DNA from: a virus | Strand: one strand, 5' to 3' | Length of the DNA stretch: 57,988 nt | Virus record (IMG/VR): IMGVR_UViG_3300031965_000033 | Span: 1-57,988 of that record | Shown here: positions 1 to 57,988 of the stretch, piece by piece | How the letters are laid out: each line of letters opens with the position of its first letter | Numbering within the stretch: position 1 is the stretch's first letter | Position numbers and translations under genes: made by a program | The notes under the pieces: generated by a model | What the model saw: only the letters and a program-made list of their open reading frames with translations | The model's database searches: none | Told to the model about the DNA's origin: nothing

Positions 1-127
1 TCCAAGCGCAACCGCGACCCGCTACCCGACGGAGGTCCCGCCACCGACGACGATCCCATCAACAGCGGTCCCCTGGTGCTCCACACGGACCAAGAAGATG
101 GAGATTTGTCAGCACTCGGGGTCAGTT
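1..127. repeat. Terminal direct repeat, left copy (identical to 57862..57988)
   Basis: Bases 1-127 (tccaagcgcaacc...ggggtcagtt) recur exactly at 57862-57988, so the contig closes on itself. Unique length is 57,861 bp. Confidence 0.95.
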
Positions 128-208
128 CCGCCCACTCCGACGACACAGCTTTGCTCAGTCGCGACGCAGACACCAAGCACGAAAGCCTACCTGTGCGCAA
201 ATGACTGA
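2..208 (+). CDS. 3' part of junction-spanning ORF (continuation of 57635..57988); membrane-anchored Pro/Thr-rich protein
   Basis: The frame open at the contig end continues in phase (codons at 2,5,8...) to TGA at 206-208. Bases 2-127 duplicate 57863-57988. Confidence 0.45.
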   Translation, partial: PSATATRYPTEVPPPTTIPSTAVPWCSTRTKKMEICQHSGSVPPTPTTQLCSVATQTPSTKAYLCAND

Positions 209-263
209 CGCGTGTCGTCAACAGTTAACCGGAAAGTTACACTTCGGGCGATAGGAGGCGACG

Positions 264-587
264 ATGGCAGATGGGTTAGTACAGGTGACGTGCATCAATT
301 GCGGAGGCACTGGACAGATGTGCCTGGGTCCATCGCTCGATGTGTGTGAGGACTGCACGAATTGCAAGGGTAATGGATATGTATTTACCGCCACGATTGC
401 GAGTGTCGAGGAGCGAGTTGTCCAACTGCTCAATGAAGCGTTAGCGACCTACATCCTTGATACCGATCACCACGCTGCCGCTGTCCAGTCGATCATCGCT
501 GAACTTATTCATCAGCGATTGCTTCGTCGCTATGCCGAAGAGGAGCATCGCATAACCCCCGCCACGGGGCGAGAGGAGCGGCGATGA
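264..587 (+). CDS. Small zinc-finger protein with DnaJ-type CxxCxGxG motifs
   Basis: AGGAGG lies upstream of the ATG. Motifs CINCGGTG and CTNCKGNG are present. The stop overlaps the endolysin start (ATGA). Confidence 0.7.
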   Translation: MADGLVQVTCINCGGTGQMCLGPSLDVCEDCTNCKGNGYVFTATIASVEERVVQLLNEALATYILDTDHHAAAVQSIIAELIHQRLLRRYAEEEHRITPATGREERR

Positions 588-1990
588 ACTGGCGCGAGAT
601 CCCGAACTGCTCGTATGAAACGTGGCACACGGAGATCACCGAGGCCGGTGGACCACCGATGCTTGCCGCCAAAGTCTCGTACGAATCCGCTATCCCCATG
701 ACCGCGCTGTGCCTGGCGATGCTCCATGCTGAGAGTTCGTATGCGACCGACTTCAACGCCAATAAGCCACAGAACAAGAACCCACTGAACCTTCGCCCAC
801 GAGGCGGCGCCGGGTATTTGGAATTCGTGAGTTACGCCGATTGCATTCGAAACTGGCGCTTGCGTTTACTCGATCCTGATTATGCCTACGCGCACACCAC
901 CACGATTCAGGACCTCGTGCACGTCTATGCCCCGTCGACAGATGGGAATAACGAGACTGCGTACGTGGCCTCGATTGATCGCGATCTCGCCCGCTGGGGC
1001 ATCGTTCAGGAGGCATCGCCAATGGCAAACATCTACGGACTCGTGCCATACCCACAAGTGGTAACGAGCCATCTTCCCGCGAGCAACCCGTTCGTCAAGA
1101 CCTCGGGGGCACCGGACATCCCTGACGCGATGTTCTGGCACATTATGGTCGGTAGTCTCAAGGGCACGGACGGTTGGTTCCACATGGGCAAGGCGGCGAC
1201 CGCGTACGGTATTGGCGTCGCGTCAACCGACGGTCCCGCGTTGGCTGGGGTTATTTATGAATGGATCAAACCGCGCACGGGCTGGTACGGCGAATCGTCG
1301 GGACCGGCGATCGCCCCATATGGCGACGGTCAAAAGTTCGTGCTTGAAGTCGGTGCCAGTTCAGTCAACCGGCGATCGAAAGCGATCGAGATCAGCGGCA
1401 CACCGGACACGCCACTTGATGATAAAGCGCGAGACGCGATTGCCAACATGACGGCGTATTGGGCGGATCAAAAGCAGATTCCGTGGGAGACGTTCCCGAT
1501 GGTTCCCGGAACGCAGCGGTCGTTCGTCATCTGGCACAACGAGATCACGGGACTTGCGTTCAAAACGTGTCCGGGTCGGGTGGTCATGGCGGAAACATCG
1601 GCGCTCATTGAGCGGACGAGACAGGTGCTCAAACGCTACCAGACGAGCGCATCGCCACCGATCGAGCCAACCCCTGAGCCGCCACCCATCGAGCCACCCA
1701 TCGAACCGTTCCCCGGGTTCACGCACGGACTTAGAACAGGGACTGATCAGCACGTCGGCAACATCACCTATCAATTCGTTAGTCGTTTGGTGACGGTTCG
1801 CCGAGGGCGGCAAGCGCCGGGCTATGACAGGCCGGGCGGAACGAAGCGCGTCACCCTCACGGCGGGCACGAAAATTCGAAGCGCGTTCATCGCAGACATC
1901 GACGGGAAACAGTACCTCTGGGACGATGGTGGGACCGTGTATTCGCGAAGTCCGTGGACTCCCAAGCTCACTCTTCAGAGACTCAAATAA
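584..1990 (+). CDS. Endolysin: glucosaminidase-like domain + N-acetylmuramoyl-L-alanine amidase (amidase_2/PGRP-like) + Pro-rich linker + C-terminal domain
   Basis: N-terminus: LAMLHAESSY..NPLNLR..YAPS pattern of glucosaminidase-type lysozymes. Middle: WHIMVG..AYGIGV..NRRSKAIEISG..IWHNEI..KTCPG pattern of T7-lysozyme-type amidases. Then a PPIEPTPEPPPIEPPIEP linker. Confidence 0.85.
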   Translation: MNWREIPNCSYETWHTEITEAGGPPMLAAKVSYESAIPMTALCLAMLHAESSYATDFNANKPQNKNPLNLRPRGGAGYLEFVSYADCIRNWRLRLLDPDYAYAHTTTIQDLVHVYAPSTDGNNETAYVASIDRDLARWGIVQEASPMANIYGLVPYPQVVTSHLPASNPFVKTSGAPDIPDAMFWHIMVGSLKGTDGWFHMGKAATAYGIGVASTDGPALAGVIYEWIKPRTGWYGESSGPAIAPYGDGQKFVLEVGASSVNRRSKAIEISGTPDTPLDDKARDAIANMTAYWADQKQIPWETFPMVPGTQRSFVIWHNEITGLAFKTCPGRVVMAETSALIERTRQVLKRYQTSASPPIEPTPEPPPIEPPIEPFPGFTHGLRTGTDQHVGNITYQFVSRLVTVRRGRQAPGYDRPGGTKRVTLTAGTKIRSAFIADIDGKQYLWDDGGTVYSRSPWTPKLTLQRLK

Positions 1991-2095
1991 GTGAACGCTA
2001 TGGGATTCATGGTAAAATACGGGGGTGAACGAGCGATTTCGGCGCTCAATCCACCCCCTAACCAACGGCCTGAATTGACCAGGCAGGAGGCTTCC

Positions 2096-2740
2096 ATGAG
2101 TGTACCGAGAATTTGCAAGTTCTGCGGCGAGACGTTCAGTGTTCGTCCGGCTGTCGTGCGACTAGGTTATGGCATTTACTGCAGTCGGCAATGCCGGTAT
2201 GACGACATGCGATCAAATCACGCTCAAAGATTCTGGAGCAAGGTCGACAAAAACGGTCCTATCCCTGACTATCGACCAGAGTTGGGGCCATGTTGGATAT
2301 GGAAAGCGAACACCAGTCCTACCGGTGGATATGGTCGGTTCAAGTTCAACGAAAGATTTAGACATGCTCATATCTATTCCTGGGAAGCGGAGTATGGGAC
2401 AGTCCCTGACGGATTGGAGTTGGATCACCTTTGTCGAGTTCGAGTGTGTGTTAGGCCATCGCACCTTGAGGCGGTAACTCATCTAGAGAATTATTTGAGA
2501 GGGATGGCCAGGGGCGCAATTGTCATACGAACTGGGATGTGCCTCCACGGTCACAAACTAACGCCGGAAAATGTGTACGTTAAATCGCGCTATGGCAAAA
2601 CGTGCGTTACCTGTAGAACCTGCGCGCAGCGTAGAGCACGTGAGGCAAGCCAGAAAAAACGCGACGCATGGACTCCGGAAGAACGGGAAGAACACAACAT
2701 AAAACAACGAGAGCAGTATCGTCGAAGGCGCTTACCGTAG
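2096..2740 (+). CDS. HNH homing-type endonuclease (HNH_3-like) with N-terminal zinc ribbon
   Basis: RFWSKVDK..CWIW..GGYGRF..HAHIYSW..LELDHLCRVRVCVRPSHLEAVTH motif string. ATG 2096 follows AGGAGG (the ORF opens at 1991). Paralogous to 55273..55848 and 28652..29536. Confidence 0.85.
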   Translation: MSVPRICKFCGETFSVRPAVVRLGYGIYCSRQCRYDDMRSNHAQRFWSKVDKNGPIPDYRPELGPCWIWKANTSPTGGYGRFKFNERFRHAHIYSWEAEYGTVPDGLELDHLCRVRVCVRPSHLEAVTHLENYLRGMARGAIVIRTGMCLHGHKLTPENVYVKSRYGKTCVTCRTCAQRRAREASQKKRDAWTPEEREEHNIKQREQYRRRRLP

Positions 2741-2746
2741 GGAGGT

Positions 2747-2935
2747 ATGAGATTGCGTTTCCTGATTAAACTGCAATTCGACAATGTTCCGCCCGAGAAG
2801 GAATTGGACTACCGCGTGACGATCAGCAAGGGTATGACTGATCTGATCCAGTCAATTCAGCCCGAGTATTTTCATTACAAACTCACAGACGTCAGCGATA
2901 CGGTCTATCTCGACCCAATTGAAGTCGAGGTGTGA
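2747..2935 (+). CDS. Hypothetical protein
   Basis: 62-aa ORF with GGAGG directly upstream of the ATG. Visibly AT-richer than the genome. No motif recognised. Confidence 0.5.
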   Translation: MRLRFLIKLQFDNVPPEKELDYRVTISKGMTDLIQSIQPEYFHYKLTDVSDTVYLDPIEVEV

Positions 2936-2936
2936 G

Positions 2937-3011
2937 ATGTCCATCGAACGAGCGATCGCAATTGCCATCATCATCGTCGCGCTCGTGTGGGCCGCGACCC
3001 GGCTTACCTAA
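2937..3011 (+). CDS. Possible 24-aa hydrophobic peptide
   Basis: ATG 2937 after GAGGTG. Product MSIERAIAIAIIIVALVWAATRLT is a single TM-like helix. Too short to be sure. Confidence 0.25.
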   Translation: MSIERAIAIAIIIVALVWAATRLT

Positions 3012-3021
3012 AGGAGGAGGT

Positions 3022-3306
3022 ATGAACAAGATTTCGCCAAGCCAAGAACCGATTGGGATAAGCACCATCGCGGTCATCGTCTCGTGGCTCGGTGGCCGGT
3101 ACGCGCTCGACCTGGACACGGCAACGGCGTCCGCTGTATCGGTGGTCGTGCTTGTGGTCGCTCAATGGTTGGCGCGTCGGTTCAGCACGCCGGTCGGCAA
3201 GGCTGAGAATGCCGTCGCAACCGCACTCCAGACCGAGCCAACGATCGCGACGGTGGCCGGGTCGGACGTGCAGAGCAAAGAGATATTGGCAACGAGCAAG
3301 GCGTAG
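3022..3306 (+). CDS. Small membrane protein (two predicted TM helices; holin-like by architecture)
   Basis: ATG 3022 follows a strong AAGGAGGAGG. Hydrophobic stretches IGISTIAVIVSWLGG and AVSVVVLVVAQWLA. The ORF opens at 2932. Confidence 0.6.
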   Translation: MNKISPSQEPIGISTIAVIVSWLGGRYALDLDTATASAVSVVVLVVAQWLARRFSTPVGKAENAVATALQTEPTIATVAGSDVQSKEILATSKA

Positions 3307-3311
3307 AATAC

Positions 3312-3402
3312 CCATATCGCCTGATCGTCTAATGGTGAGGACACCTTGCCCGAAGTATCCTAGGCGGGTGAGGAGGCGCGGGTTCGATTCCTGCAATATG
3401 GC
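3312..3402 (+). ncRNA. tRNA-like element 1 (non-canonical; aberrant or degenerate tRNA)
   Basis: Canonical T-arm gcggg-ttcgatt-cctgc (3378-3394). Canonical D-arm gtct-aatggtga-ggac (3327-3342) preceded by TC. 4-nt variable loop. However, the anticodon arm is a 9-bp stem (3344-3352/3365-3373) with a 12-nt loop, and the acceptor halves do not pair in register. Confidence 0.45.
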
Positions 3403-3414
3403 GCACCGGAGGGG

Positions 3415-3624
3415 ATGATGAGAACTCAAACCGAAAAAAGGTTCTGCTCAATCACGCGCGAGTCGTGCGAGAAGTTAGCGAGAGAACTGTATGCACAGGA
3501 CCACCCTGACGATGGTCCATTCTTCCTTGGATTCACCGATCATTGGGACGAGTACTTCAACCGAGTCTATGCATTCGACGAGGCGATGCGAGCGCTCGGA
3601 TTCACACTCGTTCGGTCAGCCTAA
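3415..3624 (+). CDS. Hypothetical protein (69 aa)
   Basis: GGAGGGG lies upstream of the ATG. Composition is balanced and protein-like. Bracketed by the 13-nt direct repeat atggcgcaccgga (3398-3410 and 3634-3646). Confidence 0.6.
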   Translation: MMRTQTEKRFCSITRESCEKLARELYAQDHPDDGPFFLGFTDHWDEYFNRVYAFDEAMRALGFTLVRSA

Positions 3625-3646
3625 CCCCGCGCGATGGCGCACCGGA

Positions 3647-3665
3647 CGTGCTATGCTGACGGCAC
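3647..3665 (+). promoter_or_regulatory. 19-nt repeat copy 1 (cgtgctatgctgacggcac), extended -10-like TGcTATGCT
   Basis: Perfect 19-mer repeated at 3946-3964, each at the head of an ORF-free unit that ends in an intrinsic terminator. No convincing -35. Confidence 0.35.
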
Positions 3666-3945
3666 ATAGATCGGTGGAGCAACCCCAGACACAGGGCCAC
3701 CGGGTAGTACCACACGGCTCCTGTGGTATGTAGCGGAGCCATTTACTTGGTCACGACGGGAAACAGGTTGGCCTCTGGGCGCAACGGTCGAACAGACAAG
3801 AACCGTAGGCCACGATGAAGTAGTCGCGTAACGATGAGAGGGCGCGACGAAAAAGCACCTAGCCCGTATGCTGAGGTACCTGCTGTAATGCATGTTTCGT
3901 GACTAAGACGAGAATGGCGGGGGCACACACGCTCTCGCCGTTTTT
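3666..3945 (+). ncRNA. Structured ncRNA (~280 nt), family unknown
   Basis: No credible ORF. H-type pseudoknot at 3710-3740 (ccaca/tgtgg interleaved with ggctcc/ggagcc). Hairpins at 3672-3702, 3768-3812 and 3823-3848. Long-range 7-bp helix 3750-3756/3897-3903. Ends in the terminator 3916-3945. Confidence 0.5.
3916..3945 (+). terminator. Intrinsic terminator
   Basis: ggcgggggc-acacac-gctctcgcc (9 bp including 2 G-U) followed by gTTTTT. Confidence 0.7.
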
Positions 3946-3964
3946 CGTGCTATGCTGACGGCAC
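3946..3964 (+). promoter_or_regulatory. 19-nt repeat copy 2 (cgtgctatgctgacggcac), extended -10-like
   Basis: Identical to 3647-3665. Starts right after the T-tract of the preceding terminator. Confidence 0.35.
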
Positions 3965-4084
3965 CACGATCATGAACGTGGGAGATAACTCACGCAAGCG
4001 GAGAGGTGCCTTGGCGTATTCACCTGGTTCGATTCCAGGCCTTGCGTGACACATCGATTGAGCCGTCCTCCGGGGCGGCTTTTT
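3965..4084 (+). ncRNA. Short ncRNA carrying tRNA-like element 2 (acceptor/T-arm minihelix, 3990..4049)
   Basis: Perfect T-arm cctgg-ttcgatt-ccagg (4023-4039) enclosed by a perfect 9-bp stem tcacgcaag/cttgcgtga (3990-3998/4041-4049). Only 24 nt stand in place of the D and anticodon arms, and this segment aligns with part of element 1. Ends in the terminator. Confidence 0.5.
4061..4084 (+). terminator. Intrinsic terminator
   Basis: agccgtcc-tccg-ggggcggct, an 8-bp stem running into TTTTT. Confidence 0.75.
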
Positions 4085-4190
4085 CGTACACGTTGTTTCT
4101 GTGTGCATCTTCGGGAGTCTGCCGTCACAAGCAACGTATCGGCTCGACACGCGGGCGGGTGGGGCGCTACGATTGCGGGCGGAGGTGACG

Positions 4191-4706
4191 ATGGCAAAGG
4201 TTGAGGTCGACACAGAATATCTCTCGAACCTACGCGCTCTGGCAATTGGGATTGAGTGCTCAGACGAAGAAGTCGTCAAGCAACTCGACGGGTCCAACAT
4301 CGAATACATCATGGCGGCGATCGCCAAGAGCAACGATGAGGTTCACCCGATCGACCGAATCACCAAATTTGAGCAGGTCCCCGAACTTGTCGGAGTGGTG
4401 ACCGACGAACAATACGAGTCAATTTCGGTGGCAATGTCCGTGCTCTACGACAGAAGAAATAAGTACCTGAAGGCGATCAACGCAATTGATGCGTGGTCAG
4501 GGAGCCATGAACAAGGCGAAGTGTGGAATGTCCTACAAAACAGGCTAGCGACAACCATCGTCTGTCTGAATACGTTGCGGAGCATTCTGCACGAACGGGC
4601 GACCCCTGATTATTGTCGTTCTCATCCAGAAGAGTGTGCCAATACAAACGAGACGATGAAATCGCTTAGATTGCATTGGGACAAAGAAGCGGCCGGAGTG
4701 GCCTAA
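4191..4706 (+). CDS. Hypothetical protein (lysogeny-module cargo)
   Basis: ATG 4191 after GGAGGTGACG (the ORF opens at 4101). Convergent with the integrase and overlaps it by 4 bp. No motif recognised. Confidence 0.65.
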   Translation: MAKVEVDTEYLSNLRALAIGIECSDEEVVKQLDGSNIEYIMAAIAKSNDEVHPIDRITKFEQVPELVGVVTDEQYESISVAMSVLYDRRNKYLKAINAIDAWSGSHEQGEVWNVLQNRLATTIVCLNTLRSILHERATPDYCRSHPEECANTNETMKSLRLHWDKEAAGVA

Positions 4707-6232
4707 CGAAACCCTTTACCGCCCCTCGGCACAGCAATAACCACCCCCGGCAGATGCGGCGCAACCTCGGGCAGATAAACCACCCTGACCCCATGCTCAC
4801 TGACATAGACGGTCCCGAGCGTCGCCAACAACGTCCGCAACCGATCCCCGGACGTCTCGGCAATGACCTCGGTCATCGTCGACAACTGCTGTGACATCTG
4901 CTCGATCGCCGCCAGCGATTGCGGTTTCGGCAAAGCAGCGACGGCCTCCGCGTGCTCCCGTTCAGCGGTGGCCAGCAGCTCGTCTTCCACATCCATCACA
5001 TCGCCGGGAAGTTTGCCGACGGCATAACGACTACTCATACGCTGCCACCGCGCCTGTGCGTCGCTGAGGCGCTTGTCGAGCCGTGCACGGTGTTTGACTA
5101 CTGACGTGCCACCACTTCGCTCCTGGGCGATTGTGAGGGCTTCAGCGGGTGTTCTCACACCGGCGAAGTCGGCAACGAGACACCGCCGTACCGCGGTCTC
5201 GAGCAACTGCCCGCCGATGATCTTCCTAGGCTCGGTGCAATGGACGGTCATCGTCTTACCCAGACCCCGGCAGACGAACATTCCGCCGCTGCCCTTGGAA
5301 TAGGATTGCCAGTACATGCGTTGCCCGCAGACGTGCGTGACGTAGCCCTCCAACCAAGAGTCGATCTGGTTTCGGCGGATTACGGGAGCGCGGCTAAGTT
5401 TGGCCTGCACGCGGTCGAACAGGTCACGGGGCACGATCTGCCATGCGTCGTTGTGTGCGACAACCTGACCGTGATGCGCGATGTCGCCGGTGTAGATCGG
5501 AGATTGGAGCATCGCGCGAACGGTTGAGCGTTCCCACTGCCCGCCACGGGGACCGGGACCGAGCGCGGCCATCGATTCGGCCAGCGTGTGGATGGATTCG
5601 CCGGCGTCGAACCGCGTGAACAGATCGAGGATGATCGCGGCGCCGTCGGGGTCGATCAGCGGTTCGCCGGTTTGGCGTTCGTAGCTGGTGCCGTTGGCGC
5701 GGTGAATGGTGATCGTGTGGGGTCGTCTAAACCCGGTAGGCGTTGGGCCCGTGGGGAATCCACCGTCACGGGCTCTTCTCGCAAAGGCGTTCTTGAGATG
5801 CGCGGACGTTTGGCGTGTCGCGTTCTCATTCATCAAGCCGTAGATGCCGCGGATGAACGGATCGTCGATCCCGCCCTCGGTGTCACTGACGATGCGCCCG
5901 ACGCCCGCGCGTTCGATCTCGCGGCAGATCATGAGTTGCAGGATCAGATCACGGGCGAGGCGAGAGAGCGCGAAGAGCCAGACGATATCGACCCGTTGGC
6001 TCTTGACGGCATCAAGCAGCGTCTTGATGCCTGGGCGGTCGGCGTCCGCTCCCCGCAGATCGTGATCGGTGATGACCTGGGCCACGGTGCCACCGATGGA
6101 CGCGACCCACGCTTTGCCGCGCTCTTCTTGCGAGCGGAGCGACAGGCTGGTCTTCGCGTCTTCGCCTGGTCTTTGCTCTGACTGCCTTGCATAGATCACG
6201 ACACGCGGCGCTGACCCGTTGGCATCTAGCAT
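4703..6232 (-). CDS. int: Large serine recombinase (integrase)
   Basis: N-terminal resolvase-type catalytic domain (VVIYARQSEQ..., LFALSRLARD). 509 aa, with a Cys-containing zinc-ribbon-like region and a C-terminal coiled-coil-like tail, typical of large serine integrases. Confidence 0.9.
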   Translation of the reverse strand: MLDANGSAPRVVIYARQSEQRPGEDAKTSLSLRSQEERGKAWVASIGGTVAQVITDHDLRGADADRPGIKTLLDAVKSQRVDIVWLFALSRLARDLILQLMICREIERAGVGRIVSDTEGGIDDPFIRGIYGLMNENATRQTSAHLKNAFARRARDGGFPTGPTPTGFRRPHTITIHRANGTSYERQTGEPLIDPDGAAIILDLFTRFDAGESIHTLAESMAALGPGPRGGQWERSTVRAMLQSPIYTGDIAHHGQVVAHNDAWQIVPRDLFDRVQAKLSRAPVIRRNQIDSWLEGYVTHVCGQRMYWQSYSKGSGGMFVCRGLGKTMTVHCTEPRKIIGGQLLETAVRRCLVADFAGVRTPAEALTIAQERSGGTSVVKHRARLDKRLSDAQARWQRMSSRYAVGKLPGDVMDVEDELLATAEREHAEAVAALPKPQSLAAIEQMSQQLSTMTEVIAETSGDRLRTLLATLGTVYVSEHGVRVVYLPEVAPHLPGVVIAVPRGGKGFR

Positions 6233-6261
6233 CTTTGATGATCCCCTGTTAACCTACGTTC

Positions 6262-7509
6262 ATGAGTACACGCATCCTCATTGGCGACGTTCGTGAGCAA
6301 CTTGCAACGCTGCCCGATCAGTCGGTTCAATGCTGTGTGACCTCCCCGCCGTACTACGGACTGCGTGATTACGGTGTTCCCGGCCAACTCGGACTAGAGC
6401 CGACACTTGCGGAATACATCGCCACGATGGTTGAGGTGTTCCGAGACGTGCGACGCGTGCTGCGAGACGACGGTACGCTCTGGCTCAACATCGGGGATTC
6501 GTACAACGCCGGTACGTCGGCAGGTCGAAAGCCGAGCGCCAACGTGGAGCACGGATATTGGGGAAACGGCGGCTCGATGGGTGATCGTCGTGTCAAGGAT
6601 GTGACGACCAAAACCAAGGACCTGATGATGGTCCCGGCGCGTCTGGCGATTGCGCTGCAAGACGATGGTTGGTATCTCCGCTCGGACATTATTTGGGCGA
6701 AACCAAACCCGATGCCCGAGAGCGTGACGGATCGCCCGACATCGAGCCACGAGCACATCTTCCTGCTGACCAAGAGTCGCACCTATTTCTACGATGCTGA
6801 TGCGGTTCGGTCGCCACTTGCTGAATCGTCGATCTCTCGACTGTCGCAGAACATCGAATTGCAGATCGGTTCGGAACGGGCGAACGGTGGTGCGAAGACC
6901 AACGGCACAATGAAAGCCGTCGGCGGCCGGCAATGGTGGAACGAAACTAAAGGCCCGGACTACATGACCGCTAGAGACGGTCGTAACGACGGCGGGAAGA
7001 TCAAAGGTGGCAAGAATCCAGACGATCATATGCTCGGTGCCAATGTCCGCAACGTCTGGAACATCGCCACGATGCCGTATGCTGAGGCGCATTTCGCCAC
7101 ATTCCCACCAGAGATACCGCGACGGTGCATCAAGGCAGGATCATCTGAAAAGGGATGCTGCGCGTCCTGTGGCGCTCCATATCGACGATCCACCAATGTC
7201 ACGTACGAAAACCCCGGAAACCGAACAACGAACGGATCGCGTTCACTAGAACAGCGACACGAGACGGCAGGGTTCGCGGTCAGGTTAGAGAAGCGAGTCG
7301 AGACAACCGGCTGGTCGGCGTCGTGCGAATGCGAGGCGGATATCTCGCCGTGTGTCGTGCTCGATCCGTTTCTTGGCAGCGGTACGACGCTGCTGGTTGC
7401 CGACCAACTAGACCGCGACGGCATCGGAATCGAACTGAATCCGGCGTACGCGGAACTTGCCCGGTTACGCATCTACAATGACGCCCCGCTCTTTGCCAAC
7501 ATCGCCTAA
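6262..7509 (+). CDS. DNA methyltransferase (N4-cytosine or N6-adenine, beta-class order)
   Basis: Motif IV TSPPYYGL near the N-terminus and motif I VLDPFLGSGTT near the C-terminus. No cognate nuclease adjacent. Confidence 0.9.
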   Translation: MSTRILIGDVREQLATLPDQSVQCCVTSPPYYGLRDYGVPGQLGLEPTLAEYIATMVEVFRDVRRVLRDDGTLWLNIGDSYNAGTSAGRKPSANVEHGYWGNGGSMGDRRVKDVTTKTKDLMMVPARLAIALQDDGWYLRSDIIWAKPNPMPESVTDRPTSSHEHIFLLTKSRTYFYDADAVRSPLAESSISRLSQNIELQIGSERANGGAKTNGTMKAVGGRQWWNETKGPDYMTARDGRNDGGKIKGGKNPDDHMLGANVRNVWNIATMPYAEAHFATFPPEIPRRCIKAGSSEKGCCASCGAPYRRSTNVTYENPGNRTTNGSRSLEQRHETAGFAVRLEKRVETTGWSASCECEADISPCVVLDPFLGSGTTLLVADQLDRDGIGIELNPAYAELARLRIYNDAPLFANIA

Positions 7510-7513
7510 CCCC

Positions 7514-7542
7514 TTGCATCACTAGAACACCCGTGCTATTCT
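7514..7542 (+). promoter_or_regulatory. Sigma70-like promoter TTGCAT-17-TATTCT with TGc extension
   Basis: ttgcat (7514-7519), 17-nt spacer, tattct (7537-7542). Shares the cgtgctat core with the two 19-nt repeats at 3647 and 3946. Confidence 0.45.
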
Positions 7543-7571
7543 CATCTCATCCCCAGAGGCCAGAAGGTCCA

Positions 7572-7934
7572 ATGAGCGCCGGAGCGCCATCACCCAAACG
7601 TCCTGTGCCCTACGGCCCGTGGATCGGTCAGTTTGTCTTGTCGACAATTCGATGCGCCATTGTTAGCATCGAATCCCCAATTGAATGCACCGCTCCGACG
7701 CCCACGGTGCTTGCTGCAAGGAGCATTCGAATGACCCCGCGCTCGTCGCTTTCGGGACACATCTTCTGCGTTGACGGCACGACGGCGGCGATTGCCGTGA
7801 CGGTTGCGGACCACCTGACGACGGTTCAGGTGGAGCGGGTGCCGGACGAGCCAACCCGCTCGATCCAGTCGGTCAGTCCCGAGGTGGCGGGGTTCGCGTT
7901 GAAGCTCATCGAGCTGCTTACGAGCGACGTCTAG
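7572..7934 (+). CDS. Hypothetical protein
   Basis: ATG 7572 lies downstream of the predicted promoter. GC-rich third positions favour this strand over the Arg-rich antisense ORF 7590..7955. Confidence 0.5.
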   Translation: MSAGAPSPKRPVPYGPWIGQFVLSTIRCAIVSIESPIECTAPTPTVLAARSIRMTPRSSLSGHIFCVDGTTAAIAVTVADHLTTVQVERVPDEPTRSIQSVSPEVAGFALKLIELLTSDV

Positions 7935-8301
7935 CACCTTCGGTCCACGTTTCAAACATGCGGATCAAGCCCTCGATTTGAATGGCGCTCATGGGCGTGC
8001 TGTCGATCGCGGCGTGCAACCGATGACGCGGGTCGTCGGGATCGATCGTGACGACGCCGGTGGCGGTGCCGAGTTCGTCGCGGGTGATCTCACCTGCGGC
8101 AACGAGTAGGTCGAGATGCGAGACGCCGAGCGAGTCAGCTAACCGGCGACGAAAGTCCGCGCCGGGCAACGCCACGCGCCCGCCTTCAATCTGCGCGATC
8201 CGCGCTCGACTGATGCCGGTTTCTTCTGACAGGCGCTCTTGAGTCCACCCCAAACGAGCCCTGCGCTTACGGATGAATTGTCCGATTCCAGACTCGCTCA
8301 T
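7918..8301 (-). CDS. CI-like repressor (XRE-family helix-turn-helix)
   Basis: FIRKRRARLGWTQERLSEETGISRARIAQIEGG HTH signature. Divergent from the early operon. Start taken at MSESGIG (8301) rather than 8337. Confidence 0.8.
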   Translation of the reverse strand: MSESGIGQFIRKRRARLGWTQERLSEETGISRARIAQIEGGRVALPGADFRRRLADSLGVSHLDLLVAAGEITRDELGTATGVVTIDPDDPRHRLHAAIDSTPMSAIQIEGLIRMFETWTEGARRRS

Positions 8302-8330
8302 TGTGAAAAACCTAACACAGTTACTACTAG

Positions 8331-8359
8331 TTGACACTAGAGTAGAGATGCGCTACACT
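8331..8359 (+). promoter_or_regulatory. Early rightward promoter TTGACA-17-TACACT
   Basis: ttgaca at 8331-8336 and tacact at 8354-8359 with an exact 17-nt spacer. ACTAG/CTAGT repeats overlap the -35. Confidence 0.6.
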
Positions 8360-8399
8360 GGCCGTAGTCAGTAGCAACCAACAACGAAAGAGGTCGTAC

Positions 8400-8600
8400 A
8401 TGGGTGACAGTCAAGGGCGGGTGTACGAGAAGCGGTCTGTCTCGTTTCACCCAGACCAGATCAAGGCGATCACAGAGATCGTCCGCACGGAAAAGCGGAT
8501 GACCTTTAGTGGCGTCGTCCAAGACGCGGTTGACGAGTTGATCGAGCGGCGCGAGCAAGTGGCCGAATCACGAGAAGAGCAGGAGGCAGCAGTCGTATGA
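8400..8600 (+). CDS. Cro-like / ribbon-helix-helix-type small regulator (putative)
   Basis: First gene of the rightward operon, opposite the repressor. RBS AGAGG. KRSVSFHPDQIKAI...VVQDAVDELIERR resembles RHH proteins (weak). Confidence 0.55.
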   Translation: MGDSQGRVYEKRSVSFHPDQIKAITEIVRTEKRMTFSGVVQDAVDELIERREQVAESREEQEAAVV

Positions 8601-8791
8601 CCGCCGAAGCTAAGGACCAGGCGGCACGAGCTGCCATCGCCGCGATGTTTTGCACGTCTGTCGATCGCGTCAAGGTCGATGACCCCTTAGTTATCAATAC
8701 CGCGCGATGGGAAAACTGGGTTTCGCTTGCGACCTTTCGCGCGATCGGTGACGCCATCGAAGCTGCGGTTGAAACGGCGGTGACTTCGTGA
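8597..8791 (+). CDS. Hypothetical protein
   Basis: ATGA start/stop overlap with the upstream gene; early operon. Confidence 0.55.
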   Translation: MTAEAKDQAARAAIAAMFCTSVDRVKVDDPLVINTARWENWVSLATFRAIGDAIEAAVETAVTS

Positions 8792-8976
8792 CCGGCCCAG
8801 AGTTGATCGCCCACGCCTGGCTCGAGCTTGCGGTCGGGGTATTCCAGGACAAGATCGCGGAGATGGAGCGCCGCGCCGGAGACGATACCGAGTACGCGAT
8901 GCCCGGTTCTGCCGATATCGCAGATCGCGCGGTAGGCGGGGAAGTGGACGAGATGGAGCAGGGAGAAGCAGCGTGA
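8788..8976 (+). CDS. Hypothetical protein
   Basis: GTGA overlap with the upstream gene; acidic 62-aa product. Confidence 0.5.
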   Translation: MTGPELIAHAWLELAVGVFQDKIAEMERRAGDDTEYAMPGSADIADRAVGGEVDEMEQGEAA

Positions 8977-9215
8977 CATTGATCAAACGACACCCCTTCA
9001 GTAATCAGCGCGAACTTAATACAAACGCCGCTCGTGAACGTGATAACTGGATTGAAACCGCCAATATTCACTGTAAAAACGAATTCTTCTGGCGGGGTCG
9101 ATGCAAAGAACGGTGCGCCAAAGACGGACACACAAACGTCGTGACTGGAGATGGTGCTGGGTTGTACTGCACCTGTTGCGGTGCAACGTCGGCGTTGGAA
9201 GGGGCGCTCTCATGA
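8973..9215 (+). CDS. Hypothetical protein
   Basis: GTGA overlap with the upstream gene; Cys-containing 80-aa product. Confidence 0.5.
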   Translation: MTLIKRHPFSNQRELNTNAARERDNWIETANIHCKNEFFWRGRCKERCAKDGHTNVVTGDGAGLYCTCCGATSALEGALS

Positions 9216-9688
9216 TCTCCACCAGCCACTTCGATCTCGACCACCCAGCGTTCGACCAACCCGCTCGCGGCTGGTCAGGGGATGCCACGGAGCAAGAGGC
9301 GCCGGCCGAGTTTGAGCAATGCCCCGACTGCATTGGAGTCGGCGAGGTCTACGCAGGATACGAGGATCAATTCCGAGTATGCGATCGCTGTCACGGGAAC
9401 GGATATCTGTCTGTGGCAGACGAGCCGGACGAGTTCGAGCGAGCGCAGTGGTTCGTTACTGACTCTGGTTCGCTTTGTATCCATTGCCCGTGCGGTGGAA
9501 ACACCGGCGACTACGACATCTGCGCTGGCTGCGGCCGGCAATGGGACATCCAAGTCATCGTTACAGAGATCACCAATGTCAAGGAGTTTGAGTCGGAACC
9601 TCGGGACGCGAGCGGTCGGGTGTATTGCCCAGACTGCATGGAGTTCGACGGTAATCATGCCGAATGGTGCATGCCGGGAGAGAGGTAG
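9212..9688 (+). CDS. Cys-rich zinc-finger protein (CxxCxGxG motifs)
   Basis: ATGA overlap (the ORF opens at 9101). Motifs CPDCIGVG and CDRCHGNG, plus further CxxC pairs. Confidence 0.65.
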   Translation: MISTSHFDLDHPAFDQPARGWSGDATEQEAPAEFEQCPDCIGVGEVYAGYEDQFRVCDRCHGNGYLSVADEPDEFERAQWFVTDSGSLCIHCPCGGNTGDYDICAGCGRQWDIQVIVTEITNVKEFESEPRDASGRVYCPDCMEFDGNHAEWCMPGER

Positions 9689-9691
9689 ATC

Positions 9692-9925
9692 ATGGCTATG
9701 AACCCCAATCACCGATTCGCCATTCTCGATGCCTCTAAAGGATCTAGGTTGATTGAGACGCACCCCACTTTGGGACGGGCGCTCAACCGGGCGGACTACC
9801 TGACGCGAGCACGGAAAGCGCCGATCGAAGTCAAGGACCGTGAGCAGAAAAATACCCACGGTAAATCCGTGTGTATCTATCGGACGGTGGGGATGTCTGA
9901 CGCTGGAATTCGCGAAATAGCCTAG
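9692..9925 (+). CDS. Hypothetical protein
   Basis: GAGAGG RBS; 77-aa ORF. Confidence 0.6.
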   Translation: MAMNPNHRFAILDASKGSRLIETHPTLGRALNRADYLTRARKAPIEVKDREQKNTHGKSVCIYRTVGMSDAGIREIA

Positions 9926-9934
9926 GAGTCTCCA

Positions 9935-10093
9935 ATGGAGCAATTCATCCTCGCGGCTCTTTTGAAGCGCATAGTGGACCTGATGGCCCGACAGGAGGCC
10001 GGGGAGCTGGTTGACGTGCGTGTGATCCAACTTGTGGCGAAGCAGATCGATTGGACGGCTGAGATTGTGCGGTTGCAAGTGGAGGGGAGTTGA
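9935..10093 (+). CDS. Hypothetical protein (52 aa, below the ORF-track cutoff)
   Basis: AGGAG lies 6 nt upstream of ATG 9935. Reads MEQFILAALLKRIVDLMARQEAGE... through to TGA at 10091-10093. Confidence 0.45.
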   Translation: MEQFILAALLKRIVDLMARQEAGELVDVRVIQLVAKQIDWTAEIVRLQVEGS

Positions 10094-10094
10094 G

Positions 10095-10238
10095 GTGTAC
10101 GACGACCAATACGGAGACGAGCTGAAGTACCCGCCGCACCCGGACCCTGGATTTTTGATCGGTGCTCTCAACGCGGTCCTGTTCGCCTTCGCGCTCATCG
10201 GCATCGTGATCCTCATCGTCAATTTCCTTGTCTCATGA
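10095..10238 (+). CDS. Small membrane protein (47 aa)
   Basis: GTG 10095 after GGAGGGGAG. C-terminal TM helix FLIGALNAVLFAFALIGIVILIVNFLV. The stop overlaps the next gene (ATGA). Confidence 0.45.
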   Translation: MYDDQYGDELKYPPHPDPGFLIGALNAVLFAFALIGIVILIVNFLVS

Positions 10239-10969
10239 GCACACCTGTGAAGTTCTACGAACGTGACGGGATCACGATCTACCACGGCGATGCGAGAGAC
10301 ATTCTGCCCACGATTGCGCCGGGTTCGGTGGACTTAGTGCTGACCGATCCGCCGTACCAGAGCCTTGACGTCGAAGTGACGGTCGGCACCACTACGCGGC
10401 TAGTTGGTCTCGACCAACTAGCCGGTAAGCGATTGGCCGCACTCGGAGGGCGAGCGTGGTTTGAGACGTTGCCAGCCGCCGACATCATTGCGGCTATCCA
10501 GTTTGGGCAATCGCTTCTCAAGCCAACAGGGGCCACGTATGTCTTTGCAGATGTAAAGAGCGGGCTGGAACTTTTCCCACTCTTGGATCCAGCGAATGTC
10601 ATCGTATGGGACAAACTTAAACTCGGCATGGGGTACAACTGGCGACGAATGCACGAATGGATCGCATTCATACCCCAGCCGGACCACAAACTGAGAAACC
10701 AAGGGCGCGGCGACATCATCCGGTGCAACGGCGTCGGTGAAAAGTCGCACCCGACTGAGAAGCCTACCGGCGTGCTCCAGTCTCTCATTCTCAATTCAAC
10801 CGACAAAGACGACCTCATTATCAATCCCTTCATGGGCACCGGCTCCTTATTGGTTGCGGCGTCCAAACTCGGACGCCGCGCTATCGGTATCGACATCAAC
10901 GAGGACTACTGCATCACGGCCTACAAACGCCTGCAACAAACGGCGATGAATCTAGAGATACCAGCATGA
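10235..10969 (+). CDS. DNA N6-adenine-type methyltransferase (DPPY, beta-class order)
   Basis: LVLTDPPYQS (motif IV), HPTEKP, and INPFMGTGS...GIDIN (motif I). Confidence 0.9.
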   Translation: MSTPVKFYERDGITIYHGDARDILPTIAPGSVDLVLTDPPYQSLDVEVTVGTTTRLVGLDQLAGKRLAALGGRAWFETLPAADIIAAIQFGQSLLKPTGATYVFADVKSGLELFPLLDPANVIVWDKLKLGMGYNWRRMHEWIAFIPQPDHKLRNQGRGDIIRCNGVGEKSHPTEKPTGVLQSLILNSTDKDDLIINPFMGTGSLLVAASKLGRRAIGIDINEDYCITAYKRLQQTAMNLEIPA

Positions 10970-11679
10970 CTCTTTCACCCGGTTGCATCGTGAGCCTCGA
11001 CGATCGCGGCGCTCACACAACCACGGACGCTACCGGCACGTTGCCGGTGCGTTCCGGAGACGGCTGGGCCAGTGGCACCCTGCACTGCCATCCCTCCTGG
11101 CTGAGCCGTCCCCAGAGCGTTCGTCAAGCGCTCGGTCCGGTTGCGATCCTGGATGGTCCAGGTGGACGGCGGGGCGGTCAACGTGGAATCCACTTGCGAA
11201 GGATGGTGAGCGTCGTCCGAGGCATTGAATTGTGTCGGATGTCTAGCCACAAGTTCGTATTGCAGCGGCGCCGGGTGACAACTGGATACCCGGCGCCAAT
11301 ACCACTCAATTGGTCACGGGCTATGGCAATTGTTCATGGTCCGAGCATAGCAACGGGGGTGTCCCAATGCTGGAATCAATTAACAACAGAGGGAGTGAAC
11401 GTGATGAGTATGAAACCTACGTTGGCGAAAACAGCGGTGGTCCATGGAGATCGTGCGTTGCACGTATTTCGCGACGCGATAGCCGACGGCGTGATCGATG
11501 CCGACGACCTGCGGGCGATCGGTTCCGCACTTGGCGACTGGCATGCCGTGGCGCGAGCCACCTACGTCGCTCAGGCGCTGGGAGACGCGCTCGAGCGGGG
11601 TATTGAGGATGAGGTGTACACGCGGCGACTGGTCAACGCCTACCGGGCGGAGATCGACGAACTTCCGGCAACAGCCTAA
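10966..11679 (+). CDS. Hypothetical protein (start uncertain; alternative start 11404)
   Basis: ATGA overlap with the methyltransferase. The C-terminal 90 aa look clearly coding; the middle section (about 11150-11400) has poor coding character. Confidence 0.45.
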   Translation: MTLSPGCIVSLDDRGAHTTTDATGTLPVRSGDGWASGTLHCHPSWLSRPQSVRQALGPVAILDGPGGRRGGQRGIHLRRMVSVVRGIELCRMSSHKFVLQRRRVTTGYPAPIPLNWSRAMAIVHGPSIATGVSQCWNQLTTEGVNVMSMKPTLAKTAVVHGDRALHVFRDAIADGVIDADDLRAIGSALGDWHAVARATYVAQALGDALERGIEDEVYTRRLVNAYRAEIDELPATA

Positions 11680-11760
11680 GAAAAAGGGCTCGGATCGCGC
11701 AAACGACCCGAACCCTCCGACCTGCCAAAGGCAAGCCCGAACACAGAAAAGGATACACCA

Positions 11761-11982
11761 ATGAACGAGCAAACCGAAACCAAACCAACGATGCGCATTC
11801 GGATTCAACACAGTCACACATTGAAGGACGGCTGGCGATGCGCTGAAACCACAGTCGAGTGGAGTGGACCAGCGGACTCCCCGTACCCGCGAAGTGATGT
11901 CATGGCGCGGGAGATGGAGTCCGCGCATACCCAAGGTCTCACAGAGGCCATGCGCCGCAATGCGGTCGAGGCGGCGTTATGA
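11761..11982 (+). CDS. Hypothetical protein
   Basis: 73-aa ORF with AAAAGGA upstream. Confidence 0.55.
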   Translation: MNEQTETKPTMRIRIQHSHTLKDGWRCAETTVEWSGPADSPYPRSDVMAREMESAHTQGLTEAMRRNAVEAAL

Positions 11983-12221
11983 GCGACACACCGAAACCAG
12001 TAAGCCCGTTCGAAAACCGGCCACTGATCTGCTCGACGCGGGTCGAGGATGCGGACCCGGACGATCCCCATTGCGAGGGGACGGTGATCATCGTGCTGCG
12101 CATCCCCGCATCGGAACTGCCGGAGATGGTCACGCTCACCTCGATCTCCAACGCTGAATCGTGGCGGTTGATTGACTCAATCAAGGGGCGGCGAGGGCAG
12201 CTAGCGGGGTGGGGCAGATGA
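11979..12221 (+). CDS. Hypothetical protein
   Basis: ATGA overlap with the upstream gene. Confidence 0.55.
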   Translation: MSDTPKPVSPFENRPLICSTRVEDADPDDPHCEGTVIIVLRIPASELPEMVTLTSISNAESWRLIDSIKGRRGQLAGWGR

Positions 12222-12559
12222 CCATGGACATGCAGCGCGCAACTTCAATGGCGGCTGATTGCGAGAACAACGGATGGACCGAGCACGCGAAGTTGTACCG
12301 GCTTCAAGGCGAAAACGATACCGTGCAGCGTTTTCTCGATTGGTTGTTGGATGAAAAGGGGTACTCGCTCATGGCCTGGCGGGAGAAACAAGGCGACCTC
12401 AACGATCTGAACTCACCCTACGAACCCGCTGGATGGAAGTTGATGCCAGAGAGCCGTGAACAACTCATGGCGCAGTTCTTCGACGTTGACCTCTCCAAAC
12501 TCAGCAACGAGAAGCAGGCGATGTACGACCTACTCGTTGCGTCGAAGGCCGCGTCATGA
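12218..12559 (+). CDS. Hypothetical protein
   Basis: ATGA overlap at 12218 (the ORF opens at 12209). Confidence 0.6.
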   Translation: MTMDMQRATSMAADCENNGWTEHAKLYRLQGENDTVQRFLDWLLDEKGYSLMAWREKQGDLNDLNSPYEPAGWKLMPESREQLMAQFFDVDLSKLSNEKQAMYDLLVASKAAS

Positions 12560-12996
12560 CGACCCCCACAACGCCCCCCGGCGAGCAGACTGGTATGACA
12601 ACTGATCAATTGGCTTCGCTTGCGGAGTCGCTATCTATTGCCAACCAGCCCGACACGATGGGTCCGTTCCGCTTTTGGCACGAGCACAGTCCACACGAAA
12701 AACAACGATGGCTACACATGGTCGAGGTCGGGGTGTGCGGCTGGCTAGAAGAGCACTCGATGATTATCGCCCCCGCCGCATCGGTGATCGGTCCCGACCA
12801 GCGGGCGGCGCTGGGGCGGTTACTGGAAGTCCACGATGCCGAACGAGCTGTACCCGCCGTTAGAAGGAAGGCCGGAGCGTACTCTCCGGATCTGGCGGCT
12901 GCTTTCCACCGACTAGGAAACGCCAAGTCATCCGTCACCACCGCCGATCTAGCGCTCCTCCGGGACCTCGCGGCAGGGGGTGGGGGAGATGAGTGA
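12556..12996 (+). CDS. Hypothetical protein
   Basis: ATGA overlap with the upstream gene. Confidence 0.6.
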   Translation: MTTPTTPPGEQTGMTTDQLASLAESLSIANQPDTMGPFRFWHEHSPHEKQRWLHMVEVGVCGWLEEHSMIIAPAASVIGPDQRAALGRLLEVHDAERAVPAVRRKAGAYSPDLAAAFHRLGNAKSSVTTADLALLRDLAAGGGGDE

Positions 12997-13582
12997 GCGA
13001 GACACGGACTTCAATAGGCGAATCTCTCAACTTGAATACGGATTGACACCGGTGATGAGGGCGATGAACGCAACAGAAAACGCGCTCTTGGCCCGCATCG
13101 CCGCGCTCGAAAAGGACGCGACGGATGTTGCAGTACTGACGAATCAACTTGGTGAACTCGCAATAGCAGTTAATCGGCACAGCACGTTTCACGACCGGAT
13201 CGTCAAACTCGAATCCGCGGCCACGGGTGGGGTGGAGACGGCGCATAGATATGACCCGTCGGCGTTGTGTAAGAACTGCAATCACCGGCTTGACGACCAC
13301 CCCGGCAATGTCGACACCGGACATGCGCGGTGCCAGGTGCTGACGTGCTCGTGTCTCAACTATAGCTATCCATCCACGCCCGAGCCTCGGGTGACGCCTG
13401 CGGACGAGTTGTCTGTCCCAATGGTTCCTTGGGATCACGTCAATCGTCACCAGATTTGGTGTGTCATCCGCGATGTTGTTCTAGAGACGTATCGCAAGGA
13501 AACGCGAATGGATACCTCGGTCACCGCGCGTACGGAAAACGCGATCGACCGCATTGAGCGCATTCTCGGAGTCACATCATGA
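12989..13582 (+). CDS. Hypothetical protein (coiled-coil N-terminus, Cys/His cluster)
   Basis: ATG 12989 (the ORF opens at 12980). Contains CKNCNHRLDDH...HARCQVLTCSC. Confidence 0.6.
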   Translation: MSERDTDFNRRISQLEYGLTPVMRAMNATENALLARIAALEKDATDVAVLTNQLGELAIAVNRHSTFHDRIVKLESAATGGVETAHRYDPSALCKNCNHRLDDHPGNVDTGHARCQVLTCSCLNYSYPSTPEPRVTPADELSVPMVPWDHVNRHQIWCVIRDVVLETYRKETRMDTSVTARTENAIDRIERILGVTS

Positions 13583-13709
13583 AACCGCGCAACAGTGAAC
13601 GGTGCCTACTACATCAGGTCAACCGTCGCCGGTTCGGGGTGGTGGCGCGGGTGCGGCGGTGGTGGAGTGCGTTGGATGTCGTGCGGGTCATTGGTGGAGG
13701 GATACGGAT

Positions 13710-14045
13710 GTGAGCGATGAACAGGCAAAGCAGTTACGCGGTTGGTCCCAGGCGATCGGGCTTAGTAATCCAACACAGGGATGGGATGACATCTCGGAAC
13801 CGCGTCGGGATCAATGGAGGCGTTTTACCCGCCACATGCACGAGGACGGTGTTCGCATCATCTCCGTCGACGATCTCAAGGTCGTTCTGCGATTGGCGGA
13901 TTACATCGTTCCGGCAAGTGAGATGAATCAATTCGACCCCAAAGAACAAGATGTCATTGATCGCATACAGGCCCTCATCGCCCCCGCCCCCCGGCACGCG
14001 CCGGAGACAGATGGAGAAAAGGAGGCAGCGCCATCGAGCAGATGA
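13710..14045 (+). CDS. Hypothetical protein
   Basis: GTG 13710 lies 7 nt after GGAGGG. The upstream part of ORF 13602.. is Gly/Arg-rich and unlikely to be translated. Confidence 0.5.
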   Translation: MSDEQAKQLRGWSQAIGLSNPTQGWDDISEPRRDQWRRFTRHMHEDGVRIISVDDLKVVLRLADYIVPASEMNQFDPKEQDVIDRIQALIAPAPRHAPETDGEKEAAPSSR

Positions 14046-14165
14046 CCAAGGGGCCGTGAGTGGAGGTGGCGATCATTGGGTAAGCGCCTGATCAATCTCA
14101 ATCGGAACACGGTTGCGAACGACGAACGGTTGACGGTTACGAAGACGAAACGGAGACGTAAGCAC

Positions 14166-14666
14166 ATGACATCTTCAGTGCAATTAGGTCAGTACAGCGA
14201 AAAGATCCGGCCGGCGTACACGCCTCCGCCCGAGGATCGGTACGTGCTCAAACTTGACGATTGGGACGAGCCAAAACGGTCTGCGTATGCGGACGACGAA
14301 ACGGGCGAGTATCCGCTTCGGATCAATCTCAAGTTCAAGGTGGTCAAAGACATCGCGGGCGATGACGAGTTCGCCGGCAAGGATGTCAACAAGTGGGTCG
14401 GCCTGGATCTTAATCCGAACGACAAGGGGTCCATCTGGCACGTCCTATGTGCCCTCGATCCCGAAAACGAGCCGGAGCCTGAATCGCAGATCGAGTCGTA
14501 TCGCGGGAAGTTGCTGATCGGTGACGTCGAGCACAACACCAAGGCAAACAAGCAGGGTGTGATGACAACGTACGCCAACGTCGGAAAGGTCCGGGCAAAC
14601 AAGAAGCCAAAGGCCGGCGTGACTTCCGGGAAGAATCCTCTCTTGAATAAAGACGACGACGAATAG
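14166..14666 (+). CDS. Hypothetical protein, possible ssDNA-binding protein
   Basis: ATG 14166 (the ORF opens at TTG 14076). Acidic C-terminal tail NKDDDE and a position just upstream of the primase resemble phage SSB/DUF669-type proteins (recalled from memory, weak). Confidence 0.45.
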   Translation: MTSSVQLGQYSEKIRPAYTPPPEDRYVLKLDDWDEPKRSAYADDETGEYPLRINLKFKVVKDIAGDDEFAGKDVNKWVGLDLNPNDKGSIWHVLCALDPENEPEPESQIESYRGKLLIGDVEHNTKANKQGVMTTYANVGKVRANKKPKAGVTSGKNPLLNKDDDE

Positions 14667-14748
14667 GTTGTCGTTCTGATCCGTGCGCCTGCTTCTGTGG
14701 GCGCACCAATCAGGACGGTGGTCTGTTGTCGTTCGTGTTGGGTGGTGA

Positions 14749-16974
14749 ATGAGCACACTATTTCAGTCGGCGCTTGCCGCACACGACGCTGGACTTTCGG
14801 TCGTTCCGATCATGAACGATGGCACCAAGCGCCCACCGTTCAAGTGGGGCGAGTACCAGACCGAACAGGCTGACATTGCGCTTGTGCGGACATGGTTCAA
14901 ACGCGGCGCGTACACCGGGTTCGCTTTGATCTGCGGTCCGGTTTCGAACAACCTCGAAGTGCTTGATTTTGACGATGCCGACACGTACGAGATGTTCTGC
15001 GACACCGCGGAGAGCCTCGGGTTAGACGATCTGGTCGACCGTCTTCGTGCTGGGTACGCGGAGCGGACTCCTTCGGGCGGTGTGCATCTTCCGTACTACT
15101 GCGAAACGATCTCGGGCAACACCAAGTTAGCGCGGCGCTCGGATAAAGAGGTTCTGATCGAGACACGCGGAATTGGCGGGTACTTCATCGCGGCGCCGTC
15201 CAACGGCTCGGTTCACCCGAACGGCGGCGCGTGGACGATCATCTCGGGCGGGCTGGATTCAATCGCCACTATTACCGCCGAAGAACGCGAACTCCTATTC
15301 CAACTGGCTCGATCGTTCGACCAGGTGCCTCCGGTGGACGCGCAGGATGATCCACGAGCGTCGACAACGCTCGTGGGTGGCCTACGTCCAGGTGACGACT
15401 TCAAGCAGCAACATGGGAGCGTTGGATCGTTTGCGTCGATCGTCGAGCCGCACGGGTGGAAGCTCACGCACCGGCGCGGCAACGTCGGGTACTTCCGGCG
15501 TCCGGGAAAAGACGACGGTTGGTCGGCCACGTTCAACCATGCGGACTCGGGTTTGTTCTACGTGTTTTCGAGTTCGACCGATTTCGAGGCTGAGCGGGGA
15601 TACAACCCGTTCAGTGTGTACGCGCTGCTCAACCACAAGGGAGATTTTAGGGAAGCGGCAACGGAGCTCGTCAAGAAGGGGTACGGGAAAAAGGCGTCCG
15701 TTAGTCTCGGGTCAGTCAAGGTTGGGAAGAAAACCGAAAAACAGCAGTCTCATTTGGCTGCTTTTAGGCCGACCGAACTTCCAGCGGAATCCGTGTATGG
15801 ATGGTTCGCGGAGTATTTGGATCATGTGGAGCCGACCACGGAATCCCCAAACTCGTTCCATATGGCCGCTGCGCTAACCATTGTTGGGGCGTGTATTGGT
15901 AAGCGCGTCGGACTGTTTCACGCTTCTGATCGGCTCTATCCGAACTTCTACACGCTTCTCATTGGGCCTTCGGGACGGTCACGCAAAGACACCGCGATCC
16001 GGCGGATGCTCGATATGTTTTATGCCATTCCGCCCAGGGGAGAACCGTTGATCGCGACACAGGTTCCGTTCCGAGTTGTACGTGATATCAGTTCTGCGGA
16101 AGGGCTAATCGCCACGGTCAAAGAGAATGCGAACACGGTGTTTTATACGTCTGAGTTTGCGAAGCTGATGAATAACGCGGGGCGTGAGAGTACGCGGAGT
16201 ATCGGACCGTTGATGATCGAAGCGTTCGATTGTCCTCCTTCTCTTCAGAACAATACCGTTGCCAGCATTGAGGACAAGAAGCCGAGGGAGGCGAAGGACC
16301 CGTTTGTTTCCGTTCTGTCTACGGTGCAGCCGGAAATCTTAGCGGAAGTGATTGGATCGCAGCAGCAATACAGCGGCTTCCTTAATAGATGGCTTCTCGT
16401 CGTGGGAGACGGGAAGGCCCCGAGGCCGAATCCTCCGCGGATCGATACCGATCGGTCATGGCGTCTTATTAGGCGTTTGATCGATACCATTCGCAGTTAT
16501 CCAGAAAATCACATCCTTGAATTCGATGATGACGCTGCGGACCGATGGTCAGAGTGGTACGTCGATTCTTATCCGACTGGGAATGAGTCAGCGCAAGAGG
16601 ACGCGATGGGAATCCGGCGCGGGACGATGGTGAAAAAGATTGCCCTCGTTCATGCGGTAACGGATTCGTCGAAGGTCGTCACACTGGATCACCTGAATCG
16701 CGGTATCGCATTTTCTGATTGGTCATGGCAGCACACGAAGCGTCTCCTTCCGATGTGGGGCGAAACCAAACATGCCGAGTTGGAGAGGAAGATTCTAGAG
16801 AATCTTACGGCAATCGGAAGTCCGACGAGGAAGCGAGAGATGCAGCGCAAAGTTGCGAGCAAATTGGGGCCAGGCGTGTTTGCCGGAATCGTCAAATCGA
16901 TGGTCGAAAACGACGATATCGTGGTGTTAGAGAACGGAACAATCGCGTTAAAGGAATGGATCGAACATGGCTGA
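14749..16974 (+). CDS. Bifunctional primase-polymerase (Prim-Pol) fused to a P-loop helicase-like domain
   Basis: N-terminus: AGLSVVPI..KRPPFKWGEYQ, LEVLDFDD (DxD), TPSGGVHLPYY. C-terminus: Walker A LIGPSGRSRKDT (DUF3987-like). Confidence 0.85.
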   Translation: MSTLFQSALAAHDAGLSVVPIMNDGTKRPPFKWGEYQTEQADIALVRTWFKRGAYTGFALICGPVSNNLEVLDFDDADTYEMFCDTAESLGLDDLVDRLRAGYAERTPSGGVHLPYYCETISGNTKLARRSDKEVLIETRGIGGYFIAAPSNGSVHPNGGAWTIISGGLDSIATITAEERELLFQLARSFDQVPPVDAQDDPRASTTLVGGLRPGDDFKQQHGSVGSFASIVEPHGWKLTHRRGNVGYFRRPGKDDGWSATFNHADSGLFYVFSSSTDFEAERGYNPFSVYALLNHKGDFREAATELVKKGYGKKASVSLGSVKVGKKTEKQQSHLAAFRPTELPAESVYGWFAEYLDHVEPTTESPNSFHMAAALTIVGACIGKRVGLFHASDRLYPNFYTLLIGPSGRSRKDTAIRRMLDMFYAIPPRGEPLIATQVPFRVVRDISSAEGLIATVKENANTVFYTSEFAKLMNNAGRESTRSIGPLMIEAFDCPPSLQNNTVASIEDKKPREAKDPFVSVLSTVQPEILAEVIGSQQQYSGFLNRWLLVVGDGKAPRPNPPRIDTDRSWRLIRRLIDTIRSYPENHILEFDDDAADRWSEWYVDSYPTGNESAQEDAMGIRRGTMVKKIALVHAVTDSSKVVTLDHLNRGIAFSDWSWQHTKRLLPMWGETKHAELERKILENLTAIGSPTRKREMQRKVASKLGPGVFAGIVKSMVENDDIVVLENGTIALKEWIEHG

Positions 16975-17204
16975 CAGTCAGAAGGTGTCAGAAAATGGCT
17001 TCTGACAGTGTTTATGGCGTATTTCCGGGAGAAACTGACCCAAAATCGGCGTTTGTCAGACTGTCTACCGATTTTGAAAAAGGAGTCGTAAAAAAAAGAT
17101 GTCTGACAGTCTGACAGGTGGTCATTTTGGTCGAGTTTATGGCGTATTTCCGGGAAGAAAACTGTCATCCGCAAAGTCTGACAAAGTTCTGACTGTCAGA
17201 AGGG
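16971..17204. repeat. Iteron cluster with AT-rich core (putative replication origin or operator array)
   Basis: At least 12 GTCAGA/TCTGAC-type hexamers. Includes ctgacNgtcagaagg at both edges (16971, 17190), tandem gtctgaca x2 (17101-17116), and the 21-bp direct repeat gtttatggcgtatttccggga (17010-17030, 17135-17155). AT-rich stretch at 17071-17100. Confidence 0.6.
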
Positions 17205-17215
17205 AGTGTGGTAAA

Positions 17216-17701
17216 ATGAACGGAACGACGAGCGTGCTGCAAACACACTCGCCGCCCCTAACCGGTCGTCACCTAGAAGGAGGTGCGGCGGCTATGTCGC
17301 ATGGTAACAAACCCGTTGATTTTCCGGTTTTAACCAAACAAGAAGTACTCAATGCCATCAGCCTTGGTGTGGCTGAGGCGTTTCCTTATTCAGATGAAAT
17401 CTTCAACGCGATTCACGGCGGCTGTCGTGGTGCAATGCTCAAGCTTGACGATGAACGCCGAGTTCGCGGTGTCTCGCCGCCACGATCTCCTCGAACGAAG
17501 CGGAAACCAAACAAACAACTCATTCCGAATGAAATACGGTGGGCGGTCTGGGAGAGAGACAACTTCACGTGCCGCGCATGCGGTGCTCGGCGGCATCTCT
17601 CGGTTGATCACATCCTCGCAGAATCAAAGGGCGGATTATTGACGCTCGAAAACTGCCAAACGCTTTGCCGAACATGCAATAGCAGGAAGGGCAACCGATG
17701 A
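17216..17701 (+). CDS. HNH endonuclease (HNH_5-like)
   Basis: WERDNFTCRACG..LSVDHILAESKGG..NCQTLCRTCNSRKG. Start 17216 (AGGGAG RBS) or 17294; the ORF opens at 17099 inside the iterons. Confidence 0.8.
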   Translation: MNGTTSVLQTHSPPLTGRHLEGGAAAMSHGNKPVDFPVLTKQEVLNAISLGVAEAFPYSDEIFNAIHGGCRGAMLKLDDERRVRGVSPPRSPRTKRKPNKQLIPNEIRWAVWERDNFTCRACGARRHLSVDHILAESKGGLLTLENCQTLCRTCNSRKGNR

Positions 17702-17958
17702 CAACACTTGGCCGCCTAACGCCGCCAAATCCCCCAACAGAGGCAATGGTCAATTACGTTCGGGTGCTCCAGAAAAAACATCATCTGCCGAACGACCTGC
17801 TCGACAACCACTGTATTGAGCGGTTTGGGTTGGCGTTCTCAAAACTAGCGTTTCGACAGGTGAGCGAATTGATTGACGAGATGATCGAGTGGGGATCGTT
17901 GCCGGCTGATCTGATGCGGGCGAAGGGTCAACTTGATCTGTTTGGAGAAATGGCATGA
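17698..17958 (+). CDS. Hypothetical protein
   Basis: ATGA overlap with the upstream gene. Confidence 0.6.
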   Translation: MTTLGRLTPPNPPTEAMVNYVRVLQKKHHLPNDLLDNHCIERFGLAFSKLAFRQVSELIDEMIEWGSLPADLMRAKGQLDLFGEMA

Positions 17959-18545
17959 GTGTCTTGGTTCTCGGATCGCGAACATTCGCGCCGCTACAAG
18001 AGATTGACCGGGAGCTCAACGGTCAGTCGGATGTCTATTCGTTCGGTGTCTCTGATGTCGCCATCCGGGCGGAGCAGTGCGGCGCCAGAAGGAAGCCGCT
18101 CGAAACGACGAGGGCAACGCTGCTTGACATGGCGGCGGAACCGGACGCCTCGGTCTGGCTGTTCGTGGCTCGGGATGCTCAGACGAAGCGTCCAACGCAG
18201 GGGATGGCTGACGTTCAGCATTTGTTGACGGAGAAACGAATTGACTTCCGGGTAATCTCATCTCCGTTGCCTGGGTCGGTGTGTGAGTTGATTACGAATC
18301 TTCGTCATGCGGTCGACAAAACGGTGAAGGCGTTACCGGGAGCAAGGCGGGATTCGGCAATGAGCAAAGCGCTGGGGTTTGCGGGCCTGGTGGTCGATAA
18401 ACGAGACGAGTACGAACGGAAGATGGAACAGGGGTTTTCGTTCGAGGTTGGCAACCTGGAGCTTGACGGTCGGTTCATCCGATGGACTCGGATTTACGAA
18501 AACCTGTGCGATGCGCTCGAAGACGCGAAGCGGATATTGACGTGA
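17955..18545 (+). CDS. Hypothetical protein
   Basis: ATGA overlap with the upstream gene; 196 aa; no confident motif. Confidence 0.6.
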   Translation: MSVLVLGSRTFAPLQEIDRELNGQSDVYSFGVSDVAIRAEQCGARRKPLETTRATLLDMAAEPDASVWLFVARDAQTKRPTQGMADVQHLLTEKRIDFRVISSPLPGSVCELITNLRHAVDKTVKALPGARRDSAMSKALGFAGLVVDKRDEYERKMEQGFSFEVGNLELDGRFIRWTRIYENLCDALEDAKRILT

Positions 18546-19033
18546 ACGTCAAACTTGGGAAGCGGGTCGACACGACAGCGTACAAGGACGCGAAACAACT
18601 GCGGGAGTGGAGTCGACGGTTCGGTCAACTTTGGTTGGATCTTCATTGCGACGCAGGCGGGATCATCCATCACACCAAACGGATCGAGGCGATCGAGCGG
18701 CGGATCAACGATGCCGACTACTGCGAAGCGAATAACGTTACTGCAGAGCACATCGTCGCGGCTCGGGAGAGCATTCAACGGCACGGTGATGCGATCAAGC
18801 GGAGGCGGCAACGGTTCGAAGAGGCAACGTGGCAGTTCGTGGACTTTTGGAAGGGCAAGCCGGAAGGAGCGGTGCAATGGTTACAAGAAACGTGGTGGGG
18901 GTACGCAGACGAAATGGACGACGTGCTCAAAGTTTTTCCAGGGTTTCCGTTTATTGGGCCGATCTGGGAAGAGATCGTCAAGACGTGGGACGGCCGAAGC
19001 AAATCGGTCAACGCGGAACCGTGTCCATTTTGA
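18542..19033 (+). CDS. Hypothetical protein
   Basis: GTGA overlap at 18542 (the ORF opens at 18482). Confidence 0.55.
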   Translation: MNVKLGKRVDTTAYKDAKQLREWSRRFGQLWLDLHCDAGGIIHHTKRIEAIERRINDADYCEANNVTAEHIVAARESIQRHGDAIKRRRQRFEEATWQFVDFWKGKPEGAVQWLQETWWGYADEMDDVLKVFPGFPFIGPIWEEIVKTWDGRSKSVNAEPCPF

Positions 19034-19076
19034 TGACGCACACGGCGCGGGCCGGCACGAGCGGAGGGGAGCGGGG

Positions 19077-19325
19077 ATGACGTGCACGTTTTGCCATAAG
19101 CGGCGGCGGGTAGTTGGGTTCTTGTGCTGCCAGCGATGCCTTGACTTTCAAGCGCGCTACATCATGTCGGAGGTGATCCCACACGATTCAATTCCGAGTG
19201 ACGACAACATCGCGCTGGTCATGCGGGAGCTCGATGTTGACGAGCATTTGGCGCGGCTACTGCTGGACGATCAGCGGCTTGACGACTCCTACTCTAATCA
19301 AAAACGGAGGACGGTGAGCGCATGA
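19077..19325 (+). CDS. Hypothetical Cys-rich protein
   Basis: ATG 19077 after GGAGGGGA. Begins MTCTFCHKRRRVVGFLCCQRC. The upstream part of ORF 18555.. is Arg/Gly-rich shadow. Confidence 0.5.
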   Translation: MTCTFCHKRRRVVGFLCCQRCLDFQARYIMSEVIPHDSIPSDDNIALVMRELDVDEHLARLLLDDQRLDDSYSNQKRRTVSA

Positions 19326-19603
19326 GAACATCTTCCCAGCCTAAGTATCAGAAAACCGTCCACATCAGGATCCGGGATCGCGAGTCGGGGTTCGTGCTCT
19401 TTGGCAGCATCAAAGTCGAGCGGCACCGGATCACCCTCAATCCGACGCCGGGGCTCATTCTGAGTCTTGGTCCCGGCGAGTTAGATCACCCCGTGGTCGA
19501 GCGGTTGCATGCGCGGTCCTTGAAATTAGCGAGCATTCTACAAAAACGGTGGTGGCCGTCCGTGGGGGCGAGCGAGCGAACGGGGGAGACGGATGGCAAC
19601 TGA
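19322..19603 (+). CDS. Hypothetical protein
   Basis: ATGA overlap with the upstream gene. Confidence 0.5.
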   Translation: MRTSSQPKYQKTVHIRIRDRESGFVLFGSIKVERHRITLNPTPGLILSLGPGELDHPVVERLHARSLKLASILQKRWWPSVGASERTGETDGN

Positions 19604-19856
19604 GCACGAGTGGACTTGTGGAGACCGGGCGTGGTTTCCGGGCTACCGGAGCTGTTGGAGCGACGGAACGGTACACGCGACGCAGGTGCTCGTTGACGAG
19701 GCGATCCCAGAGAGTGATATCGCCGCGCTGGTCCGGTTGGCGGCCGCAGTGCTCGTGTGGGACCCAAACGATCCGGAGAGCTCGTCGTACAGCGTCGAGC
19801 TCAACGCGGCGAAGGCGGGGGTGAGTGAGGAGTTGATTGAGCGGGTGAAACGATGA
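19593..19856 (+). CDS. Hypothetical protein
   Basis: 87-aa ORF overlapping the upstream gene by 11 nt. Confidence 0.5.
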   Translation: MATEHEWTCGDRAWFPGYRSCWSDGTVHATQVLVDEAIPESDIAALVRLAAAVLVWDPNDPESSSYSVELNAAKAGVSEELIERVKR

Positions 19857-20080
19857 TCAAAACAGAGATGACAACAATCACAATCAGCGATACGACGTGT
19901 GGCGAAATACACGAGGCACTGGAAGCACGCATTCGCAACCTTGTCGATGTGCTTCGCTTCAGCGGCGAATATCCAGCGTCCACGGTCAAGATGCTGCGGG
20001 AAGCGCTGGACGATGTACAAGAAGCGTTTGATGAGTTTGAAGGTGCGTGGGGTGACGCTGAGGACAAGAAGCGGAAATGA
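19853..20080 (+). CDS. Hypothetical protein
   Basis: ATGA overlap with the upstream gene; acidic helical product. Confidence 0.55.
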   Translation: MIKTEMTTITISDTTCGEIHEALEARIRNLVDVLRFSGEYPASTVKMLREALDDVQEAFDEFEGAWGDAEDKKRK

Positions 20081-20430
20081 CAGAAACCGAACTCCAGAAC
20101 GGACTCATTGACGCAGCTCGCCGGCTTGGCTTCCTGTGCTTCCACGCAACGGACGCCCGTCGATCAGAACCGGGATTCCCGGATCTCGTGATTGTTGGTC
20201 ATGGCCGGGTGCTTGTCTGTGAGTGCAAGACGCAAAAGGGAAAACTTCGCGGTCAGGCGGTCACGAAACGTGGTCGTGTGCTTCCTGGGCAACAAGATTG
20301 GCTCAACGCATTCGACAAAGCCGGCGCCTATACCACTGTGGTTCGGCCAGAGGCCACGAGAGACGCGATTGGGTACGACGAAGCGTTGAAGATCATTCAA
20401 GCGGCGGCAGAATATCCCAAGCTATCGTAG
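20077..20430 (+). CDS. VRR-NUC domain nuclease
   Basis: PD-(D/E)xK-type pattern GFPDLVIV...VLVCECKTQKGKL...GQQDW, typical of the VRR-NUC family; 117 aa. Confidence 0.8.
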   Translation: MTETELQNGLIDAARRLGFLCFHATDARRSEPGFPDLVIVGHGRVLVCECKTQKGKLRGQAVTKRGRVLPGQQDWLNAFDKAGAYTTVVRPEATRDAIGYDEALKIIQAAAEYPKLS

Positions 20431-20482
20431 GCCGCCTGAGCGCGGCGCGCGACCATGAGCAGGCCGAACGAAAGGAACGAGG

Positions 20483-20677
20483 ATGGAAGCGTCTGAAATC
20501 AGCAGACTAACACGCAAAGAGATTGAACAAAAATGTTTAGAACTGCAACGCCTCGGCTTGTTGCGGCCGCGAGTCAATCGCGAAACAGGTAAACGGGAAT
20601 GGACTGCGACCGCTGCGGGAAAGTGGATGCAAGGTCGGAAGTATCCCAGGAACAGTAAGTTCAAGGAGGCTGGGTGA
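20483..20677 (+). CDS. Hypothetical protein
   Basis: 64-aa basic ORF with GAGGA upstream. Confidence 0.5.
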   Translation: MEASEISRLTRKEIEQKCLELQRLGLLRPRVNRETGKREWTATAAGKWMQGRKYPRNSKFKEAG

Positions 20678-21261
20678 TGGGGAGCGAACCGGGCACGAGG
20701 GCACCGTACAACGTCGACGATCCTGACCACGAGTTGCACGAGTTCCTAGCGCAGACCGGCCACCGGGTGGTGAGCGCGGAGGTTGTGGCGGCGATCCGTG
20801 ACATCTTCGACGCGGAGCAAGACGAGGCGATGCCGGAGACGGTCGCGGAATTAGTGTACAAGCATTACGATCTGGTCCGTGCTTGGCTGAATACTTCCCC
20901 GCCGTCGCCAGGGGTGGATCTAGAGTCCGCGATATCGGAGCTCGTGCGTGCTGCATGCAGTCTTGGTACGGTTGATCGGGTGTCCGAGATGCGGAAAATA
21001 GACGCCAGAATCACCGCTGCGAGGCAGTCTATTCGTGATGCATTTGCCCGTCACGTCGCCCTGCCGTCGCCCGGTCCCCAGGGGAGCGAGGAACTGCGAA
21101 CGGTCATTCGTGAAGCGCTCGAGCGTTCGTGGGGTATGCGGTTCGAAAATCCCCTGAGTCATCGTGTGAGCGGCGATCCGCCACAATCGGCTGATTTCGA
21201 CTGGATGACCGACTCCGTGCTATCGGCGCTGCGCTCGGGTGGAGGGGAGGGGAAGGGGTGA
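20674..21261 (+). CDS. Hypothetical protein
   Basis: ATGA overlap with the upstream gene; 195 aa. Confidence 0.6.
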   Translation: MMGSEPGTRAPYNVDDPDHELHEFLAQTGHRVVSAEVVAAIRDIFDAEQDEAMPETVAELVYKHYDLVRAWLNTSPPSPGVDLESAISELVRAACSLGTVDRVSEMRKIDARITAARQSIRDAFARHVALPSPGPQGSEELRTVIREALERSWGMRFENPLSHRVSGDPPQSADFDWMTDSVLSALRSGGGEGKG

Positions 21262-21428
21262 AACGCGACACCTGTCCGCTCTGCGGCGGTGACCGCGCCG
21301 TCGGGTTCTTTACCGCCTACTGCGGCGACTGCGACACCGTTCAACGCGCTCCCGAGTGGCAGCGATTCCACGAAGCGGTGCAGTCGCTCGGTCAGGCGCT
21401 GCGGGATGCGTTCCGGTGGAGACGATGA
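21258..21428 (+). CDS. Possible zinc-ribbon protein (56 aa)
   Basis: GTGA overlap at 21258. Reads VKRDTCPLCGG...YCGDCD (two CxxC pairs). Below the ORF-track cutoff. Confidence 0.4.
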   Translation: MKRDTCPLCGGDRAVGFFTAYCGDCDTVQRAPEWQRFHEAVQSLGQALRDAFRWRR

Positions 21429-21521
21429 CCAATTGACGCCCGCCCCGAACGCCGTGACGTTGGTTGCGTCCGGATCGTGCTAAGATGTCACCGTCTACGT
21501 CCGTTGGGTGGAGGCGTGCCC

Positions 21522-22163
21522 GTGGCTCAAACCGTGCAACCGGATATCTGGAGATCACGCATCGTCGGATACGCTGACGTGCCGCCCGATCAACTCCTCG
21601 CGAACGAAAACAACTTCCGGCGCCATCCCCGTACCCAGCAAGACGCGCTCTCTGGCCTCATCGGTGAAATCGGATATATCGATCCGGTGCTCGTTCAGTC
21701 CGGCACCGATCGCGTCATTGACGGTCACCTTCGCGTTGAGCTTGCGCTGCGCACCGGGCAGCCGACCGTGCCCGTGCAGTACGTCGATCTGACCGACGAC
21801 GAGGCGAACCTTGCATTAGCATCGTTCGATCCGATAAGTGCGATGGCCTACCACGACGCCGCGCAACTCAAGGCGCTGCTCGACGAGGTGTCAACGTCCG
21901 ACGCGGCGGTCATGGCGATGTTGAGTGAACTGGCCGAGGATGCGGGCGTGATTCCGCCGGATTGGTCCGACGCGATGGGTGGCTTACCCGACGGCGACAA
22001 ATCTCCGTTTGAGCAGATGACGTTCACGGTATCGACCAAACAGGCTGAGGTCGTTCGTGAGGCATTGTCACAAGCCAAGGGTGGGGGATTCGATACCGAC
22101 AATGAGAACAGCAACGGCAACGCCTTAGCGCGGATTGCGGAGGCGTACCTCGATGCCGCATGA
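21522..22163 (+). CDS. ParB-like nuclease domain protein
   Basis: ANENNFRRHP..Q..L..I..IGYIDPVLV..DRVIDGHLRVELA pattern of the ParB/Srx N-terminal domain. GTG 21522 lies 7 nt after GGTGGAGG (the ORF opens at 21477). Confidence 0.75.
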   Translation: MAQTVQPDIWRSRIVGYADVPPDQLLANENNFRRHPRTQQDALSGLIGEIGYIDPVLVQSGTDRVIDGHLRVELALRTGQPTVPVQYVDLTDDEANLALASFDPISAMAYHDAAQLKALLDEVSTSDAAVMAMLSELAEDAGVIPPDWSDAMGGLPDGDKSPFEQMTFTVSTKQAEVVREALSQAKGGGFDTDNENSNGNALARIAEAYLDAA

Positions 22164-22986
22164 CCTGACCGCCAAAGACATTGTGCTTCGACCGATTGAC
22201 TCGAAGACCGCGAATGCATTGGTCCGGCGTGTCCACTATTCAGGCAAGGTGGTCAACAATTCGCAACTGCATATCGGCGTCTACCTCGGCGGCAAACTTG
22301 AGGGCGTGATGCAGTTCGGGCCGTCGTTGGATAAGCGCAAGTTACAGGGGTTAGTAGCGGGAACCGGGTGGAACGAATTCATCGAATTGAACCGGATGGC
22401 GTTCACCGATGCGCTACCCCGCAATAGCGAATCACGGGCGCTATCGATCGCCATGAAGTTGCTTCACAAACATGCCCCGCATGTGAAATGGGTCGTTACG
22501 TTTGCCGATGGCGCTCAGTGTGGGGATGGGACGATTTATCGAGCGGCGGGTTTTGTTCTGACGAGTATCAAAGTCAACGATCAGGTTTGGACTGATGGCG
22601 GTACGACTGACAGTCGTACCGCCATCACTGCGTTAGGACATAAAGGCGCGTCGGCACAACGTCGGACGATCAGCCGAATGACGGTAACCAAGGGGCAACA
22701 CATAACCGAAACCGGCGCTTCGTCCATGAAGCAATATGCAGATGCCGGATTCGCGCCGCTAAAGGGCCATCAACTCCGCTATGTCTACTTCCTCGACCCG
22801 TCGTGCCGGGAACGATTGACCGTGCCGATTCTGCCGTTTAGTGAAATCGAACGACGGGGCGCGGGTATGTATCGCGGTGAACCACGCGCCGGAAGTGTTG
22901 ACAGCGACACGCTCGGAGTCCATCCGGGAGAGGGCAGTGCGATCCTGACCTCGGCGCTCCACGATCACGCGATGGCGGCGGACTGA
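22153..22986 (+). CDS. Mom-like GNAT-fold DNA-modification protein (putative)
   Basis: VHYSGKV...IGVY..G.L.GVMQFGP...ELNRMAF.D.LPRNSESRALS...VVTFAD...GDGTIYRAAGF matches my recollection of the Mom/acyltransferase-like phage family. Overlaps the ParB-like gene by 11 nt. Confidence 0.55.
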   Translation: MPHDLTAKDIVLRPIDSKTANALVRRVHYSGKVVNNSQLHIGVYLGGKLEGVMQFGPSLDKRKLQGLVAGTGWNEFIELNRMAFTDALPRNSESRALSIAMKLLHKHAPHVKWVVTFADGAQCGDGTIYRAAGFVLTSIKVNDQVWTDGGTTDSRTAITALGHKGASAQRRTISRMTVTKGQHITETGASSMKQYADAGFAPLKGHQLRYVYFLDPSCRERLTVPILPFSEIERRGAGMYRGEPRAGSVDSDTLGVHPGEGSAILTSALHDHAMAAD

Positions 22987-22987
22987 T

Positions 22988-23374
22988 ATGGCTGGGCGCA
23001 AGACCAAGTACACCCCGCAGGTCATCGACAAACTCGTGACCGCGCTCTCAGTCGGCATGACCGATCAAGACGCCTGCGTCGTGGCCGGGATTACGACCGA
23101 AACGTTCTATTCTTGGAGGCGCAACAAGGCTGATTTTTCTGACAGAACTACGCGCGCGCGAGAAGAAGGATGGCAAGCGGCGCTCGCCGTGATCAAGCAC
23201 TCTGCCATCAAAGACCGCGATTGGCGGGCGGCAGGTGAATTCCTGGACCGTACCAAGTCGGCGTACCGTAAATCGCAAGAGATGCAGGTTACCGGGCCGG
23301 GTAGTGGTCCGATCGAGATCACCGAGGTGGAGGTCACACGCACCGTTCCGCCGTTGGTTGAGGCAGCGTCCTAA
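22988..23374 (+). CDS. terS: Terminase small subunit
   Basis: HTH-type N-terminus (TKYTPQVIDKLVTALSVGMTDQDACVVAGITTETFYSWR), immediately upstream of the large subunit. Confidence 0.75.
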   Translation: MAGRKTKYTPQVIDKLVTALSVGMTDQDACVVAGITTETFYSWRRNKADFSDRTTRAREEGWQAALAVIKHSAIKDRDWRAAGEFLDRTKSAYRKSQEMQVTGPGSGPIEITEVEVTRTVPPLVEAAS

Positions 23375-24735
23375 TGGTGGCGCAGATTGCCGCGCCACGA
23401 CCTGAACTGTCGGTGGTTGAACCGACAGGCAACGGCAAAGGTAAGTTGCGTTTTGCGCTCCATGCCGGACAAACGAGAGCGTGGGATTCCGAAAAGCGAT
23501 TCGTGCTTATTCTTGCTGGTCTTCAATCCGGTAAAACGTCATTTTACCCTCCGTGGCTCTGGCGCGAGATGAAGCGCAAAGGACCAGGCGACTACCTCGT
23601 TGCATCGCCAACCTTCACGCTTTTGGAGCTCAAAGCCCTTCCTGAGTTCAAACACTTCTTTGTCACCAATATGCGGGCTGGAGAGTACAAGGCTTCTCCG
23701 ATTCGCGAGTTCACATTGAACCGCCGTGGTGAAACGATCCTTTGGGGAGGCCCCCAAGAGACGCCAACGCGTGTGCTCTTCGGCCATGCCCAAGATCCCG
23801 ATTCGCTCGAGTCTGGCACCTACAAAGCGGCGGTGCTTGACGAGGCGGGGCAAAAGAAGTTCCGGCGCGATTCGTGGGTGAGTATTCAGGGCCGGCTCTC
23901 AATCCACGAGGGGCGCGTGCTCTTCCCGACCACCCCGTACACGCTAGGCTGGTTGAAGTCCGAGCTTTACGATCCGTGGGAACGATCCGGGCGCAATCAT
24001 CCTGAGATCGACGTGATCAATTTTGAGAGCATCGAAAACCCCGTGTTTCCAGCCGCTGAGTTCGAGCGTATGCGCCAGGTGCTTCCGAAGTGGCTCTTCG
24101 ATATGCGCTATCGCGGTCGCTTCACCCGGCCCGCTGGTTTGATTTACGATTGTTTTGATGAGTCTAAGCACATTGTGCCGAGATTCGCGATTCCGAATGA
24201 TTGGCTTCGATTCGGCGGTGCTGACTTTGGAGGCACCAACACAGCGGGCGTCTTCCTCGCGCAGGAGCGTTCGGATGGTAAAGTGACCGGGCGGTACTTT
24301 GCCTATCGTGAATACCTCTACGGTGGACGCACGATCAAACAACATGCCGATGCCTGGATCAAAGACGAGCCGCGCCGCCCGACGATGATCGGCGGCTCCA
24401 AGTCCGAGCACCAGTGGCGGCGAGACTTCGGAGCGGCAGGACTCGCCATCGGTGAACCGCTTGTGCCTGAAGTTGAGGTCGGCATTCAGCGTGTGTACGG
24501 CGGGATCACCCTGGACCATCTGTTGATCTTCGATGATCTCCTTGGGTTGCGAGATGAGATCACAAGCTATAGCCGGGAGCTCGACGCGAATGGCGAGCCA
24601 ACGGAAGTCATCGAAGATAAATCCACCTACCATCGCCTCGACAGTCTAAGATATATTGGGTCACTAATCTTTGGTGAGCCACAGACCACCATCGCCGCCC
24701 CGTCTGCCGGCCGCCAAGTCAACGTGTTTGGGTAA
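23374..24735 (+). CDS. terL: Terminase large subunit
   Basis: Walker A ILAGLQSGKTS and Walker B AAVLDEAGQ, with a C-terminal nuclease-like half; 453 aa. Confidence 0.9.
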   Translation: MVAQIAAPRPELSVVEPTGNGKGKLRFALHAGQTRAWDSEKRFVLILAGLQSGKTSFYPPWLWREMKRKGPGDYLVASPTFTLLELKALPEFKHFFVTNMRAGEYKASPIREFTLNRRGETILWGGPQETPTRVLFGHAQDPDSLESGTYKAAVLDEAGQKKFRRDSWVSIQGRLSIHEGRVLFPTTPYTLGWLKSELYDPWERSGRNHPEIDVINFESIENPVFPAAEFERMRQVLPKWLFDMRYRGRFTRPAGLIYDCFDESKHIVPRFAIPNDWLRFGGADFGGTNTAGVFLAQERSDGKVTGRYFAYREYLYGGRTIKQHADAWIKDEPRRPTMIGGSKSEHQWRRDFGAAGLAIGEPLVPEVEVGIQRVYGGITLDHLLIFDDLLGLRDEITSYSRELDANGEPTEVIEDKSTYHRLDSLRYIGSLIFGEPQTTIAAPSAGRQVNVFG

Positions 24736-24747
24736 TCTATAACTGAA

Positions 24748-25002
24748 GTGATCATCCAATTACTCTCCGGTTTTGGCGGTCTATCGCTTGGAGTTGTATT
24801 TTACAAGTGGCGAGATCGATGTCGTTCGAGAGATGACGAAAAGAATCTTGCGTTACACCTAGTACAGCAACGGCGCGCGGAGATCGCACAGTGGAAGACT
24901 GAGGCCATGCAAACTATATCGTATCCTGGTGGTAGCGAAAGCGGCGCGGACACCGTGAATCCGAGGCTGGCTGGCATTGCCGTGCATGGATGGTCAAACT
25001 GA
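24748..25002 (+). CDS. Hypothetical protein with N-terminal TM helix
   Basis: GTG start. IIQLLSGFGGLSLGVVFY hydrophobic N-terminus. Lies between terminase and portal. Confidence 0.45.
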   Translation: MIIQLLSGFGGLSLGVVFYKWRDRCRSRDDEKNLALHLVQQRRAEIAQWKTEAMQTISYPGGSESGADTVNPRLAGIAVHGWSN

Positions 25003-26456
25003 TGACCGATTCGACCAAGATCACCGTCAACCCCGTCGGCTCCCCCGGCCTCAACGTCATGGGCGGCTACATCTACGAAGAGTGGGACCGGCGGCTCACG
25101 GGCACGAAGGCGATCAAAACCTATCGCGAGATGGTCGACGATCCGAACGTCTACGCGGTGCTGTTCGCGATCGAATCGATGGTGCGCGCGGTCGGGTTCC
25201 GGATCGACGCCGCCGACGATTCCGAGCCCGCGAAGGCTGAGGCCGAATTAGTCCACACCGATTTCGACGAGATCGATGGCGCATGGGGCGATACGTTCTC
25301 AGAGATTCTCTCGTGCATCCCGTTCGGCTTCAGCCTGATGGAAGTGCTGTACAAGCGGCTCGAGTCCGGCCGGGTGACGTGGGACCGTTGGGCGCCGAGA
25401 GCGCAAGAAACGATCCAGGAATGGACGTTCGATCAAACGACCTGGGAAGCGACGCACGCGATTCAGCAAGCGCCGCCGCGCAACAAGCGGGTGTCGATCC
25501 CGCTTGATCGCTGCCTGCACTTCCGCATTCGCCCGAGGAAGCAGAACCCTCAGGGTAGTTCTCTCCTTCGACCTTGTTTCGATCCCTGGTATTTCACCAA
25601 GCACATTCAACGGATCGAAGCAATCGGGATCGAGCGGGACCTGACGGGTATCCCCGAGATCGGGATACCGGCTGACGACTATAACGATGAGACGAAGCGC
25701 ACGGCCTGGGAGCAAGTCGGATCACAGATCAAAGCCAATGAGGCCGCGTACATGCTCCTGCCGACCGACGTGTTCGCGAATACCTCAGTTCCGCGGTATT
25801 CGTTCCGGCTCGTCACCACGGCCGGCGAGCGTTCGATCGACACCGACGCGGTGCTTGCCCGCTACCAGCGCTCGATCTTCCGCGCGTTCCTGGGTGGATT
25901 CCTCACGCTGGGCGATCAGGGCGTCGGCTCGTATGCGTTAGGTTCCACGCAAGCGGATCTCTTCATCACGGCCGCCAAGGCGCTCCTGGAGGGCATTCAG
26001 GACACGATCAATGTCAACGGCGTCCGGCGACTGGCCGCGATCAACGGCGTACCGGACGAACTGATCCCGACGTTTCGGTTCAACGAGGTCAAGCAGACGG
26101 ATGTGACAGCGTTCGCGCAGACGATGGTTGCGCTGGCGACGGCGGGATTTGTCGATCCGAACGACCCGAAGATTCAGCAGCATGTGTCCGATGTGCTCGG
26201 GTTGCCAATGATGGACGATGTTGTTGACGACGACACTGAAGCGCCCGCGAAACCACCAGTGAAGCAACTGCCGTCGGGCGAGCAGATGACGCCTGAGCAG
26301 ATGCAAGCAACTGAGTCGCTGGCGTTCGCGGAGAAAAAGCAGTTGACGGCGGACCAGATCAAGCGGGCGGTTAAGGCGTGGAGCGATGCGATGAAAGGCG
26401 AGAAGAACGCGCCGCCGCTCGATGTCGAGGTGGTTGGTGAGGAGGATGCGCCCTAA
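24990..26456 (+). CDS. Portal protein (Mu gp29/DUF935-like)
   Basis: 488 aa directly after terminase. TYREMVDDPNVYAVLFAIESMV region resembles DUF935 portals. Acidic C-terminus. Confidence 0.85.
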   Translation: MVKLMTDSTKITVNPVGSPGLNVMGGYIYEEWDRRLTGTKAIKTYREMVDDPNVYAVLFAIESMVRAVGFRIDAADDSEPAKAEAELVHTDFDEIDGAWGDTFSEILSCIPFGFSLMEVLYKRLESGRVTWDRWAPRAQETIQEWTFDQTTWEATHAIQQAPPRNKRVSIPLDRCLHFRIRPRKQNPQGSSLLRPCFDPWYFTKHIQRIEAIGIERDLTGIPEIGIPADDYNDETKRTAWEQVGSQIKANEAAYMLLPTDVFANTSVPRYSFRLVTTAGERSIDTDAVLARYQRSIFRAFLGGFLTLGDQGVGSYALGSTQADLFITAAKALLEGIQDTINVNGVRRLAAINGVPDELIPTFRFNEVKQTDVTAFAQTMVALATAGFVDPNDPKIQQHVSDVLGLPMMDDVVDDDTEAPAKPPVKQLPSGEQMTPEQMQATESLAFAEKKQLTADQIKRAVKAWSDAMKGEKNAPPLDVEVVGEEDAP

Positions 26457-27070
26457 TGGCCGGTACATGGCAGTGGGACGCAATAGCTAAAGCGTATCGA
26501 TCACCGTCCGGCCGCAAGCTCACGCCGCACGCGACCGCCAACCTGCGCAACCGCTTCGCCGCCGCCCGCTCCGAGATCGCCCGCATGCTCGCTAACGACT
26601 TCACGTCGGGCGTCCTGACTAAAGCGCAGTTCTCGACCGCGTTCGAGGTGTTCATCGGCGACACGATGACCGCGAGCTTCCTTGCCGGCCGGGGCGGGGT
26701 GAACGCGATGGTCGACGCGGATATGAAGTCGATCCTCGATCTCATCACCGATCAACTGGGATTTGCTGACGAGTTCGTGAAGGAGATGGACGGGCTGAGC
26801 GCGGAGCAGATCGCGAACCAGGCGAGTCTGTACGGAGATGCCGCGGTGAAGGGATTCGAGGAGGGGCACGGGGCGAGCCACGGCGCTGATCTCCCGGGGT
26901 ATCCAGGGGATTGGAGCACCCCCTGTGCAAGTGGCTGTAGGTGTTATTGGGAAATTGTAACGGATAACAAGGGTACTACTTATAACTGGATCACCGCGTC
27001 AGACGATCGCGTGTGTTCAGGGTGCGAACAACGCGGCCGGGATTGGAATCCGTGGACTCCAAGCGAGTGA
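26456..27070 (+). CDS. Head morphogenesis protein (Mu F / SPP1 gp7-like)
   Basis: Follows the portal. C-terminal PGYPGDWSTPCASGCRCYW...DRVCSGC motif typical of this family. Confidence 0.8.
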   Translation: MAGTWQWDAIAKAYRSPSGRKLTPHATANLRNRFAAARSEIARMLANDFTSGVLTKAQFSTAFEVFIGDTMTASFLAGRGGVNAMVDADMKSILDLITDQLGFADEFVKEMDGLSAEQIANQASLYGDAAVKGFEEGHGASHGADLPGYPGDWSTPCASGCRCYWEIVTDNKGTTYNWITASDDRVCSGCEQRGRDWNPWTPSE

Positions 27071-27294
27071 GCGCCGTCGCGTTGACTCATCCTGAGCCGC
27101 AGACCGAGCGAAGCCACATGCGCTACGTTCGCTGCCCTGGCGTGCTGTGCAACCATGCGATCTTCATGGAGACCGAGGGGATCATTGATCCGCCGAAGGA
27201 TTTCAAAGGAACGGTGATTCGTCAGCAGTGCATCTGCAAGGACCGGCGATGCAAGCGGGCGTTCACGGTTCGCATTGGAATCGTGATACATTGA
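27067..27294 (+). CDS. Hypothetical Cys-rich protein
   Basis: GTGA overlap at 27067. Cys pairs in RCPGVLCNH...QQCICKDRRC. Confidence 0.45.
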   Translation: MSAVALTHPEPQTERSHMRYVRCPGVLCNHAIFMETEGIIDPPKDFKGTVIRQQCICKDRRCKRAFTVRIGIVIH

Positions 27295-27374
27295 CGACGA
27301 ACTAAAGACCCAGGCTACGCGCCCTGATCGGCAGAGACGTTACGCACGTCGAGCCGGGATAGGCGCGTTTCCCT

Positions 27375-27806
27375 ATGTCAGCACTCTTCCAGAAATTCAT
27401 GCAGGTCAATGCGGCGGGGGTCGAGGTTTCGTCGGAGATTGCGACCGAAACCGTGTCAGTGACCACGACGGGGTCAGCTGGAACCGCAACCGGCAGCGCG
27501 GTGTCGGGTGAGCTCAACGGGTTCCTTCTTGACATTTATCTCGACTTCCATGCCTCCGCTCCAGCGACGACGGACACGACGATCGCGCACACCGAGCCGA
27601 CGATGGGGAATATCCTCGTCGTCTCGAATAGTGCGACCGATGCGCTTATTACGCCTCGGGCAAAAGCGGTGGATAGCGCGAACGCGGCGATCACGAACTC
27701 GCACGACAAAGTTCCGTTAGATGGAACCGTGACCATCAGCCTCGCGGAGTGCGACGCACTCACGAACGCGCTGGTTGCTCGTATTCGCTATCTCCGGACG
27801 GTGTAG
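27375..27806 (+). CDS. Hypothetical (virion-associated?) protein
   Basis: 143-aa Thr/Ala-rich ORF in the structural region. Confidence 0.55.
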   Translation: MSALFQKFMQVNAAGVEVSSEIATETVSVTTTGSAGTATGSAVSGELNGFLLDIYLDFHASAPATTDTTIAHTEPTMGNILVVSNSATDALITPRAKAVDSANAAITNSHDKVPLDGTVTISLAECDALTNALVARIRYLRTV

Positions 27807-27809
27807 TCG

Positions 27810-28199
27810 ATGAGTGACCGCGACACACCAGGAGACGGTGATGAGTTTGACGGATGGAGGGTCAGATGGTCCAGCCGTCGCCGCCGCAACTACCAGCGCG
27901 GAGAGCTCCACGAGCCGGTGCTCATCCTCACCAAGCCGGGGCGGTCCTGGGTCGAGGTCAAGGGCCAATGCGAGATCGACCGCCCGGTGATGCTCGCGCA
28001 CGGGATGGTGAGTGCATCGCTGTGCGACGCGCATTTCGCCCACCAGTGGGGGGATGAGGCGGCGGCGATCCGCTACGAGATCGAAGCCGAGCGGTGGCGG
28101 CAAATCGTGAAGGTTCGAACAATCGGCGCGGCAGTCCAACGTGTGGGCGCCGCACGCATGGCAGTAGAACCGGCGGGAGCCGGAGCGAAAGGACGGTAA
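27810..28199 (+). CDS. Hypothetical protein
   Basis: 129-aa ORF starting 4 nt after the upstream stop. Confidence 0.5.
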   Translation: MSDRDTPGDGDEFDGWRVRWSSRRRRNYQRGELHEPVLILTKPGRSWVEVKGQCEIDRPVMLAHGMVSASLCDAHFAHQWGDEAAAIRYEIEAERWRQIVKVRTIGAAVQRVGAARMAVEPAGAGAKGR

Positions 28200-28202
28200 C
28201 CA

Positions 28203-28646
28203 GTGGCAGTCAGCAATAAGTGGTACGGAAATGCGTTTTTGGCCGCCTTCGATAAGGAGATCGATTATCTCGCCGACGATATCGCCGTGACCCTGCATAC
28301 CGTGACCTACGTCCCGGATCAGGACGTTGACGATTATGCCGACGATGCGACGAACCAACTTTCGACCGCAAACGGGTACACGTCTGGTGGCGAGTTGCTC
28401 GGGAGCAAGACGAACGATTACACGTCGGGCACCAACGTCGTGGCGTTCAAGGCGGCCGACGTGGTCTGGACGGCAACGGGCACGCTGACGGCGAGACTGG
28501 CCGTAGTTTCGGACACGACACCAGGCACGGCGGGGACAAACCCGTTGCTCACCTATCACTTGAGCGATGCAGATATTTCAGCCACGGATGCATCCTGGAC
28601 CTTCGATTTACCTGCCGGAGGTTTTGCCACGATAACACCTGCTTAG
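28203..28646 (+). CDS. Hypothetical (virion-associated?) protein
   Basis: GTG start 4 nt after the upstream stop; 147 aa, beta-rich composition. Confidence 0.55.
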   Translation: MAVSNKWYGNAFLAAFDKEIDYLADDIAVTLHTVTYVPDQDVDDYADDATNQLSTANGYTSGGELLGSKTNDYTSGTNVVAFKAADVVWTATGTLTARLAVVSDTTPGTAGTNPLLTYHLSDADISATDASWTFDLPAGGFATITPA

Positions 28647-28651
28647 GGAAA

Positions 28652-29536
28652 CTATGGTCTCCATTCTGTTCCGCGAAGAATGGGGCCGATGCTTCCTCGA
28701 CTTACGCCGTATTTACCGGCAAGGGATCGCTGCGTATGACGACCGGATGCGTAGTCAAGACGAATAGCAGCAACCTGCTCGGTGGTCAATTTGGACCGAC
28801 CGTTACGTTCTCCTGTCCTGCCACGATCTTCGGAGGAAAGAAGCAGATGGGTAGGAACATCGCAACGCGGCTCATCGTCGGTTTTCCAGTACTCGTTGCG
28901 GACGATGACGGATACCAGAGATTTACTGACGCGGAACTCGGCAGCCAGGGAGCGGACAGTGCATTGCCCGGTGGCATAAGCTGCGCGGATAACCTCAACC
29001 TTAGCGTTAGTCAGTTTCGATTGCCCGTTCCCCTCGCCGCGCGGTCGCTTCTCCGGGTGCGTGTTGGCTCCATTCTTCTCGCCGTATGGCCGGCACTCCG
29101 GGTGAAGATGCGAGCCGTTCTCGTCTCCACGAAGGACCAACTCAGGCAATCGTCGCGTCCAGTGATCATCCCCACGAAGGACGCGCTCGGGATACAGACG
29201 CATGCCGTTCTTGTCTCCCACTGCTTGGCGTCCCTTGGCGACCATATCGGCCATGTTATCGGCCGGAGTACCAAGCCAAAGATGCTTAGGATTCACGCAC
29301 GACGGGTTGTCTCCGTTGGGGCAGTTGTGGCAAACGTGAAGGCCATCTGGAATCGATCCGTGGTGCAACCGCCAAGAAAAGCGGTGAGAAAAAATCAAAT
29401 GCCGCTTCACGGAAAATCTACCGTAGCCGGATTCAGTACGCCCGCCGATCCACAACCAACACGAATCCGGTCCGCCGGAGCAATCGACTTTCGACCAAAA
29501 ACGGGTAACGTCGCGTGGGGTAAACTGATCGAGCAT
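28652..29536 (-). CDS. HNH homing-type endonuclease with C-terminal repeats and HTH modules
   Basis: RFWSKVD..CWLWIG..GYGRF..HRFSW..LHVCHNCPNGDNPSCVNPKHLWLGT. Repeated NG..HPE..RG units and two SKLT...SLA..VS HTH-like units. The only minus-strand gene inside the head region. Confidence 0.85.
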   Translation of the reverse strand: MLDQFTPRDVTRFWSKVDCSGGPDSCWLWIGGRTESGYGRFSVKRHLIFSHRFSWRLHHGSIPDGLHVCHNCPNGDNPSCVNPKHLWLGTPADNMADMVAKGRQAVGDKNGMRLYPERVLRGDDHWTRRLPELVLRGDENGSHLHPECRPYGEKNGANTHPEKRPRGEGNGQSKLTNAKVEVIRAAYATGQCTVRSLAAEFRVSKSLVSVIVRNEYWKTDDEPRCDVPTHLLLSSEDRGRTGERNGRSKLTTEQVAAIRLDYASGRHTQRSLAGKYGVSRGSIGPILRGTEWRP

Positions 29537-29757
29537 TGCAGACTCCTATCTGTGGTGCCACGGCCCCGGCGAGACCATTCGCGCGGGGTCACTTTGTTGC
29601 CCTCCATTTTACCATTTTCCGCGCATTCACGCGGGTTTTACGGATACGAACGATGAGACCGACGAAAAAGCCGCACCCCACGAAACCTCCCCCGCTCCTC
29701 GCCGGAAGCCGGTTCGGGGTGGGGGTGCTGGGCGCGTTTATCCTGGGGAGTTAGCCA

Positions 29758-31038
29758 ATGCCCTACACACATACAACCAAATCGGACGGGCAGACGCTGA
29801 CTGCTGCCGAGTGGAACGCGGTCGGCGATGCGGTTGAGTCGGGCACGGTGTCCGTTACCGAAGTCCTTGTCGCCGCGTCCAACGCGCCCGCGAAGACCAT
29901 TGCCGGCGCGGATTACGGCTGCGATGGCACGGACGATCATGTCCAGATTCAGGCAGCGATTGATGCCGCGCAGGCCGATGTCGATGCGCACGGCGGAGCC
30001 ATCGAGCTCAAACTGATTGGCGACTTCAAAACCGCCGATACGATTGAGTGGAAGTCATGCCCGCTCGTTGGCTCCCAGACCAAGCACGGCACATCGCTGC
30101 GCTGGGACGGCGCGGCGGGCGGTCTCATGATGACAAAAAACCATACGCTCGAAGGCGGCATGTCGCTCAACCATATGCGCGAGATTCAGTTCCGAAGCGG
30201 CACCGCTGAGCCGCTCAACTTCCTCGAATTCCCGCACAGCACGGACTCAGGCAAGTACGTTGACGCGGAGCTCCAACTTCAGCGTGTCAAATTCTTTGGA
30301 TCGTCCGGGTCCGGCATCAAAGTCGGGCGCTGGGTCAATCTCCATTGGGAGCATTTGCGATGGGATAACGTCGGCGGGTACGCGATTGAGCTCAAGGCGG
30401 GCCAGTTCGACAACCAGGCGGACTTCTGCATCGATGGCTTTAGCTATGATCACAGCCGCACGTCATCGCGCGGACTTGGTTTTCTCAACATTGACCTGAC
30501 GACCCATCCCAGCAACGCGGGAACGGTCACACTTAAGAATGCCCGCGTCGAGGTTAACAAGGCATGGGAAGGCAACCAAGCCTTCGTCAATCTCTACCAC
30601 GGCGCGGATTCCACCGCATCAGCTCGCAGCGTGCAGCTCCATATCGAGGACATCACGTTCCAGGATGTCGGCAACGGCGAAGCCAAGATGACCGACGATT
30701 GCATCATCTACCGGGACACCGCCAACACAACCCAGAGTGAATCGTTTTATATCGAGAACTGCGTATGGACATCGGATTCCGCCGTCCTTGGTGGAACATG
30801 GCCGACGACGCAGGTGATTCCGGCGATGCCACCCGCCGGATTGATCCAGTTGATGGTCAACGGCAGCGTGCTTCGTTTGCTTGACGGCGTGTCGGTCAAA
30901 GTCGTGGCGGGCGCGGTTAGCGACGGGAGTTTCGCGCCGACCACGGTTCCGGACGGTACAGTCGCAATCGATTCGACCAACGGACGATTTTATTTCAAGT
31001 ACGGCGGGGCTTGGCATTACGTAACCCAGACAGCGTAG
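29758..31038 (+). CDS. Pectate-lyase-fold (right-handed beta-helix) protein, depolymerase/fibre-like
   Basis: GADYGCDGTDDHVQIQAAIDAA matches the N-terminal signature of Pectate_lyase_3-type tailspikes. Confidence 0.65.
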   Translation: MPYTHTTKSDGQTLTAAEWNAVGDAVESGTVSVTEVLVAASNAPAKTIAGADYGCDGTDDHVQIQAAIDAAQADVDAHGGAIELKLIGDFKTADTIEWKSCPLVGSQTKHGTSLRWDGAAGGLMMTKNHTLEGGMSLNHMREIQFRSGTAEPLNFLEFPHSTDSGKYVDAELQLQRVKFFGSSGSGIKVGRWVNLHWEHLRWDNVGGYAIELKAGQFDNQADFCIDGFSYDHSRTSSRGLGFLNIDLTTHPSNAGTVTLKNARVEVNKAWEGNQAFVNLYHGADSTASARSVQLHIEDITFQDVGNGEAKMTDDCIIYRDTANTTQSESFYIENCVWTSDSAVLGGTWPTTQVIPAMPPAGLIQLMVNGSVLRLLDGVSVKVVAGAVSDGSFAPTTVPDGTVAIDSTNGRFYFKYGGAWHYVTQTA

Positions 31039-31048
31039 GAGGCGAGCG

Positions 31049-33676
31049 GTGGCGTTCGTCTCGGACAGCTTCACCGATACCGATACAACCGAACTGTCGC
31101 TCCACACCGGCGAAACCGGGGCGACCTGGACAAAGCACGCCTCGTATAGCACGCTCATCACGATCGTCGGCAACCGTGCCGTGGTGCCCGCCACGACCAA
31201 TACGCTCTACTACGCGAGCGGAACGCCCACCAACGCCGATTACGATGTTGAGGCAGCGATTACTCCGAAGGCCGTTGAGGCCAACGTCGGCATCTGCGCC
31301 CGGATCGACACGTCGGCGAACACGCTCTACATCCTGCAATACGTCGCCGCCAGCACCCGCTGGGAGATCGGACGATTCAGCGCCGGGTCGTACCAAGCGC
31401 TCGGCACCTTTACCCAGACACTCACCGTTGATCAGGCGTACGCGGTCAAGTTCGAACTGCGCGGCGACGCACTCAAGGCGTACATCGACAGCGTTGAGCG
31501 GATCAGTGTCACGGATAGCACCATCACGGCAGCGGGGCGCGTCGGCATCCGGGGCTCTCGGGTTGGCGCGGACGCGGCGACTCGTGGTCTGCATGTCGAT
31601 GATTTCAGCGCGAGCGATCCAGCGGTCGCGGGTCAATTCGCCCGTCCCGACGCGGATGTGTCGGCCGGGACGTGGACCACCGCTCCGCTCTGGAGCAGCA
31701 TCGACGAAGCGGCGGCTGACGACGGCGATCTCATCACCTCGTCAACCACCTCGGGCAGTACGTGCGAGGTTGCGCTCTCCGACGTAACCGACCCCGCCGT
31801 CTCCACCGGGCACATCGTCCGCTACCGCTACAGCAAGACGGCGACTGGGGGTAGTAGTCCGAACATCACGGTCGATCTGGTCGAAAACACGACCGTTCGC
31901 GCGAGTAGCGGCGCGGTCGCGATCCCGGACGCGACGACCTGGAACGACGGAACGTTTACCCTGACTGGCGGGGAAGCCGACTCGATCACGGACTACGCGG
32001 ACCTGCGGTTGCGCTTCACGATGACGCGAGCCGGGGGATCTGCTCGCGGCGCTCGGGTAAGTTGGGCAGAGTTTGAGGTCCCAGCGGCTGGGACTCCGGC
32101 GTCCCTAACGGTGGCAGCGGCAACGGCGCCCGCCGCTGGGGGCACAGTCAATCTCCTGGTTGCCGCGATCCTATCGGTCACGGCGGCAACCAGTGCAGCG
32201 GCGGCAGATGGTGCGCTCACCGTTCCGAATGCACTGACCGTCACCGCAGCTGAGGCAACCGCCGCTGGCGATGCGAACATCACCGCCGCGTCGATCCTGA
32301 CCGTGACCCCGGCTGAATCCCCGGCGGCAGGCGGGTCGGTCAACCTGTCGGCGGCGTCCCTGTTGACGATTACACCTGCCGAGTCCCCCGCTGCCGCTGA
32401 TGGCGCACTCACCGGGCAAGGCGCTCTGGGCGTCGTCAACGCCACCGCACCGGCCCAGGCCGAATCTGTCGATCTCGTTGGTTCGGCGGTCGCAAGCCTC
32501 ATGGTTGATCCCGCGACATCCGCCGCCGCTGGTGGACCCGTGAACTTTACGGCGGCGGCGCGGATGGTCATCTCCGAGGGATTCGAGCTCGGTGAGGACC
32601 TGCTCGGCACGGGCACGCTGGGCACAGGTCTCCCGTCGGCTAGTGCTGACGGTGGAGCGGTCACCTTTGCCATTACGTCGGCGCTAATCGTCACCCCTGC
32701 TGAAGCACCGGCATCGGGTGGCACGGTCAACCTAACTGCAGCCTCGTCATTCGCGATCACACCGGCTGAGGCTTCGGCTGTTGGCGATGGCGCGTTGACC
32801 GGGCAAGGCGTGCTCGGGGTTTCGATCGCGACCGCTCCCGCTGCTGGTGGGGCGGTTGATCTGCTCGGTGATGTGAGCGCGGCGGGCACGTTGACCGTGG
32901 CGGCTGCTGAGGCTCCGGCAGCTGTTGATGCCAACCTCACCGCCGCGTCCGTGTTCGCGGCTAATACGGCGACGGCCACCGCGCAGGCGGAAACATCCGC
33001 ACTGATCGGACAGGCCCGGCTCGCGGTGGTTGCTGCCGAAGCGGCGGCACAGGCCGAGACCGTCAGTCTCACTGGGCAGGGCATCCTGTCGGTTACCGGC
33101 GCTGAGTCGCCCGCGCAGGGTGAAGGCGTCACGTTCGATGCCGCCGCCCGGATGGTGCTGGCCGAAGCTCTGGCAAGTGCCGAGGCGGGCGCGGTTTCGC
33201 TCAATGCCGGTGGCGCGGCGTCATTGACGGTCAGTCCGGCGACAGCAGACGCGGCGGCTGACAGCGCGTTCACGGCGGCGGCGACATTCGGCGTGACCAC
33301 GGCGACCGCTGTTGCCGAAGGCGCGGCGGTTTCGTTTGACGCCGCGAGCAGGATGGTCCTAGTATCGGCGCTCGCGGCCGCGGCGGGCGGGGGCGTTACG
33401 CTCGCTGCACCAGGCGCGCTCGCCGTTGATCCAGGCGCGGCTACGGCGGCGGCCGACGGCGCTATGGTTGGGGCTGCCATCCTGTCATTGGATGCAGCGA
33501 TCGCCGTCGCCGCAGCAGCTGGAGATGTGAATTCCGCTGGGTCAATCGCGTTCCTCGGGCGGTTGACGATCAGCGCCACCGGCGGACTGGTTACTGTGAC
33601 GAATACAGACGGCGACCTTACCATAACGCAATCAGGTGGAGTCCTGGCAATCACAGGAGGTCAATACGATGACTGA
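31049..33676 (+). CDS. Large repeat protein: LamG/ConA-like N-terminal domain + ~25 degenerate Ala/Thr/Gly-rich repeats
   Basis: GTG after GGAGG. The N-terminal ~190 aa is jelly-roll-like. From about aa 350, units such as LTVTPAESPAAGGSVNLSAAS repeat. Confidence 0.7.
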   Translation: MAFVSDSFTDTDTTELSLHTGETGATWTKHASYSTLITIVGNRAVVPATTNTLYYASGTPTNADYDVEAAITPKAVEANVGICARIDTSANTLYILQYVAASTRWEIGRFSAGSYQALGTFTQTLTVDQAYAVKFELRGDALKAYIDSVERISVTDSTITAAGRVGIRGSRVGADAATRGLHVDDFSASDPAVAGQFARPDADVSAGTWTTAPLWSSIDEAAADDGDLITSSTTSGSTCEVALSDVTDPAVSTGHIVRYRYSKTATGGSSPNITVDLVENTTVRASSGAVAIPDATTWNDGTFTLTGGEADSITDYADLRLRFTMTRAGGSARGARVSWAEFEVPAAGTPASLTVAAATAPAAGGTVNLLVAAILSVTAATSAAAADGALTVPNALTVTAAEATAAGDANITAASILTVTPAESPAAGGSVNLSAASLLTITPAESPAAADGALTGQGALGVVNATAPAQAESVDLVGSAVASLMVDPATSAAAGGPVNFTAAARMVISEGFELGEDLLGTGTLGTGLPSASADGGAVTFAITSALIVTPAEAPASGGTVNLTAASSFAITPAEASAVGDGALTGQGVLGVSIATAPAAGGAVDLLGDVSAAGTLTVAAAEAPAAVDANLTAASVFAANTATATAQAETSALIGQARLAVVAAEAAAQAETVSLTGQGILSVTGAESPAQGEGVTFDAAARMVLAEALASAEAGAVSLNAGGAASLTVSPATADAAADSAFTAAATFGVTTATAVAEGAAVSFDAASRMVLVSALAAAAGGGVTLAAPGALAVDPGAATAAADGAMVGAAILSLDAAIAVAAAAGDVNSAGSIAFLGRLTISATGGLVTVTNTDGDLTITQSGGVLAITGGQYDD
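32090..33560 (+). repeat. Degenerate ~60-66-bp tandem coding repeats inside 31049..33676
   Basis: Recurrent ...ACn CCn GCn GAn GCn CCn GCn... units, with higher-order duplication (about 32270-32520 vs 32690-32890). Confidence 0.6.
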
Positions 33677-33935
33677 GCCGATCTATGTTGGACAAACGTT
33701 TCGCGCCACCGCGAGCGAATTGGTTGACGCCGCAGGGGTCACGCTGACCACGCCGGTCGTTACGATAACGATCACTGATCCCGACGATGATGTGACGGTT
33801 GGAACGGTGGTTCCCAGTGGGTCAACCTATTACGCGGAATTCGAAGCCGACCGGCGCGGCATCCATACGATCGTGGCGCGCGCGGTCGCTGGGGGTGGCA
33901 CATGGATTGACAAAACGGAGGTTACGATCTCGTGA
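33669..33935 (+). CDS. Hypothetical small beta-rich protein (Ig-like?)
   Basis: ATG 33669 lies 8 nt after AGGAGG (the ORF opens at 33636). Confidence 0.55.
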   Translation: MTEPIYVGQTFRATASELVDAAGVTLTTPVVTITITDPDDDVTVGTVVPSGSTYYAEFEADRRGIHTIVARAVAGGGTWIDKTEVTIS

Positions 33936-34053
33936 CGCTGACACCGAACTTGCATACGTTGCGAACATAGCGTAGAGTCTTCCGTAATTATCGATTCTGG
34001 GCCACGCGCCCTCTGCTTCTGAGCTACGCGCTCCAAAGCATTGGGCGTTTTGC

Positions 34054-35772
34054 ATGTCCCGGACCTGGACCTCATTCCAATTCGCCAAACCCGATAAGCG
34101 ATCATCGGCCATGGTTGGCCTCTGGCTTGCGCCCGAACCAGCCGCAACGCTCGCGCTCGATGGTCAACTCCCACCCGACCAACTGCATATCACGCTCGCG
34201 ATCCTGGAGGCCGATGCCGCCAGCCTGAGCGACGTGCAGCAGGCGCGTTTCCTGACCACGGTTGACGATCTCGCGGCTTGGACCGCGCCGCTTTCCGGCG
34301 ATGTCGCGGGCATGGGCCGGTTCTACGCGTCGGACTCGAGCGACGGTCAAGACGTGCTCTTTGCGATTCCGAATGTCGAGGGCTTGGGAAAACTCCGGCA
34401 CCGGCTGTGCGAGAACCTTGGGTACGCGCAACTCCCGCACAAAGACGACTTCGAGTTCTTTCCGCACATTAGCCTCGCCTACGTCGCGTCCGGCGCCGAA
34501 TCGCCCGTGGCTGCCGTCGCAACGACTCCGCTCAGTTTCACCGCCCTGACCGTCGTCATGGGCGATCGGATGACCACCGTCCCCCTTCGTGGTTGGTCCG
34601 ACGGCGCGATGTCCTACGCCGATGCCGGGATCATCGGCGAGGGGCACCGCCTGTTCACCGAACTGCAAACCTACATCGAACCGCCTGAATGGCTTCCGCT
34701 CATGCCGGCCCCCGGCAACTACGTGCACCGCGACTACGGCACGGTCGATTTACCGGCGGATCGGATCGAACGGCTTGTGGCCAGCATCAATAACGGGGTC
34801 TATCAAAAGTCGATTCCGATCGATGTCTCGCACGACAAGGACGATCTCGACCTAAACGGCGGGCTCGGCTGGTTCGGCACTGCCCGCATCAATGCCGACG
34901 GCTCCGCCGATGTGCGGGTCGAATGGACGCCGCGTGGCACGGAAGCGCTGCTGGCGGATCGGTTCCGGTACGTCAGTCCGGAGTTCGCGCTCTCATGGAA
35001 AGACGAGGACGGTGTTGATCACGACGATGTCGTGCTTGGCCTGGCCCTCTGCACGAATCCCTTTTTCAAGGACCTCGCGATCGATCGTGCGCTCGTTGCG
35101 TCCGAGCGCGGCGCGTCCGTTTCCACGCTTTCTCTTGTTCATCAGTTTGGCGAGCCGGTGCGGTTCGTCGCGAAGGATCAGGCGCACCGCGCGCCGGAGG
35201 AAACACTCATGGCAGACGAGAAGCCAGCAGTTGCCCCCACGGCTCAGCAGTTCACGGAGTTGAGCCAATCGTTCAGCGATCTCAAGACGAGTTTCGGCGA
35301 GTTGCAGCAGAAGTTCACCGAGTCGGAGACGGCGCGCGAGACTGAGAAGACCGCACGCGAAGCCGCCGAAGCCAAAGCGACCGAAGCCGATGCCCGCATC
35401 CAGGCGATGGAAGACGCGAAGCGGCGCAAGGAATTCACGGACGAGGTTCTCGGTAAGTCGGACGCGAGCGGGATTCGCTGGTTCGGCAACGCCGATAACC
35501 ACATCAAAATCCTTGAATCCTTTACCGACGATGCGCTCCGGCAGACCTACATCGACGAACAACGTGAGAACGCGAAGCGGATGACGGCGGCCGCGATCAA
35601 GCCGGAGATTGGCAGTGATGCGCCGGGAGAGACCGACATTCAGTCTCAGTACAACGCCGAGGTCACGCGGGTAATGACGGAATCGAAGGTGTCCAAGGCG
35701 CAGGCAACCCGCACGGTGTTGCGTGAGAACCGGGAGCTCGCGGCCGCGGTTGCGGCTGGAAAGGTCAAGTAA
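34054..35772 (+). CDS. Fusion protein: 2H phosphoesterase (LigT-like) domain + Mu gpI-type prohead protease + coiled-coil scaffold
   Basis: Two HxT/S motifs (LHITLAIL, PHISLAYV) about 100 aa apart. Then IPIDVSHDKDD..GWFGTARINADGSADVRVEWTPRG..FRYVSPEF (Mu I-like). Then a long Glu/Lys/Ala-rich helical region. The start may be 34111. Confidence 0.8.
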   Translation: MSRTWTSFQFAKPDKRSSAMVGLWLAPEPAATLALDGQLPPDQLHITLAILEADAASLSDVQQARFLTTVDDLAAWTAPLSGDVAGMGRFYASDSSDGQDVLFAIPNVEGLGKLRHRLCENLGYAQLPHKDDFEFFPHISLAYVASGAESPVAAVATTPLSFTALTVVMGDRMTTVPLRGWSDGAMSYADAGIIGEGHRLFTELQTYIEPPEWLPLMPAPGNYVHRDYGTVDLPADRIERLVASINNGVYQKSIPIDVSHDKDDLDLNGGLGWFGTARINADGSADVRVEWTPRGTEALLADRFRYVSPEFALSWKDEDGVDHDDVVLGLALCTNPFFKDLAIDRALVASERGASVSTLSLVHQFGEPVRFVAKDQAHRAPEETLMADEKPAVAPTAQQFTELSQSFSDLKTSFGELQQKFTESETARETEKTAREAAEAKATEADARIQAMEDAKRRKEFTDEVLGKSDASGIRWFGNADNHIKILESFTDDALRQTYIDEQRENAKRMTAAAIKPEIGSDAPGETDIQSQYNAEVTRVMTESKVSKAQATRTVLRENRELAAAVAAGKVK

Positions 35773-36162
35773 ATGGCGTGGGAAGGTCCAATGATCAAAG
35801 CGCCCGCGCTCGTCGCGGCCGGCGATCTCTCAACCAAGCAGTATTACTTTGTGAAGCTGAGCGCGGCAAACACGGTTACGGTGTGCACCGGAGCGACCGA
35901 CAAGCCGTACGGCGTGCTCCAGAACACCCCGGATGCTGCGGGCGAGCCTGCTGAGGTTTGCGTATTCGGCTTCACCAAGGTCAGCGGCGACGCCAACCTT
36001 GCGTACAACGATTCCGTCGGCACCTCGGCGGACGGACAGGCTGCGACCTACACCGTGTCCGATACCACCAAGTACATCGTCGGAGTTGTTCAGGAGGATA
36101 ACGCGGCGGCCGGTGGCCTAGCGACGATCTTCCTTCATGGGCCTGGCCGGGTCCTGGCCTAA
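35773..36162 (+). CDS. Head decoration / cement protein (DUF2190-like)
   Basis: 129 aa between scaffold and capsid genes. KQYYFVKL...GVLQN...GEPAEVCVFG pattern recalls DUF2190. Confidence 0.65.
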   Translation: MAWEGPMIKAPALVAAGDLSTKQYYFVKLSAANTVTVCTGATDKPYGVLQNTPDAAGEPAEVCVFGFTKVSGDANLAYNDSVGTSADGQAATYTVSDTTKYIVGVVQEDNAAAGGLATIFLHGPGRVLA

Positions 36163-36183
36163 GCCGAGAAGGAGTAACGTACG

Positions 36184-37134
36184 ATGGCTCAGCCCACACT
36201 CAGTTCAGTCCATATCAATCAGCCTTTGACACAGATTAGCGTCGCGTATCTGCAATCGGTAGATCACTACATCGCGACGAAGGTCTTTCCGATCGTGCGC
36301 GTCGGTAAACGCACGGACAGCTACTTCATTTACACCAAAGACGATTGGCGTCGCGATGAGGCGAAGATTCGACCACCGGGAACCGAGTCCGCTGGCTCCG
36401 GCTACGGGCTCAGCACAGCGACCTATACCGCCGACGTGTTCGCGTTCCACAAGGATGTCGACGGGCAAACACTTGCCAACTCAGACGATCCGCTGCGACC
36501 GTACGAGGACGCGACAGAGTACGTCACCCAGCGCTTGCTGCTCCGGCAGGAAAAGCAATGGACGGCCGACGCATTCGTCACCGGCGTGTGGGGCACCTCG
36601 ACTACACCCTCCGCGCTGTGGAGCACCTATGCGACGTCGGTCCCGATCACCGATGTCGAAACCGCGAAACGCACCATCTTGATCAATACCGGCTTTATGC
36701 CGAATACGATGGTGGTCGGGTACGACACGTACATTCAACTGATCAACCATCCCGATATCGTTGACCGGCTGTCGAACCAGTCAGACCGAATTGTCAACGA
36801 AGGGAAGCTCGCCTCGATCTTCGGACTCCCGAACTTCTATATCGCCAAGGCCTCGGAAAATACCGCCGTTGAGGGCGAAACCGCGGTCAACGCCTTCGTC
36901 CAGGGCAAGCACGCCTGGGTCGGCTATGTTGCGCCGAATCCATCGCTGTTGACTCCGAGCGCGGGCTACACCTTCGTCTGGGATTCCGTCTCGGGCGGCA
37001 TCGGTGAGGACATCGCGATCATGCGGCTCGATATGCCGTGGATCGACAGTGTGCGGATCGAGGGGCAGCTTGCATTCGATAATAAGTTGGTCGCAACAGA
37101 TTTAGGTTACATGTTCGTTGATGTGGTCGCATGA
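36184..37134 (+). CDS. Major capsid protein (lambda E / Mu T-like, HK97 fold)
   Basis: 316 aa after the scaffold and decoration genes. GAAGGAG RBS. The N-terminal QPLTQISVAY..ATKVFP.V.V region resembles Phage_cap_E-type capsids. Confidence 0.85.
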   Translation: MAQPTLSSVHINQPLTQISVAYLQSVDHYIATKVFPIVRVGKRTDSYFIYTKDDWRRDEAKIRPPGTESAGSGYGLSTATYTADVFAFHKDVDGQTLANSDDPLRPYEDATEYVTQRLLLRQEKQWTADAFVTGVWGTSTTPSALWSTYATSVPITDVETAKRTILINTGFMPNTMVVGYDTYIQLINHPDIVDRLSNQSDRIVNEGKLASIFGLPNFYIAKASENTAVEGETAVNAFVQGKHAWVGYVAPNPSLLTPSAGYTFVWDSVSGGIGEDIAIMRLDMPWIDSVRIEGQLAFDNKLVATDLGYMFVDVVA

Positions 37135-37161
37135 CCTAGCTAACAGTTAGGAAGGGCAACC

Positions 37162-37392
37162 ATGAGATTTCAAGTACTTCGCCCGGTTGATCTCGGTAGT
37201 GGCATCGTGCAACCGGGGGAGATCGTGACGGATGACGGATGGGCGGATCGACGGGCGCAGCAGATGGTCGCACAGCGATTGATCACGCCGGCCGATCCGT
37301 TCCAGCCGGGTGATCCAGTGCCGACGGTCGGTCGACAAACACAGACACAACGACGGGGCTCGCGCGGCGTGTCCCAGTCGCAGCGGAGGTAA
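37162..37392 (+). CDS. Hypothetical protein
   Basis: 76-aa ORF with GGAAGGG RBS. Confidence 0.5.
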   Translation: MRFQVLRPVDLGSGIVQPGEIVTDDGWADRRAQQMVAQRLITPADPFQPGDPVPTVGRQTQTQRRGSRGVSQSQRR

Positions 37393-37398
37393 CACCCA

Positions 37399-37929
37399 AT
37401 GGGTAACGCACTGAATATCGGAGCGTTCAGCGTCGATGCGATCACGAACGCAGGGATCGCAGACGAGGCGTTCGGCGAAGAGCACTACGACGCGTATGCA
37501 ATGGCGGCCCTAGCGCTCGGCAAGCGGGTCACTCGCGACACGGCCACGCTTCCGGCTGGAGTCGCGACGCCGTATTTCACGGTCACGGGCGGGCCGATTC
37601 TGCTTGTGCAGATTTATGGCGTGGTCACCACGATCGTGCAAACGCAGGCATGTAATGCCAAATTGATCGCAAACCCGACCACTGGATCTGATGTCGATCT
37701 GTGCGCGGTGCTTAACATCACAGCGGCTGCGGCGGGCAGTTTCTTCACCATCACTGGAACGGTTGCTGACGCGCTGTTGAATCTCGTTGCTGTCAAGGCA
37801 ATGGTGACTCCGCTCATCATCCCGGTCGGCTCGATCGACTTATCGATGTCGGCAACGAATACAGGTGCGACTCGCTGGGTGGCGCATTACCTTCCACTCG
37901 AAAGCACGTCAGTCCTGGCGGCTGCCTAA
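37399..37929 (+). CDS. Hypothetical structural protein
   Basis: 176-aa Ala/Thr/Val-rich ORF. Confidence 0.55.
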   Translation: MGNALNIGAFSVDAITNAGIADEAFGEEHYDAYAMAALALGKRVTRDTATLPAGVATPYFTVTGGPILLVQIYGVVTTIVQTQACNAKLIANPTTGSDVDLCAVLNITAAAAGSFFTITGTVADALLNLVAVKAMVTPLIIPVGSIDLSMSATNTGATRWVAHYLPLESTSVLAAA

Positions 37930-37956
37930 GTCGAGGTTTGAATCGGGGGTCATTGG

Positions 37957-38304
37957 ATGAATCGCACGCACGGAAAAGAAGTCATCGGTGCGCTCGCGCT
38001 GAAACCATCGACCGCGACCGGATCAGCCAACGCATCAACCTGTCACGCCGCAAGCGGCAAGATCACGACCGAATCGGCCACGACCGCGGCCGGAGCGACG
38101 TTTACCGAGACGATCACGAACGATCAAATCGCGGCAGCGGATATGGTCTTTGCCTCGGTGACAACGACGGGGACAGGGTCTCCCGTGGTTACGAAGGTCA
38201 CGCCGGGGGCTGGCTCGGTGGTGATCATTATTCAAAACATCCATGCGTCGGCCGGATTCAATGCGGCGCTCGTGATTTCGTTTGCCGTGCTGAAGGCGAG
38301 TTGA
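37957..38304 (+). CDS. Hypothetical structural protein
   Basis: 115-aa Thr/Ala-rich ORF; the last gene before the terminator. Confidence 0.55.
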   Translation: MNRTHGKEVIGALALKPSTATGSANASTCHAASGKITTESATTAAGATFTETITNDQIAAADMVFASVTTTGTGSPVVTKVTPGAGSVVIIIQNIHASAGFNAALVISFAVLKAS

Positions 38305-38343
38305 CCGGTCCGGTAAGCGGTCACATGGATTGACGCAAACGCG

Positions 38344-38377
38344 GGGGCGGACGAGTGCAAGTTCGTCCGCCCCTTTT
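38344..38377 (+). terminator. Intrinsic terminator after the head operon
   Basis: ggggcggacga-(loop)-tcgtccgcccc followed by TTTT. Confidence 0.8.
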
Positions 38378-38397
38378 CAGTCAGGAGCTATCGATCA

Positions 38398-38604
38398 ATG
38401 CCAGACACCGCACAGATCACTCTTCACGTTCGCATCCGTCGCGTGTGGCCGCTCCATGTGGCCGCGCTGGTTGCACGCGTGTGGCCGTCTGTCGGTCGGT
38501 GGCTGTTCTGCCGGGTACTTGGTATGCCTCGCCTTGACTATCGCACGGGCAAACGGTGGCAGCCACTCGGATCGATTGATGACTTGTTTGAGGTGACGTG
38601 CTGA
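38398..38604 (+). CDS. Possible small protein
   Basis: AGGAG upstream; the stop abuts the next ATG. However, the product is Arg/Val/Trp-rich and contains three GTGTGGCCG-type DNA repeats. Confidence 0.35.
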   Translation: MPDTAQITLHVRIRRVWPLHVAALVARVWPSVGRWLFCRVLGMPRLDYRTGKRWQPLGSIDDLFEVTC

Positions 38605-38605
38605 T

Positions 38606-39031
38606 ATGGCGTACGACCCGACAGTAGCTGGCAGCGGTCGCAATCTCGTGAGGCACTACCTCGGTGGGGCGCTCACGAACGATGTGCTGACCGACGACGA
38701 GATCGACTTGTATTTGACGGGCGGGGCGCTCGCCAAATCAAGCACGATCCTGGCGGCTGTCGCGTGCGGCGAATATCTGCTCAGGCAGGCCAGCTACCAC
38801 GTCGATATCCGGGAGGGCGGCGCATCCGCCACGCTTTCGCAACTCGCGCCGCAGCTCCGGTTGATGGTTGCCGAGTTGCGAGCCGTCGCGGCGGGGGCGG
38901 CTGGGCCTACGGCGCTGCTGGCATCGATCAATGTCGACTCCGCGGGCAACACCCGCCTGCCGTCGTTCACGCGAGCGATGGGCGATATCCGGGACGATGC
39001 GCCCAAAGCCGTGGATTGGGCGGACGCATGA
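38606..39031 (+). CDS. Head-tail connector/adaptor (putative)
   Basis: Called by position: the first gene of the connector block. Confidence 0.5.
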   Translation: MAYDPTVAGSGRNLVRHYLGGALTNDVLTDDEIDLYLTGGALAKSSTILAAVACGEYLLRQASYHVDIREGGASATLSQLAPQLRLMVAELRAVAAGAAGPTALLASINVDSAGNTRLPSFTRAMGDIRDDAPKAVDWADA

Positions 39032-39381
39032 GCTTCCTGCTGCAACGCCAGAACGCCGCCTTTCAGCGCGCCCTTAGGCCATTCAAGGGGCCGGACACGG
39101 GCACCGGTTCGTGTGAGGTTCGGTATGCCGCCGATGCCTGGGTGGCTGGGGATTCCTACGCCTGCCATTATGAGATGACGCCACCAAAGACGGGCGCTTC
39201 GATCGACTACGAAGCGGGCAACGGCTACGGCTATACGGTGTGGTTTGACGAGGTCCCCGCGACGGAGCCCGTGCCGGCCGATACCGTGATTGTGAACGGT
39301 ATCACCATCTCCGTGCAGCGGGTGCCGGAGCGCGGCAACCTGACGCCGGGGTTCCGGATCGAGGGGGTGGGTCGTGGTTGA
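39028..39381 (+). CDS. Head-tail joining protein (putative)
   Basis: ATGA overlap at 39028 (the ORF opens at 38764). Confidence 0.5.
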   Translation: MSFLLQRQNAAFQRALRPFKGPDTGTGSCEVRYAADAWVAGDSYACHYEMTPPKTGASIDYEAGNGYGYTVWFDEVPATEPVPADTVIVNGITISVQRVPERGNLTPGFRIEGVGRG

Positions 39382-39865
39382 TTCCACCCTCCATATCGAC
39401 ACGAGTGATATTCGCAAGAAGATTTACTACAAGTATGGGCGTCCGGCGGTCGACATTCTCGTCGCCGAAATGCGCACCGCGTTCCAGGATTCCGGCAAGA
39501 TCGCGCAGCACGAAGCCAATGTCCTCATCACGGGTGGCGAGGAATCGAACCTCGCGAAAGCGTCCACCGTCACGGTACGCGAAAGCGCACGGGATATCTC
39601 GGCGATCGTCTCCTGGGACGGCGCGCGATCCGCGACTGGATTCCCCTACGCCGCGTCCGTCAATACCGGACGTAAGGCGTTCGGGCCGATCACGGCGAAG
39701 GCGCTGCGCTTCGAAATCGACGGGGAAGTCATTTATACGAAGTGGGTCAGGGCGTTCCCAGGGATTCAGTTCACCAAGCGCGGAACCGCGAACGCGCGGC
39801 CGAAGATCATCGCCCGTATGACGAAGATGCAGCACAACGTGCATCGTAGGCTGGCAGCGCCATGA
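39374..39865 (+). CDS. HK97 gp10-like tail-completion protein (putative)
   Basis: GFPYAASVNTGRKAFGP resembles the gp10-family core. Position fits. Confidence 0.45.
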   Translation: MVDSTLHIDTSDIRKKIYYKYGRPAVDILVAEMRTAFQDSGKIAQHEANVLITGGEESNLAKASTVTVRESARDISAIVSWDGARSATGFPYAASVNTGRKAFGPITAKALRFEIDGEVIYTKWVRAFPGIQFTKRGTANARPKIIARMTKMQHNVHRRLAAP

Positions 39866-40317
39866 GCCTCCTGGCCGCGCTCGCGGTGCTGCAAACCCGG
39901 CTTGATACCATCGTCAGTTTGACCACGGTGGTTGACGAGATCACCGAGCTCGATCCAAGCGCCGCTGAATTGCCCGGGATCTGGATGAAGGTCGGCGCTC
40001 CGATCAGTGGACTCGATGAAGAGCTGGGCACGATGGACCGCATGACGTTGATCTGGCCGATTGATCTGTACTGTCTGTGCTGCATTCGATCGAAAGACAT
40101 CGCCGTCGACCTCTCGCTCACGATTCCGATCCTCGAGTCGGTCATCGAATCGATCAACGGCAACTTGACGCTGTCGAACACGCTCGACGGTGTGATCACC
40201 TACGCCAATCCCATGACCGACGGACCGGGGGTCATTCCCTGGAAGCAGACCGCGTATACGGGGTTCGTGCTGCACACGAGGCTCCCGATTCTGACGAGTG
40301 CCACGTACGGCGTCTAG
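39862..40317 (+). CDS. Tail terminator-like protein (putative, by position)
   Basis: ATGA overlap; 151 aa, upstream of the major tail gene. Confidence 0.45.
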   Translation: MSLLAALAVLQTRLDTIVSLTTVVDEITELDPSAAELPGIWMKVGAPISGLDEELGTMDRMTLIWPIDLYCLCCIRSKDIAVDLSLTIPILESVIESINGNLTLSNTLDGVITYANPMTDGPGVIPWKQTAYTGFVLHTRLPILTSATYGV

Positions 40318-40326
40318 GAGGTCTTC

Positions 40327-40668
40327 ATGCCAGAGCCAGTCGTTATCTACACATTCACACCGCAATTCGAGGGCGCGTATTTGAAGGATGTGCCGAAGCG
40401 CGATTTGACCGCAGTCGACGTCGCCAACATGACCGGGGCGCAGATGCGCGATGCGTTCAGTCCGCATCCTGTCCACGGCACGCCGCTCTATACGCCGGTC
40501 GATCCATCGAGCGCGCCGGACTTTTCGCACGTCCATGAGGCGCCGATCGAGATCATCTCGGAAGAAGAGCAGGCGCAGCGCCGGGCAGCGGGCGCGGCCG
40601 AAGCCAAACGCAAAGCCGACGCCGCGAAAGCGACAACGAAAGACACGGGCAAGGACGGTGAATCATGA
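40327..40668 (+). CDS. Hypothetical protein
   Basis: 113 aa with a Lys/Ala-rich C-terminus. Confidence 0.55.
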   Translation: MPEPVVIYTFTPQFEGAYLKDVPKRDLTAVDVANMTGAQMRDAFSPHPVHGTPLYTPVDPSSAPDFSHVHEAPIEIISEEEQAQRRAAGAAEAKRKADAAKATTKDTGKDGES

Positions 40669-41909
40669 CGGTTCCAGTCGGACCTCCAAACTATCAGCAG
40701 CTCGTGCGGACGCAGGTCGGCGTTGAAACCATCCGCGGCACCTCCGTCACCAAAACCAACAAGTGGTACGGTCGCCTGGCCTTGACCCGCCGTCAGCCTC
40801 TGGCCGATTCCGAGGACTTCGACGGCTCGTTCTTCGGTGACGTCGAGCCGGTCCGTGGCGCGATGATGGTCGACGGCACGTACTACCAGCCGATGGCGTA
40901 CGAGGATGTCCATCTGTTGCGCTACGCCGTCAAAGGCGGGGTGACGCCGGTGACCGATGGCGAGACGACGCCGGGTTATCTCAGCACCTTCCGCCACACC
41001 GGCAGCCGCGATGATCTCGATACCGCTTCGATCGAGTACGGCACGCCGGAGATGATCTGGGCGTGCAACGGGATCATGTTCCCGGAGTTCACATTTTCGA
41101 GCGATATCGACGATCCGCAGGCAGTGTGGAAATTCAACGCTCGCGCGATCGGACTCTCAAAGGACCTGAAGGCCGGACTCGATGACGTCGCCGCAACGTC
41201 CGGCACAACCACCACGTTCGTCAAAACCGCGTGGGGCTTGACGGGCTCCGCACACGTTGGCGCATGGATTCATGTCAAGAGCGGTACCGCCGGCAATATC
41301 GGGCTGTGGCGCGAAGTCACAGCCAATGACACCACGTCGTTAACCTTTGCCGCGCTGCCGTCTGCCGTGGCGTCTGGCGATGTGATCGACGTCTATCCGG
41401 TTTTCACAGCCGCTGTCGCCGATCGCGCACGTGAGAAGATCATCGGGCCGGGGACGAAACTTTACCTAGATCCGCTAGGCGGCACGATCGGAACGACTGA
41501 GATCACCGGGCGCTTTATTTCCTGGAGTGTCACGAGCCAGATCAACGCTGCCTACAAGCGCTTCCAGGACAATGTCGCCACAATGTCGAACCGGGTCGAT
41601 CGCGGCACGATCCGGATGACGGGTCAGGTGGTGCTGGAATTCGACCGCAAGGCCGAATGGGATCTGTACAAGGCGATGACGCCGAGCTTGATTCGCATCG
41701 AGCAAACCGGCACGACGATCGACGCCGGCGCCGGTACGACCAAGAGCGCGACGATCGATCTTTACCGTGCGGTATTCGATGATCCCACAGAAACAATACG
41801 TGGCAACAATGTTATCGCCACGTGGCCATTTAGAGCGTACAAATCCGTTGCTGAGTCTGTTTACGGAGAGTACGCGCTGAAGACAACCGCAGCGGCATTG
41901 CTGGCCTAA
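40665..41909 (+). CDS. Major tail protein (putative)
   Basis: ATGA overlap. At 414 aa, the largest gene between the connectors and the chaperones. Confidence 0.5.
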   Translation: MTVPVGPPNYQQLVRTQVGVETIRGTSVTKTNKWYGRLALTRRQPLADSEDFDGSFFGDVEPVRGAMMVDGTYYQPMAYEDVHLLRYAVKGGVTPVTDGETTPGYLSTFRHTGSRDDLDTASIEYGTPEMIWACNGIMFPEFTFSSDIDDPQAVWKFNARAIGLSKDLKAGLDDVAATSGTTTTFVKTAWGLTGSAHVGAWIHVKSGTAGNIGLWREVTANDTTSLTFAALPSAVASGDVIDVYPVFTAAVADRAREKIIGPGTKLYLDPLGGTIGTTEITGRFISWSVTSQINAAYKRFQDNVATMSNRVDRGTIRMTGQVVLEFDRKAEWDLYKAMTPSLIRIEQTGTTIDAGAGTTKSATIDLYRAVFDDPTETIRGNNVIATWPFRAYKSVAESVYGEYALKTTAAALLA

Positions 41910-41912
41910 TCG

Positions 41913-42215
41913 ATGAGCTCATCCCCGCTCACCTGCCGGTGCGGCCGCATCCTGGCGACGAGGCACCACGGTGGGCGGGTGCATGTCTGTGAGCGGATCG
42001 GGGTCGTACTGGAGCCGACGGGGCAGTTCGGGCCGTTCGCGCGGTTGACGTGTGTGTGCGGGGCAGCACGGAACGTGACGATGGCGCGGGGATCGGCTAC
42101 GCCGGGGGATCGGGACTTGCGTTTACGCGATCTATCCAGTCCGCGATCCGTTCAGGATGATACAACCGGACATCTGTCAGTCGATCAAAGATCCCCGGAT
42201 GTGCCGCACGCATAA
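41913..42215 (+). CDS. Possible zinc-ribbon protein
   Basis: The N-terminal half has CRCG...HVCE...CVCG. The 3' 118 nt overlap the convergent gene 42097..42429. Confidence 0.35.
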   Translation: MSSSPLTCRCGRILATRHHGGRVHVCERIGVVLEPTGQFGPFARLTCVCGAARNVTMARGSATPGDRDLRLRDLSSPRSVQDDTTGHLSVDQRSPDVPHA

Positions 42216-42429
42216 CAGTCAACTCACGGCAATTGGTCAATCGTCTAGCGTCTTCCCACTTTTCAATCCAGCGACCTCCGCGAGATCGCACCACAAGCCG
42301 GACGCGATCCCCGGCATTGCCGACGTTGAATCCGCAGATGTACGCCTTCGCTCCAACAGATGCGACGTTGGTTGCCTCTGCATAGTTGCAGGCGATGGCG
42401 CGGACCTCGTCCGTATTCGGTTCGCTCAT
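42097..42429 (-). CDS. Hypothetical protein (island operon gene 4)
   Basis: ATGA-coupled to the upstream gene; 110 aa. Confidence 0.6.
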   Translation of the reverse strand: MSEPNTDEVRAIACNYAEATNVASVGAKAYICGFNVGNAGDRVRLVVRSRGGRWIEKWEDARRLTNCRELTVMRAAHPGIFDRLTDVRLYHPERIADWIDRVNASPDPPA

Positions 42430-42608
42430 TCCTCATCCTCGTTGAGTTCTTGGATTCGACTCAAAGCAACCGCGTTGCGAAGACGACGTATGAGACTTGC
42501 CTCAACGTCGGTGATTGATTCGATTGCGAGTTGCTGGAGGTGGTCCCATAGCCATGCGGCATCCTGGTTCTCAAACGTTACGACACGGACGGTTTGGTTC
42601 TCTCTCAT
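42426..42608 (-). CDS. Hypothetical protein (island operon gene 3)
   Basis: ATGA-coupled on both sides; 60 aa with an acidic tail. Confidence 0.55.
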   Translation of the reverse strand: MRENQTVRVVTFENQDAAWLWDHLQQLAIESITDVEASLIRRLRNAVALSRIQELNEDEE

Positions 42609-43141
42609 TTATCATCCTCCGGCGTCAACTCCCGTGGCTCGACACCGAGCGGCGTCTTCTTCCGGCCGCGTCCTGGAATAAGCAGCGCCGAGATAATCCT
42701 AACGTCACGATCATCAAACACGAGTAAGCGGGCACCGATCTGCGAACCGAGCCCGTGCTTCGCGGCTAGCTTGCGAACGTGAGCGGCTGAGATGCCCAGC
42801 CGCTCCGCTACCTCTTGGGTAGTGATTGGGACAGTCGGGCCCGATGCTAGTTGAGTTGGCCGCGAAAGATTGACGATGGTATCCCCGCGCTCTCGAAGGC
42901 GATCCATCCATTCAGCTTCGGAACCAATGAGATCATAAGCGTGCTTGATTTCCTCGAGGCATTCGAAGGAGAAGGTAGACGGCCCGTCTTCAGTCCAAGC
43001 GTTCTGAAGATGTTCGTTGTAATGACTCTTTCTCTTCAATAGGGCGCGATGATTCGAAAACCGAGACTCAATGTTGATACTACTGCCGACATAGGCAATT
43101 CCTCGGCCTACACTTCGAACGGCATATACCCCTATCGTCAT
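42605..43141 (-). CDS. GIY-YIG nuclease with C-terminal helix-turn-helix
   Basis: GVYAVRSVGRGIAYVGSSINIESRFSNH..HYNEHLQNAW (GIY...YIG...R...N). C-terminal ITTQEVAERLGISAAHVRKLA. Confidence 0.85.
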   Translation of the reverse strand: MTIGVYAVRSVGRGIAYVGSSINIESRFSNHRALLKRKSHYNEHLQNAWTEDGPSTFSFECLEEIKHAYDLIGSEAEWMDRLRERGDTIVNLSRPTQLASGPTVPITTQEVAERLGISAAHVRKLAAKHGLGSQIGARLLVFDDRDVRIISALLIPGRGRKKTPLGVEPRELTPEDDK

Positions 43142-43317
43142 TTGATCCCCATCTCCTTCCGTACTCGTTCAATCTCTGTTGGATCGAACCGCCGATATCC
43201 GCTCAGTAATTTAATCATCGGAACCTTGCCGGCGTCGGCCCACGTCCGCAATGTCGTTGGGTGAACTCCAAGCCGTCGGGCCGCTTGAGCGATCGTCAAG
43301 AGTTTCGATTCTGCCAT
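43138..43317 (-). CDS. Excisionase/MerR-type HTH DNA-binding protein
   Basis: ATG 43317 lies 6 nt after AGGAGGG. LLTIAQAARRLGVHPTTLRTWADAGKVP. The ORF opens at 43596, but that part is upstream of the promoter. Confidence 0.8.
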   Translation of the reverse strand: MAESKLLTIAQAARRLGVHPTTLRTWADAGKVPMIKLLSGYRRFDPTEIERVRKEMGIK

Positions 43318-43336
43318 CTCGTACCCTCCTGCGCTC

Positions 43337-43365
43337 ATCATACCAAAATAGAACGACTTTAGCAA
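43337..43365 (-). promoter_or_regulatory. Leftward island promoter TTGCTA-17-TATGAT
   Basis: On the minus strand, ttgcta (43365-43360), 17-nt spacer, tatgat (43342-43337). Confidence 0.6.
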
Positions 43366-43371
43366 GAACGC

Positions 43372-43400
43372 TTGACTTTTACAGTAGACTTTGATAGACT
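43372..43400 (+). promoter_or_regulatory. Rightward island promoter TTGACT-17-TAGACT with GACTTT repeats
   Basis: ttgact at 43372-43377 and tagact at 43395-43400. GACTTT occurs at 43355, 43374, 43387 and 43397. Confidence 0.6.
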
Positions 43401-43437
43401 TTAGACATTGAATCGGACGACAGAAACGGAGACGGAC

Positions 43438-43629
43438 ATGACACAGGCTGAGATGAGAATCGAAAACATGAAGCACCTGACCGATGCGGACCTGGTCAAG
43501 CGAGCCCTGACCGACGATCACACGAGCGCATACCGCAGCAACCACTACATCTCTTCCCCGACCAACCTGTACCGAGCGGAGTTGCAGCGGCGACAAGCGG
43601 TCGCCGCAACGGAATTGGTGGCCGCGTGA
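43438..43629 (+). CDS. Hypothetical protein (island, rightward gene 1)
   Basis: ATG 43438 after GGAGACGG (the ORF opens at TTG 43408). Confidence 0.5.
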   Translation: MTQAEMRIENMKHLTDADLVKRALTDDHTSAYRSNHYISSPTNLYRAELQRRQAVAATELVAA

Positions 43630-43883
43630 TGGTGACCTTGACGAGCAAGCTCTACAAAGGACTCGAGTGGTCGACGGATCGCGCGGAAGGCGTGACCTCG
43701 ATCGAGCACGCGGCGCGAATGTTGGCGCGGTGGACGGCGATGTATGCGCGGCCGGAAGCGATCCAGGCCGGAGCCGATGCCAAGTTCTGGTTCCGGCGGG
43801 ATGATTACAATTTATTAGTAACCGTACAGAATGTGTCCATTGACGATCTACGAGCGGCGTACCGGCAACTCCGCGCGTCGTGA
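43626..43883 (+). CDS. Hypothetical protein (island, rightward gene 2)
   Basis: GTGA overlap; 85 aa. Confidence 0.55.
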   Translation: MMVTLTSKLYKGLEWSTDRAEGVTSIEHAARMLARWTAMYARPEAIQAGADAKFWFRRDDYNLLVTVQNVSIDDLRAAYRQLRAS

Positions 43884-44006
43884 GCGCTTGTCATGACGAT
43901 TTGATCCCGCGCTTCTCCGCTAATTCGCGTATCAAAATCTCCAGCATCGCCGTCTTATCGACGCCTTGCCTTTCCGCCATTTGAGCTCATCAAAACGCTG
44001 GAAGAC

Positions 44007-44531
44007 TTGGAGTACGACATTCCCGCCGAGGCCACGCACGAGGAAATCCTTGAAGCCATCAAGAAAGTCGCAGCTCAGCGGAACGGCAATACCTTCCGGC
44101 GCAACGAAGACGGATTGTTCCTGAGCGGCTACCAGATCAAAGCCATGCTGAAAGAAGCAACCGCGATCATGTTCCCCGGCGGCAACGGCGACGGAACGCA
44201 CAAGTGGGGAATCACGAGAAAAGCGCCGCGCTCGTATCTTGCGGAACGTGTGTTTGTGGACGAATTAGCGGTGCCACTCGGACGCACGGAACCGGACGGA
44301 ACGCACCTACAGATCGGACAAGTCAAGAGTCCGAAAGGGCAACGGTCCACGCTGACCTATGTGGATTATTGCGAGCAACCGACAATATCGTTCACGATTT
44401 CATCTGCGCAAGACTGCATCGATCGCACGAAGTGGACGGAGATTTTTGTGTTGAGCCAGCGGCTGGGACTTGGGGCGTTGCGGTCGATGGGCTACGGTAC
44501 ATTCAAAGTAACGGCATTTGATAAGGCATGA
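44007..44531 (+). CDS. RAMP-like protein (Cas6/Cas7-type glycine-rich loop); function unknown
   Basis: C-terminal GLGALRSMGYGTF fits the GhGxxxxxGhG loop of RAMP proteins. N-terminal LSGYQIKAMLKEA resembles the [ST]xhKGxhR motif. TTG start is uncertain. Confidence 0.5.
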   Translation: MEYDIPAEATHEEILEAIKKVAAQRNGNTFRRNEDGLFLSGYQIKAMLKEATAIMFPGGNGDGTHKWGITRKAPRSYLAERVFVDELAVPLGRTEPDGTHLQIGQVKSPKGQRSTLTYVDYCEQPTISFTISSAQDCIDRTKWTEIFVLSQRLGLGALRSMGYGTFKVTAFDKA

Positions 44532-45005
44532 CGCGGTTGAGACCGCTACACGAATCGACCGCCCGAACCCGCGTTGATCAGTTCGTCTCGCGTCACCGCG
44601 ACTACCCTTCACCTTTCGGCACTTGTCATCTCAGTTCGCACCGACGGTTCCAGTTCCTTCTCGACGAATCGACGTTTCGTAACGGAGCCATTCTGTGCGC
44701 CCCGACGTACCGTGACGGTCCCAGGCTTTGCGAATCGACTATCCGCTACCGTTCCCCTCGTCTCGTCTCGACTACTCTATTCGTGACTTATCGACACAAG
44801 CCGACGTGACTGTACCGCCCAGGTCTCGACTGGCCAAATCCGAGTATACCGACTACCCGCTACTGCACCCCTCGTCTTATTTCGACGAGACTGGTCGACT
44901 CACCCTGAGCCATGACCTGACGCACCGACTAGCCGCCACGCGACTCTTCTTTCCCCCGCGACGGGGCATAACGATGTGACATCGTGACCGCTTGCGGCCA
45001 GGGAG
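44532..45005 (+). other. C-rich, strand-asymmetric CGAC-repeat tract (probably untranslated RNA)
   Basis: 17 CGAC on the plus strand against 1 GTCG. Hand count over 44581-44940: A65 C132 G77 T86. Degenerate 100-137-bp repeats (CGACTAYCC at 44599, 44736, 44849). All three forward frames are partly open, and no ORF looks protein-like. Confidence 0.55.
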
Positions 45006-45059
45006 CGCCTAGTGTGGTAGACTGACCCTCAGCAAACCAAAAACATGGTGGACGTACGG

Positions 45060-45104
45060 GCCGCCGGTGGACTCGCTGTAATCGCGAGTTGCCGGCGGCT
45101 TTTT
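45060..45104 (+). terminator. Strong intrinsic terminator closing the island
   Basis: gccgccgg...actcgc-tgtaatc-gcgagt...ccggcggc (8 + 6 bp) followed by TTTTT. Confidence 0.85.
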
Positions 45105-45126
45105 CGTATTACCCAAAGGATCAACG

Positions 45127-45630
45127 ATGGTAGCGAAGACGAAGACACTGGAGACAACCGAAGCGCCGGTCATCGATGACGAGCAGGCGGTTGTCGATAA
45201 GGCGGTATCGCGGTTCACCTTTGCTGATGACTTCCCCGCTGTTGTGCCAGATCCTGATGGGTTCTACCACGATGCGAGCTGGATCAAGATCGAGTGCGAT
45301 TGGGACGGACTGAAGCCAAAACCGGGGTGTGCCCCACTCTGGGCCGAGATCGATGCCGGGCTCACGTTTGACGACGCGGAAGCGATTCCGAACATCTTCG
45401 AAACGCCGTACGGTCAACTCTACCGCTATGTCTGCCCACGCGTGCGGGCGTGGAACGCGAAGGCTCGCGATCTCAATACTGGTCACCTTATGGATGTTCC
45501 GCCACCCGCTGAGATCGGGCCCGACGCCTTCCGCGCAATTCATCCGCGCATCTTGCTCTGGATCGCCTACACGCTCAAGACGATTCATTTAGGCGGTGGT
45601 CCGAACCGCCCAAAAGAGACGAGCTCATAA
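45127..45630 (+). CDS. Tail assembly chaperone (G-like)
   Basis: Immediately upstream of the tape measure. Contains the slippery heptamer near its 3' end. Confidence 0.7.
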   Translation: MVAKTKTLETTEAPVIDDEQAVVDKAVSRFTFADDFPAVVPDPDGFYHDASWIKIECDWDGLKPKPGCAPLWAEIDAGLTFDDAEAIPNIFETPYGQLYRYVCPRVRAWNAKARDLNTGHLMDVPPPAEIGPDAFRAIHPRILLWIAYTLKTIHLGGGPNRPKETSS

Positions 45631-45917
45631 AGTCATGGACGCGTTGGAATGAGCGTCGTCGATTGGATTTACCCAACGCGGATTGGGACGACGATGACCC
45701 GGAGAATCCACCGCCCGTCAAACCAGGCGGGCTCGATAAGAATTTGTTCTATCGATGGGGAGAGCGCATCTGGCCCGATGAGCTTGGACGGCAACGAGCG
45801 ATGCGCTTCAGTCAGGCGATGCGGGATCAACAAGTCTACCGAGAGACGATCGAAAGCGTCGCTCAACAAGCACAGGCGTTCGGTGTCGTGAGTACGGACA
45901 TTTCGCCGGTTGCTTAG
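45127..45917 (+). CDS. Tail assembly chaperone G-T fusion (via -1 frameshift at 45609-45615)
   Basis: The -1 frame reads PKRDELIKSWTRWNERRRLDLPNADW... without stops to TAG at 45915-45917. The canonical arrangement upstream of a tape measure gene. Confidence 0.6.
45609..45615 (+). other. -1 programmed frameshift heptamer C_CCA_AAA
   Basis: X_XXY_YYZ in the zero frame (cgC CCA AAA). The -1 frame is open from here to 45917. Confidence 0.65.
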
Positions 45918-46042
45918 AGGTTGAACGCGAGCGCGATTAAGTAGTAGGCGAATCCCAGAATGACGATGACAAGCAAGATCGCCCACACCGTTTTCCAAAT
46001 GATCGACAGGATACGCGTAAACGACGGCGTTTCGTTCGACAT
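45914..46042 (-). CDS. Small antisense-oriented membrane protein (42 aa)
   Basis: Minus-strand GGAGG lies 7 nt before the ATG. Product MSNETPSFTRILSIIWKTVWAILLVIVILGFAYYLIALAFNL. Fills the whole chaperone-TMP gap. Confidence 0.4.
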   Translation of the reverse strand: MSNETPSFTRILSIIWKTVWAILLVIVILGFAYYLIALAFNL

Positions 46043-46054
46043 GGGTGTCCTCCA

Positions 46055-48490
46055 ATGAGCGATAAAGTCGAGATCAAGATAACAGGAACTAACCAGGCCG
46101 GTCCTGCATTTCGACAGGTTACGTCAGATGCCCAAACAATGGGGCGATCAATCGACGAAACCGGGCGGCGCTCCGCTCAGTCGCTACAAAACATCAACCA
46201 ACGAGCGGCCGCGTTGGGTGCTGCGATCGGTGGCGCAACACTCCTCATGGGCGAGTTTACCCGTGCCGCCGCTGAGGACGAAGCAAGCCAAGCACGGGTT
46301 GAACAAGCCATCCAGAACACCGGCGACGCACTGGATGACTATTCCGCCAAGCTCGACATCGCCATCAAAAAAGGCCAAGAAAAAGCATTCTCCGACGACG
46401 ATACCCGCGACGCACTGACGAAACTAATCGGCGTTACCAACGATACTGGCCTGGCGATGGACAATCTCGGGCTGGTTATGGACTTTGCGCGAGCGCGGGG
46501 TATTAGCCTCGCGACATCTGCCGACATCATCGGGAAGGTGATGGGCGGCAACCTCGGAATTCTTTCCAGGTACGGAATCGTGCTTGGCGAGAACGCCACT
46601 AAAGAGGAAGCGCTCGCACTCATTCAGCAACGATCGGCGGGGCAGGCGGCAACCTATGCGGAAACTTCACTCGGTCAACTCGACATCTATAAGGACAAAC
46701 TCGGTGAACTGACCGAAGGGTGGGGCGCTCACGCCGGGGCGATGCAGTCCGTGCTGCTCATGTTGCCGGGACTACGTGCTGGATACATTGCGCTAGCGGG
46801 CGCGATCGGTGGACTCGGCGGGCTCGGGGCGCTCGCCGGGATTGCCGTTCCAGCCGCCTTAGTTGCGGGCGGCGCATCACTCGCGTACGGCTACAACCAG
46901 GATACGATTGGCGAGACGGCGACTAATACCTTTTGGAATAACTTTTTCCTAAAAGGCTCCCAGGTCATGAACGCCCTGCTTCCGGGCGATCCATATGACG
47001 TTCAGAAGTATCGCGAGCAGCTCCTTGAGAATGAACGCGGGGCACTCATCAACACCGGACTCCTAGCTCCAGGCGAAGACCAGTCGGTTGTTTGGGATCG
47101 CATTGCCGCGCTCACTGGAACGATCACCGGCGAGATGAGCACGCGAGAGCTCATTGATCATGTCGTACGGCTTTCAACTGGTCAGGGCCTGACGATTCCG
47201 CAATGGGTTTCGCAGACAGCGGGGGCGCGGGCTGACTGGATTCAAGACCCGATCACTGGCGTCAATATGCCGAGATCGGAATACAGTCGCTACAACAGCC
47301 AACGTCTTATTGGGTCCGGGATGTATCCGACAACTGGGGTCGGGCTCAGCGCGGGCTACGTTGGCCCATTGCCTCGCCCAGACCCGTACGGCGGGCAAGG
47401 TATCTATAACCCGTTCCAGTACGATTTCGCGAAGTACAACGCACAGGTCGGGTCACGGTTTGGCACGGAGCCGGCCTATAGCGCGTATGGCACCGGCGGC
47501 ACGGGTGCCATCGCCAATACGCTAAGCGGCGCGGGTGCGGCTCCGATTGTGCTCTCACAGGCCAATCAAGACATTGCTAATGCCGCCAACGCGGCCGCCT
47601 ACACCGCCGCGCTCGAAGAGCAGTACGGCGCGTACGCTCGACTGATCGAGGGGATTGACGGCGCAAGGGGAGCGGCTTCTGCGTACAAAGCGGTTCAGGA
47701 TGGGCTACTTGGAGACCAGGAAGTTTACAACCATCAATTAGGCGAATTCGGCGGTGTTCAGTCCGATCTCACGGCTGGCTATGAGATCCTTTTAGAACGG
47801 CAAGCGGCGGGGCAAAAACTCACTAAAGAAGAACAAAGCTTGCTCGACAACTACCCTGCGCTGTATGCGCGAATCAGCGGTGCTGTAGACGACGCGACGG
47901 TTTCCAATGCGCTGATCGCCGCATCCTATATCGAAAACATGAAACAGAGTGATGCTTGGAAGTCATCACTCGATGACACCAATGGATCACTTGGCAGCCT
48001 GAACGAGACCCTTCAACTCTTCATTCTCAGTCTCGAAGGCGTGCCTGAAGAAGTCCGTACGAGAATCTACCTCGACAACATCTCGCTTGCGCTTCAGGAC
48101 ATCGAGACGTTCAAGTCTCTACTCGACAGCGTGCCGCCTTCCGTCGCGACCACACTCTATCTGACGTATCAGGACTACATCCCAGGCGGCGTTGGCTCTC
48201 CGTTCCTACACGGTGGCATTCCCAGGTACGCCAATGGCGGCATTCCGATTTACGCGGGCGAAGCGGGTCCTGAGTTGATGAGCTTTGCGAACGGCGGTTC
48301 CGCGATGGCGATGACGCCGGGTATTTACACCGTGCCCCAGAACACCCATATCACCCCCGCCCCCGCGTCCAGGGGGCGGATGAGCGGCGGTGGCGGGAAC
48401 ATCATCGTGCAGGGCGATCTCCACCTGCATATGAGCGATCCCAACGTCTATGCGGCTGTCCGTGAATCCGCGATCGGCGGTTCGCGATGA
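46055..48490 (+). CDS. Tape measure protein
   Basis: 811 aa, Ala/Gly-rich helical with hydrophobic segments, downstream of the G/GT chaperones. Confidence 0.9.
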   Translation: MSDKVEIKITGTNQAGPAFRQVTSDAQTMGRSIDETGRRSAQSLQNINQRAAALGAAIGGATLLMGEFTRAAAEDEASQARVEQAIQNTGDALDDYSAKLDIAIKKGQEKAFSDDDTRDALTKLIGVTNDTGLAMDNLGLVMDFARARGISLATSADIIGKVMGGNLGILSRYGIVLGENATKEEALALIQQRSAGQAATYAETSLGQLDIYKDKLGELTEGWGAHAGAMQSVLLMLPGLRAGYIALAGAIGGLGGLGALAGIAVPAALVAGGASLAYGYNQDTIGETATNTFWNNFFLKGSQVMNALLPGDPYDVQKYREQLLENERGALINTGLLAPGEDQSVVWDRIAALTGTITGEMSTRELIDHVVRLSTGQGLTIPQWVSQTAGARADWIQDPITGVNMPRSEYSRYNSQRLIGSGMYPTTGVGLSAGYVGPLPRPDPYGGQGIYNPFQYDFAKYNAQVGSRFGTEPAYSAYGTGGTGAIANTLSGAGAAPIVLSQANQDIANAANAAAYTAALEEQYGAYARLIEGIDGARGAASAYKAVQDGLLGDQEVYNHQLGEFGGVQSDLTAGYEILLERQAAGQKLTKEEQSLLDNYPALYARISGAVDDATVSNALIAASYIENMKQSDAWKSSLDDTNGSLGSLNETLQLFILSLEGVPEEVRTRIYLDNISLALQDIETFKSLLDSVPPSVATTLYLTYQDYIPGGVGSPFLHGGIPRYANGGIPIYAGEAGPELMSFANGGSAMAMTPGIYTVPQNTHITPAPASRGRMSGGGGNIIVQGDLHLHMSDPNVYAAVRESAIGGSR

Positions 48491-51402
48491 CGATGGTCCC
48501 TTGGGCCCTCAATGGGCGCTTGCTATCGACTGACTATGTTGGCTGCGGATTCCAAATCGGCAGTACGTCGGGGCCGAGCCGATACCCGGTCGAGATACCG
48601 GTCGCCGACGATGCCCCGATCATCGCGGGCATGCGCCAGAGCGCCCGCACGCTCACGCTCGAATTCACCCCGGTCAGCGGCTCCACGTCGCTCAACGATG
48701 CGAACTATGTGATGCGGCAGGCGCTTGCGCTCGTGGGGCCGTCCGGGTCGGATCGCAAGACGCTGGTTGTCAAGCTCGTTGGCGGGCCAGACGCCGACAC
48801 CGAGCTCGAGGCCGAGGTGTCCGTCGGGCAGTATCGCTACGCGTCGCCGTCCCGCAATACCGTGCTCGTCGATCTCGCGATGGCCGACGATCGCTGGTAC
48901 GAGCGCGCCGACACCATCATGGGGCAGGTGCTCTTCAGTGGCCCGATCGCGATCCCGCTGCTCAATCACGGCGGGGCCGACGTTGCGCCCGTGATCTCGA
49001 TCGAGATGAATACGCAGCGCACGACGGAATCGGCGACGGTCGGTTGGAAGTGGCGACGAACGAAGACGATCAGTGCGGGCGGGGATCGCAACTGGAACCG
49101 CGTGCGGCTCACGATCGATCTGGGCGATACCGAGGCGCTGGTGACGGCGGGCAAGGCGCTGGCCTCGGGCGACGATCTCCGGGTCCGGTTCCAGGGCCGC
49201 GAGCTGACTCGCACGTTGACCAATTGGAACACCGATCGCACGTTTGTCCATTTCGTTGGCACGATCCCGGCGGGCGGGTCGGCCACCTATGAAGTCATCT
49301 ACGGCAATCCCGATGCGACCACGCCGGATAATCTCAGCACCCGCACGAGCCATTACGACACCTATGTCGCCGACGATCTGCATGGCTATACCGGGACCGC
49401 CACATCTGGCGCGGTCGGGTCGATGACTGATTCAGGCGCATCGTGGGAGACAAACGAATGGGCGGGCGGCTTCATCGGTTTCCTGTCCGGGACCGGATCG
49501 GTGCGTTACCGCCGTGTGCTTTCGAACACCGGGACCGTGATCACGCTAAACCGTGACGCCGCGACGGCGCCCGCGTCCGGAACGGTCTATATCCTGTGGA
49601 AGAGCAGCATCTTTATCGACGGCGGCCGTGTCACTGCCAGAGACTCGACCACGATCACGGACGATCAGCATACCGATAAATGGGCGCCGAGTAGTCTCAA
49701 GGGCGCGACGGTGACCTTCATCGCCGGTTCAGGCGCCACCCCGGCAACGATGACGGTCTCAGACAACACAACCGATACGATCACCTTCACCACCGCGTTC
49801 AGTATCGTGCCTTTGGTCAACGATCAGTACCAGATCGAGCGGTACGGCCTTCTCGGCTACCACGTCGACAAGAGCATCGTCTCAACCCCGCATCGCGGAC
49901 TCTGGCGCACAAGCCACCATGCGTCGTCGGGCGGTGAGATCACGTTCGGTGATCGCACGCCGGGCGGCTGGAACTCGTGGCTGATGACCGATAACCAGGA
50001 CCAGTTCGCTCAGTTGCGTGTGACCGACGAAACCGCCGGGGCCAGCGTCAGCAACTGGCCGTACCTCTCCGCGCGCCGCCGGGTCCGCTCCGATCTGACG
50101 ATGCCCGAAAAGGGTGCGGCGGATGGCGTGTGCCTGTATGAGCCGCGCGGGATCGTGTCGCTCGATTGGAACTATCGCTTCGAAAACGATAACGGCATCG
50201 GGTCCGTGCATGTCATGACGCAGAAACCGGACGGCGACGATTGGTCGATCGTCACAAGTGACGACACGACCTACGCGAGCATGACGGCGGTTACGTCCGG
50301 CACGGGCTCGGCGGGCGGTTGGTCGCTCGCTGGCACCGAAAACCCTGTCCGGCTCTATCTCGGAATGCTCCCGGCGGGCGGTCCCGACTCCGAAGTCGCG
50401 AGCACCGAGTCAAAAAATCGCAACGCCGAAGTCCGCAATCACACCCGGATGATGGTCTGGCTGAGCATCGACACGTGCGGCGGGCTCTCCGGATCGATCT
50501 GGTCGATTGGCTCCGAGGTGGCGATCTACGATCTCAACGTGACCGGACGGCTCGGCGGCGGAGCGATCGGGGCGGAAGTCGCGCCGTATTTTACCTTTGC
50601 CGCTGGCGGCGATGGGCATTACCTGCATCTCGCATCCGGTCAAAAACTTGAGATCAATCCAGCACCGACCGCGGTCTACCCACTCCTGGGCTTGTATGAC
50701 TCGAGCGATGTGCTGGTGAGCCGTGTGCCGTACGCGGCGGTGATCAATCGGTACGAGTTGAACCTGGACGGCACGGATACCGCGATCACCGATTACGCGA
50801 TGTCGCTTCCGCCTGGACTCAATCTCATTACGACGGGCGAGGACAGCTCCACCGGTTGGTCGATCGCGAACAGCGCGGGTGTGACCGCCACGATCGCGGA
50901 CGGCGCCACGGTCTGGGACGGCGGGGCAACGTCGCTCGAGGTGACGGTTACCACGACCCCCGCCGGAGCCTGGACGATCACGTTGACCCGCACGGCGGAT
51001 TCCGGGCGCATCGATGTCATTCCGGGAACGCTCTATGAGTTCGGGTTTGTGCGGCGGCGCAACGGTCTAACCAACGCGATCACCTGCGAGATGACCGTGA
51101 CCTGGAGTTACGACGCGGGCACACCGAGCACGACCGACGCGGCGCAAACGATCGGCGGGGCAATGGCCGCGGCCGACACCTGGTATCCGGCGGGCACGGG
51201 CAGGTCGATTCATCCAGGGAGCGACGCGGAGTCCGCGACCACGGAAGCGGCCGTCAGCATCGTGATCGGGGGCACGGGCAGCACATCTGGCACGATCTTC
51301 ATCGATCCGGTCACGCTCGGCGTGCCGAACCTGTATCTGGACGAAGCAGAGATTGGGACGCTCGCGGTCGATCTCTTTTGGAATGAGGCGCAGTATGCGT
51401 GA
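48487..51402 (+). CDS. Distal tail protein with large extensions (putative)
   Basis: ATGA overlap with the tape measure; 971 aa. Confidence 0.6.
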   Translation: MTMVPWALNGRLLSTDYVGCGFQIGSTSGPSRYPVEIPVADDAPIIAGMRQSARTLTLEFTPVSGSTSLNDANYVMRQALALVGPSGSDRKTLVVKLVGGPDADTELEAEVSVGQYRYASPSRNTVLVDLAMADDRWYERADTIMGQVLFSGPIAIPLLNHGGADVAPVISIEMNTQRTTESATVGWKWRRTKTISAGGDRNWNRVRLTIDLGDTEALVTAGKALASGDDLRVRFQGRELTRTLTNWNTDRTFVHFVGTIPAGGSATYEVIYGNPDATTPDNLSTRTSHYDTYVADDLHGYTGTATSGAVGSMTDSGASWETNEWAGGFIGFLSGTGSVRYRRVLSNTGTVITLNRDAATAPASGTVYILWKSSIFIDGGRVTARDSTTITDDQHTDKWAPSSLKGATVTFIAGSGATPATMTVSDNTTDTITFTTAFSIVPLVNDQYQIERYGLLGYHVDKSIVSTPHRGLWRTSHHASSGGEITFGDRTPGGWNSWLMTDNQDQFAQLRVTDETAGASVSNWPYLSARRRVRSDLTMPEKGAADGVCLYEPRGIVSLDWNYRFENDNGIGSVHVMTQKPDGDDWSIVTSDDTTYASMTAVTSGTGSAGGWSLAGTENPVRLYLGMLPAGGPDSEVASTESKNRNAEVRNHTRMMVWLSIDTCGGLSGSIWSIGSEVAIYDLNVTGRLGGGAIGAEVAPYFTFAAGGDGHYLHLASGQKLEINPAPTAVYPLLGLYDSSDVLVSRVPYAAVINRYELNLDGTDTAITDYAMSLPPGLNLITTGEDSSTGWSIANSAGVTATIADGATVWDGGATSLEVTVTTTPAGAWTITLTRTADSGRIDVIPGTLYEFGFVRRRNGLTNAITCEMTVTWSYDAGTPSTTDAAQTIGGAMAAADTWYPAGTGRSIHPGSDAESATTEAAVSIVIGGTGSTSGTIFIDPVTLGVPNLYLDEAEIGTLAVDLFWNEAQYA

Positions 51403-51423
51403 TCAACATAAGGACACATCGAC

Positions 51424-53241
51424 ATGGTGACGTTACCGGCAGTGCAAGAAGATCGCGTCGGAGGCGTCGGCGGCACGCCTGCGGTTGCTGCGGTCATCAA
51501 CCTCTTGCGGACTGCCATTGATCAGCTTGCGATCCGGCTGCAAGTTTCGACCTATGGCGCGGTTGGAGATGGCTCCACTGACGATACCGCCGCGATCGAT
51601 CTCGCGATGGACGCGGCGTATGCGCTTTACATCGCACAGAGCGCCACCCACAAAAACGCCAAAGTCATCCTCGAATTCGAGGGAGATAAAACCTACATCA
51701 TTGCCCGTCGCGTTGCTGGCGATGCTGGGCTCGGCGGTATCTTCCTGCGAATCGGTGTTTGCCTAGAGGGCAATGGCGCGACATTGAAACTCTCCGAAAG
51801 CGCAACCACGACCTGTGCCTGGATTCGCACCAAGACCCCAACGACAGTTGACAAGATCGCCACGCTTTCGCTGTTGACCCAGATCACGGCAAACATCGCC
51901 GTCAACGCCACCCAGATCACCGTCACCAGTTCGGCGGGATTCGCGGTCGGTGACGATGTGTTCCTGCGGATCAACGACAATGCTTACGATTCGGCGGAAA
52001 CCAAAGACCCGATGTTCGCCAAGATTCTGACGGTGGACGATGCCACGCACGTCACGCTCGACCGTCCGATTCCGGTGGCGATGACGGAAGCCACGACCGC
52101 CACCGCGAACAAACGTCTCATCCTGATGCATGAACCGATCGAGGGCATCTTCATTCGCAACTTCCACCTCATCAACAGCCAGGTCGGAACCGCCAACGGA
52201 TCGTATGGCATCGATATCCGGTATACCCGCAATTGCGTGGTCGAAAACATTACCGGCGAGCACGTTGGGCCCGGCATTATCGGCGGTGGCTATAACGAAG
52301 ATCTCATTGGACGGAACCTCCGGGTACGCACCTGTGACGATCAGGGGGCAACCTCCAGCAAGGGCCGGGTGCTTGGGCTCTGGAACTCCAAGAATTGTTT
52401 GTTCGAGTCGGTCTACGGTGAGGATTTCCAGAACCAATTCACGTACTTCGAGTCCTACTGCCGCAACATCGTCGTGCGGGGCGCCCATGCGGTCAACACC
52501 CATGCGAGCCACGGCACAACCGGTATTTTCACCGCCACGCAGGAAAGCCAGGTGCATTACGAGAATGCCCTGATCGAGGGCAAGGGCGGCATGTCCGCCT
52601 TTACCGCGCTGACGAATGGGGTATCGACGTTCTCGGATATCCGTATTCGCACGGGGTCGGCGATCAAGGTCCTTCCGTTGCGCTATGCGGCGCGCTCGAT
52701 CGAGGTTGCTGGTACGACGTACCGAGAACTCAAGCAGTGGTCGTGCCTCTTTCCGATCCGAGCGAGTTTGAGCAATGTTGATCTTGGATTGCCGTCCGGG
52801 ATTTACGCGAAGGTCAAGGTCTTTGTCAGTAGTGTCACCGGCTTGACCGGGTTCCGGCTCAAAACCGCGACCGTACAGGGGCCGGGCGACCAGACCAGCA
52901 GTTTAGTCGCGGGCCAACTCGTCGATCTCTCGGTCACGTTCGGCATGTATGGGAGCGACTATGCGTTCAACAACGAGGTTGACAAGATCACCGACATCGA
53001 CACGGACGGCACGGTGCCCGCCGGGGCGTGGGGTGTGCTCTGGATTGAGTATTACCCGGTGGCGGGGAACGACAAGAGCAAGGGGATTATTCAGGCGTAC
53101 GGGAATCAAATTGCGCTCACAGCGGCGGATGCGTCGGCGCTCAATACCGGGGATGCGACGAGTGACACGGTGATTGGAAACATGAGGACCCGAATCGGAG
53201 AGATCGAAGACATGCTCAAAATAGCCAGAATCCTAGCGTAG
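51424..53241 (+). CDS. Tail-tip beta-helix protein (pectate-lyase fold; tailspike/depolymerase-like)
   Basis: STYGAVGDGSTDDTAAIDLAMDAAY signature of the Pectate_lyase_3-type N-terminus; 605 aa. Confidence 0.7.
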   Translation: MVTLPAVQEDRVGGVGGTPAVAAVINLLRTAIDQLAIRLQVSTYGAVGDGSTDDTAAIDLAMDAAYALYIAQSATHKNAKVILEFEGDKTYIIARRVAGDAGLGGIFLRIGVCLEGNGATLKLSESATTTCAWIRTKTPTTVDKIATLSLLTQITANIAVNATQITVTSSAGFAVGDDVFLRINDNAYDSAETKDPMFAKILTVDDATHVTLDRPIPVAMTEATTATANKRLILMHEPIEGIFIRNFHLINSQVGTANGSYGIDIRYTRNCVVENITGEHVGPGIIGGGYNEDLIGRNLRVRTCDDQGATSSKGRVLGLWNSKNCLFESVYGEDFQNQFTYFESYCRNIVVRGAHAVNTHASHGTTGIFTATQESQVHYENALIEGKGGMSAFTALTNGVSTFSDIRIRTGSAIKVLPLRYAARSIEVAGTTYRELKQWSCLFPIRASLSNVDLGLPSGIYAKVKVFVSSVTGLTGFRLKTATVQGPGDQTSSLVAGQLVDLSVTFGMYGSDYAFNNEVDKITDIDTDGTVPAGAWGVLWIEYYPVAGNDKSKGIIQAYGNQIALTAADASALNTGDATSDTVIGNMRTRIGEIEDMLKIARILA

Positions 53242-53250
53242 GAACGAACG

Positions 53251-54354
53251 ATGCCGGTCAACTGGGGCGATTTGTATTGGGGGGAATTCTACTGGGGCGA
53301 GCTTCCTGGTCCGCTCAGTCGCTTCTCCGGGCAGCGCCGCGCTCCGCTCAACTCCGACTCGACGATCATCATGGCGAATCCTGGATGGTACGGCGAACGA
53401 CATGTCCGTGTCGGCAATCTCGCGGTCGGCTGGCGCGTCAACGGGGCGGGACGGCTGTCGTGCCACATGGCCGCTCGCGACGCGCACGCGTTGGGATTCG
53501 ATGCACTCCTGGGACGCTGGGTCTGGTGGTCGGGGCCAACCGGCGCATGGGCCGGGATTGTTGAGGACGTGAACGCCGATGTGTCGACCGGGATTGTTGA
53601 ACTGAGTTGCACCGATATGGGCAGCCTGCTCGATCTCATGATCACCCCGCGCACCTATCGCCAAACGTCTAGCTCGCCAGGTGCGTTGATCGGACGCGCG
53701 ATCCGGGATAGCGGCGTCGATAGCGGATCGTGGTTTACCCGCATGATCATCGACGAGGACGGCGCTCCGGTCACAATCGAATGGCGTGGCGAGCAAACCA
53801 GCAACGTCGTGCGGCTTTTGGCAAACCGCGCGGGCGGACAATGGTACGTCGCGATCGAAGCGGACAAGAGTCTGACCTTCACCTATCGCGCGATCCCCCG
53901 CGACATGCGCGGTTCACTACTACTCGTCGAGGGGCTCAATGTCCTCTCCGGCTCGATTCGGCCGGGCATTTCCAATATGGTCAATGACCTGCTCGGGGTG
54001 GCGAATGACCGCGACTGGCAACGGGCGGGCGCGGCGCGGGCGATCAATCAGGCATCGGTGCGGCTCTACGATCGTCGCAGGGCAACGAAACGCTATCAGG
54101 GTCATACCGGCAAAGCATCGCTCGAAACCGTCACCCGCGCGGACGTGGATGTGCTGAGCGTGCCGTCCGGGCCGGTTTCACTGGATATGTTCGCCGGCGA
54201 TCGCACGGTGACCGATCTGCGCATCGGCGATCTCGTGACGTTGTGGTCGCGGTCCCAGAACCGTGTGTACGACCTGACGATGTTAGGGCTTGCGGAAGAT
54301 ACGAATAGGGGAACGATTACTGTCGTGGGCAGTGTGGTGGAGTCTGAGACATGA
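53251..54354 (+). CDS. Tail protein (baseplate/tip-associated, putative)
   Basis: 367 aa in the tail-tip block. Confidence 0.6.
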   Translation: MPVNWGDLYWGEFYWGELPGPLSRFSGQRRAPLNSDSTIIMANPGWYGERHVRVGNLAVGWRVNGAGRLSCHMAARDAHALGFDALLGRWVWWSGPTGAWAGIVEDVNADVSTGIVELSCTDMGSLLDLMITPRTYRQTSSSPGALIGRAIRDSGVDSGSWFTRMIIDEDGAPVTIEWRGEQTSNVVRLLANRAGGQWYVAIEADKSLTFTYRAIPRDMRGSLLLVEGLNVLSGSIRPGISNMVNDLLGVANDRDWQRAGAARAINQASVRLYDRRRATKRYQGHTGKASLETVTRADVDVLSVPSGPVSLDMFAGDRTVTDLRIGDLVTLWSRSQNRVYDLTMLGLAEDTNRGTITVVGSVVESET

Positions 54355-54559
54355 GATCACGCAGCGCCTTCGCATACAGTCCAGTGGGAGAGCGAGTTCC
54401 ATGCTCCCAATGCCACACGGCCATTTCGGAGCAACCGATGAGCGCGGCGAATGCAACCTGGGTTAGTCCTAAACGAGTTCGCAAGTCGCGGATGGATTCT
54501 TTAGTGAGCGGCTCCTGCATACGACGAATCATCCTCTCCGCGCGTGACCTCTTTCTCAT
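54317..54559 (-). CDS. XRE-family HTH regulator (lone minus-strand gene in the tail-tip region)
   Basis: IRDLRTRLGLTQVAFAALIGCSEMAVWHWEHG. Overlaps the 3' end of the tail gene by 38 nt. Confidence 0.75.
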   Translation of the reverse strand: MRKRSRAERMIRRMQEPLTKESIRDLRTRLGLTQVAFAALIGCSEMAVWHWEHGTRSPTGLYAKALRDLMSQTPPHCPRQ

Positions 54560-54566
54560 CTCAGTC

Positions 54567-54600
54567 AGTATAACATGTGATACTATCCGTCTCAGGGCAG
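54567..54600 (-). promoter_or_regulatory. Promoter/operator for the XRE gene
   Basis: Minus-strand TATACT ends 7 nt before the ATG (leaderless-type spacing), with -35-like CTGAGA. Imperfect palindrome gtataacatgtgatac at 54568-54583. Confidence 0.4.
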
Positions 54601-54637
54601 ATCACGATGGTCGGTCAGACGACGGAAAGGTATCACG

Positions 54638-55261
54638 ATGGTTGGGACGACATGGTCCAGGAGAGCAGTCATTGGCGGCGGGGGCTTAGGCATGGTCAGT
54701 CGATTGATCGATCCCACGCGGGACATTGAGCGGGCAGCGGACGCCCAGCATGGCGTCATCACGCAGCGCGAATTGCGGCGCGAGATCGATCAGGCCGGGA
54801 AGCTCGACGCACAGTCGGATCGCACACAGCGCACCTTTACGTTCGAAACACTCTCTCGCTATTTCTTCGACGTGCCGTCAAATACGGATTCGATCATGGG
54901 TGACATCATGGTTGATTCGGCGTCGACGATAACCCTGATGACGATTACGGACGATGTGCCGTTGCAATGCCGCATCGCCGTCCTCAGGGTCAAGTCGACC
55001 GCCAACGTCTCCGCTGGCACCCTTATTCCAGTCGTGCGGGTCTATGAGGATGGGGTCCCAGTCGATTACGCGTTCGACACATGCGAGCTGAGTGCGGGCG
55101 ACCATAGTCGCAGAAACTCGGCCGTCTTCGATTGGCCGTCAGCGATCCAGATCGCAAAAAACAACGCGTGGCAGATCATCGCGCGGACGGATGCAGCGTT
55201 TGTCGCAACAACAGCCGATGTGAAGGTTGACATCACATTCCAATATGAGCAATGGATATGA
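54638..55261 (+). CDS. Hypothetical protein (tail fibre-associated?)
   Basis: GGAAAGG lies 7 nt before ATG 54638; 207 aa. Confidence 0.6.
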   Translation: MVGTTWSRRAVIGGGGLGMVSRLIDPTRDIERAADAQHGVITQRELRREIDQAGKLDAQSDRTQRTFTFETLSRYFFDVPSNTDSIMGDIMVDSASTITLMTITDDVPLQCRIAVLRVKSTANVSAGTLIPVVRVYEDGVPVDYAFDTCELSAGDHSRRNSAVFDWPSAIQIAKNNAWQIIARTDAAFVATTADVKVDITFQYEQWI

Positions 55262-55272
55262 CGCTAACTAAA

Positions 55273-55848
55273 TTACACCATAGACCTGATTCGTCTTTGG
55301 TAGGCTTGGTTTCTCGCGCGCCCACAAGTTCGGCACTCACGACCACCATCCTTACGCTGGATCGTGTTCTCCGGCGTGAACTCATGGCCACGAAGGCAAT
55401 GTGTTTTTACCGCATTCAGAGCGGCATCGGCATTGCCGCGAAGTACATTGACCTGATGGGTCACAGGTTCAAGGTGATCGGGTCGAATGCAGTTTCGGTG
55501 AGTGCATTCACTTGTCTTGACGTGATCGATCTCGTGCCCCTCGGGGATTGGGCCAACGTGAAGCTCATACGAAAAGCGATGAGCGCGAACCTGCTTCACT
55601 CCGTCGTAAAAAACTCCATACCCTCTGTCAGTGAGTTGACCGGTCCAAAGCCAACAAGTTTCAGTCTTATTGACGTAAGACCAAAATCGGACGATGGGGT
55701 CTGTTTTGCGACCACTACCAGAAATGCCGAAATAGCACGTTCGAGAGCAGTACCTTCCCTTGCCTCTCGCATGCAGCGAGCGATAGATATCAAACGACTT
55801 GCCACAGTTCTGGCAAACGCATTGAACCTTGGTAGACTCACGGGGCAT
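55273..55848 (-). CDS. HNH homing-type endonuclease (HNH_3-like) with N-terminal zinc ribbon
   Basis: CQNCGKSF..YCSRTC; RFWSYVNK..CWLWTG..RGYGVF..AHRFSY..HEIDHV..CIRPDHLEPVTH. Paralogue of 2096..2740. Confidence 0.85.
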   Translation of the reverse strand: MPRESTKVQCVCQNCGKSFDIYRSLHARGKGRYCSRTCYFGISGSGRKTDPIVRFWSYVNKTETCWLWTGQLTDRGYGVFYDGVKQVRAHRFSYELHVGPIPEGHEIDHVKTSECTHRNCIRPDHLEPVTHQVNVLRGNADAALNAVKTHCLRGHEFTPENTIQRKDGGRECRTCGRARNQAYQRRIRSMV

Positions 55849-55956
55849 TGGATTGGTCTCCTTATCCGAGACGATGAAGGTGTCTTATGCCGCGGCCCAC
55901 TCCAATGGGTGCGCGGCTTTTCCGTGCCTGAATTATACCCGATTTAGCTAGGAGCA

Positions 55957-56388
55957 ATGCACATGGAGCCAGTTGAGATCGTCCCGCGAACGCCAGCCGA
56001 ACAACGGGCCGCAGATCGCGTCCAGTGGGTGAGCGGATCGATTCCGCAGTTACGCCGGAAATGGAGCGGGCGCTGTGTTACGTGCGCGAATTGGGAGCCG
56101 AGGAGTGAGGGATCACTTGGATCGTGCTCATGGTTAACTAGCGACGAAGCGCTCATGGTCATCCTGATTGGCACCGATCTCCCTATTCCCACCGCACCGG
56201 AATTTGGCTGTATCGGCTGGGCCGAGATCGTCCCGGAAATGACCGAGGTGGTGATCGAGCATCGCGGTCAAGTCGAGATCGTCCACCGGGAGCTTGCGGG
56301 CCCGGTTCGCGATCGCACGGAATTCGCCATCGCGGCGGGATTGATGCCTGACCTGCCGGTGGAGCAAGAGCTCGCGTCGCCACGATAG
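55957..56388 (+). CDS. Hypothetical protein
   Basis: TAGGAGC RBS; 143 aa. Confidence 0.55.
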   Translation: MHMEPVEIVPRTPAEQRAADRVQWVSGSIPQLRRKWSGRCVTCANWEPRSEGSLGSCSWLTSDEALMVILIGTDLPIPTAPEFGCIGWAEIVPEMTEVVIEHRGQVEIVHRELAGPVRDRTEFAIAAGLMPDLPVEQELASPR

Positions 56389-56462
56389 ACACCGGAGCAC
56401 AGCACCCAGCCACACTCGCGATGATTGCACGCGAGCGGCCCGTCGCAGGAAATGATCTATGA

Positions 56463-56866
56463 ATGGAACGATGGCTCGAACAACATTGGCATTGGATCGC
56501 ATCCGCAGCCTCGATTCTTGGTGGCTGGTTTGGGCGCCACCGGCTTGGCTCCCTGCGGCGATCAATCAACCGGCTCAACAACCAAGCCAATCAAATCGCG
56601 AGCTTAGAGAACGAATTGCAGCTCTGCGCAGACACCAGGGATTACGTCATGCGGGCACTCCAAGAGATCGCGGATACAACGGAACTCTTGGATCGGGCCC
56701 AAGCCCGAGCGATGAGGATGTCGAAAGCGTCGTCCGAAAAATCTTCTCTACCCTTGACCGGATCGCCGAGTTCGGCATCAGGACCGGCTTCCTCGATCCC
56801 GACCCGCCGAGCCTCGCCCCGCGCAACCCGCGTGCACCCCACCCGAAAGTGAAGGCGAAGCCGTGA
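56463..56866 (+). CDS. Membrane/coiled-coil protein requiring a -1 frame change near the A5 run at 56737-56741
   Basis: The 5' half codes in frame 0 (TM WIASAASILGGWF plus a coiled coil). The 3' half codes in the -1 frame, which has no start codon and ends in a GTGA overlap with the next gene. Confidence 0.4.
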
Positions 56867-57147
56867 ATAACTGGCATTGGGAAACGTGTCCGAGTTGCAA
56901 CGGTACGGGCGAGACTAAGCGGTTGGCTAGTTGTGGATATTCATCAGGTATGAAAGTCACCCATCCAATGTTCTTTGAATCGTGGGTGACTGTCATATGC
57001 GAGTGCTGCCAGCGACAGGGGCAGTTGCGAATCCCCAACGGCTATCACCTGAAACAGAATGAAGTCACCGTCACGATCAGCATAAATACGACGAACCCGC
57101 CTGTATTTACGCCGAGCGACACGCACATCAAGGAGGGACTCGCGTGA
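56863..57147 (+). CDS. Zinc-finger protein (CxxCxGxG)
   Basis: GTGA overlap. Motifs CPSCNGTG and CECC. Confidence 0.6.
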   Translation: MNNWHWETCPSCNGTGETKRLASCGYSSGMKVTHPMFFESWVTVICECCQRQGQLRIPNGYHLKQNEVTVTISINTTNPPVFTPSDTHIKEGLA

Positions 57148-57638
57148 GCATCCGCGAGAATTGGAACGCCTTGTCTGATCGGTGGCGAACGTTTTTCATC
57201 TGGTTCGTGCCGCTGTGGTGTTCGTTTGGCCTCTTCGCGGCGGATTGGGTGTGGCGGATGAACGACGGCCCGCCAAATTCGAACGAGTCGCGACGACTTG
57301 CGATCCGCGCGGGGGTCGCGTTTCTGTTCTGGGTGGCCATCAAGCTTGCCTTTACCCGTGGGTGGACGTTTGACGCCATCGGTTCCATCTGGGCGCTTGC
57401 CGGGGTTGCCGGGGCCTTTGTCCGCATCTTCGGTCAATTGGGTCCGGCACCGGGAGACCACGAATATGTCGCCATCTGGTCTGCGATCGATGTCGGCACC
57501 ACGATCCTATTGTTAGGCCTCCCCATTTGGCTGATCGTGCATCTGTTCCACCAGCACGGAGTTGATCCACCGTGGGACGGGAGCGAGCGGCGGGTGGAGC
57601 AACGGCGGCGCTGGCCGGACCGGAGACAGGACGAGTGA
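57144..57638 (+). CDS. Four-TM membrane protein (holin candidate)
   Basis: GTGA overlap. Four hydrophobic helices and a charged C-terminus. Lies upstream of the endolysin across the junction. Confidence 0.55.
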   Translation: MSIRENWNALSDRWRTFFIWFVPLWCSFGLFAADWVWRMNDGPPNSNESRRLAIRAGVAFLFWVAIKLAFTRGWTFDAIGSIWALAGVAGAFVRIFGQLGPAPGDHEYVAIWSAIDVGTTILLLGLPIWLIVHLFHQHGVDPPWDGSERRVEQRRRWPDRRQDE

Positions 57639-57988
57639 GCGTTCGTGACGGAATTCACCAGCACGAGATGAGTAGGAGGGTACCCGATTGGATCGTGTAC
57701 ACGATGATTGCGGCGGTGTCGCTCCTGTTCGGGTTCGCACTCTCCCCTTTTGGTTCGAACGAGCAATCCGAGTCACGCCCCTCCACATTGCAACAAGCTC
57801 CCATCTTCGAAACGGAAGCAGCGGCAAATCTATTGCAGATGACCCCATCAATCACGCGCGTTCCAAGCGCAACCGCGACCCGCTACCCGACGGAGGTCCC
57901 GCCACCGACGACGATCCCATCAACAGCGGTCCCCTGGTGCTCCACACGGACCAAGAAGATGGAGATTTGTCAGCACTCGGGGTCAGTT
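57635..57988 (+). CDS. 5' part of junction-spanning ORF: N-terminal TM anchor + Pro/Thr-rich region (continues at 128..208)
   Basis: GTGA overlap at 57635 (alternative ATG 57668). TM WIVYTMIAAVSLLFGFAL. No stop before the contig end. Confidence 0.5.
   Translation, partial: MSVRDGIHQHEMSRRVPDWIVYTMIAAVSLLFGFALSPFGSNEQSESRPSTLQQAPIFETEAAANLLQMTPSITRVPSATATRYPTEVPPPTTIPSTAVPWCSTRTKKMEICQHSGSV
57862..57988. repeat. Terminal direct repeat, right copy (identical to 1..127)
   Basis: Exact 127-nt identity with the contig start. Confidence 0.95.

Follow-up and report, generated by a model that had tools for sequence, protein, structure and literature searches.

Why would a phage keep 474 nt of C-rich, apparently gene-free DNA directly behind a gene for a RAMP-like protein? 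The question is raised by positions 44532-45005 of a 57,988-nt stretch of viral DNA (IMG/VR record IMGVR_UViG_3300031965_000033, positions 1 to 57,988), here called the window, whose numbering is used throughout. An earlier note, made from the letters alone, had described this tract as non-coding, packed with CGAC motifs and co-transcribed with the upstream gene, and had offered a protein-binding RNA array, a decoy or sponge, and a DNA-binding array as possible readings. Our analysis leads, with a probability of roughly 70%, to a guide-like repeat-RNA array of a system resembling VIPR (Viral Interference Programmable Repeat), in which phage stand-alone RAMPs (Vipr) occur with an accessory gene and flanking 'intergenic' regions (bioRxiv 10.64898/2026.04.26.720920).

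A pentamer array with GAC punctuation

The base count at 44581-44940 (A65 C132 G77 T86) and the 17 CGAC (nine as TCGAC) against a single GTCG in the tract were reproduced exactly as first reported; the density over the whole window predicts about 4 CGAC and 3 GTCG for a tract of this length. When 474-nt windows were moved across the 57,988 nt in steps of 50 nt, the tract had both the largest excess of CGAC over GTCG and the largest skew of C over G (+0.23), with C at 36% versus G at 23% over its 474 nt. CGACTAYCC is present in three copies (44599, 44736 and 44850), and the longer degenerate repeat that had been noticed by eye was recovered by a repeat search as 44736-44783 versus 44850-44897, with 75% identity across 48 nt; it is a duplicated pair of array units.

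The underlying order of the tract is a period of five nucleotides. Base identity is 0.37 at a lag of 5 and 0.36 at a lag of 10, versus about 0.22 at the neighbouring lags, and the autocorrelation of C at lag 5 is 0.26. None of 2000 dinucleotide-preserving shuffles reached the observed values (z = 7.5 for the 5-nt periodicity and 5.3 for the C autocorrelation), and the tract region holds the strongest 5-nt periodicity of the whole window. Two 200-nt windows elsewhere, at 41881-42100 and 43381-43580, also passed a loose threshold of 0.15 on the C lag-5 signal; they show no CGAC enrichment and their signal is probably due to chance.

Splitting the array at each CGAC gave a series of units made of GAC and a run of NNNYC pentamers (Table 1). 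The well-formed units measure 43, 43, 33, 33, 33, 23, 23 and 33 nt and some of the others are degenerate; one example of a unit reads GAC tacCC ttcAC cttTC ggcAC ttgTC atcTC agtTC gcaCC. The C excess of the tract arises because every pentamer carries the YC anchor, and CGAC is the C/GAC junction that marks the unit boundaries. The CGAC enrichment claimed before is thus real, but CGAC is not itself the repeating unit, since it forms the junction between runs of NNNYC pentamers.

A leader hairpin separates the RAMP stop codon from the first unit. An equivalent hairpin followed by TA(G/C)AC occupies the same place, between RAMP stop and array, in 10 loci, where the stems vary (GCCCG/CGGGC, GCCGG/CCGGC, GCCGT/ACGGC); three of the five stem pairs vary on both sides with the pairing unbroken. 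At the other end, an intrinsic terminator closes a + strand unit shared by the tract and the RAMP-like gene, in agreement with the co-transcription suggested earlier, and the closest relative (L001) has an equivalent + strand terminator 3' of its array.

Table 1. Features of the RAMP-array locus in the window
Feature	Position	Strand	Basis
Rearrangement junction; accessory gene (~200 aa, 5' of RAMP in relatives) absent	43423..43985	.	blastn/tblastx of L001 versus window; conservation of the accessory gene
5'-truncated Cas7-like / Vipr-like RAMP gene	43986..44531	+	homology to the full-length ~240-aa family begins at 43986
Leader hairpin GCGGT-TGAG-ACCGC (44533-44546), then conserved TACAC; between RAMP stop codon and first unit	44533..44551	+	
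Array of 16 units, each GAC + 1-8 NNNYC pentamers	44556..44962	+	unit parse; periodicity statistics
Duplication within the array: two adjacent units, 44704-44783 resembling 44803-44897	44704..44897	+	repeat search (75% over 48 nt); unit parse
Terminal units, 90% identical to closest relative L001; rest of array unalignable	44927..44965	+	blastn of L001 versus window
Intrinsic terminator, 40-nt hairpin (-34.5 kcal/mol), then UUUUU	45060..45104	+	fold z = -5.5; U-run on + strand only; custom terminator scan

A non-coding tract

The three overlapping + strand ORFs of 70-93 aa in the tract had no match in Pfam or PHROG, and ARAGORN found no tRNA in it. The Infernal/Rfam search that had been proposed for the tract yielded no family at gathering score, nor even at E<=1, and no hammerhead. 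TRF reported no tandem array, and blastn against 50,697 phage records detected no similar DNA. The global RNA fold did not beat shuffled sequences on either strand (z = 0.18 and -0.54), and this absence of a stable global fold would fit an extended RNA that is coated by protein.

Another account is coding: the tract could be what is left, after decay or frameshift, of a gene whose protein was of low complexity and rich in Pro/Ser/Thr/Arg, or it could be translated in relatives, and open stretches of up to 585 codons do cross it in related loci. We give it almost no credence. The three frames are open at once through stop-codon depletion and the motif falls in every one of them (as does CGACTACCC, the most frequent 9-mer of the related arrays), so that the long ORFs of the relatives are no evidence of coding; the period is 5 and not 3, no family match was obtained from Pfam or PHROG, and gene callers leave these regions empty. 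Protein coding of the tract was rejected on these grounds, and two earlier claims, that the tract is non-coding and that its repeats act at the level of the nucleic acid, hold.

A Cas7-like RAMP next to the array

The mechanical ORF for the RAMP starts at a TTG at 44007 and ends at 44531 (174 aa), but nearly all of its 129 homologues have 230-260 aa. A tblastn search of the window with the full-length homologue P0002 aligned residues 59-238 only; the N-terminal 58 residues match nowhere in the window, which encodes the C-terminal 181 of about 239 residues. In the family alignment an MGG(V/I)PxxP motif near the N-terminus is conserved and a C-terminal loop, GxGALRSxGxG, is invariant; the window protein keeps the G-rich loop (GLGALRSMGYG) and is missing the first beta-strand and the MGG(V/I)PxxP motif. 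The gene at 44007-44531 is therefore RAMP-like, as had been proposed, but it is 5'-truncated and not complete. Two other causes of the short product were rejected: an intron or intein, since the 58 lost codons do not turn up anywhere else in the window and the comparison with L001 shows an inversion and a deletion, and a recurrent natural short isoform, since contig ends cut off the other short members of the family.

An AF2 model of the full-length P0002 (pLDDT 83.8) was compared with known structures by Foldseek, and the top 50 PDB matches were all Cas7-type RAMPs (E ~1e-6, probability 1.0), among them Csm3, Cas7-11 domains, type VII Cas7 and Cmr4. As judged from this model, the family is a single-domain Cas7-like protein of about 240 aa; the HMM matches to Csm4/Cas5 are weak, sub-threshold and confined to the G-loop. 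An exhaustive profile search collected 1,435 clusters at 50% identity, with one match in 185,579 species-representative genomes and, for cultured phages, one record in 50,697 phage genomes, that of Microcystis phage Mae-JY09.

In regards to a relationship with Vipr itself, we located the SUSP1 locus (vipr 28474-29061, vap1 28031-28471), in which the YNNGG runs lie on the vipr strand. An hhalign comparison of the present family with the SUSP1-type Vipr profile gave a weak match (E = 3.2e-4, probability 39%, 123 collinear columns). For the AF2 models of P0002 and SUSP1 Vipr alike, the significant viral matches are confined to five BFVD entries, which are the same for both.

Arrays of relatives: constant rule, hypervariable content

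The relatives comprise 37 loci in IMG/VR contigs plus several metagenome contigs. C-periodic arrays adjoin the RAMP gene, always on the RAMP strand, in about 36 of 41 loci at 28-88% protein identity; the adjacency persists where the proteins are only 28-33% identical, and over a range of 46-70% in the GC content of the phages. The search of metagenomes for such tracts beside homologous proteins, suggested in the earlier note, has thus been carried out, and the tie that it drew between the tract and the upstream gene is kept in these 36 or so loci. The arrays are 200-2000 nt long, strongly C-skewed and 5-nt-periodic, and stand downstream of the RAMP gene, upstream of it or on both sides.

Taking 28 arrays together (23 kb), base identity is highest at lags of 5, 10, 15 and 20 nt and, beyond these, at 5k+3, which is also the spacing from CGAC to CGAC (peaks at 28, 33, 38, 43 and 48 nt). 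CGAC was counted 610 times versus 84 for GTCG, and the top 9-mers were CGACTACCC (38 copies; its reverse complement none), CGACTTCCC and CGACTAGCC. The position matrices of the family have the form GAC + (NNNYC)n, and every fifth base is C in 92-100% of cases; within the pentamer, position 5 is C in 98% and position 4 is C or T in 79%, while the other three positions are unbiased. A codon-register test on these variable triplets gave a weak bias (position 3 at 64% GC).

The content of the arrays changes much faster than their surroundings. Two relatives, L020 and L021, are 88% identical in their flanks, yet their arrays are unlike in length and content, and the genes of the window and L001 agree in 78% of their nucleotides, although no more than 39 nt of the arrays can be aligned. 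A RAMP gene with an adjoining, hypervariable and pentamer-periodic array fits the VIPR idea well.

In the relatives a conserved accessory gene (~170-200 aa, two subfamilies) lies 5' of the RAMP gene or of the upstream array, without a match in Pfam or PHROG, and upstream arrays span the whole interval from the stop of the accessory gene to the RAMP ribosome-binding site. The locus belongs there to the replication module, where a primase-helicase or SNF2 helicase gene is its neighbour and the terminase gene often follows immediately.

Several of these loci deserve mention in their own right. In Mae-JY09 the last ~500 nt (L046 5751-6267, PP395641.1 38460-38976) are unannotated and form a C-anchored pentamer array directly 3' of the RAMP homologue WWT39994.1, which is annotated as a hypothetical protein. 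One array of about 1.9 kb contains 68 CGAC (L032 3144-4990), another locus has arrays on both sides of the RAMP gene (L039 4201-4990 and 5844-7010), and a further very long array is found at L019 5793-7570; all three loci far exceed the three-to-four-RNA loci described for SUSP1. In L001 the accessory gene is preceded, on its own strand, by an HTH-encoding stretch without a called gene (2729-2899, versus window 43147-43317), and a small MerR-like regulator may be part of the operon there. Genes for C5 and N6/N4 DNA methyltransferases, or for a SNF2-type helicase directly upstream of the array, are a frequent feature of loci with this system (L049 1-659 and 1186-1731, L038 1081-3249), and either could be a candidate accessory function.

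Two accounts without guide RNAs were weighed against these data. The replication-module setting, often just before terminase, the strand asymmetry of the motif and the fact that some spacings are near helical multiples would suit an element acting as DNA, such as origin iterons, a partition or packaging site, or primase sites with GTC on the complement. Yet the conserved partner has an RRM/RAMP fold and not a DNA-binding fold, the content is hypervariable between near-identical phages, unlike that of origins or pac sites, the covarying hairpin points to single-stranded nucleic acid, and the array of the window sits among tail genes. The asymmetry of GAC over GTC is moreover inconsistent across loci (16 vs 15 in L009), for which reason the primase-site reading was rejected. 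We regard a DNA-level element as highly improbable.

The other account, a Rho-utilisation (rut) region in which the tract would mainly load Rho and thereby end transcription, or cause polarity, at the operon's end, is hardly more probable. The tract does have the at least 80 nt of unstructured, untranslated RNA with C above G by which rut sites are recognised (C 36% vs G 23% over 474 nt, fold z = 0.18), as well as a regular YC spacing; the periodic, punctuated and hypervariable architecture is left unexplained. A rut site could do without a strict register of 5 nt in which C takes 98% of the fifth positions, and without GAC punctuation at 5k+3, an exclusive partner from a single family or hypervariable content. 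A strong intrinsic terminator is already present in the window, and in the many relatives whose array is upstream of the RAMP gene, Rho termination there would silence that gene. Rho loading may be a side effect that is prevented by a coat of RAMP.

The tract is a genuine feature, non-coding and conserved, and the best explanation for it is a VIPR-like guide array of a distinct variant, C-anchored (or antisense G-anchored). Of the options first offered, the protein-binding RNA array came closest and a DNA-binding array is much less likely; the decoy or sponge was dropped, since nothing supports it and the architecture matches VIPR guide-RNA arrays.

Which strand would carry the functional RNA

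The reverse complement of the array reads GRNNN, and the functional RNA could thus be antisense to the RAMP gene. The system would then be the same, with G-anchored RNAs made from the minus strand, and it would be an ordinary, already described VIPR type. We consider this unlikely, though it has to be taken seriously. Every published VIPR repeat is G-anchored and the present anchor on the RAMP strand is C; read from the minus strand, the anchors become G at 98% and G/A at 79%, near the NNNGG and NNNNG forms of the preprint, but the third anchor position has no pyrimidine preference there (50%). The hairpin beside the RAMP stop would become the 3'-terminal hairpin of an antisense transcript; in L020, it has a low score when taken as a terminator of the minus strand. 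Against this, our survey found canonical intrinsic terminators right after the arrays in two cases, the window and L001, both times on the + strand and not on the other, and the SUSP1 arrays sit on the vipr strand. Loci with an upstream array leave no room for an antisense promoter between array and RAMP start codon, and because such arrays fill the interval between accessory stop and RAMP ribosome-binding site, sense transcription through them is required for RAMP expression. Promoter scans were uninformative. On balance we favour the sense strand over the antisense one by about 3:1.

State of the locus in the window

Genes for a major head protein, a head protease, a tape-measure protein and a primase are present in the window, and the island with the array lies among the tail genes, between 40665-41909 and the tape-measure gene and beside a GIY-YIG endonuclease gene. 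The window RAMP is 88% identical in protein sequence to that of L001. The segment 43423-43864, with two small genes, is inverted relative to L001, as is the weaker tblastx match to the HTH region 43147-43317, and about 120 nt of unique sequence (43865-43985) adjoin the truncated RAMP. As the lost part contains the first beta-strand of the RRM core in the P0002 model, the remnant is unlikely to fold. With the first 58 codons of the RAMP and the accessory gene gone, the array is probably orphaned and the VIPR-like system of the window probably disabled; the array has probably either been stranded recently or is usable only with a RAMP supplied in trans. Its periodicity is still clean, and the loss would therefore be recent, or an assembly chimera, or else the array is used in trans. 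The broken appearance of the locus lowers its biological weight in this particular genome.

Other genes in the window are worth recording. The GIY-YIG gene (42605-43141, - strand) is homing-endonuclease-like with a C-terminal HTH (Pfam GIY-YIG 1.1e-7; phrog_7168 1.6e-13) and is adjoined by a MerR/excisionase-type HTH gene (43138-43596, - strand); together with the RAMP remnant they make up an island of about 3 kb (41913-45110) in the tail-gene region. A 572-aa protein (34054-35772, + strand), whose gene closely precedes that of the major head protein (36184-37134), matches PHROG 'RNA ligase' families over its N-terminal ~190 residues (5.6e-22) and a head-maturation protease family over residues 208-464, an unusual fusion.

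Proposed mechanism and significance

The periodicity, the strand-specific adjacency to the RAMP gene, the hypervariability, the Cas7-like fold and the structural kinship with the validated SUSP1 Vipr are observations. From the loci that are intact we infer an operon in which the accessory protein (~170-200 aa) and the Cas7-like RAMP (~240 aa) would be expressed with one or two long arrays, each array being transcribed together with the RAMP gene and its sense, C-rich strand serving as the functional RNA. Each RAMP protomer would bind one pentamer, gripping it by the invariant YC and leaving its three variable bases exposed, and by analogy with VIPR these bases might read a target nucleic acid in gapped fashion; the target would probably be the DNA of competing phages. 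The GAC triplet and the WNNCC pentamer that follows it would form the boundary between guides of 5-9 pentamers, and probably a processing site.

Searches for such targets gave no match above expectation: 138 units compared with 433 kb of related phage DNA, with skips of 0, 1 or 3 nt, did no better than shuffled controls, and unit 2 of the window had 0 matches in IMG/VR for exact ungapped and 1-nt-skip patterns, exact scans being a weak test.

If the sense C-rich RNA is the functional one, the family could be a distinct branch of RAMP-guided systems with a code of its own: the anchor would be YC, each protomer would have three variable bases, GAC would delimit the guides, and an array would hold dozens of them in up to 2 kb. 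We put this forward tentatively, with more doubt than confidence. The 'noncontiguous code' would in that case reach beyond its G-anchored forms and a second programmable recognition rule would exist. Systems of a RAMP with pentamer repeats were reported only in 2026, and have been put forward as CRISPR ancestors and as programmable DNA binders of very small size. The present family would widen this class by a C anchor on the gene strand, three variable bases and very long multi-guide arrays, and would put to the test the way in which the protein recognises the anchor and the number of target bases that a protomer specifies. The arrays also account for hundreds of 'empty' nucleotides in many phage genomes, including that of an isolated Microcystis phage.

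Comparison with known systems

Phage RNA anti-CRISPRs, or solitary repeat units, mimic the full-length CRISPR repeats of the host and act as decoys. The present arrays resemble them in being phage-borne, non-coding repeats related to RAMP-binding RNA, but they consist of pentamers and their cognate RAMP is encoded alongside. With rut sites they share an RNA that is untranslated, unstructured, rich in C and poor in G and in which YC dinucleotides are frequent, and differ in the strict 5-nt register, the GAC punctuation, the hypervariable content and the obligatory RAMP partner.

The likeness to the Cas7 backbone filaments (Csm3, Cmr4, Cas7-11 and type VII Cas7) lies in the RRM core and the G-rich loop and, as in Cas7-crRNA filaments, the protomers would likely polymerise on an extended, unstructured RNA at a fixed nucleotide period. 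That period is 5 nt and not 6 as in CRISPR-Cas, and there is neither a repeat-spacer array nor another cas gene; Cas6, Cas5 and Cas10 are absent from the present loci, whose setting is lytic-type phage genomes. In the window, the tract has no CRISPR-type direct repeats (23-50 nt) and no other cas-like neighbours.

The closest counterpart is VIPR, for which the comparison draws on preprints and sets the present family against the published types by description. There the flanks encode RNAs of tandem pentamers (YNNGG, also NNNGG, YNNNG and NNNNG), whose hypervariable bases guide DNA binding by a gapped code (10.64898/2026.04.26.720920), with one Vipr protomer per pentamer (bioRxiv 10.64898/2026.04.26.720927). 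The vrRNAs of type II are about 100 nt long, with 9-16 repeats and then a structured 3' tail that does not vary, and others of the seven types have staggered or ribozyme-separated arrays (VIPR preprint). The present family likewise has a single small RAMP, encoded by a phage outside any CRISPR-Cas locus, and long flanks, upstream and/or downstream, of pentamers with invariant anchors and hypervariable bases; the arrays lie on the strand of the RAMP gene as in SUSP1, and in the relatives of the window the RAMP and an accessory gene, which may be a counterpart of vap, would form a two-gene operon as in type II (SUSP1), although the order, accessory gene and then RAMP, differs from that of SUSP1. 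The RAMP has about 240 aa with a helical insertion, versus about 195 aa for SUSP1 Vipr. Unlike the YNNGG repeats of SUSP1 with their GGY anchor, the sense strand carries NNNYC with a YC anchor, and three bases per pentamer are variable instead of two. The guides, of 5-9 pentamers (up to 16), are split only by GAC and lack the structured 3' tail of vrRNAs and, unlike SUSP1, each array has one leader hairpin and may extend to about 2 kb with dozens of units.
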